Positions 1 through 64,000 of a stretch of DNA of 64,000 bases are shown here, in pieces (within the stretch, counting starts at the first letter, position 1; each line of letters begins with the position of its first letter). The stretch spans positions 1,059,295 through 1,123,294 of the forward strand of contig CAWBAT010000006.1 in the NCBI GenBank assembly GCA_963786955.1. The letters run 5' to 3'. The notes beneath the pieces were generated by a model. The model was not told where the DNA came from and ran no database searches. It worked only from the letters and a program-made list of their open reading frames with translations. The position numbers were made by a program, and so were the translations under genes. The DNA comes from an uncultured Acidimicrobiia bacterium (GTDB lineage: Bacteria > Acidobacteriota > Terriglobia > Versatilivoradales > Versatilivoraceae).

Positions 1-1
1 C

Positions 2-610
2 AAAAACCCGCAGTCGATCCTTTGCGGCCTGATCGCAGGGCTGCTCTTTATTCCGACGACGATCTTCGACATGATCTGGGGCGTCCGTTTCCTTCAGGAA
101 GCACACGGTTTTGACTATGCATCGGCGGTGATGCGTTCGTCAATGGTACCTCTCGGGTGGATCATCGGTTGTCCGCTGCTGGGTCTGCTCTCAGATCGGA
201 TCGGGCGTAGGAAACCGGTGATTATCGGAGGGGCGATCGTTCTTTTAGCGTGTCTCGCCTGGGCGCTCTATGGCAGCCCCAACATCTTCCCTCCTTACGT
301 CATCGGCTTGGCAGCGGGACTCGGGTCAGGCGCGGCGATGCTGCCGTACACGGTGATTAAGGAAGCGAACCCTCCGGAGTTCAGCGGCACAGCCACCGGG
401 GTGGTCAATTTTCTGAATTTCACCTTCAGCGCACTGCTGGGGCCGGTGTTTGGACGGATTCTCCAGAAGGTATCGGGCGGGGCCTCGCAAATGACGCTGG
501 AGCATTACCAGGCTGGATTTGAGCCGCTTCTGTATGGTGTGGCCATTGCTATTGTGCTCACTTTTCTTTTGAAAGAGACAGGGCCGGCATGTCAAAAAAA
601 CGTCTCATGA
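2..610 (+). CDS. MFS transporter, C-terminal part (5' end lies outside the window)
   Basis: The frame is open from base 2 (KNPQSILCGLIAGLL...). It has multiple TM helices and the MFS loop motif GLLSDRIGRRKP. Confidence 0.85.
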   Translation, partial: KNPQSILCGLIAGLLFIPTTIFDMIWGVRFLQEAHGFDYASAVMRSSMVPLGWIIGCPLLGLLSDRIGRRKPVIIGGAIVLLACLAWALYGSPNIFPPYVIGLAAGLGSGAAMLPYTVIKEANPPEFSGTATGVVNFLNFTFSALLGPVFGRILQKVSGGASQMTLEHYQAGFEPLLYGVAIAIVLTFLLKETGPACQKNVS

Positions 611-665
611 CGCTGTGCGGCGCCACGTTCCATGAAAATGAGTCCCCTCCTCTAGAGGGGTGCAG

Positions 666-768
666 GGGTGGGTTGCCGCGAGCCGGAAAGACCCACCCCT
701 GAAGGCTAAAGCCTTCTTTCCCCTCCCAAGAGGGGATTCCAAGGAGAAAAGGATATGAATCGCAAGCC
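666..768. repeat. 103-bp direct repeat, copy 1 (GGGTGGGT...ACCCACCC hairpin, CCCCTC...GAGGGG hairpin, RBS and ATG)
   Basis: Identical by eye to 1362-1464. Confidence 0.9.
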
Positions 769-885
769 AGGATACCGGTCATTCTCACCAGCCGGGCGAA
801 CAGCGTCCAGGCCGGCACGGCTGGCTGCGCCGTGGGGATGCTTGCGGTTCATCCGAAACGTCAAGGAATAGTGAGGGAGAGCTGA
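766..885 (+). pseudogene. pta: C-terminal remnant of a phosphate acetyl/butyryltransferase
   Basis: Translates ARIPVILTSRANSVQAGTAGCAVGMLAVH...*, resembling the Pta/Ptb C-terminal GARVPIILTSRADS motif. It lies upstream of ackA. Confidence 0.7.
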
Positions 886-888
886 AGC

Positions 889-966
889 ATGTCTGACAAA
901 CGTCCTATGACAATCGACGGTAACGAGGCCGCGGCCTCAGTGGCCTACTTCAGAACGATTCAATAG
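889..966 (+). pseudogene. nifJ: N-terminal remnant of pyruvate:ferredoxin/flavodoxin oxidoreductase
   Basis: MSDKRPMTIDGNEAAASVAYFRTIQ* with a GAGGGAG RBS-like element upstream. TIDGNEAAASVAY is the characteristic PFOR N-terminus, followed by a premature stop. Confidence 0.75.
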
Positions 967-989
967 TTTCGCAATTGAAAGGAGAAGTT

Positions 990-1280
990 ATGAACGGGAA
1001 CAGGCTTATCCTTGCTTGTGGGCTTCTGCTTTGCCTCGTGGGAATTTCTTGTGAGAAGAATCAGATGCCAGTGCGTCCTGAACTAAAGTTGAGTTTTGAG
1101 GCAATCAAAACCCAAAATTCTATCCCTGCGGAGTATGGAGAACTGGAAGGGGTTGTCGCAGATTCGCCAAACTTCGCAAGGATGTTTTTTGAAAAGGAAG
1201 ACAAGAGTATTATTGTCGTCACCGTCAATGTGGTCGACGGATTCCTTCAAGATCGTGTCCTCGTTATTCCACGCAAGTAG
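990..1280 (+). CDS. Small hypothetical lipoprotein
   Basis: AAGGAG RBS before ATG 990. Hydrophobic signal ending in a lipobox-like VGISC. More AT-rich than its neighbours. Confidence 0.65.
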   Translation: MNGNRLILACGLLLCLVGISCEKNQMPVRPELKLSFEAIKTQNSIPAEYGELEGVVADSPNFARMFFEKEDKSIIVVTVNVVDGFLQDRVLVIPRK

Positions 1281-1361
1281 TAGACCAATGGGGCCGCTTC
1301 CAGACAGCTTTCACCGCGTCCGGAATGATGGATGTGTGGATAGGATCTGCCAAGAGTCCAC

Positions 1362-1464
1362 GGGTGGGTTGCCGCGAGCCGGAAAGACCCACCCCTGAAG
1401 GCTAAAGCCTTCTTTCCCCTCCCAAGAGGGGATTCCAAGGAGAAAAGGATATGAATCGCAAGCC
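1362..1464. repeat. 103-bp direct repeat, copy 2
   Basis: Identical by eye to 666-768. Lies directly upstream of ackA. Confidence 0.9.
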
Positions 1465-1496
1465 CGGAACTGCAAAAAACGAAAGGCTGTGACTCA

Positions 1497-2681
1497 ATGG
1501 ATGATTATGCTCTGGTACTCAATGCCGGATCATCGAGCTTGAAATTCTGTGTCTATCGGCGATCAGAGGGTGAAAGTTGGCGTCTGGAAGCTCGAGGACA
1601 AATCGAAGGCATCGGAACATCGCCCCGGTTATCTGCCAAAGATGCTGCGGGCGCAAGCCTCGCTGATCAGACCTTGGATGCGACCGTACGTGATGGGCGT
1701 CGGGCGCTGGATGCTCTGGCCGGCTGGCTTCGCTCCAGGTATGGCGGCAGCCGAGTCCTGGGTGTCGGGCATCGCGTGGTTCATGGCGGAGCGCTGCACG
1801 CCCGACCCACCGTTGTAAGCCGAGAAGTTCTGGCGGAGTTGCACCAACTGATTCCTCTGGCTCCATTACACCAGCCTCATAATCTGGCAGCCATTGAAGC
1901 GGTTTTCGAGCGACTGCCCGACGTACCGCAAGTCGCTTGTTTCGACACGAGCTTTCATCGCGGTCATTCGGCCGTTGCGGATCTGGTACCGCTACCACGC
2001 GACCTTTGTCAATCAGGACTGCAGCGCTACGGTTTCCATGGACTATCCTACGAATACATCGCTTCAGTTTTGCCACAGGTTGCGCCGGAGATCGCCCAGG
2101 GACGAGTGATCGTCGCCCATCTGGGAAGCGGCGCCAGTTTGTGCGCCCTCAAGGACGGGAAAAGCATTGATAGCACTCTTAGCTTCACAGCTCTCGATGG
2201 GCTCTGCATGGGAACCAGGCCGGGCACAGTCGATCCTGGCGTCATTCTGTATCTTTTTCAAAACCTGGGACTCTCTGCCAAGCAAGTGGAGGATATCCTC
2301 TACAAGAAATCGGGATTGCTGGGCATTTCCGGCATCAGTAACGACATGCGTGATCTGCTTTCCAGCAGTGAACCTGGAGCCCGCCTGGCCGTGGACTACT
2401 TCGTATACCGTGCTGCTAAAGAGATCGGCGCCCTCGCCGCTGTGTTGGGCGGCATCGATGGACTGGTGTTCACCGCGGGCATTGGAGAGAACTCAGCTGA
2501 ACTCCGCCGGCGCATCTGTGAATCGTCTGCTTGGCTGGGTGTGGAGTTCGACGCAGAAGCCAACGCCCGCAAAGGTCCGCGAATCTCGCACCCGGGCAGC
2601 AAGGTCTCGGCTTGGGTGATCCCGACCAACGAAGAGTTGATGATCGCCCGGCATACCGGGCGGCTGCTGGGATTGATATAA
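1497..2681 (+). CDS. ackA: Acetate/propionate kinase
   Basis: Motifs LVLNAGSSSLK, GHRVVHGG, LAPLH, FDTSFH, YGFHGLSY, FTAGIGENS and PTNEELMIA. Confidence 0.95.
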   Translation: MDDYALVLNAGSSSLKFCVYRRSEGESWRLEARGQIEGIGTSPRLSAKDAAGASLADQTLDATVRDGRRALDALAGWLRSRYGGSRVLGVGHRVVHGGALHARPTVVSREVLAELHQLIPLAPLHQPHNLAAIEAVFERLPDVPQVACFDTSFHRGHSAVADLVPLPRDLCQSGLQRYGFHGLSYEYIASVLPQVAPEIAQGRVIVAHLGSGASLCALKDGKSIDSTLSFTALDGLCMGTRPGTVDPGVILYLFQNLGLSAKQVEDILYKKSGLLGISGISNDMRDLLSSSEPGARLAVDYFVYRAAKEIGALAAVLGGIDGLVFTAGIGENSAELRRRICESSAWLGVEFDAEANARKGPRISHPGSKVSAWVIPTNEELMIARHTGRLLGLI

Positions 2682-2833
2682 GGAGCCATGCACGCCCCGG
2701 TGCGGCACCACCAAGGATGAAAGTACGGATTCCCCCTTTGAAGGGGGTGGATCGGCGGGCGATTGTGACCGCCTGTTCTGTTTGGCGACCTCATGGACAC
2801 CCTACCGCGGGCAGCCCCGAAGGATGAAAATGA

Positions 2834-2893
2834 GTCCCCTCCATGGAGGGGTGTAGGGGTGGGTTTCGAACGGGAACCCACCCCTCAAGGGAT
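2834..2893. repeat. Dispersed hairpin repeat of the same family as 640-740
   Basis: TCCCCTCC...GGAGGGG and AGGGGTGGGT...ACCCACCCCT, preceded by ATGAAAATGAG as at 632-642. Confidence 0.75.
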
Positions 2894-2910
2894 TTTCAGG
2901 AGGAGCTACC

Positions 2911-5170
2911 ATGAGCACTACTACAAAGATGACCTCAGAAGGAGTGATGCTGGCCTGGCGGTGCTTTCAGCCAGGCCTATGGCAGAAAGAAATCAACGTT
3001 CGCGATTTCATCCAGCAGAACTACACGCCCTACGAGGGAGACGACTCCTTCCTTGCGCCCCCGACGGAGCGCACCACGAAGATCTGGAATCATTTGAAGG
3101 AACTGTTTGTGGAGGAGCGCAGAAAAGGGGTCCTCGACGTCTCCGTAATTCCAAGTTCCATTACCGCGCACGGACCGGGCTACATTGATCGCGAGAATGA
3201 AGTCATCGTCGGTCTTCAGACCGAGGCGCCGCTCAAACGCGCCATTATGCCCAATGGTGGATTTCGCATGGTTGTCAACGCCCTCAAAGCGTACGGCTAC
3301 AAGCCCGATCCGCACGTTGTTGAGACATTCACCAAATATCGCAAGACGCACAACGAGGCCGTGTTCGATGCCTACACGGCAGACGTCAGGCGGTGTCGCA
3401 GCTCGCACATCCTCACTGGCCTGCCCGACGCTTACGGGCGCGGCCGCATCATTGGCGACTACCGCCGCGTGGCCCTTTACGGGGTCTCCCGGCTCATTGA
3501 ACGGAAACAGCAGGAAAAACTCAGCCTCGATGCAGCCATGTCAACGGAAGAGATTATCCGCGACCGGGAAGAACTCAGCGAGCAGACCCGGGCGCTCAAA
3601 GAACTGCAGCAGATGGCCGCCAGTTACGGATTCGATATCTCGTTGCCGGCCAGCAATGCCCGAGAAGCCGTCCAGTGGCTTTACTTTGGCTATCTGGCGG
3701 CCGTGAAAGAACAGAACGGCGCCGCCATGTCTTTAGGCCGGACGTCGAGTTTCCTCGACATCTACTTTGAACGGGACCTTGCGGCTGGCACGATCACCGA
3801 GGCCGAGGCCCAGGAGATCGTCGATGATTTCGTGATTAAACTGCGCATCGTTCGCTTTTTGCGCACACCGGAATACGATGACCTTTTCGCCGGCGATCCT
3901 ACTTGGGTCACCGAGTCGATTGGCGGCATGGGAGACGACGGCCGGACGCTGGTAACGAAAACGAGCTTTCGCTTTCTCCAGACCCTCTACAACCTCGGCC
4001 CTGCCCCGGAGCCGAATCTGACCATCTGGTATTCCCCGCGTCTTCCCGATGGCTTTCGGCATTTCTCCGCCAAAGTCGCGATCGACACGAGTTCCCTTCA
4101 ATTCGAAAACGACGAAATCATGCGCCGCGCTTGGGGCGACGACGGAGCGATCGCCTGCTGTGTGTCTCCGATGCTGGTCGGCAAGCAGATGCAGTTTTTC
4201 GGCGCCAGGGCCAATCTCGCCAAGTGTCTGCTTTACGCCATCAATGGCGGGCGGGACGAAATCAGTGGAAAACAGGTGGCCCCCAACTTTGGAGGAGTCC
4301 AAGGCGAAATCCTCGAATTCGATGACGTGAGGGAGAAGTTCGAGAAGATGATGGATTGGCTTGCCAAATGTGTACGTCAATGCCATGAACATCATTCACT
4401 TCATGCATGACAAGTACGCCTATGAACGCATCGAAATGGCATTGCACGACTACGCCCCGCTGCGGACGATGGCGTTCGGCATCGCAGGCCTGTCCGTCGT
4501 GGCCGACAGCCTGTCGGCGATCCGAGACGCAAGAGTGCGTGTGCTGCGGGACGAGACCGGGCTCGTGACCGGCTATCAGACCGAAGGTGATTTCCCCAAG
4601 TTCGGCAACAACGACAATCGCGTTGACCACCTCGCTACCTGGGCAGTGAGCACCTTCATGAGCAAGTTGAGGAAGTACCCCACTTATCGAAATGCGCTGC
4701 ACACCCAATCGGTCCTGACAATCACTTCGAACGTCGTGTACGGAAAAAACACTGGCGATACTCCAGACGGGCGGCATCGCGGGGAACCCTTTGCTCCAGG
4801 TGCGAATCCAATGCATGGTCGGGATCAACATGGCATCCACGCATCGGCGGCATCGGTTGCGAAGATCCCGTATCGTGATGCTGCTGACGGAATCTCGTAT
4901 ACCGTGTCGATGGTGCCGCAAGGCCTTGGAAGAGTCGCGGAGGACCGGATAACCAATCTGACAAGCATGCTCGATGCATTCTTTGGCAGCACCGGCTATC
5001 ACATGAACGTGAACGTGTTTAATCGCGAGACACTTCTGGACGCGATGGATCATCCCGAAAAGTACCCGCACCTGACGATTCGCGTGTCCGGCTATGCAGT
5101 CAATTTCGTGCGATTGACTCGAGAACAACAATTGGATGTGATCAATCGCACCTTCCACGGATCCGTGTAA
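2911..5170 (+). CDS. pflB: Pyruvate formate-lyase, split by one frameshift near 4365-4370
   Basis: [17 protein letters not shown], active-site AIACCVS and glycyl-radical TIRVSGYAV. ORFs 2911-4410 and 4361-5170 join as WLA-(K/N)-VYVNAMN. Confidence 0.92.
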
Positions 5171-5171
5171 C

Positions 5172-6017
5172 ATGAGTGATAGCCCGCAGGTACAGCCAGT
5201 TTCTTTGGAGGCGAAGAGTCCCTTCGAACTTCGCGTCAACCTGGGCCAGCATGTTCCGGAGACCGACGTCCGAACGGCACTCGCCACTGGAGATATGGGC
5301 TTCGTTCACTCGTTTACCACAGGGTCGACTTGGATGGACCCGGAGTGCGTGTGGTGGCCTGGCTCACCGGCTGCCAGTTTCGCTGCCTCTACTGCCACAA
5401 TCCCGATACCTGGAGAATGACGAACGGAGTTCCAGTCACCCTGGAAAGGGCGAAAGCCCAACTCGGCGAAGTACCGCCACGGGCTTAAGGTCATGAAGGG
5501 TGGGCTCACCGTGAGCGGTGGCGAACCCTTGATGCAAGACCGGTTTGTCGTCAAGCTATTCACTGCTGCGCAAGCCATGGGAATTCATACGGCTCTCGAC
5601 AGCAACGGATACTTGGGCAGTCGCCTTACCGATGAGGATCTGGAGAAGATTGACCTGGTACTGCTGGACATTAAGGCCTGGGACCCAGAGCGGCATCACC
5701 GGCTGACCGGCATGGACCCGGGTCCAGTGTTTGAGTTTGCGCGCCGTCTGGCAATCCGCCAAAAACCTGTCTGGCTGCGCTACGTGCTGGTGGCTGGGTT
5801 GACGGACGACCCGGAAGAAATCGCCCATATTGCCGACTTCACTGCCAACCTGGGTAACGTGGAACGGGTCGATGTATTACCCTTTCATCAGATGGGCGCA
5901 TTCAAGTGGAAGCAGCTCGGCATCGAATATAAACTTCAGGATGCGGAACCACCATCAAAGGAAACCCTCGATAATGTATGCGCTCAGTTCCGGTCGGCAG
6001 GGCTCAAGGTCTACTGA
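5172..6017 (+). CDS. pflA: Pyruvate formate-lyase activating enzyme (radical SAM), frameshifted
   Basis: GFVHSF near the start, [14 protein letters not shown] (CxxxCxxC) in another frame at about 5370-5412, then [11 protein letters not shown] and LPFHQMG. At least two indels. Confidence 0.9.
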
Positions 6018-6098
6018 ATTTATGGCTGCGATTCGATCAACGTCCGAACTTAACCTCCAGAAAGCGCTCACAATGTTGTCGTCTTAACAAACTCAAAC

Positions 6099-6285
6099 GC
6101 CGGGTCGGTGACCCGGCCTACAACTTTGTAGGCCGCTTAGAGTTTGGACATTGGAGCAGGCCAGATGCCTGCAGCTGGAGATTGGACATTTGTGCAAGTT
6201 TGTAGTGCCGGCTTTAGCCGGTCCTGAACATCACCGCCTGAAGGCGGTACTACAAACTTGTGGTGCGGGCGTCCTCGCCTGCCGC
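6099..6285. repeat. Cluster of GTAG-type REP-like hairpins
   Basis: CCGGGTCGGTGACCCGG-CCTAC (near-identical copy at 44581-44617), the pair GTAGTGCCGGCTTTAGCCGG / CCGCCTGAAGGCGGTACTAC, and GCGGGCGTCCTCGCCTGC. Confidence 0.75.
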
Positions 6286-6295
6286 CGACAGAACG

Positions 6296-6500
6296 AAACG
6301 CCAGGAGCGCCAAGCACGCCAAGAAAAGAGGATACACGTCAGTCAACCGCCCGATCTTATCCTACCCGTAGTTCTTCCGGATGCTTTCTGGCTACCCGCT
6401 GGATGCCGTCGCGCAACAATATCACGTTCCAAATCCTTAGCGACTTCGTCGGCGGTCTAGAAGGTTCGTACTCTTGGCGACCTTTGCGTTCTTGGCGTTT
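6296..6500 (-). mobile_element. Element with period-9 inverted repeats enclosing a collapsed GxxExxY-like gene
   Basis: 29-bp imperfect IRs at 6296-6324 and 6472-6500 built from CGCCAAG units every 9 bp. The interior translates WNVILLRDGIQRV, like the GxxExxY C-terminus. Confidence 0.6.
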
Positions 6501-6626
6501 CCCAATTCTGGGAGTCATCTGCTCAACGGAGGATCCCGAAATGAACCGATCATCCAAGCTTAGGTTAGCGCTTATGGGTCAACGTCCCCGGCTACAGCCA
6601 TTACCGCAATTTTATGCAACTGAGCA

Positions 6627-8204
6627 CTAAGGCTTTGGAGTTGAGGGAGTAGCAGGCACATTCAGTGCGGGCGGGTTGCCCATCCATTCCGCATCCTTGA
6701 GTTTCCATCCTCCTCCTAGCGACTTGTAGAGTTGGACGATGACCACGCGACGATTGAGTTCAGTGATAGCCAGTGAGTTCTGAGCGGGGAAGAGCAGTTG
6801 TTGAGCGTCAAGTACTTCGAAGTAGCTGGCCTTGCCCGCATTGTAGCGCTGGAAGGCAACTTTGACCGATTCTTCATAGGCTTGCACTTCGCGGATCTGC
6901 TCGATGCGGATGGCGTCATATTTCTGGCGCGAGATCAGAGCGTTAGAAACATCTTGAAAAGCATTCAAGGCCGTCAGTTCATACTGTAGTTTAGCTTGTT
7001 CCCAAGCAGCAACGGCCTGCCGCTTTTGGGCCTTGAGGGCACCCCCCTGGTAAATGGGGCCGGCGAGATTTCCCGCAACGCTCCAGGCATTGCCGGCACC
7101 CGAGGAGAACTCAGACAGTGGACCACTCACGTGTCCTAAGAACGTCGTGAGACCAATCTGCGGGAAAAATGCCGCGGTCGCAACCCCAATCTGAGCGTTG
7201 GCAGACCGCACTTGTTCTTCAACAGAAAGCACATCCGGCCTGCGCTCCAGCAAGGAGGAAGGCAAGCCGGCGGGAATTTCGGGTGGGATGATCTCTTCGA
7301 GCAATTTTGACTTCAACGCGATCGGGCCTGGGTTCTGCCCGAGAAGGACACTGATTTGGTTCTCTTTTAAAGCAATCTGCCGTTCAAACTCGGGAATCGT
7401 TGCAGCAGCCGAAGCCTGTGCAGCTGCGGCGCGAGAGGTCTGTAGTTTTGAGGCTACGCCTCCTTCAAGTCGTTGGGTGAAAAGTTTGAGGGTCTGATTG
7501 AACGATTCCGTGTTCTCTTTGGCGATTTCGAGCTGCAGATTCAATCCGAGCAGTTCGAAGTAAGCTTGGGCTACATCACTGACGAGCGAAAGCATGACGG
7601 CACGCTTGGCATCCTCGGTCGAAAGATATTGTGCTTTAGCCGATTCGTTCAGTCGGCGAATTCGCCCCCATACGTCCGCCTCCCAGGCAGCACTGATCAG
7701 CCCCACGAAGCCCCCCTGGGTCTCCCCCCCATTAGTAATGACATTCCCCCCCAGTTCGTTCCTGCCGCCGCTGACGGACGATGCGTAATTCACAAAAGGG
7801 AGAAATTGCGAATGGGCCTGGGCAGCAAGCTGGCGAGATTGCTCAACGCGCGTCACTGCAATGCGCAGGTCGTAATTATTGGTGAGAGCGGTCTGGATGA
7901 GCCCTTTCAGCGTTTCATCCTTGAACACCTCCCACCAGGGTAAATCGGCAAAAGAAGCCTGTTGTGCTGCTCCTTCCTGGCCGCGAAAGTCGGTTGGAAC
8001 ATTGACTACCGGTCGTTTGTAGTTGGGACCGACTGCGCAACCGGAAAGGAGGACGATCAGGGGGGAAATAGTAAGAAGAAGCAAGATGCAGGAAAGCCGG
8101 GGTGAGCCACCAGTTCGCCACAATCGCGCGCTGAAGAAACGAGCAGCCTGTAAGCCATGTATCCTAGCGCACCCAATGGTCCGGACTGTGTTTATTCTGG
8201 TCAT
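6627..8204 (-). CDS. RND efflux outer membrane factor lipoprotein (NodT/OprM type)
   Basis: Lipobox LLSGC-AVGPNY, WEADVWGRIRR, LLERRPDV and LYKSLGGGW. The true start may be downstream of 8204. Confidence 0.93.
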   Translation of the reverse strand: MTRINTVRTIGCARIHGLQAARFFSARLWRTGGSPRLSCILLLLTISPLIVLLSGCAVGPNYKRPVVNVPTDFRGQEGAAQQASFADLPWWEVFKDETLKGLIQTALTNNYDLRIAVTRVEQSRQLAAQAHSQFLPFVNYASSVSGGRNELGGNVITNGGETQGGFVGLISAAWEADVWGRIRRLNESAKAQYLSTEDAKRAVMLSLVSDVAQAYFELLGLNLQLEIAKENTESFNQTLKLFTQRLEGGVASKLQTSRAAAAQASAAATIPEFERQIALKENQISVLLGQNPGPIALKSKLLEEIIPPEIPAGLPSSLLERRPDVLSVEEQVRSANAQIGVATAAFFPQIGLTTFLGHVSGPLSEFSSGAGNAWSVAGNLAGPIYQGGALKAQKRQAVAAWEQAKLQYELTALNAFQDVSNALISRQKYDAIRIEQIREVQAYEESVKVAFQRYNAGKASYFEVLDAQQLLFPAQNSLAITELNRRVVIVQLYKSLGGGWKLKDAEWMGNPPALNVPATPSTPKP

Positions 8205-8242
8205 GGTGCAATTTGAGTTCCCTGTCTTTACCTTGTAAGAAT

Positions 8243-11200
8243 CTAATGACTGACTTCGGGACCCCCGGGAGTTAGACCCTCTGCGCCTGTACCTTCTGTG
8301 GATATTCCGCCCTCAGGCTTCGCGCCTTCGTGCTTTGCCCCGCCGAGTTTTTCAATGACGTAGAATAGAGCAGGGATGATGAAGATAGCGATGGCACTGG
8401 CGGCTGTCATACCGCCAATCACAGCACTGCCCATTACCTGACGGGAGATTGCCCCCGCCCCGGTAGCCCTCCAGAGCGGTACACAGCCCAAGATAAACGC
8501 GAACGAGGTCATCAGTATGGGACGGAGACGGAGTTTGGCCCCTTCCAATGCAGCATCCGCTAGTGGTCTACCCTTCTCGAATTCCGCTTTGGCAAACTCC
8601 ACAATCAAGATGGCGTTTTTGGCGGCAAGTCCAATCAGCATGATGAGGCCGATTTGTGCATAGACGTTATTCTCGAAGGACAAACTTTCGAACCGGCGCC
8701 AATACAGCGTCCCCAACGCGCCAAAAACGGCAACGGGCGTGCTCAACAGCACGCTGAAGGGCAGCGTCCAGCTTTCGTACAACGCCGCCAGGATGAGAAA
8801 AACAAACAAGACGGATAATCCGAAAATGACGGAAGGCGGCACGCCTTGTTGCGCCTTCTGTTCCTGATAGGACATGCCCATATAGTCGAAACCCATTTCT
8901 CGCGGCATGGTCTGGGCAAATACTTCCTCAAGGACCTTCATGGCTTGAGCGGAACTATAGCCGGTGGCGGCGCTGCCATTGATCTGCGCGGCTTGATACA
9001 TGTTGTAATGCATCGTGTACTCAGGACCTAGCCGCGGTTCTAGCGACACGACCGTAGAGAGCGGGACCATTTGACCGGAGGTGTTGCGCACATAAAAGCG
9101 GCCCACATTTTCGGCCTGCGTTCGGAAATCCCCTTCGGCCTGAACGTAAACCTGCCAGGTGCGTCCGAAACGGTTGAAGAAGTTAATAAATGCCCCGCCC
9201 ATGAAGGCCTGCACCGTTTTGTAAACATCGCCGATGTCCAGGCCTTGTTTGAGCACTTTGTCACGATCCACGTTGACATAGAGCTGCGGGACAGCCGGCA
9301 AGGCCACGGTGAAAACGCCGGAGAGCTCAGGTCGCTTGCGCAACTCAGCCAAGAACTTGGTCAGGTTTTGGGCGAGGAATTGAACACCCTGTCCGGACCG
9401 GTCCTCAAGGACGAAAGTAAAGCCTCCCGAGGTCCCCACACCGGGGATCGCGGGTGGCGGAAAGGCGACCGCATTGCCGCCTGCAATTTGCTTCAGCCCA
9501 GTGCTCATGTGGGCTTTGATGGCTGAATACTGCTCTTCGGGGGCCTTGCGTTCGCTCCACTCCTTCAGGGTAACCCAGAAAAAGGAACTGTACGTATTCT
9601 GCACACTGCTCAGCATGTTGTAACCGATCACGCTCGTCACGTGGGCGACACCGGGGGTGTTCCTGAGTGACTTCTTCGACTTGGCTCGCCAAGGCATCGG
9701 TGCGCTGCAAGTGAAGAGGCATCTGGAAGTTGCAAGGCAACGTAGACGTAGCCCTGGTCTTCATCGGGCAGGAAGCTAGTGGGCAGCTTCATACCAAACC
9801 AGCCAGCCAGAGCGGTGAAGCCGAGCAGCAAAATGATCATGATGCCCATTTTGTGAATCAGCGCGCCGCACCAACTCACATAGCCGTCTGTCGCCTTACC
9901 AAAGACGCGGTTAAACCAGCGGAAGAAAGCTCCTAGCGGGCCGCGGGACTCCTTTTTGGGACGAAGCAGCAAGGCGCCAAGTGCTGGGCTGAGAGTGAGT
10001 GCATTGAAGGCCGAAATGACGACGGACACTGCAATGGTTACCGCGAACTGTTGATAGAGGCGCCCTGTGATGCCCGGGAATAAACGCGGTAGGAATGAAT
10101 ACTGCAGACAAGGACGATGGCGATGCCCACCACTGGCGCGGAGACCTCCTCCATGGCTTTAAAGGCCGCATCTTTCGGTGAAAGTCCGTGCTCGATGTGG
10201 TGTTCTATCGCCTCGACCACCACAATAGCATCATCGACGACTAGCCCAATGGCCAACACCAGGCCAAACAGCGAAAGTGTGTTGATCGAGAACCCAAGGA
10301 GCGGAAAAATCATGAATGTGCCGACCAGCGACACAGGCACAGCTAACAGCGGGATCAAGGTTGCTCGCCAGCCTTGCAGGAAGATAAAGACGACGAGGAT
10401 CACGAGGACCAAGCGCTTCAATAGCGTATGCTCAATTTCAACAATGCCCTCTGTGACCGGGAGGGTCGTGTCCAGAGCAATGGCGTACTCAAGGCCCGGC
10501 GGGAAGCGTTCTTTCAACTTCTCCATCAATTTCTTAGCCCCATCGGCCGCCGCGACGGCGTTGGATCCGGGAAGTTGGTAAATCGCTACGATCGCCGCTG
10601 GCTTGCTGTCCAGGCGGCCACGCAGGTTATACACTTGGGAACCGAGATTGACCCGAGCCACATCCTTGAGCCGCACCAGCGAACCATCGGGATTGGCGCG
10701 GACGACGATGGCGCCAAACTGCTCTTCTGTAGAAAGGCGGCCCTGGGCAATGACAGCGTAAGTGTACTGCTGCCCGTCTGGCACCGGTTCACCACCGATA
10801 GTTCCCGCTGGATTCACGGTGTTCTGCATTTTAACGGCGTTGATGATCTCAGGCACAGTAATCTGCAGCTTGGCTAGCTGGTCCGGATCGACCCAAAAAC
10901 GCATCGCGTATTGGCCGGCGCCGAAAACCGATACGCTCGCAATCCCATAGGAGCGGGTAAAGTTATCGACGAGATTGATGTAAGCATAATTGGCCAGGAA
11001 TTGGGCGTCGTACCGACCATCTGGAGCATAGAGGTCGAACAACATCAGAGGGGCAGCTGTGGACTTCTGGACAACGACGCCTTGGGCATTCACTTCAGGC
11101 GGAAGTTGCGAGGCTGCCTGTGACTGGCGCATCTGGGCAAGAATCAGGTCGGTGTTGGGGTCGGTCTTCACATCGAAATCCACCGTCAAGTTCCCCAAGC

Positions 11201-11456
11201 CGCTGTTCTGATTGAGGGAATACATGTAGTTCATGTTGTCCACGCCGCTCATCTTCTGTTCAATCGGCGTGGCCACAGACTGGTCCACCGTTAGGGCATC
11301 GGCACCAGGGTAGGTGGCATTGATCTGGATCTGAGGGTCAGCGATGTTGGGGAATTGGGCAGTGGGTAAGCTGACGATTGCAAGGCCGCCAACGATGACC
11401 ATGACGATGGAAATCACCATGGCAACGATGGGGCGGTTGATGAAGAATTTAGACAT
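8243..11456 (-). CDS. HAE1-family RND efflux permease, split into three ORFs by frameshifts
   Basis: [44 protein letters not shown] and [15 protein letters not shown] across ORFs 10038-11456, 9637-10029 and 8243-9697. Confidence 0.92.
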
Positions 11457-11545
11457 AATCGGTATTAATACAGTCCTACACTAGAATTCCGATTCTCGAT
11501 TACTAATTGACAGCTAGTGAAACGCATTAAATATTGTGGCAGTTT

Positions 11546-11605
11546 CCCCTCACCCCCAGCCCCTCTCCCGCAAGGGGAGAGGGGTGCCGAAGGTGAGGTG
11601 AGGGG
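11546..11605. repeat. CCCTCACCCC...CCTCTCCC/GGGAGAGGG-type palindromic repeat
   Basis: Nested inverted repeats CCCCTCACC...GGTGAGGGG around CCCCTCTCCC...GGGAGAGGGG. Confidence 0.75.
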
Positions 11606-11675
11606 CTAAGTATAAAACAAAGCGACCTTTGAAGTTGTCACTATAAGTAGACATCGATAATACATTCTTGCACTA

Positions 11676-11752
11676 GATTGGCGATTGCCGATTTTCGATT
11701 GAGGATTAGGCGCTAATTTTCAATCGGCATTCGACACTCGGCAATCGAAAAT
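11676..11752. repeat. Heptamer-period inverted repeat (GATTnnC x4 / CAATCGn x4)
   Basis: GATTGGC GATTGCC GATTTTC GATTGA ... CAATCGG CATTCGA CACTCGG CAATCGA AAAT. Confidence 0.7.
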
Positions 11753-11758
11753 ATGTAT

Positions 11759-13087
11759 TTACTGGTTCTTCCCTGCCGGGTTCTCCTGGAAAGGCTTCGG
11801 ATTCACCTGCACACCTTCTCTCACCTTTTGCATCCCTTCAGCAACGATACGCTCGCCTGGCTTAAGGCCTTCCTCGATGACCCACAATGTTCCATATCGC
11901 GAGCCTACTTTGACAGGCCGGAGGCTGACTTTGTTGTCATTGCCCAAGACGGCCACCAGGTAACGGCCTTGTAATTCACTGACCGCTCTTTGGGGTATTA
12001 GCAACGCCCCCTTCTGAATCCTTGCAATGGTACTGATCTTGCCAAAACCACCTGGACGAAGAACATTATTAGGATTAGGGAATACCGTTTGAAACAGGAT
12101 GGCGCCCGTCCTCAAGTCAACTTCGCGGTTGACGGCAAAAAAGTGGCCTGTTTGTGGGAACACAGAACCGTTGGCAAGCTGCAATTGAAACTCCAGTTTG
12201 CGTAAGGCTTCATCTTGACTGGTGTGGGCAATTTCTTGGGCGTATTTGAAAGCGTTGAGGTATTCCTGCTCACTAGCCATGAAGTTCACCTTGATGGGAT
12301 CCACCGTGGAAACCGTCGTTAGGGCGCCACTTTGCGGGCCGACGAGGTCACCCACCTGGGCTGTCGAGATCGCGGCCACACCATCGACCGGCGAGAGAAT
12401 AGAGGTGAAGCCGAGATTCAACTGAGCGGTATCGACCGCGGCGTTCGCTGCCATAATGTTGGCTTTGGCGGCTTCGATGGCTGCCTTGTCCGCCTCAACC
12501 TGCGCTTTGGCAGCGAGGTCGGCTTGGATGGCATCATCCAATTCTTGCTGGCTAATCGCGCTCTCCTTGGCCAACGGTGTATAGCGGGCGACATCTAATT
12601 CAGTCTTGCCTAGTCTTGCCAGTCCGACTTGGAGATTGCCATTAGCTTGATCCAGATTTCCCTTGGCCTGATTGACATTTGCCTTAGCTTGATCGAGGGC
12701 GGCCTGAAACGGTCTGGGATCGATCTGAAAAAGCGGGGCGCCTTTCCGGACAAAAGCACCATTGGTATAAATCTGTTTGAGTAGATAGCCGGAGACTTGG
12801 GCCCGAATCTGAGCGTTGACGAAACCATCCAGGGTTGCCACCCACTCTTTCGTGATCGGCACATCCTTCTGCACGACCTCGATGACTTCGACATCCGGAG
12901 GAGGAGGGGCTACGACCTCTTTCTTCTCGCACCCTGTCGAAAGCAAGACCGTGAATGCCACGACGCCACATACAAAAAACTGCCGCTTCTCCCCACGGAG
13001 CGGGACTGGAGCAGAGGACGAGTTCGTTTTTGATCCAAAAAGCTGCTGTGCTCGAAACATAGGCGACTCAACCTCTCTTTCGTTCAA
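11759..13087 (-). CDS. RND efflux periplasmic adaptor (MFP) lipoprotein
   Basis: Lipobox LSTGC, IRAQVSGYL, LFQIDPRPF, an extended coiled-coil hairpin, LRPGGF and GLKPGERIV. Start uncertain (13087 or ATG 13060). Confidence 0.93.
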   Translation of the reverse strand: MNEREVESPMFRAQQLFGSKTNSSSAPVPLRGEKRQFFVCGVVAFTVLLSTGCEKKEVVAPPPPDVEVIEVVQKDVPITKEWVATLDGFVNAQIRAQVSGYLLKQIYTNGAFVRKGAPLFQIDPRPFQAALDQAKANVNQAKGNLDQANGNLQVGLARLGKTELDVARYTPLAKESAISQQELDDAIQADLAAKAQVEADKAAIEAAKANIMAANAAVDTAQLNLGFTSILSPVDGVAAISTAQVGDLVGPQSGALTTVSTVDPIKVNFMASEQEYLNAFKYAQEIAHTSQDEALRKLEFQLQLANGSVFPQTGHFFAVNREVDLRTGAILFQTVFPNPNNVLRPGGFGKISTIARIQKGALLIPQRAVSELQGRYLVAVLGNDNKVSLRPVKVGSRYGTLWVIEEGLKPGERIVAEGMQKVREGVQVNPKPFQENPAGKNQ

Positions 13088-13143
13088 GTCGATAGAACTG
13101 CGGCCCGACGCCTCAATCTAGTTGTTTGGGAAATCCCTATTCA

Positions 13144-13182
13144 GTTTCCCCAACGGGAGAAAATGTTTCCACGGGGAGAAAC
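13144..13182. promoter_or_regulatory. Candidate tandem operator upstream of the efflux operon
   Basis: Two adjacent imperfect palindromes, GTTTCCCCAACGGGAGAAA and GTTTCCACGGGGAGAAAC. Confidence 0.35.
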
Positions 13183-13436
13183 GTATGCTTCCACTGATAG
13201 TGATTTACGGGCCTGAGGGCTCTTTTCGGCATGCTCACCCGCGCATTTCGGTGACAGTGCCTAAGCGAGACAGCCCATCACCACCAAGAGGATAATTATT
13301 TATCCTGGGGCTGGCAAGGTAAAGTTTCCTCATTTTCTGACTTGCATCTCGTAAAGCCCCTGGGTGGCGATTCGGGCGAAGCAGACCGCTAGTTGCGAGC
13401 AGCGAGCGAAATCTGCGAGGAGGATCAGTCGGTGAA

Positions 13437-13844
13437 TTATTCTTGAAGCAATGTCTCGCGAACTGCCTTGAGTTCCTTCAACTTCTCTTTGCTAACCTCG
13501 GGGTATTTCAGTTCCAGTGAAGCCAGCGTGTCAATGATTGCCCCGGCCACCACCACGCGCGTGAACCACACATCACGTGTCGGACGGCGCCGTCCTTGCC
13601 GGCTGCATCCATGGCTTGAAAGATGAGCAACGGCCCAGCTGTCTTGCGCATAGAGTCGTCCTTGCAGTTCTGAGAGCGCTTCCACGCCCATCGCCAGGGC
13701 TTCTTTGGCGCGAGGTTTATCCTCGGCTGTGAAATCACTGGTGTCAGCAGGATCGACATCTTTAAGACGAAACCCTTTGCCTTCATTTACCCGGTAGGGT
13801 CGTGAGAATTTACGGGCCTTTTCGAACTGTTCTTCCATTTTCAT
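13437..13844 (-). pseudogene. ppk2: Polyphosphate kinase 2 (class III-like) with a large internal deletion
   Basis: The N-terminus (GKGFRLKDVDPADT...LYAQD...IFQAMDAAGKDGAVRHVM) is fused directly to the C-terminus (WFTRVVVAGAIIDTL...YP). Only about 135 codons remain. Confidence 0.85.
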
Positions 13845-13905
13845 AAGTATTTCTACCTCTTTTTATTTTCCGATCGCTTCCTAGTTCGAAGGCGGTGCTT
13901 AAGGA

Positions 13906-14015
13906 TACCCCGGAGGGGTAATGGAGGATAGCCTGGGGCAAAGTGTAGTGAAGCGACGCCCCAGGCCTGCTTTCCTATCCCAAAATTCTCAATCGCCCCG
14001 GCAGGGGCGGAGGGC
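13906..14015. repeat. Left hairpin arm of the tnpA locus (inverted copy of 14469-14576)
   Basis: TACCCCGGAGGGG...GCCTGGGGCAAAG...GACGCCCCAGG and CGCCCCGGCAGGGGCGG are reverse complements of the right-arm motifs. Confidence 0.85.
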
Positions 14016-14016
14016 A

Positions 14017-14463
14017 TTACCATAAATAACGCGCATCATACTCAATCCCGCTTCTGTTCAAAAACTCCACGTATTCCTCCTGAAAGGTTTTCTTACGGTG
14101 ATGCGCTTTCTGTTCTCGAATATATTTCCGAACTGCCTCGATCAGGGACGGACTAACGGTAAACCCACCGTACCCAGTCTGCCATGCAAACTTGCTGGAG
14201 CCGATCTCGTCATGAACCCATTTAGACGATGCGCCTTTAATATCCTCTAACACATTGGCCAAGCAATGCGTGGGCCGAAGACCGATTAGAAGGTGCACAT
14301 GGTCAGCCGTGCCATTGATCTCAACTGGCACCCCTCCAGCACGACGGACCAATCCGCCCAGGTATGCGTGCAAGCGGTGTTGCCACTCTTTGGCGATCAA
14401 TGGATAACGATTCTTGGTGCTAAAAATCAAATGGAAATGCAAACTGGAATGTGTCGAGGGCAT
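14017..14463 (-). CDS. tnpA: IS200/IS605-superfamily Y1 HUH transposase, stand-alone (REP-associated type)
   Basis: HLIFSTKNR, HUH motif DHVHLL, WQTGYGGFTVS and catalytic helix YIREQ. 148 aa from ATG 14463. No tnpB. Confidence 0.9.
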   Translation of the reverse strand: MPSTHSSLHFHLIFSTKNRYPLIAKEWQHRLHAYLGGLVRRAGGVPVEINGTADHVHLLIGLRPTHCLANVLEDIKGASSKWVHDEIGSSKFAWQTGYGGFTVSPSLIEAVRKYIREQKAHHRKKTFQEEYVEFLNRSGIEYDARYLW

Positions 14464-14520
14464 GGATCGCTCCTTCACCCCTGCCGGGGCGGCACGTAAA
14501 AATACGCAACGAATAACCAA

Positions 14521-15030
14521 CCTGGGGCGTCACTTCGCTTTGCCCCAGGCTACCATCCAATGCCCCCTCCGGGGTAATTCACAAAAATAACGAACAAAAG
14601 GGGCGCCGCTTCGCTTTGCCCAGGCTACCATCCAATGCCCCCTCCGGGGTAATTCACAAAAATAACGAACAAAAGGGGCGCCGCTTCGCTTTGCCCCAGG
14701 CTACCATCCAATGCCCCCTCCGGGGTAATTCACAAAAATAACGAACAAAAGGGGCGCCGCTTCGCTTTGCCCCAGGCTACCATCCAATGCCCCCTCCGGG
14801 GTAATTCACAAAAATAACGAACAAAAGGGGCGCCGCTTCGCTTTGCCCCAGGCTACCATCCAATGCCCCCTCCGGGGTAATTCACAAAAATAACGAACAA
14901 AAGGGGCGCCGCTTCGCTTTGCCCCAGGCTACCATCCAATGCCCCCTCCGGGGTAATTCACAAAAATAACGAACAAAAGGGGCGTCGCTTCGCTTTGCCC
15001 CAGGCTAATCTCCGACGCCCCTTCAGGGCA
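14521..15030. repeat. Tandem array of a 76-bp unit (six full units plus a divergent seventh partial unit)
   Basis: CAGGCTA recurs at 14546, 14621, 14697, 14773, 14849, 14925 and 15001. Unit GGGGCGCCGCTTCGCTTTGCCCCAGGCTACCATCCAATGCCCCCTCCGGGGTAATTCACAAAAATAACGAACAAAA. Confidence 0.95.
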
Positions 15031-15289
15031 GATAGTGGCCACAAAACTACAGCCCATTAATTGCCAACAGACTCGGATGTTTCCCAATTGACGGAAGATC
15101 ACGGTGCATAGAACAGTGCAGAGTGTAGGAATAACGAGGAGAGCCAATATTAGAAAGAAACTGACCACAGATAGTCGGGAGCCGAGGCCGATCCTGAGCT
15201 GCAATGCTTGCTCCCACGATGCCACCGGGCTGATCATGTCGGCCGCATTCGCGCCCCCCCACCTAAAATCAGAATGCGCTTCTTTGCGG

Positions 15290-15961
15290 CTAAGGCCCAG
15301 CCTTTCCAGAAACCTCTTTCTCCCAGAGGAGAATCCCTCCCAATAACGCATTGGCGTTTTCGCCTGCCCGGCAGCCAGGGGGCAGCTTTTTCAGTTTTTT
15401 AACGTTCCCCCCTCCCAGCACAACCTCATCAGGTTCAAGTGCAGCCGTCAATCGGGCCACTACATCTTCCACGTCTTTCCGCCATTTTTTCTTTCCCCTT
15501 TTCTCTAATCCGCGCAGCCCCACATAGTCCTCATAAGTCCCCTTCTTGTAAGGAAAATGTCCTAATTCCATGGGCTCCAGAATGCCATCGACAATCAGAG
15601 CGGATCCGAGGCCGGTTCCCAGCCCCAGGAAACGCATTACTCCGCTCTTATAACTCCCCAGTGCTTGCATGGAGGCATCATTGACAAGCTTGACTGGACA
15701 ACCAAATGCCTTTCCAAAATCAAAACCGACCCACCCATTTCCAAGATTGTAGGGGTCCAAAAATGGCCGCCCCCGCAGAACCGGCCCCGGGTAGCCAATC
15801 GACACGACGTCATATTTCCACTCCTTGGCAAGCTCTTTGACTCCGGAGACCATTCCTTCGGCCGTCATCTCTGGCCCGGAGGGAAACTTTCGAATTTCGG
15901 TTTGGCCCGTGGCAAGAATCTTGACGTTGGTCCCACCCACATCTACAACCAGAATCTTCAT
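15290..15961 (-). CDS. ppgK: ROK-family polyphosphate glucokinase-like sugar kinase
   Basis: VDVGGTNVK, IGYPGPV, NDASMQALG, LGLGTGLGSAL, ELGH and VVLGGGN. Confidence 0.8.
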   Translation of the reverse strand: MKILVVDVGGTNVKILATGQTEIRKFPSGPEMTAEGMVSGVKELAKEWKYDVVSIGYPGPVLRGRPFLDPYNLGNGWVGFDFGKAFGCPVKLVNDASMQALGSYKSGVMRFLGLGTGLGSALIVDGILEPMELGHFPYKKGTYEDYVGLRGLEKRGKKKWRKDVEDVVARLTAALEPDEVVLGGGNVKKLKKLPPGCRAGENANALLGGILLWEKEVSGKAGP

Positions 15962-16013
15962 GATAAACCCCTATTGTAAGGATTGTGGTTTGCCAATTGC
16001 TATGTCTTAAGGT

Positions 16014-18692
16014 CTATTCGCCTCTTGAGGCGTTTTCGCCTGTGTTGATCAAGATCTCGGCGATCAGACCCGTCCAGCCGGTTTGATGGCTGGCGCCGCA
16101 ACCACGGCCGGTATCGCCGTGAAAATACTCGTGGAAGGGGATTAAATCGCGCCAATGCGGATCCTTATTAAAAAGCTGGCAAGAACCAAAGACTGGACGA
16201 TTGCCTTCCTTGTCACGCAGAAAAATGCTTGCCAGCCGCTGTGCCAGTTCGTTGGCTACCCCGTCCAGAGTTTTCATCTTACCCGAACCCGTCGGGCATT
16301 CGACCTGGAACTGTTCGCCATAATAGAGATAATCTTGTCGTAATGAGGAAAGGATAAGGTAATTGACCGGGATCCAGATTGGCCCGCGCCAATTGGAATT
16401 TCCGCCGAAGAGACTGTTCGTCGATTCACCCGGCTCATAGTCCAGTCGATACTCTTGGCCTCCCAAGTTGAAGACCAACGGATGATCCTGGTGATAACGA
16501 GAGACGGATCGGATACCATAGGGAGATAAGAACTCATTCTCATCCAGCATATATCCCAACATACGCCGCAACTGAACCGGTCGCACAAGGCCCAACAACA
16601 AGTTGTTGTTGGGCCCGGGAACAACCATCGGCCCGACGCTCTCAACCAGATCCGGACGATGTTGGATGAACCACTGCCGACGGCGCTGGAAATCGGGGTA
16701 ATGATCAAAAGTATCCGCAGGCACGGTTGATGCCCCGAAGATGGGAACAAAGCCCACCATGGTGCGAGCCCGGACGGGGAATCGCTCATTTCCCTCCGAA
16801 AAAACAAAGTCGTAAAAGAAGCCGTCTTCTTCGTCCCAGAGGGACTTCCGCGAATCGTGCTGGCTGTTAACAGCGTTGGAAATGTAGATGTAATGCTCCC
16901 AGAATTTGCTGGCAAGATCCTCGTAAGCAGGATTCTGCCGGGCTAGGAGTAAGGCCGTCGACAACATGCTCTTGGCGAAGGCCGCCATCCAGCTTGTCCC
17001 ATCGGCCTGCCCCAGCAAATAACCGGGCGGGAGTTTATCGCGATCGAAGGCGCCGATGTTGTCCATCCCCAGGAAGCCTCCCTGGAAGATGTTCTTTCCG
17101 AGAGGGTCTTTGCGGTTGACCCACCAGGTGAAGTTCAGGAGCATCTTCTGAAACACTCGCTCGACAAAAGCATGATCGGCCACGCCAGTCCGCAGGCGCT
17201 CCGTTTCAAACACAGACATTGCCGCCAATGAAAGAATGGGTGGATTGACCGCATTGAAGTCCCACTCGTAAGCTGGAATCTGCCCGTTGGGATGCATCGT
17301 CCATTCGCGGAGCATTAAGATGATCTGTTCTTTGGCAAATTGCGGATCGACATGCGCCAGGGCAATACAATGGAAGCCCAGGTCCCAAGACGCGAACCAC
17401 GGAAATTCCCATTTGTCCGGCATCGAGATCACATCGCGAGTAAAGAGGTGTGTCCAATCGTGATTGCGCCCTTCCCAGCGTTGGGGAGGAGGGATGGGTT
17501 CAGAAGGGTCACCCTCCAACCAGTCGGTCACGACATAGTGGTAATATTGTTTAGACCATAACAGCCCGGCGAAGGCTTGGCGCGCCACCAGTTTGGCATC
17601 CGCCGAAAGGCGTTCCGGTAATACAACATTATAGAATTCGTCTGCCTCCTCGAGGCGCACCTGCAAAATCGCGTCGAAATCGGCAAAGGGGGTCTCGCGT
17701 GGAGGCCGATCCATCAAGGAAAACAGTCGTAAGTCGTAAGTGACCGTTTCTCCGGCATTGACGGTGCGGAAGTAATGTGCGGCAGCTTTTGTGCCAATGG
17801 CAGACGGGTTGACCACATCGCGCCTTCTCTTGACAATATAGTCATGAAACGCGTCTTTGACATAGGGCGTTGGCGGGGGGACTCGATACAAACGCTCTGT
17901 ATTGGTCTCGTTCTCGGTGAATAGCAATTCATCGGCGCCGTCACAATACAGAACATATTCGCCCAACCGCCAATGCTTGGCTATCAGGGCGTTTGGCCTT
18001 TTGCGTCCGATTGCCAGCGCGGTAATCGAGGGACGGCGGGGATCACGACCCCAGCTCCAAGTATTGCGAAACCAAAGGGTCGGCAGCAGATGAATCGGCG
18101 CTGCCTTCGGCCCGCGATTGATGATATGAACGCGAATCAATAGGTCTTCAGGCTCAGCCTTGGCGTATTCCACCACGACATCGAAGTAGCGACTCTGCTC
18201 GAAAACTCCCGTGTCGACCAGCTCGTACTCCATTTGAGACTTGTTGCGGAGCTGGTTCTCTTCGAGCAGTTGAGCGTAAGGAAACTCGGCCTGAGGATAT
18301 TTGTAGAGATACTCCATGTAAGAGTGCGTTGGCGTGTTATCGAGGTAAAAGTAGTACTCCTTGACGTCCTCACCGTGGTTGCCTTCATTACCCGTCAAAC
18401 CAAACAATCGCTCTTTAAGAATCGGATCGCTTCCATTCCAGAGGGCCAAAGCGAAACAAAGATACTGGTGCCGGTCACAGATGCCGCCGAGACCATCCTC
18501 ATTCCAACGATAAGCTCGCGAGCGGGCATGATCATGCGGGAGATAATTCCAGGCATCCCCGTCGGCACTGTAATCCTCGCGCACCGTACCCCACGCGCGC
18601 TCCGAAAGAAATGGCCCCCACCGATTCCAGTGACCTTTCTGCTGCCGGTTCAGCAGCAGACGAATCCCTTCACGTGTATCGTAGATGTTCAT
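16014..18692 (-). CDS. MGH1/GH63-like (alpha/alpha)6 glycoside hydrolase, paralog 1
   Basis: [40 protein letters not shown] and [20 protein letters not shown]. Confidence 0.88.
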
Positions 18693-18774
18693 TTACAGGT
18701 ATCGAATGCAAACGCGAAAAATAATGTGACAAATCCCGAACGGCCCCCCCAAAAAATTGAGAGCTCCGTAGGGA

Positions 18775-18940
18775 TCGGACGCTGTTCCGTTCCTTGTAGA
18801 GCGGCAAACCAATTGAATTTCGCACTCCTTGGCAACGGGGAACGCTACGGCGAGCGTTCCCTACAAACAGATCGACGATTCTTTCACGCCTTCCCTTGTG
18901 AAGGGGGGACCTCAGGGGGAGAAGAATTACCGGCCTACAA
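18775..18940. repeat. Composite REP/MITE cluster
   Basis: A GTAGGG...CCCTAC hairpin pair, the terminus ATTCTTTCACGCCTTC, the half hairpin AAGGGGGGACCTCAGGGGG and CGGCCTACA. Confidence 0.65.
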
Positions 18941-18972
18941 CATATATTTAATGCGTCTACACTTAATAAATT

Positions 18973-20454
18973 CTAATCAACTTTCAGCAACGAGAAAACT
19001 GACGCTTGCCAGGGAGTGGCGTCCAGATAGAGTCCGCCTGATTGTAAATCGCTCCCCTCCCGATCGTAAATTGCCTGGCCCATTTGATCCTGGAGCCGCC
19101 ACTGACTACCCGCAAGGTCTGTAAATGGCAGCTGAACGTAGCATTGGCTCTGGTTTGGAGCATAGTTCACAGTCACCAGCAACCGCATTCCATGGGGGTC
19201 TTGCCATGCAAACACCAGGAAACAATCCCAAGTCGGATTCCCCTCCCAGGCAGGCCTGCACTCTAGTAATTGCCATTGGCCCTCGCGCACAATCCGTTGG
19301 CGTAGCACGTTAAGCACCCGATCATAAAACTGTTCTAACTTCTGATCAGGAGATTCATCCGGCCCACGACCGAGATGAGGAGAGATTCTTTTCTTTCGCC
19401 CCTGGAATTGTCCCTGATGAAAGAAACGCAGCCCCGGAGCCAGAAAGGTGATGACGGCGGCAGCCTCATGCATCCCAGGAGGAAAGGTCGCGGCAGTTCT
19501 GGGTTCGTCGTGGTTTTCCAGAAATCGGGCCAATTTGTTCTGGTATTCGAGCTCGGCCGAAAGGTGCTCGCGCACGGGACGCGCGTGTCCCTCGCGCAAT
19601 CGATCGTAGAGCCGCTTATCGTAAGCGTAGTCAAAACCTTGTTGTTGCATGGTCCATTCCATATCCCAATAGACTTCGGCCATGAAGCAGAAATCCGGGA
19701 ACTGCTCCCGAACGGATTGCGTCGCATTCGGCCAGAAGGGCTGAGCCCATGTGTTCCAGGTCCGTTTGAAAACGTCCGGCAACACGAGCATGGCCATGTC
19801 GCAGCGCACGCCGTCACATTGACCGGCAATCTTCATCAGTTCTCCCATCATGGCCTCTTGCGTTTTGGGGTTACCATAGTTGAGCTGAAGCGTATCGGGC
19901 CAACCGGAAAAGTAAGGATCCCGACCATAAGCCAGAATGAGGCTGCCCCGCTTTTGCTGGATCCGGATGTAGTTTTGGGGCGATCTTACCAAATCACCTT
20001 CGCTCCCGGGGATGTAGTACTCCGGGTGATCTTCCACCCAAGGGTGATCCAGGCCAGTATGGTTGGGGACAAAGTCAAGCATCAGCCGCAATCCATATTT
20101 ACGAAGGCGGCCGCGGAGCCGGACCAGGGCAGGATCTCCGCCCAGGTCGGGGTGGACCGTGTAACCGGTGATCGCAAACCCGGAACCCGAGATGTCTTCT
20201 TCGCGCAAATCCGGCAGTGTCTCTTTAAATTCCTGGCGCCAATCCGCATGGGTCCGGGAAATTCGCTGCCCTGCCAAGCCGGTCTGCCAGACGCTCAGAA
20301 ACCAGACCCAGTCAAACCCCAGCTCGGCCAGGCGCTCCAGTTCAGCATCCGGAATATCATCCAGCGTTACCGGCCGGCGCAAGTTATGAGACAGCTCCGT
20401 CAGCCAGACACGCGTGTTTATTTGGTAGAGCGAAGGATAGAGTGGTTCACGCAT
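18973..20454 (-). CDS. Alpha-amylase family (GH13) glycoside hydrolase
   Basis: Catalytic motifs LMLDFVPNH, DGVRCDMAML, AEVYW and FLENHDEPR. Confidence 0.9.
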   Translation of the reverse strand: MREPLYPSLYQINTRVWLTELSHNLRRPVTLDDIPDAELERLAELGFDWVWFLSVWQTGLAGQRISRTHADWRQEFKETLPDLREEDISGSGFAITGYTVHPDLGGDPALVRLRGRLRKYGLRLMLDFVPNHTGLDHPWVEDHPEYYIPGSEGDLVRSPQNYIRIQQKRGSLILAYGRDPYFSGWPDTLQLNYGNPKTQEAMMGELMKIAGQCDGVRCDMAMLVLPDVFKRTWNTWAQPFWPNATQSVREQFPDFCFMAEVYWDMEWTMQQQGFDYAYDKRLYDRLREGHARPVREHLSAELEYQNKLARFLENHDEPRTAATFPPGMHEAAAVITFLAPGLRFFHQGQFQGRKKRISPHLGRGPDESPDQKLEQFYDRVLNVLRQRIVREGQWQLLECRPAWEGNPTWDCFLVFAWQDPHGMRLLVTVNYAPNQSQCYVQLPFTDLAGSQWRLQDQMGQAIYDREGSDLQSGGLYLDATPWQASVFSLLKVD

Positions 20455-20455
20455 G

Positions 20456-23227
<2,772 letters not shown>

Positions 23228-23397
23228 AAATGTAACTTCCTCTGGTCTTGATGGATAGCCAGGCAAGATCTAAATAAGTGACTTTATGTTGCTGGTTATC
23301 ATCTTCCCAACAGATTCCTCTCCAGTCAAGGCCACACGCCATAATATGAATGGATGCTTTATTCACCTACCCACTCTGGAGCATGCGCTTTCTTTAC

Positions 23398-23564
23398 TCC
23401 CCTGAAGTCCCCCCTTGTGCAAGGGAAGGTGTGAAAGAATTGCGCCGGGGCGGGGGACCCGGCCTACAAACCGGCGGCAAGCTCTTTGAAATCATTGTAG
23501 GCCGCGTGACCCCACGCGGCGTTTTCCAATTCTTTCGCAGCTTCAGGGGGACTTCAGAGGGGGG
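23398..23564. mobile_element. 120-bp MITE (23425-23544) nested in a CCCCCC/GGGGGG hairpin repeat
   Basis: 17-bp TIRs GAAGGTGTGAAAGAATT / AATTCTTTCGCAGCTTC split the hairpin that is intact at 54577-54617. The cargo is a GTAG-REP pair. Confidence 0.7.
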
Positions 23565-23600
23565 CATCAATTCGGCCGGTTTCCTAAGCAGTCTTCACTG

Positions 23601-24833
23601 CTACGCGGTTCTGTTTCCTTGATGCTCCGGCGCATGGGCGTCTAAAACCGCGATCTTCGCTTCGTACAGCTTGATGCCCGGAATGGCGCTCAACCCATGG
23701 GCAAAGATGCTAAGCAAAACTGTCACCGTCACTGTGAGCTTGATGGTGGCCTCCCCGGGCAGATGTGCTTCGCTTTCCAGGTAAACCATCGTAAGAACAA
23801 TCGAAGCCAGACCGCGCGGTCCGAACCATCCCATAAAGATCACACTGGCCTTGCTCAGACGGGTACCGATCAGCGCAAGCGCTACCGGCAGCATCCGCGC
23901 CACCGTTAGGCTGAAAACGGCATACACTAGCATGGCGGCGGAGAAGAGTTGCGCTGATCGTACAACTAGCAGGCCAAATAGAAAAAAAACGAACAGGTTG
24001 AGTAGTTGACCCCATTCTTCTGTGAACTCGAGGCTGTGTTTCCCAGCTTCCTTAAACCGCACCTGCACCGCCAAGCCAGCCACGAATGCCGCAATGAACA
24101 TGCTTGCGCTGGCGGCCTCAGAAGCCAGCGCACAGAGCAGCGGCAACGTTACGACCCCGATTTGAAGGAAGGAGTCCGCCATGGATTTCTTGCGGTTTGC
24201 AAAGCCCAAGAGCCACCCTCCCATCAGGCCAATTCCCAATCCGATGACTGCTCCGAAACCAAGCTGCTCCAGGATGTACGGCGCCAAATGCGCGTCGCGG
24301 CCTGGTACGCTGGTTGCGGCCAGGGCGATGAAGAACATCATAAAAGGGACTGATAGCCCGTCATTGAGCCCTGCTTCTACGTTGAGAGCCTGGCGAATCC
24401 GCATCGGCACACGCGGACTGGACACAATGATCTGTCCAAGCCCGGCATCGGTCGGGGCAAGAATGGCGGCCAGAATACCGGCTTCCCAAAGTGAAAGTTG
24501 GCGAAAGCAGACCAGCGCCCCGAGGGCCCCAAACAGGATCGTGAGCAACATCCCGATGCTCAGCAGGCGGGCGGGGAGGTTGCGAATGCTCTTTAGCACC
24601 CGGAGATCGGTGCGGCTGGCGTCGGTGAAGAGCAGCAACACCAAGCCTGCCTCAGCGATCCGGAGAAAGACTTGGAGACTGCCTTTTTGCTCCCGGAGTT
24701 CAGGCAGCAGGAACACAACACACATCCCCGCGGCCGTGAACACGATCGGGGCCGTCAAAACTGTTCGATCCAGTCGTCCGGAAACCAGGCTGTAGATGAA
24801 GATCAGTCCGATGAAAATGGCAATGAAGGACAT
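23601..24833 (-). CDS. Cation:proton antiporter (CPA1/NhaP-like)
   Basis: LAPTDAGLG, VEAGLNDG and WFGPRGLAS, with many TM helices. GGAGG RBS before ATG 24833. Confidence 0.9.
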   Translation of the reverse strand: MSFIAIFIGLIFIYSLVSGRLDRTVLTAPIVFTAAGMCVVFLLPELREQKGSLQVFLRIAEAGLVLLLFTDASRTDLRVLKSIRNLPARLLSIGMLLTILFGALGALVCFRQLSLWEAGILAAILAPTDAGLGQIIVSSPRVPMRIRQALNVEAGLNDGLSVPFMMFFIALAATSVPGRDAHLAPYILEQLGFGAVIGLGIGLMGGWLLGFANRKKSMADSFLQIGVVTLPLLCALASEAASASMFIAAFVAGLAVQVRFKEAGKHSLEFTEEWGQLLNLFVFFLFGLLVVRSAQLFSAAMLVYAVFSLTVARMLPVALALIGTRLSKASVIFMGWFGPRGLASIVLTMVYLESEAHLPGEATIKLTVTVTVLLSIFAHGLSAIPGIKLYEAKIAVLDAHAPEHQGNRTA

Positions 24834-24871
24834 CGATAACACCTCCCGCCCAGGTCAAGGCCGCTCAGAAC

Positions 24872-25414
24872 CTATGATTTGGCTGCTCCTTCTAATTTCC
24901 CGGCATGCGACATCGGCCAGATCCTGGCCATGAGTATGCTCACCAGTAGTCCCATCACACAGCCCAGGATGACTTCTGCCACTTTATGCAAGCCATGTTC
25001 GATACCAGTCAATTTCGATTGATGAACCAAGCCGGAGGCGATGACGATCGCAGCGGTGATTGGCGCTTGCCGCCACATCGCCTGAACACGGACCACATAG
25101 GATGACAGAAGCACACTTACCGACAAAGCGAGAGGGAGAGTCCATTCGCGCGGACCGCCGACAATGATGAAAAGTAGTCCAACAGCGCAACCGACAAGGG
25201 CATTGACGATCCGTCCGCGGAACATGACGTACGCTTGTTCGACTTTCGGATCGCTGGCAGCGATCATCGAAGCAATAGCCCAGATCGGGTTACTGTCTGA
25301 AAATGACCGCAACAGATGCCAGAGGATCGTGCTCGCAATGAACACATTCAAGGCAAAACGAACGCCAAGTAGATCACCGCGAAAACGCTCCAGAATCTTC
25401 ATAGGCCATCCCAT
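24872..25414 (-). CDS. FUSC/aromatic acid exporter-like membrane protein
   Basis: PIWAIASMIA...RIVNALVGCAVG...EVILGC pattern, with hydrophobic helices. Confidence 0.7.
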   Translation of the reverse strand: MGWPMKILERFRGDLLGVRFALNVFIASTILWHLLRSFSDSNPIWAIASMIAASDPKVEQAYVMFRGRIVNALVGCAVGLLFIIVGGPREWTLPLALSVSVLLSSYVVRVQAMWRQAPITAAIVIASGLVHQSKLTGIEHGLHKVAEVILGCVMGLLVSILMARIWPMSHAGKLEGAAKS

Positions 25415-25445
25415 CAACTTGGTCTTCCTTCTCTCTGAGAAAGTC

Positions 25446-26364
25446 CTATTCGTGGCCTTGAGGGGGATTGCCTCTGAGACGGTAGACGATACCCGTCTTG
25501 GTTGCTCCGAGTGAGATCCAGTCCTGAACTGCGCGTTGCAGCGTAATGTAAAATTGTTCGCATCGATCCTTAGTCTTCTGGTGGATTTCTTCTCTTTTAT
25601 CGAACTGGCACTGGTAGGCAAATTCTCCTACCAGGGGCGTGTGTTCGCCGCGGGTACGCCACAGCGCAACATTGCACTTCCCCACAATCCCTTTGCCAAA
25701 ATCCAGTTCCCCGAGCTCTAGGAGAACCTCCTCAACGATAGCTTCGTTTACCAGGCTGACTTTTTCATCATCGGATTTCTTCAAATAGGCCAGCGCGGGA
25801 AAAACGTGGCCCAGCGTGGACATCGAGTCTTTATCCGCATCGTGCATCTGGCTTAAGCCAAACACGCAGTTATGCGAGTACAAGATTCGATAACCTCCGA
25901 TTTCATCTTTTAGCGGCAAGGCCTCGGCTTTATATTTGATCCGATACTTCCCGGAGATGTTCGGCCGTACGTCCAGCTCCGCAGCCTTTTTCTCATCCGG
26001 ATGGCGAAACTTAAAGACAATTTCCGGGATCGCCCACGGGAAACCCATCCACATACATAATGCGCCGACGCAGGATGAAAGCATTGTTATAGAGGCGGAA
26101 GTCCGGGGTGTCCAAAAAAACGATTTCCCGGATGTCCGGCCGCAGGCCAACCCCGGGATCCGCAATAAATCCGACCTTATTGTCTTCAGCCGTGTGGCGC
26201 ACGATTTTGCCGAAGTCTCGAAAGCTCTCGACCGAAGTGAAACGATCGGGTTTCAAAATGAGCTTGGCCTCAAGATAATGAATTTGATCCAGTGGATGAC
26301 CGTCGCTGTAATGTGCCTGGGTGAGATCAGGAGCAGAGCTGGGTCGCGGAGCTTCATCTAACAT
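25446..26364 (-). CDS. Hypothetical protein with a CYTH/triphosphate-tunnel-like signature, one frameshift near 26020-26040
   Basis: ORFs 26011-26364 and 25446-26165 join at GFPVGD-PEIVFKFRHP. Motifs YLEAKLIL and FLDTPDFRLYNNAFILRRR. Confidence 0.6.
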
Positions 26365-26453
26365 TATGGTTTCTCCTTATTACTTCGCAGAAATAATGGC
26401 TGGGGATTCTTGAAATCGATTACGGACAACTGCAACTCAGTACTTACCCGTCT

Positions 26454-27218
26454 TCATTTTCCAATAAGATGCACAGCCTTTTCGAGCGGGGCACTGGAAA
26501 TCTTGATGAAACCTTTAACCGGTTGGTTCAATTCCTGGATCAAAAAGATTGAGCCAGCTATCGATATCGCGCAAATGAACAAAGCCGTGATAGCCGTTCC
26601 ATTGCGAGGAGCAAAGAGGCCAAAGCTGACATAGAGGACAGTGAGCCAGAAAATCAGGATTGCGATCAAAGCGGTTGGGAGCGTACCCTGCGTCTCCTCA
26701 ATCAGTAGCCAACGTGTTTGCTGCAAATCACTACTGATCTCTAGGGCTTGTGACTGAATCGACCTCTGCAACTCGTTCTGCGGAGCGAGTTCACGGATCC
26801 TCGTATGAACAGACTCAATTTCGGTACTGCCTACTGCGGAGCCGAAGTCATCCGTCCTTTTCTTTTCCTCGGGCCAGACGCGCTCAATTAAGTCGGAGAC
26901 GTTATGACGCAGCAGATTGCGAACCTCTTTCGTCTCGGTTCCATAGCGGGCCAAGATGCGGTCAAGCATGATGATTTTCGCTCCGACCTGGGTTATCCCA
27001 GAATTCATTGTATCAAATGAACTCTTTGCCGAGCTAATCAGCAGGCCGAGGACAAGAGCAGCCAGCGTAGCAATCATTGCTGCTGCTGTCTTAACGACAT
27101 CTTTCGAATCATCGCGCAGATGATGTTCGGGAAGAAAGGCACGAAGGATCGCGCCCAAAAGGATGCCCCCCGAGAGACACGCCAGAGAAATTAAAGTAAT
27201 GGTCAACGAACTATGCAT
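26454..27218 (-). CDS. DUF4239/bestrophin-like membrane protein
   Basis: IATLAALVLGLLISSAKSSFD, LDRILARYG, SFGLFAP and ELNQPVKG. Confidence 0.7.
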   Translation of the reverse strand: MHSSLTITLISLACLSGGILLGAILRAFLPEHHLRDDSKDVVKTAAAMIATLAALVLGLLISSAKSSFDTMNSGITQVGAKIIMLDRILARYGTETKEVRNLLRHNVSDLIERVWPEEKKRTDDFGSAVGSTEIESVHTRIRELAPQNELQRSIQSQALEISSDLQQTRWLLIEETQGTLPTALIAILIFWLTVLYVSFGLFAPRNGTAITALFICAISIAGSIFLIQELNQPVKGFIKISSAPLEKAVHLIGK

Positions 27219-27254
27219 TCACACCTCCAAAGACAATTAGGCTGCTGGCACAAT

Positions 27255-27944
27255 TTAAACAACAGGGGATGCCGCTCGGTCCGCAATTATGATAGCTTGG
27301 TCCTGAAGCACTCGCCCAGCTGGAATCGACTCATCGCCATCACGCAGGCGCACCAGCATTCCAGCCTTTTCACTTCCGGTCACGAGCCAAAGGATGTGCC
27401 GGGAACGATTCAATACGGGATAGGTCAAGGTCATGCGACGCCTCCCCTGGTAGAGCGCGGTCTGCGCGACATCGACGTCAGTGATTTTAAGGACCGGATC
27501 TCCCGGTACCAGCGAAGCGGTATGGCCGTCAGGGCCAAGACCGAGGTGGCAAAGATCGAGCACCGGCGGCGAGCCCGCAACCTCCCGAAGAGTTTGAGCA
27601 TAGCGCGTGGCCGCGGCCTCAAGGTCGGGCATTTCTACCGGCATGGCATAGATTTGTTCTGGACGCAAAGGGGCGTGGCCTAGCAAGCTTTCCCGCAAAT
27701 GAGTCAGATTTCGGTCCGGGTCTCCGGCTGGGGCGACTCGCTCGTCTACTTGCACGACATGCACGGCTTTCCATGGGACCTCTTCGCCTGCCAAGGCACG
27801 CAGCATCTGCCAAGGCGTTTGTCCGCCGCTGACGGCCATCACGAATCGGCCGCGCGCAGCTACAGCCGCTCGCGCCTCCTCAGCGATCAGCGAAGCAGCC
27901 CTAAGTGCAACCGAATTGGCATCAGCCAGAACTTCAATTTTCAT
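27255..27944 (-). CDS. pgl: 6-phosphogluconolactonase
   Basis: AVSGGQTP, VDERV, LGLGPDGHTASL and RMTLTYPVLN. Confidence 0.93.
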   Translation of the reverse strand: MKIEVLADANSVALRAASLIAEEARAAVAARGRFVMAVSGGQTPWQMLRALAGEEVPWKAVHVVQVDERVAPAGDPDRNLTHLRESLLGHAPLRPEQIYAMPVEMPDLEAAATRYAQTLREVAGSPPVLDLCHLGLGPDGHTASLVPGDPVLKITDVDVAQTALYQGRRRMTLTYPVLNRSRHILWLVTGSEKAGMLVRLRDGDESIPAGRVLQDQAIIIADRAASPVV

Positions 27945-28095
27945 GAATTTGTTTCCAACGATTTAAATCGCCCCAAGAGGGAACTAGGCACAATTCTCTT
28001 CCGGAGGAGGGGTGGGTTCATTGCCGACAAAAAGCGGGCAGGATGCCCGCGCTCCCAGCAGGAATCTTCCCTACACTTGAGGGGATTAATTTCCA

Positions 28096-28282
28096 TTCCC
28101 CTCCTTGATAAGGAGGGGGCAGGGGGTGGTCGTTCTGGTAGGTCACGCACGCCGTGCGCGCCGCCATGCCCAAACTGGAGTCGGCGGTCTCAGCGAGACC
28201 GCCCTACCTTTCCCCCTGGAGTCCCCCCTAACCAAGGGGGACACTCGCGGAGAGACACTAAAACAAATTCTTTCACACCTTG
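28096..28282. repeat. Composite REP element, inverted homolog of 60621-60808
   Basis: About 155 bp align by eye with the reverse complement of 60621-60782. It ends with the terminus AATTCTTTCACACCTT. Confidence 0.8.
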
Positions 28283-28343
28283 AGGGGTGCAGGGGGGGAT
28301 TTTAGGCTCACAGAGTATGCTCGCGACACGCCACCTCATGAGC

Positions 28344-29177
28344 TCACTTGACATTAAAAGTGATACCAATTACCAATCCGGTCTGGGCGACGTCTGCCAC
28401 CGCAGTCTTGCCGGGCCGATAATCGAGATCCAGATAACGCCAGCCCGCCTGCAACATACATTTTTTCAACTTATAGCCGAGCAAACCGGCGACCTGATAA
28501 TCCAACTTCGCGCCTCCGGTACCGGCATCCCCCAAGATCGTTACCACAGCCTTCGATGAGAGCGGAAATTGTATTTGCGCTCCGGCGACACCATCGACCC
28601 AGTTCGCTGAATCGGATAGATCCCTTCCAAACGTGGAAGGAGTTAGACTCAAATTCGTTCCTATATGCCAATAGCGGATGCCGACCAACGCGTCGACCTT
28701 AAGCTTTTCTTCATCCACGACTCGAAAGCCAAGTTTTTGGGTCAAAAATGTTTCAGTCAACTTGGCTTCCGCAGAAACTGCAGGGTCGAAAGGAATGGCT
28801 TTATCGTCCTTAAGCCTGGCCCAAAAAATATCAAGCGGCATCACGATGCGGTCATGGCGAATATCAAAGTACCCCATCAGTCCAAAATTGAAATGAGAGA
28901 GGACATCGGCGGCACTGGCATGCACACTGGCATAGTGACCGAGCGCACCAACAGTACCATGCATACCGGGAAACCATAGATATGGAGTAATTGCGAGATG
29001 CCAGCCCTCTTCGGCATTCGCGGTGCTTCCGGTTGCGGGACTAGAAGCCTGTTTCTTTTGGGCCTTTTCGCCTGCTTTTGTGGAATCCTCCTCCGCAAGC
29101 GCTGAAAAGCAGAACACTGAATTCAACAGCAGAAATAAAGCAATTACGAAAAAACCTCTCTGACACAACCTCATCAC
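28344..29177 (-). CDS. Hypothetical outer-membrane beta-barrel protein
   Basis: Signal peptide, ITPYLW, alternating hydrophobic strands, GWRYLDLDY and C-terminal GITF. Confidence 0.7.
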   Translation of the reverse strand: MMRLCQRGFFVIALFLLLNSVFCFSALAEEDSTKAGEKAQKKQASSPATGSTANAEEGWHLAITPYLWFPGMHGTVGALGHYASVHASAADVLSHFNFGLMGYFDIRHDRIVMPLDIFWARLKDDKAIPFDPAVSAEAKLTETFLTQKLGFRVVDEEKLKVDALVGIRYWHIGTNLSLTPSTFGRDLSDSANWVDGVAGAQIQFPLSSKAVVTILGDAGTGGAKLDYQVAGLLGYKLKKCMLQAGWRYLDLDYRPGKTAVADVAQTGLVIGITFNVK

Positions 29178-29384
29178 TGCCTCCTTAAGATTTTATGTGG
29201 AATTTTTTCCATCATTGCGGATACCAACGGTGCTAATTCTTTAATGTAACATATCAACTTCCCTCTTCTCTATCACCTACATCTCGATCACCTGAGCCAA
29301 ATTCAACTTGCCCCTAGCGGACACGAATCACGCTGGCACCGCCGGATCCTGCCGGCCTCCAGGGGGAGAAACATTTTGTCCCCC

Positions 29385-29515
29385 TTCAGCCGCGCGCCCC
29401 AATTGGGATCATCCGCAAAGAGCTGCCTCAGATGCAATTCCCGCACTTGCGAGTAGTGCTCTTCGAGGGCCTTCCAGGCCGGGCGTTTCTGGATGGTTGC
29501 GATGCCTGCTGAAAT
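29385..29515 (-). pseudogene. pgi: N-terminal remnant of glucose-6-phosphate isomerase
   Basis: Translates ISAGIATIQKRPAWKALEEHYSQVRELHLRQLFADDPNWGARL, like the Pgi N-terminus. An AGGA RBS precedes an ATT, and the remnant lies downstream of tal. Confidence 0.7.
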
Positions 29516-29767
29516 GTATGTCCTACTGATTCTTGCGGCTGTAATAAAAGCAGAATTTCATGGCCCCAAAAACGCACAAGAAACGCCAAAATGAGCGCTA
29601 TGCCTAATCTGCAAGAACCACCTTCAAAGTAAAACTTGTTCCTTGTGATCACGCCACAAACCTGCAAAATCGGTTCCATGATTAGGTTTCTATTCTCTTG
29701 CGGTTGTATCCCTGTACAAGCAAGTCCCTTAGAGGAAGGCTTTGGCATCGCCCTGCTGTGCGCCTGT

Positions 29768-30854
29768 CTAGCCGGCCTTTCCTAGTACCGCACTCTTGGA
29801 GGCGATCACCGACATCAGTTCGTTCCAGGAATTGACGAAAGATTTCGCTCCTTCCTCTTGTAATTGGGCTGCTAAAGCATCCACATCAATGCCCGATTTA
29901 GCAAACTGACTCAATGTCTCTTCACCATTGCCACCGTCCGCAGCCATGATGTCGCTGAGTTCGCCATGATCGTCAAGAGCTTTCAAGGTTCCTTCGGGCA
30001 TCGTGTTCACCGTAAACGGAGCAGCGAGAGCCTTCACGTACAAGAGCAGGGGATGCTTGGGGGTCCTTGGTCCCTGTGCTCGCCCACAGGAGGCGTTGCG
30101 GACGGGCGCCGGCGTTGTAAGCACGCTGCCAGCGTGGCGAGCCGAGCAATTCACGGCAGGCCTTATAGGTGCGCTGCGCGATGGCGATGCCGAGCCGATT
30201 TTTCAACGTTGCAGGCACTTTAGCCGCGACGGCGGCGTCCCATCGGCTGATAAAAACCGAGGCTACCGAGCCGACATTAGGATTGAGCCCAGCCGCAATG
30301 CGCCGTTCGATGCCGCGTAGGAAGGCTTCGGCAGCAGCCAGGTAATGCTCTCTCGAGAACAAGAGGGTCACGTTGATAGGGACGCCTGAAAAAATGGCTT
30401 CTTCGATGGCGGGCAGCCCCTCTTTCGTTCCCGGAATTTTGATGAAGAGGTTGGGCCGCCCGGCTCTGGCGTGCAGGTCTTTGGCCGCAGCAAGCGTACT
30501 GGCTGTGTCGTAGGCAAGCAAAGGCGAGACTTCCAGAGAAGTCCATCCATCAACCGTATTTGTCTTATCATGGATGGGACGGAACAAGTCGGCGGCACGG
30601 GTAATGTCCTCCAGTGCCAGGTCAAAAAAAAGCGCTTCACCCGATTTACCTTTATCCAGATCCTGGCGGATCGCAGCGTCATAAGCGGTGCTATTTTTGA
30701 TCGCCTGATCAAATATCGTCGGGTTCGACGTGAGCCCTGTAACGGACAGCTCGTCGATATAACGCTTGAGCGTGCCACTATTCAACAAGTCGCGTGTAAT
30801 GTTATCGAGCCAGATACTCTGGCCTAGATCGTGAAGCAGTTGGGTTGCTTTCAT
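29768..30854 (-). CDS. tal: Transaldolase, one frameshift near 30055-30065
   Basis: GQSIWLDNI, GLTSNPTIF, IKIPGT, NVTLLFS and QRLLWASTGTKDP, then TVNTMPEGTL in the second frame. Confidence 0.92.
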
Positions 30855-31228
30855 CTCTTGAACTCCTTATCAATGAAATTGGAACAGCCCACTCCAGTCG
30901 GGAAGTCGTACTAATAGAACCTAATAGGTTCGACGGTTACATCCGCCGCGAATACGAGGCAAAACTTTGGATCATGGCAATCTTCGCATAATATGGTATA
31001 AAACGCGGCCCAAGCGATTTGCCCGCAGCCAGGATGCGCACTTATCCGATCAGCCGAAACGATTGGGCTGGGTCATGTCATGTTACAAACTATGGAGTCC
31101 TTAAAACCCTTAAAATGCTTCATTTTAAAACCTAATAATCGCATACTTAGGCAGAAGCTTCCCTAAAGAGATTTGCAATGCTATCTTGCGAACTGCTGCT
31201 CCATTTTTTACAAAAGAAGAATTTCTGG

Positions 31229-31391
31229 GGCCGCAAAAAGACACAAGAAACGCAAAATGAGAGTAATAACCAATCCGGCAAAACAACTCTTAAAGCAAAA
31301 ATGCTATCTTTCTAATCGCGCTACAAACATGCAAAAGCAGATCCTTGATTTGGCCCTTATTCTTTTGCGACTTTTGCGCTTTTTTGCGGCT
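31229..31391. repeat. Period-9 inverted-repeat element
   Basis: GGCCGCAAAAAGACACAAGAAACGCAAAA ... TTTTGCGACTTTTGCGCTTTTTTGCGGC around an AT-rich core. Relatives at 29562-29705 and 33953-34032. Confidence 0.75.
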
Positions 31392-33050
31392 TACTTGCTC
31401 CTTACGATCCGGCTCAAAGCTTTATTCACCATCATCCTGAGCCTCTCTTACGATGGCATCGAGATGAGCCTCGTTTTTGAAGCTCTCGGCGTAAATCTTG
31501 TAAATGTTTTCTGTCCCAGAGGGACGGGCCGCAAACCAGCCGTTTGCAGCAATGACTTTCAGACCGCCAATGGGGGCATTGTTCCCCGGAGCGCGGGTGA
31601 GCTTGGCTGTAATCGGCTCGCCGGCCAGATCCAAGTCCTTAACCGCTTCGGGTGATAATCGTTCGAGCTTCGCTTTCTGTTCAGGTGTGGCAGCCGCATC
31701 AATGCGTGTGTAGGATGGTATGCCAAACTCTGCTGTCAGTTCCTGATAATGCTCGCCCGGGTCCTTGCCCGTGCGAGCCGCAATCTCGGCAGCCAGCAAA
31801 CTCATGATCGGCCCATCCTTGTCTGTCGTCCAAACCGTACCGTCTCGCCTCAAGAAACTGGCTCCGGCGCTTTCTTCGCCCCCAAAGCAAAGAGAGCTAT
31901 CATACAACCCCGGTGCCAACCACTTGAACCCGACCGGGACTTCGCAGAGCCGGCGGTCGAGCTTCTTGACCACCCGGTCAATCATGCTGCTGCTGACCAG
32001 CGTCTTGCCAACGGCGGCATGGCGCGACCACTGCGGCCTGTGGGCGAGGAGGTAGCGAATGGCAACCGCGAGGAAATGATTGGGGTTCATCAGCCCTGCG
32101 GATGGAGTAACGATCCCATGGCGATCCGCGTCGGGGTCATTGGCGAAAGCCACGCGATACCGATCTTTGAGGCCGACCAACCGGGCCATGGCATAGGGAC
32201 TGGAACAATCCATGCGGATCTTGCCATCATGATCCACCGTCATAAATGAAAACGTCGGGTCCAGTTCCGGATTGACCACGGTGATATCCAGCTTGTAAAC
32301 GGAGTTGATCGGCTCCCAGTAAGGCAAGGCCGCTCCGCCGAGCGGGTCGACCCCCAGCTTAAGGCCGGCCGTACCGATGGCGTCCATGTCGACAACATGA
32401 AAAAGATCTTTGACATAAGGGAGGATGAAGTCTTCCTGATGCGTCGTTTCGGCCTTCACGGCTTTGTCGTAGGGAACGCGCTTGACAGCGGCATTGTTTG
32501 TTCGCAACAGCCCATTAGCCCGGTCTTCAACCCACCGCGTGACATCCGTATCGGCAGGACCGCCATGGGTCGGGTTGTACTTAAAACCGCCATCCTCCGG
32601 AGGATTGTGTGAGGGCGTAATGACGATGCCATCCGCGAGATGCCTCTGACGACCACGATTGTAAACGAGTATGGCTCGTGAGATGACCGGTGTTGGCGTT
32701 ACGCCGTCGTCGCGCTGAATAATGGTTTCCACCTGGTTGGCAGCCAACACCTCGACTGCCGTTCGCTGGGCCGGCGCGGAAAGCGCGTGGGTGTCCTTGC
32801 CCAGGTAGAGCGGGCCGTCCGTGCCTTGGGCGTGCCGGTATTCACAAATGGCCTGGGTGATAGCCAGGATATGCGCCTCGGTGAAGGTCCCGCGCAATGA
32901 TGAGCCCCGGTGCCCGCTGGTCCCAAAACTTACCAACTGGTTGTCATCCGTCACATCAGGCCGGCACTCATAATATTCCCGTTCCAGCCGGGTCAGATCA
33001 ACCAACATCTCTTTTGGGGCCGGCTTGCCTGCGAGTGGGGAAATAGCCAT
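31391..33050 (-). CDS. pgm: Phosphoglucomutase (alpha-D-glucose-1,6-bisphosphate dependent)
   Basis: [32 protein letters not shown] and RPSGTE. As read it stops at 31422; a 1-bp indel near 31435 would give the tail [13 protein letters not shown] ending at 31391. Confidence 0.93.
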
Positions 33051-33192
33051 GGGTTTTATCCTTTGATACAACGTCTTTTACCCCCCTCAAGTCCCCCCTT
33101 GAAAAAGGGGGGACCATACGGCCGAGGCCCGCACTCCCAGGGGGAAAAACCTCGGGTTAAGCTGCATGGATTACTGACCGCTTCGAACGGAG

Positions 33193-33789
33193 TCACTCAG
33201 CTACATGATGATCGTCATTCCACAATCGGATCACCGGCTGAGACCGATCATGTTCATAGCCTAGGCCACTCAAACTCGCTGTGCTCAATAAGAAGTATTT
33301 GCCGGCGGCCGGTTCGAGCCCGAGCCAGCGGGCAGCCAGGACTCGCAGAAAATGTCCACTCGAAAAAAGCAACGTATTCCCTTCGACCGCGCGTACCCGG
33401 TTCACAACCCGATCGGCCCGCAGGCCAACCTGTTCAGGCGTTTCTCCACCGGGGCAGCCATCGAGGAAGAGCCGCCATTCGGGACGCTCCGCATGGATTT
33501 CAGCGCTGCGGCGTCCCTCGTATTGACCGTAGTTCCATTCCAAGAGATCGTGATCGATTTCAACAGCGGCGGCAAAACCGGCCAGTTCGCATGTCTGGGT
33601 TGCACGCCGTAATGAACTGGAATAGACCTTGAGAAAATTCATTCCCTTCAATCGTTCCCCCAATCGGCGCGCGTTGCGTTCGCCGCGCTCGGTGAGCGGC
33701 AGATCGGTCAGTCCCGTATGCTGGCCGCTGAGGCTCCAGGCGGTCTCGCCGTGCCTGGCCAGATAAATCACGGGAAGAACTTCACTCAT
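33193..33789 (-). CDS. Histidine phosphatase family protein
   Basis: YLARHGETAWS, HTGLTDLPLT and EWNYGQYEG. Confidence 0.9.
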   Translation of the reverse strand: MSEVLPVIYLARHGETAWSLSGQHTGLTDLPLTERGERNARRLGERLKGMNFLKVYSSSLRRATQTCELAGFAAAVEIDHDLLEWNYGQYEGRRSAEIHAERPEWRLFLDGCPGGETPEQVGLRADRVVNRVRAVEGNTLLFSSGHFLRVLAARWLGLEPAAGKYFLLSTASLSGLGYEHDRSQPVIRLWNDDHHVAE

Positions 33790-34042
33790 GCGGCTGCTCC
33801 TTTCGCTATTACGTGCAGGCGATTCCAGAGTTCTCTCTCGGTAAAAAGTCACCAGAAGTAAAAAGAATTGGCCACCTCTTGTTCAAAAAACATGCCTCCC
33901 CCATTCTATCGATAACGTTTCATAAGGATGAGACCCTTCAATCTTTCTTTTATCTTTCGCGACTTTTGCGCTTTCTTGCGGCCCTATCGGAAAAAGCTTT
34001 TAACCGCAAAAAGGCACAAGAAGCACAAAGAATAGGCCCAGC

Positions 34043-34402
34043 TCATGGCTCAGAGAGCCACGACTTGGCCGACTCAATCTCAGAACTGCGGAAATACTTG
34101 ATCTTAGCCATCGTAAATGGTTTGCACACCTTGGCCATCCACTCCTCCCACTTCTTGTCACCAACCAGGGCGATGCGCTCGATGTCAAGGCAATGTTTTG
34201 TTGAGAACTTGATGTCGTCCCAAAGCGCACGCATGTCCCAGCCGTGGAAGTCGTGAAATTGGGCCAACAGCCGGATCTTCCCTTCTTTGGCGACAGCGGC
34301 ATCGATCACAGGAACGAACTTCTGATAGTCTTCGTCATGAAGTCTGCCGGACATCTTGAAACCCAGAACCTTATCCGAACCTTGTGGAAGCTGCTCAATC
34401 AT
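34043..34402 (-). CDS. SpoIIAA-like (STAS/SEC14) protein
   Basis: GFKMSGRLHDEDY, ALWDDIKF and RIALVGDKKW. Confidence 0.85.
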   Translation of the reverse strand: MIEQLPQGSDKVLGFKMSGRLHDEDYQKFVPVIDAAVAKEGKIRLLAQFHDFHGWDMRALWDDIKFSTKHCLDIERIALVGDKKWEEWMAKVCKPFTMAKIKYFRSSEIESAKSWLSEP

Positions 34403-34926
34403 ATTGGGTTCCTCCTCAGTGCCAATCTTCTTTTTCCAGAGAAACTCTGCACATCCTTCATAATTACTTAGTCAAGTTTAACGCCAAGCTGGAAAAGCTG
34501 ACACAACTAAACTTTGACCTTCCTCGCAGTATACCTGACCAATCATTCTGCCTGGCACGCCTTTACGCTATATTGAATCCCCGGGAGTACATTTTCATTA
34601 GCATATTCGATTGCTATTACAACGGTGTTAAATTCCTGCGACTCTTCCACCAATCGGTATAATGATGGATAAGCGATTTTCCTGCACAAGAAGACATCCT
34701 AATAAGTGTATCCGCTTAACCGCCGTTCCTTGGGGGCATCCACACAGAAGAGCGCATCCTCTCCCATTCACCTAAAGGAGTGAAAACTTTGCGGCATTGA
34801 TGGAAAGGCAATTTGATCAGGGAATTGTGTTGGGTTAAACCTATTGAGAAATGAGGCCCCTAATGGTGATAGTTAATTCGGCAGGGCTCCTATCGGAAAT
34901 AGGGCTGGGTGAGCTTGGGTTCAGCG

Positions 34927-36015
34927 CTATCCGTAATACCCCTCTCGAGTCTGAACGACGAGCCCTTTCTGCTTGGTCACGAGGTGAATCCTGTGATAAC
35001 CCGAGCCTGCATCAGCTCGGTCAGGAGTGTAGCCAAGGCTATACTGATTGCGGAGTTCCTCTTCAATACGATCATAAATTTCTTCGATAGGCTGGTTCTT
35101 GGAAACTTCAAAAAAGCCTCCTCCTGTTTCCTGGGAAAGCCTTTCGAGAATTTTCTTGCCGTCGGGTAGCGATGGTCGAGGAAACTGCGGCCCCCCTCCA
35201 CCGCCATGCCGACCCATTCCGCCATACCCGCCGTTGTGGGGTCCCCCGTAGCCTCCTCCCGCCCCATAGACATGCGCATCCGCGAATAAGATGGAATAAA
35301 CCAAAGTGTCGGCGCGTTGGGCAGACTCGACAGCACTCTCCAGACTCACTTTGCTGCCAGTATCGACGCCGTCGGAGAGGATAACAAGTGCTTTGCGTCC
35401 GCTCTGCTTTTTCATCATGTCGTTCGATGCCAGAAAAACCGCGTCATAAAGCAAAGTGCCTCCGCCTCTCCTCTGCGGGCCGGGCCAAGAACCCGGCGAA
35501 TGGGTTCCACCCCGCTGAAGAGGGTTCGGTGTCTCCAGTGACACTAACGCTGTCTCCAGGAGTTTTCGCGAGGGAGTCAGGTCCTGCAAGAGTTCCACTT
35601 CCCAGTCGAAGTGAATCAGGAACGCCTGGTCCTTCTTCTCTCGCAATACTTGATTGAGAAAGCGAGTACTGGCGCTGCGTTCCTGACCGAGAACATTTCT
35701 CTGGCTCAGGCTGGTGTCGACGAGCAAGCCCAGCGTTAAGGCTAGATCGGTTTCATGCCCAAAATAGCGAATGGTTTGAGAGCGGCCATCCTCTTCCAAG
35801 AGAAAATCTTCCTGGCTGAGGTTGCGAACAATCTGTCCTTGCTTATTGCGTACAGTCGCGAGCAAGTTGACCACCTTGACGTTCACAGACAAGGTGGCCT
35901 CTTGATCGCCCCGCAGCGTCCTGCCCGCCAGAAGAAGGGAGACGGCCGAAATGAGAAAGCCGCGTCTCGATAGACCACTCCCTGATTCAGCAAAGCTTAG
36001 ATTTTGTTGCCCCAT
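34927..36015 (-). CDS. Acidobacterial-type VWA domain protein with Tat-like signal
   Basis: SRRGFL, VVNLLATVRNK, MIDAS DTSLS, TLLYDAV, SDGVD, ETGG and LRNQYSLGYTP. Confidence 0.88.
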   Translation of the reverse strand: MGQQNLSFAESGSGLSRRGFLISAVSLLLAGRTLRGDQEATLSVNVKVVNLLATVRNKQGQIVRNLSQEDFLLEEDGRSQTIRYFGHETDLALTLGLLVDTSLSQRNVLGQERSASTRFLNQVLREKKDQAFLIHFDWEVELLQDLTPSRKLLETALVSLETPNPLQRGGTHSPGSWPGPQRRGGGTLLYDAVFLASNDMMKKQSGRKALVILSDGVDTGSKVSLESAVESAQRADTLVYSILFADAHVYGAGGGYGGPHNGGYGGMGRHGGGGGPQFPRPSLPDGKKILERLSQETGGGFFEVSKNQPIEEIYDRIEEELRNQYSLGYTPDRADAGSGYHRIHLVTKQKGLVVQTREGYYG

Positions 36016-36036
36016 CGATTGATAAGCCCTCCATCT

Positions 36037-36600
36037 TCATGGCTGGCCGATCGGACCCCGGTGCATCCCATGCCGCATCCCGCCAAAGCCTGGCCCACCG
36101 AAATGTTCTCCTTGCGGGGCATCGATCAAGCCTAATGCAGCAGCCTGATGAGCGGCTTGTTGCAACGATAAAGCCTGTTGCAGATTGGCCAACGAACTCT
36201 TCTGCGCGTCAGAAAGGAGCGCCAGGAATTGCGGTCGTTGTTCATCGCGCTTGGTTTTGATCTGGCTGCGGAGACTCTTCACATCCACCATCAATTGGGC
36301 TACGACGGCAGAATCCGGAGAGGCCTTGTCCAATTCTTGCCTCAGTTCCTCTTGCTTAGTCATGATCTGTTCGTGAATCGGCTTGACGGCGTCGCGAAAA
36401 GAGGTCTGAAGGGCCGTGATGGATTGCACCTGCTGGTCGGAAAGCTGCAGAAAAGTTTTCAACGCGTCCAATTTTTGCGCCCCCCAAGCAGGCCCCCCAG
36501 GCGGTGGCCCCCAGCCAGGCCCCATGGGCGGTGGACCTTGCTGGGCCAGCACTGTTCCAATACTCAACACAAATGCGAGCAATACAGTTGTTTTTTTCAT
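36037..36600 (-). CDS. Spy/CpxP-like periplasmic protein
   Basis: Signal peptide, two LTxxQ-like motifs (LQLSDQQ, LLSDAQ), a helical core and Gly/Met/Pro-rich ends. Confidence 0.75.
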   Translation of the reverse strand: MKKTTVLLAFVLSIGTVLAQQGPPPMGPGWGPPPGGPAWGAQKLDALKTFLQLSDQQVQSITALQTSFRDAVKPIHEQIMTKQEELRQELDKASPDSAVVAQLMVDVKSLRSQIKTKRDEQRPQFLALLSDAQKSSLANLQQALSLQQAAHQAAALGLIDAPQGEHFGGPGFGGMRHGMHRGPIGQP

Positions 36601-36775
36601 CGTGATTCTCCTTTGTCCTTACTCATAGAATTGATTGATTTTCCCAAGCATACCGAACTATCCGAGAGACGCTTTCGTGGAACAAAAGGCCCATTCTTCG
36701 TGAGCCTAACCCTCGAATTCTGCCCAATTGACTTACTTGGACGGCAATGCCACAGAAAAGGTTTCCAGCCATTCT

Positions 36776-36927
36776 GTAAAGTCGTTGTAAAACCTTTTTC
36801 ATGGAATCGCCCGGAAACAGGATGTCATTGCTTGCTTTCTCCTTTTCGCCCATGCACTTCAGATGACTTCGGACTCTCATTCCATTTTAAACAGAAATCG
36901 CCGAGGGCACTGTAAAGTCGAGGTAAA
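36776..36927. promoter_or_regulatory. Two GTAAA-N6-GTAAA direct-repeat boxes (36776-36791, 36912-36927)
   Basis: GTAAAgtcgttGTAAA and GTAAAgtcgagGTAAA upstream of the Spy/CpxP-like gene. Two more copies at 47437 and 47573. Confidence 0.55.
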
Positions 36928-37165
36928 TTCTCGGAACCCTCTCCTTTCAGCGTCTAACAGGATGAGAGTTTTTCGAGAAAGCTACCGCACAAACATTTTA
37001 GACTGACAGTTTTGGCGGATCAGTGCCTGCCTGTGGGAGTGGATTTAAAGCGGGGAATGAGACCAGGAAGCTGATAGGGAGCCATACTGCGCTCCAATCT
37101 CAGCATCAAACGTTGGCTCATGGCAGACGTTTAAATTTTTGCTGAATATCCGGCCAGAACTCCTA

Positions 37166-38292
37166 ATACTAATTGTACGTCATACATAGAGGTTTAATCC
37201 AATCGAAACAAGTCATCGATTGAACCAGTTGAGGTTGTTGGTTCAAGGCTTTCAGCCCGCGACAGAGAGTTTTCTCGACCTGATCCAGGGAATCAAAAGT
37301 TGAATTGCCAAAGGCATGATCCCGCAAGTAGTTCCAAATGTGCTCTACCGGATTGAGTTCCGGACTGTAGGGTGGCAGAGGAATCAGCCGAATCGTCTCA
37401 GGAATCAAGAGCGCGTGAGCCCGGTGCCAGCCGGCACTGTCGAGCAACATCACACAACAATCCCCCCGAAAACGCCGGGCCGTGTGCCGGAGAAACACCG
37501 ACATCGTTTCGGCATCGACCCAGGGCATCACTAAAGAAGTCACCTGGCCATCCGCCGGACTGACCGCTGTTAAGGCATACACATACTCGCGGATCACCTG
37601 ATGACCGACTGTCGCCCGCGAGGGCAAAGGCACCCAACAACGCCGTCGATCACTGATCCGCCCAAAACGGCCTTCATCCTGAAACAACAGCCGGATTCGC
37701 TTCCCCCCAGCCATTTTCCCTATCGCGTCCTGGATGAGAAGGGGAAGTTTTTTTTAAAGCTCTCCTGGGTTTCCCGACTGGCTTTGACATGACGGGGGCG
37801 AGGCCCCAGTTTGCGCCACCCGTGCCGCTTCAGGAGCTTGTAGATATAGGCCAAAGAAACCTTTTGTCTGACGGTCTTCTGAACTTCCGGCAGCAGTTGT
37901 CGGGCCGTGATGACTTCTCCCTGCTGCGCCCGCTTGGCCCAGCGCTCCAGCACGCGCTGTTCTTCCTTTAACTCCAGCAGGCTCCACCGCCTTCCGCCCC
38001 GCCCCTGACGCTGCAAACCCTCGGGGCCCTCCTTATTGTACTGGCCAATCCACAACCAGATGGCTTGCTTGGAGACCCCCAGCATTTGAGCTACTTCCTC
38101 GGCGTGGAGGGCTCTAGTCCAGGTCAGCCAAATGGCTAAACGCCGTTGGTAACTGGTGCGATCCGGAGCATCCCGCAACCAGGCTAACAATTCTTCTTCC
38201 GACAGCCAGGGTTTGATCTGAGCAGGACGGCGCATCGTTCACCTCCTGCTCTCCAGTATATATGTACTCTATATTTGACGTCAAATCAGTAT
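37166..38292 (-). mobile_element. IS630-family insertion sequence (about 1127 bp)
   Basis: Imperfect 25-bp TIRs: ATACTAATTGTACGTCATACATAGA versus ATACTGATTTGACGTCAAATATAGA (right end, reverse complement). The flanks rejoin to a paralogous gene. Confidence 0.88.
37169..38235 (-). CDS. IS630 transposase in two ORFs (HTH 37720-38235; DDE 37169-37750), probable programmed frameshift
   Basis: HTH ORF ending PRPRH...FKKN. DDE motifs FQDEGRFG, LDSAGWH and LPPYSPELNPVEHIW. A8 run TTTAAAAAAAAC at the overlap (37747-37758). Confidence 0.9.
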
Positions 38293-38653
38293 GAATCATA
38301 TTGACGAGGATCGTCAGGCCGGCCTGCTTGCTTCCATCGCTTAAAGTGTATAGGCCAACGCTTTGTTTCTGGGGTAGCCTTAATGTGGAAACCGCAATGG
38401 AGGCATCTCCGATCAAGGTTAACGACTATACGGCCAAGTACCCAGTTGGCTTAAAGGATGTGGGGAACCGCCTCGCGACTGACGCCGTGGGATAACTGTG
38501 GCACCGGGCAGCTTCAGGCGGTTGACCAGTTTCAGGTTGGAAAAAGAGAATTAGGGCAACAAGATGAGGGCTGTAAGCTATGGTGTCTCAGTCACTTCAA
38601 GTTTTTTGGCCATACGGGTTTTCACGATTGTGTCATTTGTTTCGTTGATTCGT

Positions 38654-39732
38654 TCAGAAAGCGGCTATGCGTTGAATGACCCAGAACATCGCCACGCTGC
38701 CGATGGCGTAGGGCGGCAGAACCTCCAGGATGGCTGATCGTTGTTGGTTGATGGACGTGAGTCTTGAGGCGGCCCGGAGCATGAGTGCAATTAGCGACAG
38801 GACAAAGCCGATGAAAAGGAAATGTCCCGCTTCAACCCCGATGCTGAAGAACAATAGCGCCGTGGGGATATGTCCGTCCGGCAGACCGGCGTCTTTGAGC
38901 CCGCTGGCAAAACCCAGGCCGTGCAATAGTCCGAACATGAGGGCCACGATCCACGGCGCACGGGCGGTGATGCCAACATAGCCTTGCCGGCCACGCAGAA
39001 TCTCCGCTGCAACAAAAACGATGCTCAGCGCGATAGCTGCCTCGACCGGGGCGTTGCGGGATGTGGACGTAGCCGAGCGTCGCCAGAGTAAGCGTGATGC
39101 TGTGCGAGACAGTGAAAGCAGTGACGGTCTTGACCAGCTTCCAGCCGCCGCGGGTGATGATAATCAACGCGAGCACGAACAGGAGATGGTCAATGCCCGA
39201 CAGGATGTGCTCGACGCCGAGCACGGTATACGTGCGGGCGACGCCAACCGCAGTCTGCCGGGGCCGCAACCACAAACGACGGAGAGGACGGCGTGAGCCG
39301 CGTCACTTGCGTGCTGCCGTCGAGCCGTTCCAAACGCACGAGCACGTCGATCGCCGTCGCGCTGAGGCCGGCGATATGAATCGTGCCGCCGCTGAGTCCT
39401 CCCGCGCACTTCACGCGTCCAGCGTTCGGTGTAGGCATTGTTGGCCATCGAGCGGCGCGGTTCGGTGACGTTGGTGCAGCCGGCGGGAAGTTCCACGTAG
39501 AGTCCGAGGCGCAAGTCTCCCTGGCCCGGCACTTTCCACAGCGCGTCGTAAGTTTCCGGCCCGGTCTGGCGCAGTTCGAGATAAGCGGGACGCACTTCAT
39601 GGGCGAACGCCGACGAGCAACTCAGCAAGAAGCAAACATCGAACAGGAGCAAACAGGGATAACGGAGTGGGAAAAGAATTTCTCTGTTTCCTCTGTTCCC
39701 TCCTGTTCACAAACTCTTCGCTTCAGCTTCAT
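38654..39732 (-). CDS. HupE/UreJ-family membrane protein, several frameshifts
   Basis: AHEVRPAYLEL, LGVEHILSGIDHLLFV, TAFTVSHSITL, FGLLHGLGFA and IGVEAG spread over four ORFs. GGAGG RBS before ATG 39732. Confidence 0.85.
39641..39708. repeat. Period-9 palindromic element inside the 5' end of the HupE-like gene
   Basis: GAACAGGAGCAAACAGGGATAACGGAG ... CTCTGTTTCCTCTGTTCCCTCCTGTTC. Relative at 42755-42815. Confidence 0.7.
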
Positions 39733-39744
39733 CCCGCGCCTCCG

Positions 39745-40605
39745 CTAGTCTCTCTTGGCCACCACCGGCTCCGGTTTTTCGATCGTCACCGTGTAATGCT
39801 TGAGCAGCTCCTGGTAAAACTTATCTTTCGCTTCCAGCCGACGGGCTTCGTCCCACTCACGGCGCACGGCGTCGCGCACGTCCGCCAGCGCGGGCACCTC
39901 TCCTTCCGTGCGTTCGCTCGATGAACACCAGATGCACGCCGAAAGCGGATTCGACCGGCCCTTGCCACTGGCCGGGCGAAAGTCCGCCCAAAGTTTTCGC
40001 GAACTCATCGCCGAACTGTTTCGCCGACCTCCGCGGCCGGCACTGCGTCGAACTGGTGGTCCAGCATGAACGAATCGCCCAGCGCCGAGACATCGGCCTT
40101 GCTGCCCGTCCTGGTTCAACTGCGCCAGCAGTTGCGCGGCGTCGCGCGCAAGGTTTTTGCCGTGCTTCTCCGGGTTGAGATACACCTGGCGGAACGTGAA
40201 CTGTTGCTCGACGCGAAACGGATCGGGGTGCGCCTGCAGATACGCACTCAACTCGGCGTCGGTCGGCTGAGCCTGGGCGGCGACGTCATCGGAGACGAAT
40301 TCCATCTTCTGCTGCAAGCGGCGGCGGATGATGATGTCGTCCTTGTCCAAGCCCAGCGCCAGCGCTTCGCGGTAATAAACTTCCTCCCGCACCCGGTCCC
40401 GGATCAGGCCCTCCCACTCCTCGCGGGTGGGCTCCCGTTGCCGGGTGCGGGTGAAGCCCTCCCACATGGACGCGAGTTGGCCTTGCGTGATGACAATCTT
40501 TCCCGGCTCGCCGCTAGAGTGCTTGGACACCAGGCTGAAGCCGGCGAAGATCAGAGCCCCCAGCAGGAGGAAGTGCAGCAGTGGTTCTTTGAGGATTCGT
40601 TTCAT
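39745..40605 (-). CDS. Parvulin-like peptidyl-prolyl isomerase, with internal frame disruptions
   Basis: EPLLHFLLLGALIF and EEVYYREALALGLDKDD. GQWQGPVESAFGVHLV occurs in an alternative frame. Confidence 0.8.
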   Translation of the reverse strand: MKRILKEPLLHFLLLGALIFAGFSLVSKHSSGEPGKIVITQGQLASMWEGFTRTRQREPTREEWEGLIRDRVREEVYYREALALGLDKDDIIIRRRLQQKMEFVSDDVAAQAQPTDAELSAYLQAHPDPFRVEQQFTFRQVYLNPEKHGKNLARDAAQLLAQLNQDGQQGRCLGAGRFVHAGPPVRRSAGRGGRRNSSAMSSRKLWADFRPASGKGRSNPLSACIWCSSSERTEGEVPALADVRDAVRREWDEARRLEAKDKFYQELLKHYTVTIEKPEPVVAKRD

Positions 40606-40667
40606 GGATGTGACAGTCCAACGGAACGGAGAGCAGCAATTCCGAGTCTCTACTGTTCGCCGGCGAT

Positions 40668-42612
40668 TTACGGCGTGTACCAGATGGGCGAGGTGTAGGC
40701 GCGGTCGGTGACCGTCATCGGAACATAGTCGGGCATCTTGATGCCGAAACGCTTCTGGTCATAGGCCGTCCAGCGTGGCGACGGGATTTGAATCACGCGC
40801 ACGTAGTAGAACGCGCGCTGCTTCGCATCGAACGCCGGGTCCTTCCAATACGCCGACAGCGTCGCGGCGCCGATGGTGTTGGTGTAGGTCGCGTTGGCGA
40901 CGTCCACCGTGTTGCCCACCGAGGTCTTGCAGCGGCCGTCCGGGCCGATCTTGCGTCCGCCGGAGACCGCCACGTCGAAGATGCGTTCCTGCGCCTTGCC
41001 GTCCTTGCCGAGCCAGCCCTTGATGATCTGGATGCGGTCGAGGTTGGGGCCGTCCGGATCGCGCATCGCGTGAACCATGAAGACGGGCGGCTTGCCGGCC
41101 GGTGCGCCTTGCGAGATCGCCGCCCATCGGGCACGCCGTGGGCGTAGCCATTTTCCGCGAAATCCGGCCGATCGAGGTCCGCCCGCGTCGAAGTCCCAGC
41201 CCGCGAACACGCGTACGGTCGGCCGGTCGCCCGTGGTGGCGTAGACTTCCTTGCGCTTGAGCGCGTCCCAGATTCCCTCGCGGGTGTTCTCGCGCGCCCA
41301 CACGCCGCCCAGGCCCGCGGCCTGTTCATCCCAGACCGAGACCAACGGGCCTTTCTTCGGATCATTGTTGACCATGGCGAGCGGGGTTTTCCAACGATCC
41401 GGCGACGGCAATCCGTTGGCAAACTCACCGAAGAAGTTGTCTTCCCGCGTGGTGACCACGCCGACATGGGCATCGTTGCCGCCGATCAGGCCGGACTTGT
41501 AGGGGTTGGCTCCAAGCTTGGCATCCAGCTCCAGTCCCAGCTTGAGCGCCGAGCGGACGTAGTTGCCGTGGAGGACGCTATTCTGCGCTGTCTCCATCTT
41601 GCTAAAATTGATGTCCCATCGCTCAAAATTGGCGAATTCGTCGTTCGGCGAGAGGTAGGGATGGGTCTCGCTGTCACCCTTGATCTGCGTCGCCTCCAGG
41701 AGTGGCTCGTGGCTGGCGCGCGCCTCGGCGTAGGCCCGGTCCATGGGTTTTCCGTCGAAGGTCTCCGCCGAATACATCATGCCATTGCTCAGGTTGCCGT
41801 TGTGCGGGATGGCGAGCACCTGGCCGCCCGTCTTCTTCGCGTACGCGTCCATGTACTTCCAGAGGTCCGCCGGATCCTGGCTGTCGAAGGTGGAGAAGGG
41901 AACGACCTGGTTCACGCGGTCCGCGTTGTCCCGAAAGATGACGGTGCGATGAAGATTGTTGCCGCCAGGCGCGCAAGTCCACTCGAAGCCGTGCAGCGTC
42001 GTAAAAACGCCCGGCTGGTTCCACTTCTCGGCTGCGGCGGTGGCGTGCGCCCAGGCCGCGGCCGTGAGCTTGGATCGCGTCGAAGACAGGCTTGCCGGTC
42101 TGCATGGAGACGACGGCTTCGATGGCGGCTTTGACACCCTCCTGAGGGCTCGTCTTGGACATCTCGTACCACCGTTTGCCCTGTGGATTGGCGAGGAGTT
42201 CGGGGCTGCCGGCGCGAATTTGATCGGCAATGCCCATATACTCGGCATGGTCGGTGATGGAGACCCAGTCCAGCGGCCGGTCCTGTTTGAAGCGCTGGCC
42301 GTTGTCGAGGACGACTTCTCCGCCCGTGGCAACCCTGAAGAGGTCGTCGGGGGTCGTCGTTACCCCAAACATTCCCGAGTCAAAGGAGAAGCCGGTGTGG
42401 ACGTGGGCAACGCCCCAGAAGACCCGACTGGGAAACTTCTGGCCCGGGTAGGGCGAATAGTCGGGCTTCTTTGGTTCGATTTTGCGTGCAGCCTCGCTCG
42501 GAGGGACATTTTGGGCTGCGGCAAAATGACTGAAGCCGCCGGTCAACAATGTGAGGGCGATGGCCGCCAGACCCGCGCGTATTCCGTCATGCAGTCGTGT
42601 GTTTCGTTTCAT
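40668..42612 (-). CDS. DUF3604-family secreted putative metallohydrolase, frameshifted
   Basis: Signal peptide, FWGVAHVHTGFSFD, ITDHAEY, GFEWT, NLHR, IPHNGNLSNG, KGDSETHP and RAYTSPIWYTP. Confidence 0.85.
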
Positions 42613-42834
42613 GGTTGTTTCCTTTCTTTGCTTGGTCTGTCAGTTTATTTTGTTTGGAGTGTCGTCGTTGAGGCAGCGGCCAGTCCACAAGGTATTTCCC
42701 CGGCCAGGAGATTCAGTTGGCCTATGGTTATCATGGTTGTGATTTTCAGGCGTTGAACAGGAGATCGCAGAGGACCCAGAGAATACCTCTCCGCTACCTC
42801 TGCTTGCTCCTGTTCGATTCGGTTCATGTTTTCC

Positions 42835-42978
42835 TCATTTCACCAACTCGTTGTTGTTGATTTTCCACGTGCCGTCAAAGGCCTGTGCCTGCAGGCCGCA
42901 GATGCGGAAAGGGCCTGGGGGCACCTCGACCACTATGGTCACCGCAGCCTTGAGGTCCACTATACACGATTTATTCAC
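42835..42978 (-). pseudogene. Collapsed DUF1254/DUF1214-like gene (47-aa mini-ORF)
   Basis: GTG start with GGAGA RBS. VDLKAAVTIVVEVPPG (DUF1254-like) is fused to FRICG...AFDGTWKINNNELVK* (DUF1214-like C-terminus). Confidence 0.6.
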
Positions 42979-43029
42979 CTGTCTTTCTCCTGTGTGATGT
43001 TCGTATGGCCAGCTAACTCTTGTGCCTTC

Positions 43030-44503
43030 TCAGAACTCGCTAGCGACCGAAATCCGGCCATGACGCGCCGCGGTGGCGAACACTTTGTGGTCTCGCTCCG
43101 TCTGGTCGGCGTAAGATACAGCGAAGCGGGCAATAGCCTCGTCTATTACGCCGCTCTTACCCAAGTACCCTGCAATCATGGCGGGGTCTCCAGACTTGGC
43201 GTGAGCCAACGCAAGCGCCCAGCCGCAGAGCCCACCATATTCAGGCAGGGATTCCATTGGGGTTATTTTGGGGTCTAACTCCGCTCCCCCCTTCATGTCT
43301 CGAAGCTGGCGCACGTAGAAATGGCGACCATCCGCTTCACCCCAACCCAAAAAGATGTCGGGCGCGCCCTGGATAATCCTCTGCCCTACCACTACCCTTT
43401 GTCCGTTATTCGCGTAAGCCGTTGCGCCTGCATAGGGCGCAAGCACCGAGGGCTGGGCTTCCTTAAGTTGCAGGAACAGCGGGTCGTCAATCTCCTTCCC
43501 TTGCATCAGGGTGACCCAGCAGCGGGTGCCGACACTGCCGACTCCAACCACCTTGCGGGCTACATCCAGGATCCGGTAACGGGACAGAAGGACCTTCCGA
43601 TCATCCGGCAGGGAGCACAAATATTTTTCCATGAACAGTCCAATCTGCTCCGCGATGGGGCGGCCGGACTCGGCGTGGGTCTCACGCACGATGAAGGGTC
43701 GTGACCTCGATAATACGCTGCTGGTCGTCCACCAGTTCGGCCATCTTGTCGAGCACTTGCAGGTGACCGCGCTGTTTCGCCTTGGCCATGATCTGCTTCG
43801 CCCGTTTCCGAAATGTCGGCGAAATCACCCTAAGCACGTCACGCTCATCGATGCGTGCGTACCAAACGTCCAGATAATTCATCTCGGCGTACTCGCGCAT
43901 CCGCCTCCGGTAGCTCTTGACCACCGCCCGCGCACTTTCCTCGCACAGGGCCCGGTCCGCGCCTAAGAAGCGGCAGCACACCACCGCGCTGGCCGCCAGC
44001 CGCTTGAGGTCCCACTCCCAGGGAGCGGGCAGGGTTTCGTCGAAATCATTGATGCCGAACACCAGCGTGCGCTCGGCCGAGGCAAACACCCCAAAGTTGG
44101 CTACGTGCATGTCACCGCACGCTTGTACGGTCATCCCCGTCGTCGCGGTATAAGCCAGGTCGGCTGCCATCACTGCCGCCGAACCGCGCAAGAAGGCGAA
44201 CGGCGAGGTGAGCATCCGCGAGTGGCGGATCGGGACCAGGGACGGAAGTCGGGTCTTGGCTTGTTCCTCGATGATGGAGACCGGGTCCGAGCGCTTCGGG
44301 TGGAGGCGGAATTCCCCCTGCTTTTCGCGAGGCAACTTATCGCGGAGCGCTTTACCGGCGGCCATGCGCTCGCCCACGGAGGGCCGTGGCGTGGTGAATT
44401 TCTCGATCAAGGCCGAGGCAATCGGGTCACTGGCGAGGCTGCCCGATTCTGCTTGCCTCTCGGCATCGGGCCTCTTCAACGGGTTCCTGTCTTCTTGGGT
44501 CAT
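43030..44503 (-). CDS. DUF2252-family protein, one frameshift near 43690-43700
   Basis: SPFAFLRGSAAVMA, CGDMHVANFG, NDFDET, WEWDLKRL, KVVGVGSVGTR and YVRQLRDMKG. Confidence 0.88.
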
Positions 44504-44759
44504 GATTTGCTCCGGTAATCCTTAGTGTAGGTTCATTTCATTTAGCTTAGCACTGCTTTTCATAAATATGGTGATGTTAACGTCGGGTCAGTGACCCGGC
44601 CTACAACTTTGCAGGCCTGGGGCTATCTCAAAGCCTCAACCTCACGCGGCGCCCGTCCTAAAAAACGTTACATTAATTACACCTATCAGTACTTAGCTCG
44701 CGCTGCTCCCGCCGTGGGTGAGCAGGATGTCGTGGTCGATCTTTGGCTCCACTCACCTG

Positions 44760-45950
44760 TCAGAAAAGAATCTTGATCACCCGTGTGACCAACTCCTCAA
44801 GCGAAAAAACCGTCAGAGCCAAAGGCAGAAGAGGCGCAGCGGTCACGGCGGCGAGTCTTGCGATGTCCTTAAGTCCGAAGGGTACGAGGCGCATCTCTTC
44901 AACAATCGAATAACTGTTTCCGAGATCGGCCAGCGACTGAATGTCGCCAGTGCCCAGAAGTTCATCGCCTTGTGCCGCGTTCCCCCGAACCCACTTATCC
45001 TCAAATCCCTGGACGTAGCGGTTAGCGAGCAGTCCGTATGCGTCCAATCCCCTCTGTTTCGCCCGCGCGAGCTGCGGCGTAAACATAACGAGTGGGCCGA
45101 GCAGGAACAAAACGAAGAAACCCACCAAGCTCACGGCTTCAATCTTGAAGGACAACAAGCTCTCACCCTCGTACAGGATCCGACTGGCGATCATACCCGC
45201 CAGCAACAGGCCTTGGGCGAAAAGGATCGGTCCGAAGGCGTAGGTGCTCTTACCCAGGAAGGCTAGTCCGCCGGCTCGGTCCGGGTGGGTGGAGATGAGG
45301 CACAAGTTCAGCCTCGAGACCTGCCACAGGAACCGAAACCAGATAAGGAGCCGCAGGTACCAGCGGAGCAAGGTGAACTGAAAGATTGGAATACTGACGA
45401 AGGCGTACCAGTACCCGGCAGGCGTGAGATGCAAATGGGCGCCTTGCGGCATCGCATACCAGGTTGCTGCACCGATGGCAACCTGGCTCCGCCAGACCCA
45501 GTGACCGACCGTCCAGACCAAAATCGCCAGCAACACTTCCATGGGGGCCGAGTTGCGCGCACGCACGGCCGAGTGAATGGCGGCGTGGAATTTCGGCAGA
45601 TCTTCGGAGACGACAATGTCCCGCTCCACGAACCGTGACACCACGGGGCGGACGCGCAAATGGACGATCAGCTCGGCGGCAATCAGCACCGGTAACGCGA
45701 CCAGGAATCGAACCTGCGCGTCGATGTCATGTAAAAATGGGACCTTGATGGCTCCGCCCAGCGCATGCCCGCCAATCAGCGACAATACCAATAGCGGGAG
45801 CCACGCGAAGAGCGAGATAAACAGAATTCGGCGGTGGAGCAACTCCAGTGCGTCTCCGGACACATGTGTCCGCCGGAACAGTTGATACAGAGGGCCGCCC
45901 AAGCATAGCGAAAAGTCAGGCGATTCTTGGAGAGGCGTGATTTTGTTCAT
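44760..45950 (-). CDS. Conserved hypothetical membrane protein
   Basis: 396-aa ORF with FSLCLGGPLY, HPDRAGGLAFL and DIQSLADLGNS, plus TM helices. Confidence 0.75.
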   Translation of the reverse strand: MNKITPLQESPDFSLCLGGPLYQLFRRTHVSGDALELLHRRILFISLFAWLPLLVLSLIGGHALGGAIKVPFLHDIDAQVRFLVALPVLIAAELIVHLRVRPVVSRFVERDIVVSEDLPKFHAAIHSAVRARNSAPMEVLLAILVWTVGHWVWRSQVAIGAATWYAMPQGAHLHLTPAGYWYAFVSIPIFQFTLLRWYLRLLIWFRFLWQVSRLNLCLISTHPDRAGGLAFLGKSTYAFGPILFAQGLLLAGMIASRILYEGESLLSFKIEAVSLVGFFVLFLLGPLVMFTPQLARAKQRGLDAYGLLANRYVQGFEDKWVRGNAAQGDELLGTGDIQSLADLGNSYSIVEEMRLVPFGLKDIARLAAVTAAPLLPLALTVFSLEELVTRVIKILF

Positions 45951-46024
45951 GGCGCAGGATCCTTAGAGCTCAAGCCCCGGCCGCAGCAGGGTGCCTTGCG
46001 CGGTGGTCTTCCCAGATAAAAATC

Positions 46025-46225
46025 ATGTCATTCTTTGCTTGCTGAGCGGCACTGGTGTCCCAACACCCCACTGGCGGTCGCCCAATTTCAGCGCCGGAGC
46101 GAACTCCAGGACGATCAAGTCGAAATGCTGGCCGGAGTACTTCTGCCGATAGAAATCATTCAGCGTTTGGGCGTAACCTTCACCCGCGAAGCGCCACAGT
46201 TCTGTACGAGGCCTAATCGGAGAAA
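46025..46225 (-). pseudogene. Fragment of an ABC-substrate-binding-like sensor domain (sensor kinase remnant)
   Basis: Translates LWRFAGEGYAQTLNDFYRQKYSGQHFDLIVLEFAPALK. No start codon or continuation. Confidence 0.5.
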
Positions 46226-46536
46226 GGGTTCAAGAGGCGAACGGGATCGTAAAGAGAAAAGATCGGGCGCTGAGAGCATACAGGGATAAGTAATAGGGTC
46301 AGACAAATCTCACTTTAAGGCGAACAATTTTTACAGTCTATCGCGAAATCGCGCACGCCGCTAGTCTCTGAACAGTTGCCACCCTGTCTTCCGTTCTCAA
46401 AACGCAATGCCGGTTTGAATGTGCTGAGGTTTACCCCCCTTTTTCGATGAAATGGGTAAGTTGACGCTCGAGATGCAGGGAAAGAGTTGGAGAACGATCT
46501 CTAGGATTTTCACCCGATCGACCACCAATCGTTAGT

Positions 46537-47307
46537 TCACGGCCGACGCTTTAATTTTTGCTGAATATCCGGCCAAAACTCCTGAATCATATTAATGAGG
46601 ATAGTCAGGCCTGCCTGTTTGCTTCCATCGGCTAAGGTGTACAGGCCGACGCTTTCTTTCTGGGGTAGCCATAGTGTGGATACCGCACTGGAGGCGTAGA
46701 ATCCCCCTATATTGGCAATATTCAGAGTCTTATGGCCTTGAGTGTTGTAAGTGATGAAACTGAATAAGAGTACGTGTTTTGCCCTTTTCTTGAAGCCTTC
46801 TTGACCGCTACTGATATAGCGAGTGTCTTCTCCTAGCAAGGCCGCAACTGGAGCTTGAAAAGTACCCTGGACAATTGCTGTTCCCAGTCGCGAGCCAAGT
46901 CTGCGGCCATATCCCCCGATTCCGCCCCCCCATTCCGGCGGCTCGCCGGTGGTCTGGTCAACCAGTAAGGCCGAGACGCATGGACCGAAGTAGGCCCCCA
47001 TGGACCAGTAATTCTGTTTGAAATAGAGCCTCCAGCGTTCATGAGAAGTCAACGGGGTGTAATTCGTAGACGATACCGAGGCGATCCCGGTCACGGGGTT
47101 TATTTTGAGAGAAACTTTGTCAATATTGGCTGAAGGCTGGCTGGCACTGTCCGCATCTTTTTCCTGGGAGAAGACGGGCCGCAGAAAAAGCAATAGCATA
47201 CTAGCCGCAACGGCCCAATAACGAGTATAAGAGCGAGATTGAAAATTCGTTCTCATTTGAATGAAAGGCTTTGAAATTTGTCCAGGCTGATCTCGTCTTT
47301 GGTTCAT
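46537..47307 (-). CDS. Hypothetical exported/membrane protein (acidobacterial type)
   Basis: Signal-like segment, PPEWGGGIGGYGRR, LGEDTRY and QEFWPDI. Confidence 0.75.
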   Translation of the reverse strand: MNQRRDQPGQISKPFIQMRTNFQSRSYTRYWAVAASMLLLFLRPVFSQEKDADSASQPSANIDKVSLKINPVTGIASVSSTNYTPLTSHERWRLYFKQNYWSMGAYFGPCVSALLVDQTTGEPPEWGGGIGGYGRRLGSRLGTAIVQGTFQAPVAALLGEDTRYISSGQEGFKKRAKHVLLFSFITYNTQGHKTLNIANIGGFYASSAVSTLWLPQKESVGLYTLADGSKQAGLTILINMIQEFWPDIQQKLKRRP

Positions 47308-47436
47308 GGCTCCGAATTCCAGGCCGGCAGTAGTCTGTATAGGACCGCATCTCCACCCGACAAACTCATTGGCAGGCTGATTTTCGAGAAGCGATACGGG
47401 TTCAGAACTATTCTGACGCTTAACGGGGGGAGAAGG

Positions 47437-47588
47437 GTAAAGTCGAAATAAATTCCAAAGGTCTGTCTTATCAGCACCAGTTAATCTGTACCCCTCTTAG
47501 AATGTTCACTAGACATACCTTTTGCAGGATTTATCTCAACCCCATGAGATGAAAGCCGTTGAATACTTGATTGTAAAATCCAGGTAAA
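47437..47588. promoter_or_regulatory. Two GTAAA-N6-(G/A)TAAA boxes in the divergent promoter region
   Basis: GTAAAgtcgaaATAAA (47437-47452) and GTAAAatccagGTAAA (47573-47588). Confidence 0.5.
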
Positions 47589-47618
47589 GTTGCAAGGCGG
47601 TCTCAGCAAGGTGACCGA

Positions 47619-49562
47619 GTGGGGAGTATAATACAAGTCGTGTGGCAAAAGTATGATAAGTCAGGACTGCTCATCATTTTTTCCGGCCTTCTCGGCCTAG
47701 TCGTGCTGGTTGCTGCGGTCCTGTTATATCGCTGGATCGATCGGGTCAGCGACGCCGATCGCCTGCAGCAGAAAGAACTTCTTGAAGTGGCGTTCCGAGG
47801 CTTCCAATCCGAGTTCTCGGGCACCGTCCAGGAAACCTTTTCAACCTTCCGCCCCCGGGCTGATTTCCAAAATGAGGCTGAACTTGAAGCGCATCTTGTC
47901 GAGATGTTTTCTCAGTGGCAAAACAATTCCCGCCAGCCACAACTCATCAGAAGCCTGAGCATTGGCACGATCGACGCAAAGGGGACTCTCACATTTGAAA
48001 GCTTCTTGGCCCAAGAAAAGAAATTCCAGAAGCAGGACTGGCCCAATGGGCTGCAGAATTACCGGGACATTTTAACTCAACGCTGGGCAGAGAGGACACT
48101 GCCAGCCGCATTACCTGGTGGATTCACTTTTTCAATCTCTGCCGACCGGCCCGTGATCGTAATCCCGACTACCTTCTTTCGTCCACCAATGCCCCATCGG
48201 CGGCCCGATTGGAGACAGAATCCATCTGCAGCTCGGCGCGGCTCTGGCCCGCCAGACGACTGGCCCCCATTGACAGATCGATCCCCGTCTAATCCCTATC
48301 TGCCATCTCGTCCTGCAAAGCAGGCTTCCGAAGAGAAATCCGCGGAGGTGATGGGTTGGTACTTCATCGAGCTGGACGCTCAGTTTCTCAAGCAACAGTT
48401 CCTGCCCAATCTAGCGGAAAGACACTTTGGCGGGCCGACCCTGTCGCGGTATCGGCTCGGCGTTGTGGCCGGTAAGCCTGGACAGTTGATCTATGCTTCG
48501 GATCCCAGCCTCACTTTGGAATCCTTCAACCCCGCTGATATGACTGCTCCTTTGTTTAGGCCCCTAGGCCGTTTTGGGTTTGGATTCCGTCCCCGCGGGG
48601 GAGGCATGCCTCCTCCAGATCTCATGCCGGGAGACTCGCAGCCAGAATTCCGGAATCCACTCGCCCCTGCAAGCCGCGACGGGGGCGCAAATCCCGCCGC
48701 TAATTCTTGGCAGCTCCTCGCCAGGCATCGGTTGGGATCCATTGAAGTCGAGGTGAACAAGACCCGTCATCGCAATCAGGCGATCGGTTTTGGAATCCTT
48801 CTATTGATGACCGGGAGCATCCTGTCTCTCATGCGGAGCACTCAGAGAGCTAGAGCACTGGCACAGCAGCAAATGGAATTTGTGGCCGGGATCTCTCATG
48901 AACTACGAACTCCGCTATCGGTAATCCAGTCGGCTGGATTTAACCTCTCGCATGGAGTCGCCGTGCAGTCTGAAAAGATCCAACAGTATGGAACGGTTAT
49001 TCAGACCGAGAGTAAACGTCTTTCCGATATGTTAGAACAAATCTTGAACTATGCCGGAATTCAATCGGGTCGAGAGCACTACCAGTTTCAGCTCACAGAA
49101 ATCAGTCCTCTCTTGCACAAATTGCTTTCGGAATTTCAGAAGACCTTCGAAGACCGGGGTTGGACAGTCGAGCAGCACATCGATGAGGGGCTCCCCCCGG
49201 TATTGGCAGACACACGGACCTTGGAAAGTGCTATTAGAAACCTTATCGAGAATGCTCTCAAATACGCCCCCGCTGGGAAATGGCTGCAGCTGACAGCAGC
49301 CACCGCTCATAGCCGGAAAGAAGTCGTTGTTACGGTGGCGGATCACGGCCCTGGCATAGACCCGGCAGATCTTCCCCGTATCTTTGAACCCTTCTACCGA
49401 GGCAAGAAAGTATTAGCCTCTTCGGTTCCTGGAGCAGGCCTGGGGTTAAGTCTGTTGCAGCGCTATCTCAAGGCGCACGGAGGGTCTGTCAAATTAACAA
49501 ATCCCCCGGGGGGTGGCGCTTCCTTTACTCTCTATCTCCCGGTATGTACTGAATGGGACTGA
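47619..49562 (+). CDS. Membrane sensor histidine kinase
   Basis: Two TM helices, H box ISHELRTPL, N box NLIENALKY, DHGPGI and GAGLGL. Confidence 0.93.
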   Translation: MGSIIQVVWQKYDKSGLLIIFSGLLGLVVLVAAVLLYRWIDRVSDADRLQQKELLEVAFRGFQSEFSGTVQETFSTFRPRADFQNEAELEAHLVEMFSQWQNNSRQPQLIRSLSIGTIDAKGTLTFESFLAQEKKFQKQDWPNGLQNYRDILTQRWAERTLPAALPGGFTFSISADRPVIVIPTTFFRPPMPHRRPDWRQNPSAARRGSGPPDDWPPLTDRSPSNPYLPSRPAKQASEEKSAEVMGWYFIELDAQFLKQQFLPNLAERHFGGPTLSRYRLGVVAGKPGQLIYASDPSLTLESFNPADMTAPLFRPLGRFGFGFRPRGGGMPPPDLMPGDSQPEFRNPLAPASRDGGANPAANSWQLLARHRLGSIEVEVNKTRHRNQAIGFGILLLMTGSILSLMRSTQRARALAQQQMEFVAGISHELRTPLSVIQSAGFNLSHGVAVQSEKIQQYGTVIQTESKRLSDMLEQILNYAGIQSGREHYQFQLTEISPLLHKLLSEFQKTFEDRGWTVEQHIDEGLPPVLADTRTLESAIRNLIENALKYAPAGKWLQLTAATAHSRKEVVVTVADHGPGIDPADLPRIFEPFYRGKKVLASSVPGAGLGLSLLQRYLKAHGGSVKLTNPPGGGASFTLYLPVCTEWD

Positions 49563-49699
49563 GAATGCACCGATTCGCCGCTATGAGGTTTGTACTAGAT
49601 TCCCTGGGAATTAGGGCTGTGAACGAATGTGATTCCTTACATGCTGACAAGATAATTGCGCAGACTTGAATACCTGGAAGCAAACAAAAGGAGTTTTGG

Positions 49700-50434
49700 T
49701 TGAATTCTAACAATCCGGGGGGAGGCAATTTGGGAAAGCGATTGCTGCTCGTGGAAGATGAACCCGGTCTGGTGATGACTCTTTCCGATCTACTGACGGC
49801 TGAGGGATACCAGGTGGAAACGGCGGGAGACGGCCAGACCGCTTTAAATTTAGCGGGTCAACAGACGTTCTCGCTGATTGTATTGGATGTGATGTTACCG
49901 GTTAAGAACGGTTTTGACGTTTGCCGCGAGCTTCGTCAGCAGAGCATCAAGACTCCAATTCTAATGCTCACTGCCCGAGGGCAGCTCGTTGATAAAGTCT
50001 TAGGGTTGAAACTGGGAGCTGATGACTATCTCACCAAGCCTTTTGAGCCTCTCGAATTGCTGGCCCGCGTGGAAGCCCTGTTACGGCGAACTTCGACAGG
50101 TCAAACAAGTTCCGACACGGTTTTCAAATTTGGCTCAGTCGTTGTCGATTTTCGAACAACTCAAGTCAGATTCCATGCCAGGTTGGTTGAGCTCTCGGCC
50201 CGAGAATATCAGTTGCTCTGTTATTTTATCCGGAATGTCGGGACCACCTTGTCTCGGGAACAATTGCTCCGCGAAGTCTGGGACTATGAAGCAGAAATTC
50301 AAACCCGCACCGTGGATGTGCACGTCGCTCTTCTGCGACAGAAATTGGAAATCGATCCCAAGAACCCCGCTCACTTCCTTACGGTAAGAGGGTTGGGTTA
50401 CCGTTTCGTCAATCATGCCAAGGAAAACGAGTGA
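49700..50434 (+). CDS. OmpR/PhoB-family response regulator
   Basis: LLVEDE, LDVMLP, GADDYLTKPF and the winged helix RTVDVHV...TVRGLGY. Start is 49700 or 49730. Confidence 0.95.
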   Translation: MNSNNPGGGNLGKRLLLVEDEPGLVMTLSDLLTAEGYQVETAGDGQTALNLAGQQTFSLIVLDVMLPVKNGFDVCRELRQQSIKTPILMLTARGQLVDKVLGLKLGADDYLTKPFEPLELLARVEALLRRTSTGQTSSDTVFKFGSVVVDFRTTQVRFHARLVELSAREYQLLCYFIRNVGTTLSREQLLREVWDYEAEIQTRTVDVHVALLRQKLEIDPKNPAHFLTVRGLGYRFVNHAKENE

Positions 50435-50445
50435 AGCCCATTGTC

Positions 50446-50685
50446 TTAATGGACGTGGACTCCCTGGCGAATCGATACTTTCTCTACCTTTTCACTAAGA
50501 AATTCACTGAGTAACTGCATGATACAGGAATTTGAACAAACTGTCTTATGCCCATTATTCAGAACATGACGCCCCCAGGGGAATACCACAAAGCTTTCGT
50601 TGTCGGTAGAGGACACGATCCACCAGGTTTCGTCACTACCTTGCAGCTTCCCGCAATTGTCACATTGGTATGTTCTAATTTCCAT
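50446..50685 (-). CDS. Small Cys-rich (CxxC...CxxxC) hypothetical protein
   Basis: MEIRTYQCDNCG...WW...VCSNSC with a GGAG RBS upstream. Confidence 0.6.
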   Translation of the reverse strand: MEIRTYQCDNCGKLQGSDETWWIVSSTDNESFVVFPWGRHVLNNGHKTVCSNSCIMQLLSEFLSEKVEKVSIRQGVHVH

Positions 50686-50922
50686 TCGCGCAACTCTCCG
50701 GAAAAGCTGGGATAAGACCATTCAAATTCAGACTACTTTCTGGATGCAATCTACTTAAACCTGTTTTCTTACAGCACGCTTTAATTAAGGTTTCACCCTG
50801 ACTCGCATCCAGGACAGCAAGATAGGAGCCCTCGGCAGGACCAATCAGGATGGGCTCCGCCTTTTCAATTCATCCTTGGGAAACTTGCAGTAATGGATCG
50901 AAGCGTTCTTTCGTAATCTCTT

Positions 50923-51780
50923 CTAGCTCTCTTTCATTTTGAATTCATAACGATTTGGCCTGATGACGATGCGCCCTAGCTCTAAGGTCTTAATCTCCTT
51001 CGGCGCTTCAACGTCAAACCTGGGGCTCATGTAATGGACAGCAGGAGAAAGAGGCTGATCGTCAGGTGCAACCGCCGCGATCGTTGGAAGGTAGGCGATG
51101 AAATCCTCAATCAATCTCTGGTCCTCTTCGAGCTGAGCATTGATCCGCTCGACCTTCTGATCCCCAATCTTCTTTCGCCTTTCGTACTCTCTCTGGCGAT
51201 GCTCGGCAAAAGCAATTAACGCTTTCGCTTTGAGGGAACTGCGCTGACGTTCATACACTTCCACCTTGGTCTTTGCAAGCTCTAAGGCATAACTTTTCTT
51301 CTTTGTCTCCTCAAACACCTTGTCAGTCAAGGAGGGGTCGTCCAGTTGGCTGAGCACCTGCTTAATGCTTTTTTCTTCGGCAGAGAGTTTTACGGTCTGC
51401 TCCTTTAATTTCTGGATTTCCTCATTCGTCTTTTGAATTTCTCCGACAAACCTCTGAAATTCGGGGTCCTGGAAGTCTGGACCAAAGGCCAACAAGGATT
51501 TTGTGGACCCGTTCAATTCGCCCAGATCCACCACATCTTTTCGAATTAACTCACTGGCTTGTTTTTGGTCGATGGGGTTGGTAGCATCCGCCTCCCAGTA
51601 ATACCGATCTTCTTTGGCCCGGCATTTTTCTTTCCAGGAATCGTCAACCCAGCAGTCAATTTCCTCCGGATGACGATTCAATGGAAACTCGACCTTTACG
51701 ATCTTGTTCTCCTCTAGACTAGCCTTCTGGCTATTAGCTGGTGTAGCCGTCGCTGTATTCGAACTGTGTTTAAAAAGCAT
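50923..51780 (-). CDS. Hypothetical coiled-coil protein
   Basis: 285-aa ORF with AAGGAG RBS and a Lys/Glu-rich heptad region. No recognised motif. Confidence 0.65.
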   Translation of the reverse strand: MLFKHSSNTATATPANSQKASLEENKIVKVEFPLNRHPEEIDCWVDDSWKEKCRAKEDRYYWEADATNPIDQKQASELIRKDVVDLGELNGSTKSLLAFGPDFQDPEFQRFVGEIQKTNEEIQKLKEQTVKLSAEEKSIKQVLSQLDDPSLTDKVFEETKKKSYALELAKTKVEVYERQRSSLKAKALIAFAEHRQREYERRKKIGDQKVERINAQLEEDQRLIEDFIAYLPTIAAVAPDDQPLSPAVHYMSPRFDVEAPKEIKTLELGRIVIRPNRYEFKMKES

Positions 51781-52321
51781 GTTTTTCTCCTTAAAGGATT
51801 CTGGAAATATGGGTCCCTACTTACGACTTACTCATACAATCCATAGGTTGCACAATCAATATGCACGTTCGTCGCCAACGGAAACCAATCACAGAAAATA
51901 ATCCCCGGTATGGTGCTTAAACATCACTTACACCCGATTCGATGGGTCTGTTTGAGTCAAAGAATTTCACAGAGAAAAAGAAAAAAGTTTCTTCTTTTGA
52001 GCAAGGGTCAGCAACCCGAAGACCTCCTTAAGCCCCTCGCTCACTGGGGGATTCGAGAGAAGATCCTGACCGTCGAGGGATGGGTCACAAAAGGAGTTTA
52101 TTTTCCGTAAGGGCGAAAGGAGGTCGGTTCAGGTAGGCAGTCTGCGACCTGATTCTCAGGGGGTGGAGTGCCCGTTTTACTCCACTTCGCTGGAAGTTCG
52201 AAACTGCATCACATTACTTTTATAATGGTAGGGGGATGAATTCTAAGGAGAATGCGTAGGGTAAATTTGATGCAGGTAGACGTCGAATCATTGATCTTTC
52301 GACCAAAGCCGGTTGTGGCAT

Positions 52322-53320
52322 TTAGAGACCCCATCTGAGCAGCACCGCGTGATCGCCTGTTCGGGACACAACCGGAGAAATGGACGTCGGGACGAGGTGA
52401 GATTTAAGGCTGGGCTTGGCTGCTCCGGAACCCTGGTGATGATGCGCGTGGTAGACATAATGACCGATCAGCCCCCCCAGGACACTTCCGACGAGCGCAT
52501 CGGAAGGGAAATGATTATAGCTGGTATAGCGGGCCACGCTGACCAGCGTGGCAATGCTATAGGCTCCGAATCCAACCATTTTGTGGTCTGAATACTCTTC
52601 GGCGATGACCACCGCCAGAGACCAGATCGTTATCGCATGGCCCGAAGGGAAAGAAGCTCCACCTTGCCAGAATAAACCTTGCCCATCTCCTTGATACGGA
52701 CGTTCGCGGCCAAACGTAAACTTGAGAGCGAACCCCACAAGAGAGCTGTCTATAAGAGCCTCCGTAGCCAGAATACCGGTCTCCCGAGCCCGTTGATTAT
52801 GGAGCAACGAACCCGTCAGAAAGAAAACTCCCGCAGCGCCAAAGGTTGAATAACCAGCACCGATTCGAGAAATATCGTTACTGACGGCAATGAGGTTTTC
52901 AGAATTTGCAATGGCTCCCGAAGTCGAACGATCGGTGGCAATCAAAGCACCCGTCGCAGCTGCAAAAGGGATCAGCCACACGGCATCACGCTTGGAAATG
53001 TGCCAAGGGCTGGTCCAAATAACCTTCTGATCCAGCAGGAGATTGCGAAGAAAGTTGGGATTCGGAGTTTGCCCGGTCTTATTAGCGGATGTCTTTCCAG
53101 GTTCAACCCCCAGATCGGACGGCTCCGGGATCGAAGGACATAGCAAAAGCGGATTTAGAGAATCACTTAAAAGGAGGGCTTTTTCACGCAGAATAGCATC
53201 AGAGTCCTCCTGCACGAGGTTTTGGGTTTGAGCGGAGGAAATTCGAGCGCTCAGGCTAAACAGAAGCAGGCATGAAGCATAAACGATTCGGGTTCGGCCA
53301 AGCACGTCTCTTCGCATCAT
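52322..53320 (-). CDS. PAP2-family membrane phosphatase
   Basis: KFTFGRERP, SFPSGH and ARYTSYNHFPSD. Confidence 0.88.
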   Translation of the reverse strand: MMRRDVLGRTRIVYASCLLLFSLSARISSAQTQNLVQEDSDAILREKALLLSDSLNPLLLCPSIPEPSDLGVEPGKTSANKTGQTPNPNFLRNLLLDQKVIWTSPWHISKRDAVWLIPFAAATGALIATDRSTSGAIANSENLIAVSNDISRIGAGYSTFGAAGVFFLTGSLLHNQRARETGILATEALIDSSLVGFALKFTFGRERPYQGDGQGLFWQGGASFPSGHAITIWSLAVVIAEEYSDHKMVGFGAYSIATLVSVARYTSYNHFPSDALVGSVLGGLIGHYVYHAHHHQGSGAAKPSLKSHLVPTSISPVVSRTGDHAVLLRWGL

Positions 53321-53625
53321 GATGCTACTAAGGCTAATCGAAATCCCTATCCATTGAAAGGACGACGAGCATCAGCCACAATTGATGCCCCCGATTTTCC
53401 GCGCCTTCAGGTTTGTGGGGGCGGATTCGTTTAAGAGGTCAGACTGGTATTGGCAACCCCCGAAGCCCCGCGCCTGTTGAAGACCCCGCTCTTCGGGCAC
53501 GTCATGGTATCATTTCAGCCAGAGAAGGATTCGAACTACGAAGAACTTGACAAGAACAGTAGGAGGCAGCCTAAAATGTCAATTGCGTTCACCTCAGGAT
53601 CACAGACTATTGAAGGAGATTGACC

Positions 53626-54285
53626 ATGTCTTTACGTATTAATGACGATGCCCCCAATTTTTCCGCCGAGACGACCCAAGGCCCAATCAGCTTTCACGAA
53701 TGGATCGGCGATGGCTGGGCGATCTTGTTTTCCCATCCAAAAGATTTTACTCCCGTGTGCACCACAGAACTCGGCTATATGGCAGGACTCCATCCCGAGT
53801 TTGAAAAGCGAAACTGCAAGATTATCGGACTAAGCGTGGACCCCGTTTCCAATCACAGCAAGTGGGCAGCGGATATCGAAGAGACTCAAGGCCACAAGGT
53901 GAAGTACCCGATGATCGGCGACCCGGAACTGAAGGTTGCTAAACTTTATGACATGCTGCCGGCTGCCAGCGGAACGACTTCCGAGGGGAGGACCGCGGCG
54001 GACAATGCCACCGTGCGTACGGTATTCGTAGTCGGCCCGGACAAGAAGATCAAGTTGATGCTGAGTTACCCGATGAGCACGGGCCGTAATTTCGACGAAG
54101 TCCTGCGCGTCCTCGATTCGATACAGCTTACCGCAAAGCATAAGGTGGCCACGCCGGTGAACTGGAAGAGGGGCGAAGACGTCATCATCCTGCCGTCTGT
54201 GTCGGATGAGGAGGCGAAAAAGAAATTCGTCGAAGGATGGAAAGCACCCAAACCTTACCTTCGCATTGTTCCTCAGCCGAAGTAA
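53626..54285 (+). CDS. 1-Cys peroxiredoxin (Prx6 type)
   Basis: FSHPKDFTPVCTTE, YPMSTGRNFDE and ATPVNW. Confidence 0.95.
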   Translation: MSLRINDDAPNFSAETTQGPISFHEWIGDGWAILFSHPKDFTPVCTTELGYMAGLHPEFEKRNCKIIGLSVDPVSNHSKWAADIEETQGHKVKYPMIGDPELKVAKLYDMLPAASGTTSEGRTAADNATVRTVFVVGPDKKIKLMLSYPMSTGRNFDEVLRVLDSIQLTAKHKVATPVNWKRGEDVIILPSVSDEEAKKKFVEGWKAPKPYLRIVPQPK

Positions 54286-54320
54286 CTCTGCATTAGAATT
54301 TACCGAAACAACCTGCGTTA

Positions 54321-54617
54321 CCCCCTGAAGTCCCCCCTTGTTCAAGGGGACTATTGAGGAATTGGGTCTACTCACATACGACTGGCGACGCTTAAAGGAC
54401 GCATGCCTTCTCTTGACCAGGAGGAGCAATGAGGTCTATTCCCGCCTTATTCAAGCTAGGAATCCTTTTGTCTTGTCCCCTGTTGGTTTAGGGCGAACCC
54501 CGATCTCTTGTCCCACTAAATTCAGGTGAGGATGTCCCCGTTTTTGTCCTCCCTTATTCAGGCGAAGACACCTCCTCCCTAAGTCCCCCCTTGAACAAGG
54601 GGGGACTTCAGGGGGGT
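54321..54617. repeat. Two copies of the AAGTCCCCCCTTG..CAAGGGGGGAC hairpin repeat
   Basis: Copies at 54321-54351 and 54577-54617. Relatives at 18894-18920, 23398-23564, 33081-33113 and 63868-63890. Confidence 0.75.
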
Positions 54618-55007
54618 TGAGAAAAACAGACTGCGTCGTCGCTCCATCAAGGAGGGACGAATAAGAAGTTTGAAATCTCAAGGAAAGTCCGTTTCCACCG
54701 CAATTTCTCGCTTACTGACTCAAGCGGAGAATTTGATTTCGGACGGCTTCAAAGGCTGCCCTGAGCTGAACCGGGTCACTTGCAAAATAATATTTGCCTT
54801 CCAATTGATTGGGGTTAAAACTAGCTGAGGCCTTATCATTGGCAACTCGTTGTAGGATCGAGCTACCTGTCTCGTTAGCAGTTCCCATAGGCTCAAGTAG
54901 TAAGTTCCAAGCCCTAAGGTATAAATTCGAATCTTAAAATCGCCACTCGTGTCGCCCCGGGCGGCATTAGCCAGAGTATCAAGCAGATTGCGGGCAGAGA
55001 GCGTGTT

Positions 55008-57542
55008 CTAATGAAGAGGCTGCTGGCTGCTGGTCTTAAGCGAGGTTAGCCGCTGCTCGATCTCGCCGATCCGCGCCCGGTTTTCTGGGACGTTCTTCGA
55101 AGCGTTGGCCTGAAATCGATAAGTCTTGCCTTTGAACTGAATTTTGAGTTTATCACCTGTTTCCACTTGCACAATTTCCGATAGCTTCAAGGCAAACCCA
55201 TCGTTCGAATCGGTCGATGGAATATAGGCGATCTGATATCCATTAAATCTAAGACGCCCTGTGCAGCTTCCAATCGTATGGTCGTGAATCACTGCATAGG
55301 CATTGAATGTGAGTCGGTCTATTTCCCTTTTCAAGTCTTGACTACTGAGAGGAACTCCATTTTCGTTTTGGGAGAGATAAAGCAGAGCTGAATAGACAAG
55401 CTTGGCGTCATCATATTTGCCATCCTGGGCCAATGCTTTGGCTTGGGAAACGGCCTTCATCAGACTATCCTTCTTGAGTTCGAGGGCTTTTGGAGCCTGA
55501 GGTTGGCTCGCCAGGAGCAGGTTGCAATAGGCAATCACGTTATCCGTTGCGGGCGTGACATAGTGCCCGGCGCTCATTGCGGCCTCTGCCTTCTGCATCC
55601 AGGAATTTCTTGATTCTATGAGGCGGGATTCTTCGGCCTTAAGACTCTCAACCAGGGTTTTCAATTCGGGAGTCTCAGGAAAGTAGTTCTGCATTTGTTT
55701 AACGAGCGTGCTCGCACTCGCATAGTCTCTGGCTTGGAGGCTTCGATTCGCTTGAGCGACCAGGTTGTGAAGGATTTGGTCGAGTTTTTCCTTACTGAAA
55801 GAACTGTCGGGAGAAATGACATCCAGTTTTTGGATGAGTTCGATGGCATTCCCTGGATTCGGGGGTAGGTATCGCCCGGCACTGAGGGCAATAGTTATTT
55901 GTTGTTGCAGGTCTTGAATTTTCTTCTCCTGGGCCTGTTTATTGGCCAGATCCATCTGCGATTGTTTTTTAAGGTTGGTTTTTGCGGTGTTCAGCTGCTG
56001 GGCTGCTTCCCGGTCGTTGGGATTGATTTTTAACACGTCAATCCATAGAGCGATTGCTTTCCCCCAATTACTGCTGGCCATCTCCCGGTTGCCGAGATCT
56101 CTGAGGCGCTCGTGAATTTGTTGTTTCAAATTCAATGCAAACGAGTTCTTGGGCTCAGCTTGCAAAATAGAATCACACAAACGATTGGCTTCCATGAACC
56201 TTCCTTGCTTGAAGGCTTTTTCGGCCTGGGCGTGTTCATCCCCTTCAGCGGACTTGGATAGATCTATTGGGGGCCGCAGTCGATCTGCTGGGACGGCGAG
56301 ATTGCTATTTGATTGAGGCTGAACTTCCGTACTCTTCATCTGCCTTGGTGGGCCTAGAACAAGCCAGGCACCCAGGATCAAACCAAACAACAATCCTGCG
56401 CCGAGCAGGTAAACAAATCTTAGATTCTTAGTTTCTGGCTTTAAGCCGCTTTCGGAAGTGCCCGTCATTTTTCCCAATTCGCGTTCCTGATCCACGGCCG
56501 TCCATTCTGAGCTGAGATCTCTGGGACTCCCCTCAAGGGACTTTCTGGTCACATCATTTCTTATTTTCTCGGGGAGAGACTCGGAAGGGAGTTCTGACTT
56601 TGCCTTGAGAAGTGAGTTTACGGGATTCGAACTCAGACTCGAGTTGGGCGACAAAGACTCACTCGCGTCATCCGGTTCTTGGTGCACGGCCCGAGAAGGC
56701 ACCGGAGAGAGTTCCGCTTGAACCTGCACATCGGGCGCTGGAAGTTTCGATAGCGTCGTGCCCCGATTTTCCTGGGGAGGGGTGACCGTCACATTCGGAG
56801 AGAGCTCCGATTGAACCAGCACATCAGGCGCCGGAAGTTTCGATAGCGTTTTGCTCCGATTCTCGGGGGGTGCGGCGATCGTCACATTCGAAAGAGACCG
56901 CTTTTGTTTCTCGGCCTCCTCTATGCTAATTTGCAAATAATCGCGAAGATCATGATTCTCCGGGTCCAGTTCCGTGAGCAGTTTGAACCTCTGAACACAC
57001 TCGCTGTAGCGCCCATGTTCAAAAAATTTCAGGGATTCTGCTTTGAACTGCGCGATGCGATTGCCAAGATCTGAATCTGCTGGTTGGAGTTGCGATTCCT
57101 GTTCGGCTCTTTCAATCAATGCGAGGACTTCCGGATTTCCCGGCGCCATTTTGTGAGCCTCATGCAGGATATCCAGGCAAGCTTTGAAGTCTTGTTTTTC
57201 GTAAAGTGCGTGGGCCCGCCCCAGAAAGCGATTAAGGTAGGGCAGATCTGGTTGTAAACTTTTTTCAGGCGGCGGTTGACTGGCCTGGCGGATTTTTTCT
57301 ACATCCTGGAGAAGCTTTCTGAGATTCTGTTCTAGAGTTAAGGTAGGGCTTTCATCCTTTGATACTAGAGGGCTTGTCAGGTCCACCATACTAGAGGCGC
57401 CTTCGAAAAAACGTCCCGGGGTTGCCAGATCTTTGTCCTCTACAAGGCCATCTTCGAGACCTCGCCAGCCATTTTCAAGCGGAGAAGACTTTTCTTCCGC
57501 GCTCCCCTTACTGCTTTCTGCAGAATCTCTGAGTTCCGACAT
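55008..57542 (-). CDS. Single-pass membrane TPR-repeat protein
   Basis: TPR-like helices on both sides of one TM segment (FVYLLGAGLLFGLILGAWLVLG). C-terminal HDHTIGSCTGRL domain and an internal 31-aa duplication. Confidence 0.8.
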   Translation of the reverse strand: MSELRDSAESSKGSAEEKSSPLENGWRGLEDGLVEDKDLATPGRFFEGASSMVDLTSPLVSKDESPTLTLEQNLRKLLQDVEKIRQASQPPPEKSLQPDLPYLNRFLGRAHALYEKQDFKACLDILHEAHKMAPGNPEVLALIERAEQESQLQPADSDLGNRIAQFKAESLKFFEHGRYSECVQRFKLLTELDPENHDLRDYLQISIEEAEKQKRSLSNVTIAAPPENRSKTLSKLPAPDVLVQSELSPNVTVTPPQENRGTTLSKLPAPDVQVQAELSPVPSRAVHQEPDDASESLSPNSSLSSNPVNSLLKAKSELPSESLPEKIRNDVTRKSLEGSPRDLSSEWTAVDQERELGKMTGTSESGLKPETKNLRFVYLLGAGLLFGLILGAWLVLGPPRQMKSTEVQPQSNSNLAVPADRLRPPIDLSKSAEGDEHAQAEKAFKQGRFMEANRLCDSILQAEPKNSFALNLKQQIHERLRDLGNREMASSNWGKAIALWIDVLKINPNDREAAQQLNTAKTNLKKQSQMDLANKQAQEKKIQDLQQQITIALSAGRYLPPNPGNAIELIQKLDVISPDSSFSKEKLDQILHNLVAQANRSLQARDYASASTLVKQMQNYFPETPELKTLVESLKAEESRLIESRNSWMQKAEAAMSAGHYVTPATDNVIAYCNLLLASQPQAPKALELKKDSLMKAVSQAKALAQDGKYDDAKLVYSALLYLSQNENGVPLSSQDLKREIDRLTFNAYAVIHDHTIGSCTGRLRFNGYQIAYIPSTDSNDGFALKLSEIVQVETGDKLKIQFKGKTYRFQANASKNVPENRARIGEIEQRLTSLKTSSQQPLH

Positions 57543-58087
57543 GTCCTCCTCACTTTGACAGGAAAATGTTAGGTATCTTTCGACCCATTTGTTTCAGAGC
57601 ATGTGAAAAATCCGGCTCAAAGTTTTTTATCGAGCAAAAAACCATAAAACTTAAGACTTTTTCAATGCTTGCCTTCTTCGTGCTCGCTTACCAATGCTCG
57701 TGCAGTCGTTGGGGACGAATAGGGATTGTTACCGAGTTTAAGCGGCGCTTGAGAATTGAGTTAAGACACTTCTCAATAGGAGGAAGTTTTCTTGCGGGAG
57801 GGAATTTAGGTTTCCTTGGTTCTTGTGACCGGACTCATGAGGTCGTTCGTTCAACCAGCTGCATATAACATCTTGAAGCAATTTTACATTTTCGTGACAA
57901 TCTAAAACTGTTTGCCAGATATCCTTCGCATCTATAAGTGCGCAAACTCTGGCCAATTCAACTGGCGTCAAAGTTCCAACAGGTCTAAGGCTAAGGTGAT
58001 TGCTGCCTGGATTGTCAATGCAACGATATGCCCGTGAAATCGAACATCCATCGGCGGCAGAACCCAGCCGATCTGGATTGATCTAAG

Positions 58088-59365
58088 ATGCATTTAACTG
58101 ACACAAACAAACCAGACGAAGATGATTTTGGCTACCTGGGGTGGCGGGTCGCCTTGGCTTCAGCCTTGGCCCTTTTTGTAGGTTTCGGCTCACTGTTTGT
58201 GAGCACTTTCGGAATTTTCCTGAAGCCTTTGACAGAGGAGTTTTCCTGGTCCCGACAGGCCTATTCATTGGCCTTTGGAATCGCCGCGATGACGGTAGCC
58301 CTCAGTTCGCCTGGGTTGGGCTATCTGCTCGACCGGTTTGGGCCGAAGCGTATCATTCTCCCCTGCTTGACCATCTATGGAAGTGCCTTCGCCTCTTTGT
58401 TTCTCCTGACTCCCCATCTCATCCACCTCTACGCCGTATTTGTTATCTTGGGCCTTGTTGGAAACGGGACCGCTCAGTTGGCTTATTCCCAGGCAGTCTC
58501 CACTTGGTTCGATCGGCGGCGAGGCTCTGCCCTGGCGCTCTTGATGGCCGGAAGCGCAATCGGGGCCATGATCCTGCCTCCAGTCGCGCAATCCCTAATT
58601 CTTCATCTAGGTTGGCGGGCAGCATTTCTGGCCCTTGGATCGATGATTCTCTTGCTAGGATTGCCCGTGGTCACACGATTTGTGAGGGAAAAACCGGGTT
58701 TTCGCGGCAGTGTAAAGCGTGAGGCCCGCGGCGCCTCGCTTTCTCAAGCCTTGCAGTCACGTCCGTTCTGGATACTGATCACGGCTCTTTTTCTAGCTTC
58801 GGTTAGCCAGAACGGATCTTTGACTCACCTCTCCGCATTACTCACGGATCGAGGGGTATCAGCTGGTGAGGGTGCCATGGCTCTTTCTGCGATGGGAGGA
58901 GCCAGTCTTCTGGGGCGGCTCGTCACAGGCTGGTTGCTAGACCGATTCTTTGCACCTTGGGTTGCATTTAGCCTCCTAACGATATCTGCTTTCGGTGTCT
59001 ACTTGCTATCGACTGCCCATTCACTGCCGGTTGGCTCTTTAGCGGCTGCTCTGATCGGATTGGGCATGGGTGGAGAAGCCGACATTACCCCATACCTTCT
59101 GTCAAGATACTTCGGGTTTCGATCCTTCTCGATGCTTTACGGTTTCACTTGGACATCCTACGCAATCGCTGCGGCCATTGGACCCGTCTTGATGGGAAAA
59201 GCCTTCGACATATCCGCTTCGTACCAAGCTTTTCTGGTGAAACTCTCTGCCGTGACACTGGCCTCTGCCTGCCTGATGCTGTTGCTGCCGAGATACGGTG
59301 CGGGAAGTCGCCACGAATTCATGTCTTCCCCAAGCGAACCAGAAACGGCAGCCCCGAGGCAATGA
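58088..59365 (+). CDS. MFS transporter (OFA/monocarboxylate-like)
   Basis: GYLLDRFGPKR, WFDRRRGSAL and GWLLDRF, with about 12 TM helices. Confidence 0.9.
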   Translation: MHLTDTNKPDEDDFGYLGWRVALASALALFVGFGSLFVSTFGIFLKPLTEEFSWSRQAYSLAFGIAAMTVALSSPGLGYLLDRFGPKRIILPCLTIYGSAFASLFLLTPHLIHLYAVFVILGLVGNGTAQLAYSQAVSTWFDRRRGSALALLMAGSAIGAMILPPVAQSLILHLGWRAAFLALGSMILLLGLPVVTRFVREKPGFRGSVKREARGASLSQALQSRPFWILITALFLASVSQNGSLTHLSALLTDRGVSAGEGAMALSAMGGASLLGRLVTGWLLDRFFAPWVAFSLLTISAFGVYLLSTAHSLPVGSLAAALIGLGMGGEADITPYLLSRYFGFRSFSMLYGFTWTSYAIAAAIGPVLMGKAFDISASYQAFLVKLSAVTLASACLMLLLPRYGAGSRHEFMSSPSEPETAAPRQ

Positions 59366-59515
59366 GTCGAACCGAATGGTTATTCACTTCCCGGAAATAA
59401 GGGCTCTTGGACGGAACAGTCCGGTTCATGGATCGGTATCTGAGCATCAGCTTTGAAAGATTTCCGTTCCCAACAGTTTCCAGCAGTCCATCAAAATCGT
59501 GATAGGGTGTTCTGC

Positions 59516-60550
59516 ATGCAAAAAGATCGGTATTCCAAATTTTGGAGTGGACTCTGGAAAGGCTTCATCCTCTTGATTTGCGGGATGGGAATCCTAACGA
59601 CGAGAAGCTTGGGGCAGAGAGCAGAGCCTCTTGTACTCGTCCAAAAAATCCCTTTACCGGAGATCACGGGACGGATCGATCACATGGCGCTTGATTTAAA
59701 GCGCGACAGGCTCCTGGTTGCAGCATTGGCCAGCCACCGCCTTGAGATCGTGAGTCTAAAGGCAAATCAGGTTGTTCATTCCATCCTCGGCCTGAATGAA
59801 CCGCAGGGCGTGGTTTACGTGCCGGAACTCGATCGCATTTTTGTAGCGAACGGGGGAGATGGAAGCGTGAATGCCTACGATGGGGAGTCATTTGCAAAGG
59901 TAGGCTCCGTTGCTTTTGGCGACGACGCCGATAACCTGCGCTATGACGCATCCGCGAAGAAAGTTTATGTCGGCTATGGTTCAGGAGCCATCGGGGCTAT
60001 TGATGTAACCTCCCTGCAAAGAAAGAGTCCTGTCAAATTGAAGGGGCATCCTGAATCCTTTCAATTGGAAAAGATCGGAACCAATATTTATGTCAACGTG
60101 CCGGCAGCCAAAGAGATTGCCATCATTGATCGATCAACGATGTCGCTCCTTTCGAGTTGGTCCCTCGACCGGCTCAGCGCGAACTTTCCGATGTCCCTTG
60201 ACGAGAAAGGTCGCCGGCTTTTTATCGGAACACGCCAGCCCCCTCGGGTTCTCGTTCAAGACATCGTTTCCGGAAAACCGATCATCGAGCTCCTTATTGC
60301 TGGGGATACTGATGACCTATTCTATGATGCTCCCCGCAAACAACTTTACGTTTCCTGTGGAGAAGGTGTGCTCACGGTATTTAGGGAAGAAGAGCAAAAC
60401 CAATTCAAAGAGCTGTCTCAAATAACTACCGTGCGGGGGGCTCGAACTTGTCTGATGGATTCTCAAGGAGGACGGCTTTTTCTGGCTGTCCCTCACGGCA
60501 GCTCAAATGATGCCGCCATTTGGGTCTACCAGATCAATTCCGTAAAATGA
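59516..60550 (+). CDS. YncE/YVTN-like beta-propeller protein, exported
   Basis: GRIDHM, PQGV, DADNLRYD, HPESFQLE, ANFPM and GARTC after a signal-like segment. Confidence 0.8.
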   Translation: MQKDRYSKFWSGLWKGFILLICGMGILTTRSLGQRAEPLVLVQKIPLPEITGRIDHMALDLKRDRLLVAALASHRLEIVSLKANQVVHSILGLNEPQGVVYVPELDRIFVANGGDGSVNAYDGESFAKVGSVAFGDDADNLRYDASAKKVYVGYGSGAIGAIDVTSLQRKSPVKLKGHPESFQLEKIGTNIYVNVPAAKEIAIIDRSTMSLLSSWSLDRLSANFPMSLDEKGRRLFIGTRQPPRVLVQDIVSGKPIIELLIAGDTDDLFYDAPRKQLYVSCGEGVLTVFREEEQNQFKELSQITTVRGARTCLMDSQGGRLFLAVPHGSSNDAAIWVYQINSVK

Positions 60551-60620
60551 AAAGACCTTGTCGTCATCCTCCCTTATCAAACTAGAGTATCGAGTAGTTT
60601 GAAATTCCCTGCACTTCTCC

Positions 60621-60808
60621 TCCTCCAAGTGTTCCTCTTGGTTAAGGAAAACTCCTCGGGGTAAGGTAGGGCGGTCTCGCTGAGACCGCCCTACCCAGTT
60701 TGGGCATAGCGGCGCGCACGGCGTGCGCGCCCTACCAGAGCGACCACCTCCTCGCCCCCTCCGTAGAAAGAAAGGAGGGGAGCCAGAATTGAATTTCTTC
60801 ACACCCTC
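60621..60808. repeat. Composite REP element, inverted homolog of 28096-28282
   Basis: GGTAGGGCGGTCTCGCTGAGACCGCCCTACC and GCGCGCACGGCGTGCGCGCCCTACC hairpins, with the terminus AATTTCTTCACACCCTC. Confidence 0.8.
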
Positions 60809-61249
60809 CCTCTCGCGCAGGGGAATTCAGACTGTCATCGTTTGAATGCAACTTGGTATCGAGCGTGCGCGAGGGAACGGCCGTCCCACACGCCTGATCC
60901 CCCTTTCTTCACTGGCAGCTCGAAGTAGAGCGCAGCTTGACCCTGTGGGCAGACGGCACGACACTCGTCATTCAATCCTTGTTGGATAGGTTGATCCAGG
61001 GATACAATTTGACTGCCATATCGGAGGAATCAGGGCGGACCTCAGAGACTTAATCCGGTCCCACATGACACAGGAAGATGAGGTTGAGGAATATCCAAAG
61101 TGCACTCAAGAAGAAAACCCTCATAGATACCCACCGGAACATACGGTCTGACTCAGAGGATTGATCGTGAAGGCTATGAGAGGTTACGGGCAAGCTGCCC
61201 AACACCCGATGGAAAACTTCCACGAAAAGAAGGAGAAAGGGAGACGAAA

Positions 61250-63829
61250 ATGATTTCGAAAGTGCCATCGAGGCGAAGTTTCTTGCAAGCTGCCACAAGC
61301 TCGCTGGGACTAACTTGGGCCCAGCTAAAAGGGTTTAGTTTCACCAACAACTCTTCTTCGGCTCGACCAATCCAAGAACCCAAGGGATCTCAGCGGCTTT
61401 TTCCGTCGGAGCTGTCTTCGGCAGCGTGGCATCAATTCAGTGCTGCAGGCTATGCAAAACCTGTTACGGGCATCATTTATCGCACTCACGCCGTTTCATA
61501 CTTTTCTGCCTATATGGAGCGGCCAATGCCCGTATCGGGAATGCCGCTCGGGGCTATCGATACAGGAGGATTGTATCTGGATCCTTGTGGAGTATTGGGT
61601 TACAGCTCCATCTTCAACCATATCACGCCGGCGGGCGGGCCACTGAATACGCCTTATCTGGGCGTTGGGGTCGGCGGCAAAACCTGGGTGCTCGCAACGG
61701 GTCAGACAAAAAACTATGCCGGGAACAACCGGCCGAGTTTCGGACCTAATCTAAAGCTCTTGAATGCCGAGATGGCGGAGTTGAGCGATTATTGGGGCCA
61801 TTATCCGATCGCTGATGTCGAATACAAAAACGGTGCGCCTGTGCAGGTAGGGCTGCGCGCCTGGACTCCCTTCATACCCGGCGATTTGAAGGTTTCCAAT
61901 ACACCCGGAGCGGTTTTTGAAGTTCACCTCAAGAACGTCACTTCATCTCCTCAGAAAGGGACGCTGGCCTTCAGCTTTCCGGGCTTTAGCGATCATCACA
62001 CGCGAGACGAGGTCGTCGGCTGGCCTGACCTGTCGGCCAAACCGGTCCTTCCCAAACCACATATCGATCGTCGGCCAGCACCCGCCGGTCTTTCTGGCAC
62101 CTGGGTGGAGGACAAGAGTTGGGGAATGAGCTACATCGTCGCAGCTCTCGACGAAAAAAATGTGCGCATCGGCGGCGCACTCGGGTCCGACGGAATGAAG
62201 TGGGCCGACATCGAAAAGAAACTGCCGGAACCCGGCGAGCACGATAACGGCAGCTCGTCTTTGGCGGTGGGATTCAGCGTTGAACCAGGTCAGGAAAAAG
62301 TCATCCGCATCATCCTCGCATGGTACGCGCCGGAGTGGGAGGGCAACGGCATTCCGGGGACCGGGGGTAGCCGCATCATTACGCAAGCGCCCGGCAACCC
62401 ATTGGTCCCTTCCACGACGGGCAAGCGATTCACGCACATGTACGCCAAACGCTTTGCGAACGCGGGAGACGCGGCAAAGTATCTCGCGCAAAATCACCAG
62501 CAACTGCTACAACGAATCATCGCCTGGCAGTCCGTGATTTACGAGGAGAAGACCCTGCCTGGCTGGCTGGCCGACGCGCTGATCAATGCATTCTATTACT
62601 TTGCGCCCTGCAGCATGTGGGCCCAAGCCAGAGATCCCATCGGGAGCTGGTGCCGGCCTGAGGATGGACTCTTCGCACTCGAGGAAGCGCCGAGGTCCTG
62701 TCCTCATGTCACGACTCTCTCCAACTTTGCCATGGCCGGCCCCCTGCTCTCTTTCTTCTTCCCGGAATTAGCCGTCTCGGGCATGCGGGCTTACCGTGCT
62801 ACCCAAAAAGAAAATGGGGATATCGCACAACTCCTGGGCCGTTGGGCGGATGTGGCGAATGCCATGGCCTACGATTATCAGGAGGTCATCGTCGGAAGCT
62901 GCTACGCCATGCCCGCATATTTGCATTGGAAGATTACAGGCGATAACGAGTTCTTAAAGGAATTTTATCCGTCGGTGAAGAAGGCACTCGAGTACTCGTT
63001 CACCCAGCGGCCGGACCTCGGCCCATCGCAGATTATTGCCATGCCGCCTTTCCGGCCGGCAACCTGGAACGATTCGGAATGGTTTGAAGACCGCTCCATG
63101 ATTGGTTACGTCTCTCACCCCGGCGGTCTGCGCATGGCGGCGGCCGAGATGCTGAAGGAGTGGGCCCGAGAGGTTGGCGATACCCAAACAGCGAAGTGGT
63201 TGGAAAGCTTGCTGGCCGCCGGCAAGCAAGCCATGCAATCGTATCTATGGAAGGGTGATCACTACTTGATCTACAACGACACGGTGACCGGCAAGCAGTT
63301 GGACGCCTTCTTCACGCCACAGCTCAATGGTCAGTATTTTGCCCACTTCAACGGGGTTCCTCCCGTATTTCCTAAGGAGAACGTAGACAAAATCCTGCAA
63401 GTGCTTCGGGAGCGCGTCTGCAGATTGAGCAAGGTTGGCATGCCACCCACTTATTCAAAGACGGACGGCGGTCTGTGGGATGCCGATGCGACCGGCTATC
63501 TGACCGGGAAGTACATCTATAACAACTTCCAGGTAATTTGGAATGCCTTCACTTTCATGTACGAGGGTCAAAAAGAATTCGGTCTCGAATTGTTGCGAAA
63601 GAACCTCGAGATTTCCTATTGCAAGTGGGGCTATCTGTGGGATGGCACCTGCTGTTTAAGTGGCGCTGGTGATACCGGTGAAGTGAACTATGGCTGGGAT
63701 TACTGGTTCAATTGGTCTATTTGGATTGCTCCAGCAGCTCTCCTCAATAAGGACGTTTCGGCGCTTTCCAAACCCGGCGGGTTGGTCCACCGGGTCATCG
63801 AGGCAGGAAAACAGGGAACCATGACTTAG
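61250..63829 (+). CDS. GH116 (GBA2-like) glycoside hydrolase with Tat signal
   Basis: SRRSFLQ, GMPLGAIDTG, YWGHYP, AWTPFIPGD...SNTPGAVF, TGDNEFLKEFYP and QLNGQYFA. Confidence 0.75.
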   Translation: MISKVPSRRSFLQAATSSLGLTWAQLKGFSFTNNSSSARPIQEPKGSQRLFPSELSSAAWHQFSAAGYAKPVTGIIYRTHAVSYFSAYMERPMPVSGMPLGAIDTGGLYLDPCGVLGYSSIFNHITPAGGPLNTPYLGVGVGGKTWVLATGQTKNYAGNNRPSFGPNLKLLNAEMAELSDYWGHYPIADVEYKNGAPVQVGLRAWTPFIPGDLKVSNTPGAVFEVHLKNVTSSPQKGTLAFSFPGFSDHHTRDEVVGWPDLSAKPVLPKPHIDRRPAPAGLSGTWVEDKSWGMSYIVAALDEKNVRIGGALGSDGMKWADIEKKLPEPGEHDNGSSSLAVGFSVEPGQEKVIRIILAWYAPEWEGNGIPGTGGSRIITQAPGNPLVPSTTGKRFTHMYAKRFANAGDAAKYLAQNHQQLLQRIIAWQSVIYEEKTLPGWLADALINAFYYFAPCSMWAQARDPIGSWCRPEDGLFALEEAPRSCPHVTTLSNFAMAGPLLSFFFPELAVSGMRAYRATQKENGDIAQLLGRWADVANAMAYDYQEVIVGSCYAMPAYLHWKITGDNEFLKEFYPSVKKALEYSFTQRPDLGPSQIIAMPPFRPATWNDSEWFEDRSMIGYVSHPGGLRMAAAEMLKEWAREVGDTQTAKWLESLLAAGKQAMQSYLWKGDHYLIYNDTVTGKQLDAFFTPQLNGQYFAHFNGVPPVFPKENVDKILQVLRERVCRLSKVGMPPTYSKTDGGLWDADATGYLTGKYIYNNFQVIWNAFTFMYEGQKEFGLELLRKNLEISYCKWGYLWDGTCCLSGAGDTGEVNYGWDYWFNWSIWIAPAALLNKDVSALSKPGGLVHRVIEAGKQGTMT

Positions 63830-64000
63830 TACGGAGACACTCAATGTTGTTTGCCAGTAATGCCTCACCCCCCCGTAGTCCCCCCTTGAAAAGCTGAGCG
63901 TGTCCCATATCTTTTTCGCTGGCACAAAAAAGATGAATCTTGACGACAGACAGCACAGGCTTATCCTGCTACGAATGAATTCAGGAGTTATCCTAAATCA

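Follow-up and report, generated by a model that had tools for sequence, protein, structure and literature searches.

The 64-kb stretch of DNA analysed here (the window) contains a stand-alone tnpA gene set between two mirror-image arms of three hairpins each (inner, middle and outer), with an array of 76-bp units on the 5' side of the gene. The layout resembles that of the REP-repeat systems of E. coli, on another branch of the enzyme family. The explanation that we consider probable is a REPtron-like locus of an IS200-class, and not a classical RAYT, enzyme, in which the flanking hairpins would be the single-stranded DNA substrates of that enzyme and the array a local amplification. The two-hairpin module present in the arms is a real, family-wide feature, conserved from Acidobacteriota to Bacteroidota.

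The tnpA ORF (14017-14463, minus strand) encodes 148 aa from its ATG and matches the Pfam Y1_Tnp model with an E-value of 2e-23. Both the HUH motif (H55-V-H57) and the catalytic tyrosine (Y114) are invariant in an alignment with 30 relatives; further motifs are W94-Q95, Y114-x3-Q118-x2-H121-H122 and a C-terminal tail ending in YLW, the motif strings reading ADHVH, AWQ and YIREQKAHH. The C-terminal residues 119-148 are conserved in the same alignment, with F127, E130, Y131, L135, D143, L147 and W148 invariant, and the strict catalytic-motif pattern is retained in 73 of 76 intact homologs drawn from the best 80 of at least 593 matches. The NCBIfam IS200 model gives the protein 67.5 bits (cut-off 55), and the RayT model NF047646 gives it 17.1 bits, below the cut-off of 80. 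The class-2 Y-x3-NP motif is absent, with YIREQ in its place, and Pfam detects no HTH domain. An AAGGAG located 6 nt 5' of the ATG (14470-14475, minus strand), read from the sequence, is a putative Shine-Dalgarno element. No tnpB lies beside tnpA in the window, so that ORF, Pfam and neighbouring genes agree with the original prediction of an intact 148-aa Y1 HUH gene lacking this partner. By its motifs, the protein fits the Y1 HUH superfamily (Pfam PF01797, Y1_Tnp) and, more narrowly, the TnpAY1 subclass 1.2 type, which gives a name to the poorly characterised TnpA subgroup that had been proposed.

The structure model of the protein (pLDDT 84.3) displays the TnpA fold, a beta-sheet core with helices. 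Foldseek searches with this model recovered the TnpA proteins of ISDra2, IS608 and IS200 at E-values of 2e-08 to 1e-06, the best match being ISDra2 (2xm3_D, 2e-08), and the RAYT structure 4er8_A at rank 30 (6.3e-04). A dimer model scored 0.79, against 0.00 for the best of three controls, a pass that may reflect mere likeness to IS608 and ISDra2 because both were solved as dimers; the mark applied to this score was attained by 20 out of 30 proteins with a solved pair structure, compared with 1 out of 23 with a single-chain structure. The dimer runs agreed in at least 94% of contacts, with a partner pLDDT of at least 87, and the protein is predicted to form a dimer with a joined beta-sheet.

Both arms were scored with R1, a covariance model of the module built from homolog loci only, the window being left out. 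The downstream-arm module (13898-13967, plus strand; 50.9 bits, E 4.5e-10) consists of the outer hairpin TACCCCGGAGGGGTA with its GGA loop (13906-13920), an ATAG foot (13928-13931) and the middle hairpin CCTGGGGC..GCCCCAGG (13932-13965), hairpins that DNA folding also gives; the inner hairpin CGCCCCGGCAGGGGCG (13994-14009, no strand assigned) follows 8-23 nt past the stop codon. On the other side of the gene, the inner hairpin CCCCTGCCGGGG (14478-14489, no strand assigned) has its inverse at 13996-14007 and is followed by an intact proximal module (14519-14584, minus strand; 49.2 bits, E 1.1e-09), with the middle hairpin at 14521-14549, a GTAG foot read as CTAC on the plus strand (14550-14553) and the outer hairpin at 14563-14574. 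All three hairpins of this proximal arm were obtained by DNA folding. Inverted pairs between the arms extend over 47 nt (79% complementary), 20 nt (90%), 19 nt (89%) and 13 nt (100%), the region of the downstream inner hairpin being 90% complementary to 14472-14491 over 20 nt. The middle hairpin has two matches, at 13932-13965 and 14521-14549, and none in 100 shuffles, and the outer hairpin CCCCTCCGGGG occurs seven times, always within the locus, against an expectation of 2.4 and a single shuffle in 100 with as many; the two matches of the inner-hairpin pair are not significant alone (expected 0.62; 10 of 100 shuffles reach 2). Direct alignment of flank against flank gives 27.5 for the window. 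The 99th percentile of a cross-locus control, inflated because the loci have the motif in common, is 34.0, which is higher than this score and is exceeded in 28 of 78 loci. Inverted pairs, motif positions and R1 scores together bear out the mirror-image three-hairpin arms first described, but the accompanying remark that they show no obvious GTAG foot does not hold, since GTAG, TTAG and ATAG stand at middle hairpins in the window. Read in gene orientation, GTAG lies 5' of the middle hairpin in the proximal arm and in the array units, TTAG in the distal unit and ATAG in the downstream arm.

The array spans 14524-15007 on the 5' side of tnpA, where TRF reports a period of 76, 6.4 copies (about 6.5 had been claimed), 98% matches and a score of 940. 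Successive units start 75, 76, 76, 76, 76 and 76 nt apart and contain, in gene orientation, the outer hairpin, the GTAG foot, the middle hairpin and a T-rich linker. Units starting at 14675, 14751, 14827 and 14903 are identical, one unit lacks a C and the two end units have diverged. Five tandem modules (14598-14963, minus strand), within the repeat that TRF reports, score 22.3, 31.2, 31.2, 31.2 and 31.2 bits with R1, and their middle-hairpin stem is reduced to 5 bp; two units folded as DNA behave like shuffles on either strand (z 0.21 and -0.49). Considering the short middle hairpin, the scores of 31 versus 49-51 bits and the shuffle-like folding, the array units may be inert by-products. The array ends in a divergent distal module (14977-15038, minus strand; 42.4 bits, E 3.9e-08) with a TTAG foot, CTAA on the plus strand (15005-15008), a GGAGAT linker near the family consensus and the previously noted variant of the outer hairpin, GCCCTGAAGGGC / GCCCCTTCAGGGC (15017-15029).

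The best reading of the array is a recent local head-to-tail amplification of outer hairpin, footed hairpin and linker. The inner hairpin and its linker align to the outer hairpin and array linker better than in any of 2000 shuffles, the similarity of the linkers on their own being weak (reached by 156 of 2000 shuffles), and as outer and inner hairpins are near-repeats, the upstream arm is already about 1.5 periods long. Slippage between these similar hairpins accounts for the array equally well as HUH-primed replication. The local amplification originally proposed has counterparts elsewhere: among the best 80 of at least 593 matches, 21 loci carry two or more same-strand modules on one side of the gene, examples being L050 (126 bp x 4.1), L063 (122 bp x 3.1) and L013 (105 bp x 2.9). 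In view of these independent assemblies, it is hard to believe that assembly error produced the array or its copy number and that the symmetry of the arms in the window is of no consequence. Such an origin would be compatible with the four identical 76-bp units, a run that short reads can not count, and with an AcrB-like gene in the window that is spread over three frames, a sign of indel errors or gene decay. However, two diverged units bound the array, one variant unit lies inside it, and the arms reach their scores with a model built without the window.

Homologous loci were represented by the best 80 of at least 593 matches, nearly all from MAGs, in which repeats collapse, so that copy numbers are lower bounds. 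By record title their hosts are mostly Acidobacteriota, Verrucomicrobiota and Planctomycetota; two Bacteroidota records were found in addition to the 80. The module consists of a 5-6-bp hairpin with a C-GNA-G triloop, a linker of about 9 nt (consensus C-G/A-G-A-n-A), a (T/G)TAG foot and a second hairpin beginning with CC, and a further hairpin of the first (outer) type adjoins the ORF. The arms are shared by homologs: a module lies within 600 bp of the gene in 70 of these 80 loci and on both sides in 50, mostly inverted. Modules number 3.4-3.5 per kb in the first 300 bp around the gene, a density that falls to 0.01-0.03 per kb past 1 kb. Relatives have TTAG (112), GTAG (34), ATAG (2) and CTAG (1) as feet. 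A simple scan for TAG plus a 6-bp stem was noisy far from genes.

Base pairing of the module was assessed on 135 modules of the 80 loci, picked by the outer six pairs of the middle hairpin, a choice in which the outer hairpin played no part. Paired cells amount to 93.3% (76.3% after shuffling), and covariation scores 0.401 versus 0.115, with none of 500 shuffles reaching the observed value; when partners were slid, at most 48% of cells pair. In the outer hairpin, 86.5% of cells are paired and double changes occur at all six pairs. GNA triloops are found in 104 of the 135 modules. TAGCC sites that follow a GNA hairpin have a stem of at least 6 bp directly 3' of the TAG in 136 of 157 cases, compared with 64 of 664 for TAGCC sites lacking such a hairpin, and a hairpin of the inner type adjoins the ORF in 111 of 159 homolog arms versus 54 of 308 control windows. 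The middle-hairpin stem type is common to both arms in 37 of 44 loci, versus 18.4 (maximum 27) with shuffled partners, and tracks the protein tree weakly (20 changes versus a mean of 23.6 and a minimum of 21 in 200 shuffles; L001, L020, L021, L051 and L061 left out). A Persicobacter (Bacteroidota) relative of 40% identity is likewise flanked by three-hairpin arms, whose feet are TTAG and ATAG and which score 23.7 and 19.9 bits with R1 at the expected places and strands. The Bernardetia relative (L081) has no match to R1, and carries inverted repeats of 32 nt (94% complementary) that contain GTAG, two per side; its arms are therefore of another sequence type.

The orientation of the modules bears on whether the hairpins act in RNA. 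Foot-distal orientation is seen in 144 of 185 gene-near modules, and the remaining 41, about one fifth, are flipped, which argues against a fixed role in the transcript. We accordingly regard as improbable the proposal that the hairpins exert their main effect on transcription or in RNA, terminating or insulating transcription or stabilising mRNA as stem-loops, and are not substrates of the enzyme, with the array shielding tnpA from read-through out of the neighbouring ROK-family gene (15290-15961, identified by Pfam). In its favor, the arms occupy the 5' and 3' untranslated regions, the upstream inner hairpin ends 2 nt before the AAGGAG, and each array unit as well as the distal unit is closed on the sense strand by a GC-rich stem and then a T-rich run. 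The distal unit can form an alternative 11-bp stem (14977-14987/15013-15023) followed by a T-run on the tnpA sense strand (fold z -2.86). Such roles have been credited to REP and BIME elements (PMC8266576, Introduction). Yet a consensus scan of 13300-15500 returned 0 promoters and 0 terminators, under the shuffle means, the terminator scan being blind to 13-nt-loop hairpins because only loops of 3-8 nt were allowed. The entire window gave 0 Rfam matches at gathering thresholds, which, with the flipped modules, speaks against the structured RNA suggested for the array. Gene-less doublets of modules, described below, fit a fixed transcript element no better, and the conserved strand-specific foot and the GNA loops switch strand from one arm to the other.

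Apart from the locus itself, the remaining ~62 kb of the window contains no module (R1, E <= 0.01) and the window no second tnpA copy; in the loci of the 80 best homologs, 11 modules were found more than 1 kb from genes in ~570 kb. Of the REPtron-like character originally assigned, the inverted, footed hairpins at the gene stand, but in the DNA covered here dispersed copies are rare. Gene-less inverted doublets are likewise rare, with four cases in ~750 kb (L004, L020, L057 and L058). The L057 doublet corresponds to the full element minus 6035-6436, to which it is 89% identical. Having retained 34 bp and 8 bp from the two ends of the ORF, it arose from the full unit by deletion. As it lies 5 kb away between unrelated flanks, arms and gene must on at least one occasion have been moved or copied together, an IS-like trait.

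This doublet is one argument for an autonomous low-copy IS, that is, an IS200-family variant with long structured inverted ends, in which arms and tnpA would still transpose together, doublets would be MITEs and the array a by-product of an end. The enzyme is indeed nearest to true IS200/IS608 transposases, five of 81 genes are disrupted (L001, L020, L021, L051 and L061), as expected of decaying elements, and relatives lack a conserved genomic context. Even the commonest neighbour families are limited to 7 of 81 loci or fewer. The window ROK, GH63-like, membrane-fusion and PPK2-like proteins, the last a decayed remnant next to the locus (13437-13844), were unmatched in the 80 loci save for one weak paralog match. 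Of eight sampled examples of shared neighbours, seven were named by Pfam (response regulator/kinase, sulfatase, Ser/Thr kinase, DUF1501, argininosuccinate lyase, ABC transporter and planctomycete cytochrome, all common families), the eighth had no Pfam match and none was TnpB. We nevertheless consider an autonomous IS unlikely. No identical or near-identical gene copies were seen in the window or among the 80 loci, a pattern that, as foreseen, is unlike the scatter of an ordinary IS200: the two MAGs with two loci each among the 80 best have paralogs of 60.1% and 57.4% identity. A search of 72,556 plasmid records yielded two full-length relatives only, each carried by a non-mobilizable replicon of more than 600 kb, and 50,697 phage records yielded none. 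Moreover, the ends known from IS200/IS605 elements are not inverted arms but two unlike subterminal hairpins that share a strand (in part from PMC8266576, Introduction), an enzyme specific for one strand would find its site on one strand at one end and on the other strand at the other end, and the number and orientation of modules differ between loci, unlike fixed IS ends. The distribution of tnpA is like that of a housekeeping gene or a RAYT. The GC content of the locus (0.52-0.55) equals that of its surroundings and therefore shows no sign of recent import.

For a REPtron-like locus, the following course of events may be envisaged. From its homology with the TnpA of IS608 and ISDra2 and with E. 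coli TnpA-REP, the tnpA product would be a Y1 HUH single-strand DNA endonuclease/ligase, and by analogy we infer that it acts on the arms as cognate DNA substrates. In single-stranded DNA, the footed hairpin would be its binding site, the tetranucleotide lying 5' of the stem would contribute to the choice of a nearby cleavage site, and cutting and rejoining would proceed through a 5'-phosphotyrosine link. Since modules face the gene from both sides, the active strand would differ between the arms, as in REPtrons. The array could have grown by replication slippage, by unequal exchange or by enzyme-mediated cut-and-rejoin between equivalent sites. A bolder and rather doubtful extension is that subclass 1.2 TnpA and the two-hairpin, TAG-footed module form an ancient, multi-phylum partnership. 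Combining an IS200-class, probably dimeric enzyme with inverted footed hairpins, rare REPIN-like doublets and locally growing tandem arrays, this partnership would take a position intermediate between IS200 insertion sequences and REP/RAYT systems, and the enzyme itself would make the arrays by cutting and rejoining single-stranded modules at the replication fork; if true, it would be a living intermediate of transposase domestication.

It is an open question how IS200-like elements gave rise to REP sequences and their domesticated transposases, and biochemistry so far comes from class-2 enzymes of Proteobacteria only (PMC8266576). The subclass 1.2 family offers a class-1 enzyme in a REPtron-like locus, from a subclass for which the defining paper lists no REPs (PMC6006769). 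The module is short, strongly covarying and conserved, providing defined oligonucleotide substrates for cleavage and strand-transfer assays, and its covariance model allows whole-genome scans. Recurrent tandem arrays constitute a natural system in which the Y1 enzyme can be set against plain slippage in hairpin-repeat amplification. Should the arms prove to be the ends of an ordinary IS, they would still add to the end structures known in the IS200 family.

Among known systems, the locus shares with the E. coli tnpA-REP REPtron (PMC8266576; PMC6006769) a single-copy Y1 HUH gene, inverted palindromes with a 5' tetranucleotide, tandem copies close to the gene and a housekeeping-like distribution. 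REPtron palindromes have a conserved 5' tetranucleotide, most often GTAG (PMC8266576; PMC6006769). The WQ motif is common to REP-associated subclasses, IS200 proper having W[TS], and W94/Q95 of the E. coli enzyme have been linked to GTAG recognition (PMC6006769). The locus differs in its class 1 enzyme (Y-x3-Q), that of REPtrons being class 2 (Y-x3-NP), in a foot that in the family is mostly TTAG, in an extra GNA-triloop hairpin upstream in each unit, and in the few dispersed copies seen in the DNA covered, many copies dispersed between genes being the defining trait of REPs. The E. coli TnpA-REP is a monomer, in contrast with the dimer predicted here.

Proximity in sequence and fold, and the predicted joined-beta-sheet dimer, link tnpA to IS200, IS608 and ISDra2. 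In the IS200/IS605 family a tetranucleotide 5' of the hairpin also serves as a guide (PMC8266576). Those elements are multi-copy and often carry tnpB (PMC6006769), unlike the single-copy gene with inverted arms and no tnpB described here. Classical IS200/IS605 copies are near-identical within a genome and often reside on plasmids. The gene-less inverted doublets recall REPINs (Bertels and Rainey 2011, PMC3116915), in which two repeat units in inverted orientation make up a longer, hairpin-capable doublet that contains no gene, but here they are rare and the L057 case is a deletion derivative. TIRtrons or TIRYTs (Di Nocera et al. 2013, PMC3733652) are tyrosine transposase genes with long terminal inverted repeats, which in some cases are self-complementary and in some recur across the genome, and Acidobacteria are among their hosts. 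Twenty of 26 TIRYTs belong to subclass 2.1, with HTH tails and a GGGGWSAS motif (PMC6006769); tnpA lacks such a tail and its arms bear a TAG foot. 'IS200 Group 3' (Bertels, Gallie and Rainey 2017, PMC5581495) is characterised, in the sections covered, by the absence of duplicates and of plasmid copies and by moderately abundant flanking 16-mers (21 occurrences), and is called the IS200 group nearest to RAYTs. Those sections describe no flanking structure, and the supplement text gives no matching protein motifs. A literature search for a prior description of such loci, with subscription journals and ISfinder/TnPedia outside its scope, returned only the papers cited here.

The closest published counterpart is TnpAY1 subclass 1.2 of Quentin, Siguier, Chandler and Fichant (2018, PMC6006769), with a median of 148 aa, DH[IV]H, WQ and Y-x3-Q-x2-HH motifs of the YIKNQKEHH type, a conserved C-terminal domain of ~30 aa and a low number of divergent copies, in Cyanobacteria and Bacteroidetes as published. 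The length and motifs of tnpA agree with Table 1 of that paper, its conserved C-terminal tail matches the description of the domain, and copies within a genome are likewise few and divergent (among the 80 loci only two MAGs contributed two, of 57-60% identity, with copy numbers as lower bounds). The subclass is tabulated with 'no' for REP and described as generally without typical IS200 terminal structures, and Table S1 contains neither 1.2 rows nor TTAGCC (PMC6006769), in contrast to the footed two-hairpin modules that flank the genes here. These modules depart from the published description of subclass 1.2, and not from its protein family.

The window tnpA gene (14017-14463, minus strand) is intact, encodes a 148-aa protein matching Pfam Y1_Tnp (E 2e-23) and has no tnpB among the adjoining genes checked, just as the original prediction had proposed. 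The protein scores 67.5 bits against the NCBIfam IS200/IS605 transposase model (cut-off 55) and 17.1 bits against the REP-associated tyrosine transposase model, below its cut-off of 80. A protein collection search recovered 3035 relatives at E <= 0.001 out of 3048 candidates; among the 120 relatives listed, most are exactly 148 aa long, with identities of 60-89%. An alignment of 30 proteins shows complete or near-complete conservation of M1-P-S-T-H5, H55, H57, W94, Q95, Y114, Q118, H121/H122 and L147-W148, and both the enzyme class and the integrity of the catalytic residues are established. The passages of Quentin et al. 2018 (PMC6006769) on TnpAY1 subclass 1.2 give a median length of 148 aa, the motifs DH[IV]H, WQ and YIKNQKEHH, and a 30-aa C-terminal domain of its own; the features of the window protein equal these.

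The AlphaFold model of the protein (pLDDT 84.3) has ISDra2 and IS608 TnpA as its nearest folds (E 2e-08), with the E. coli REP-associated enzyme 4er8 at rank 30 (E 6.3e-04). A two-copy model scored 0.79 (best of 3 controls, 0.00), with at least 94% contact agreement between runs and a partner pLDDT of at least 87; of proteins solved as pairs, 20 of 30 reach the dimer-score mark, compared with 1 of 23 among those solved as single chains. Since IS608-type dimers have already been solved, the predicted dimer is to be taken as a likeness to that type and not as proof.

The gene is flanked by inverted pairs of 47 nt (79%), 20 nt (90%), 19 nt (89%) and 13 nt (100%), in agreement with the predicted mirror-image arms, and a motif search found the arm hairpins nowhere else in the 64 kb. 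The earlier statement that these arms have no GTAG foot proved to be wrong: in gene orientation, the foot stands in the sequences GGTAGCC (proximal arm and array units), ATTAGCC (distal unit) and GATAGCC (downstream arm), and the middle hairpin in the window has the form CCTGGGGC..GCCCCAGG. Upstream of tnpA, the anticipated array of a 76-bp unit was recovered by Tandem Repeats Finder at 14524-15007 (6.4 copies, 98% matches); the units include four identical copies, one with a C missing and two divergent ones at the ends. R1, a covariance model of the two-hairpin module built without the window, has 8 matches, all within 13898-15038, with no other in the window at E <= 0.01. Scores are highest for the intact arms (50.9 and 49.2 bits), followed by the distal unit (42.4); of the array units, four reach 31.2 and one has 22.3. 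Array units lack the final 3 bp of the middle stem, and their folds do not surpass those of shuffles; the intact arms fold into the three hairpins (z -1.9 to -2.4). The distal unit also contains an alternative perfect 11-bp stem, AAGGGGCGTCG / CGACGCCCCTT (14977-15023, minus strand; z -2.86), with a T-rich run after it on the ROK/tnpA sense strand. This stem could terminate the ROK transcript; it was not called by a consensus terminator scan. Unrelated tandem repeats in the window include a 93-bp unit at 56703-56890 (2.0 copies, 84% matches) and short GC-rich ones of 13 and 27 bp at 36479-36534.

A scan of 185,579 species genomes yielded at least 599 matching stretches, 593 of them confirmed, and the best 80 loci (L001-L080), titled mostly Acidobacteriota, Verrucomicrobiota and Planctomycetota, were kept. 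When each upstream flank was aligned to the reverse complement of its own downstream flank, strong inverted similarity was seen in many loci, 28 of 78 scoring above the 99th percentile of a control between loci, although motifs common to the loci inflate that control. A single arm plan runs throughout the loci read: outer hairpin, linker, foot, middle hairpin, linker, inner hairpin. The outer hairpin has a stem of ~5-6 bp in which C-G closes a GNA triloop, and a linker of ~9 nt leads from it to a (T/G)TAG foot; the middle hairpin begins with CC, most commonly as CCGGTGG..CCACCGG, and the inner hairpin is of the outer type, ~16 nt off the ORF. C-G-closed GNA loops are exceptionally stable in single-stranded DNA.

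For alignment, 135 modules near genes were picked by TAGCC plus a perfect 6-bp stem. This builds pairing of the middle hairpin's outer pairs into the set; the outer hairpin played no part in the selection. Pairing reaches 93.3% of cells (76.3% shuffled; slid controls at most 48%), with a covariation score of 0.401 against 0.115, matched by 0 of 500 shuffles. In the unselected outer hairpin 86.5% of cells are paired, with double-sided changes in 6 of 6 pairs. As an unbiased check, a stem of at least 6 bp directly follows TAG at 136 of 157 TAGCC sites with a preceding GNA hairpin and at 64 of 664 without one. The GNA triloop occurs in 104 of the 135 modules, G at -5 from the foot in 127, and middle loops with a GCGNAGC mini-hairpin in 36. 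Inner hairpins were found in 111 of 159 arms versus 54 of 308 control windows, with loops GGCA (32), GGA (30) and GAA (7). The module is conserved, covarying and strand-specific.

It is also tightly, and mostly invertedly, tied to the gene across phyla. R1 has 234 matches in the 80 loci; its profile-HMM version, used for the counts of density, sidedness and orientation, gives a density of 3.4-3.5 modules per kb up to 300 bp from the gene, which drops to 0.01-0.03 per kb at distances over 1 kb. A module lies within 600 bp of the gene in 70 of the 80 loci, as expected if homologs share these arms, and on both sides in 50; the foot is distal to the gene in 144 of 185 near-gene modules. In 37 of 44 loci both arms have the same middle-hairpin stem; shuffling the partners gives 18.4 such loci and at most 27. 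A Persicobacter record (40% protein identity) has the same three hairpins on both sides, with TTAG and ATAG feet. In a Bernardetia record (L081; 38% identity) the tnpA relative is flanked by an inverted AT-rich repeat of other sequence (1386-1468 and 1992-2064), with GTAG and two tandem copies per side, which R1 does not recognise. The gene-arm association therefore reaches Bacteroidota, which are among the phyla named where subclass 1.2 was first described (passages of PMC6006769). One locus, L033, carries two divergent tnpA paralogs ~1 kb apart on one contig (4569-5015 and 6001-6438), 44% and 58% identical to the window protein, with a module near each.

Tandem same-strand modules adjoin the gene in 21 of 80 loci, for instance 126 bp x 4.1 in L050, 122 bp x 3.1 (99% matches) in L063 and 105 bp x 2.9 in L013. 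Tandem copies are thus recurrent, and this recurrence in other assemblies makes the existence of the window array plausible; its 6.4 copies, as assembled, are the highest count among the 80 loci and the window. The repeat unit runs from the outer hairpin through foot and middle hairpin to the linker, and the inner hairpin resembles the opening half of another unit. Aligning the window's inner hairpin and its linker with the outer hairpin and array linker gives a better match than all 2000 shuffles. The linker-only alignment is unremarkable, being reached by 156 of 2000 shuffles. The array is best explained by a recent amplification in place, with the internal repeat of the arm as its seed, and either slippage or the enzyme could have made it; the HUH-primed replication suggested in the original prediction draws no specific support from these data.

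Directly past the downstream arm lies a decayed PPK2-like remnant (13437-13844, minus strand) of two overlapping ORFs in different frames, sub-threshold for Pfam PPK2 (19.2 bits, cut-off 22.3), and a ROK-family kinase gene (15290-15961) adjoins the locus on its other side; the locus may thus sit between two polyphosphate/sugar-kinase metabolism genes; its GC content is that of its surroundings. Nearby, an AcrB/AcrD/AcrF-type RND pump gene (8243-11456, minus strand), flanked by an outer-membrane factor gene (6627-8312) and a membrane-fusion gene (11759-13087), is split over three reading frames. As the pieces span Pfam profile positions 1-443, 446-576 and 584-1020 and little sequence is missing, the split reflects either two frameshifts in a pseudogene or indel errors of the assembly.

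Several observations count for a housekeeping-like gene. Only two cases of two loci from one MAG occur among the best 80, the copies being 60.1% and 57.4% identical; 72,556 plasmid records yielded 2 full-length relatives, each carried by a non-mobilizable replicon of >600 kb, and 50,697 phage records yielded none; and a strict pattern finds the catalytic motifs retained in 73 of 76 intact genes. Others count for mobility. No common genomic context was found around the homologs compared, tnpA is truncated, frameshifted or internally stopped in 5 of 81 loci (L001, L020, L021, L051 and L061) where the arms remain, and four gene-less inverted doublets, a rare form, were seen. The doublet of L057 corresponds to the full unit with positions 6035-6436 removed; its identity is 89% and its flanks are unrelated. 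The L057 arms (5829-6580 and 640-993) carry outwardly a fourth small hairpin, whose stem differs between full and gene-less copy and is self-complementary in both. Because evidence of both types is present, the family combines RAYT-like and IS-like traits.

By analogy with IS608/ISDra2 and E. coli TnpA-REP (passages of PMC8266576 and general knowledge), the enzyme would bind the footed hairpin in single-stranded DNA, the 5' tetranucleotide would help to choose the cut site, and cutting and rejoining would proceed via a phosphotyrosine. In the E. coli enzyme, WQ is tied to recognition of GTAG (Quentin et al., passages of PMC6006769), and the presence of this motif here fits a footed-hairpin substrate, as a parallel and not a proof. 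No prior account of these arms was found in the open literature searched. The REP table of PMC6006769 lists nothing for subclass 1.2, and the automatic REP search described there demanded a GT[AG]G foot, so that TTAG feet would be missed. The locus is best read as a REPtron-like arrangement around a class-1 enzyme, its repeat unit having two hairpins.

Among known systems, 'IS200 Group 3' (Bertels et al. 2017, PMC5581495, in part), likened here by description only, is RAYT-like and has statistics similar to those of the present family. The published account of subclass 1.2 (Table 1 of PMC6006769) lists 1.7 copies per genome, 36% identity and 'no' in the REP column, whereas footed hairpin modules flank the genes here. 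Unlike RAYTs, the window protein falls under the REP-associated model cut-off, and 4er8 is only a distant neighbour in fold.
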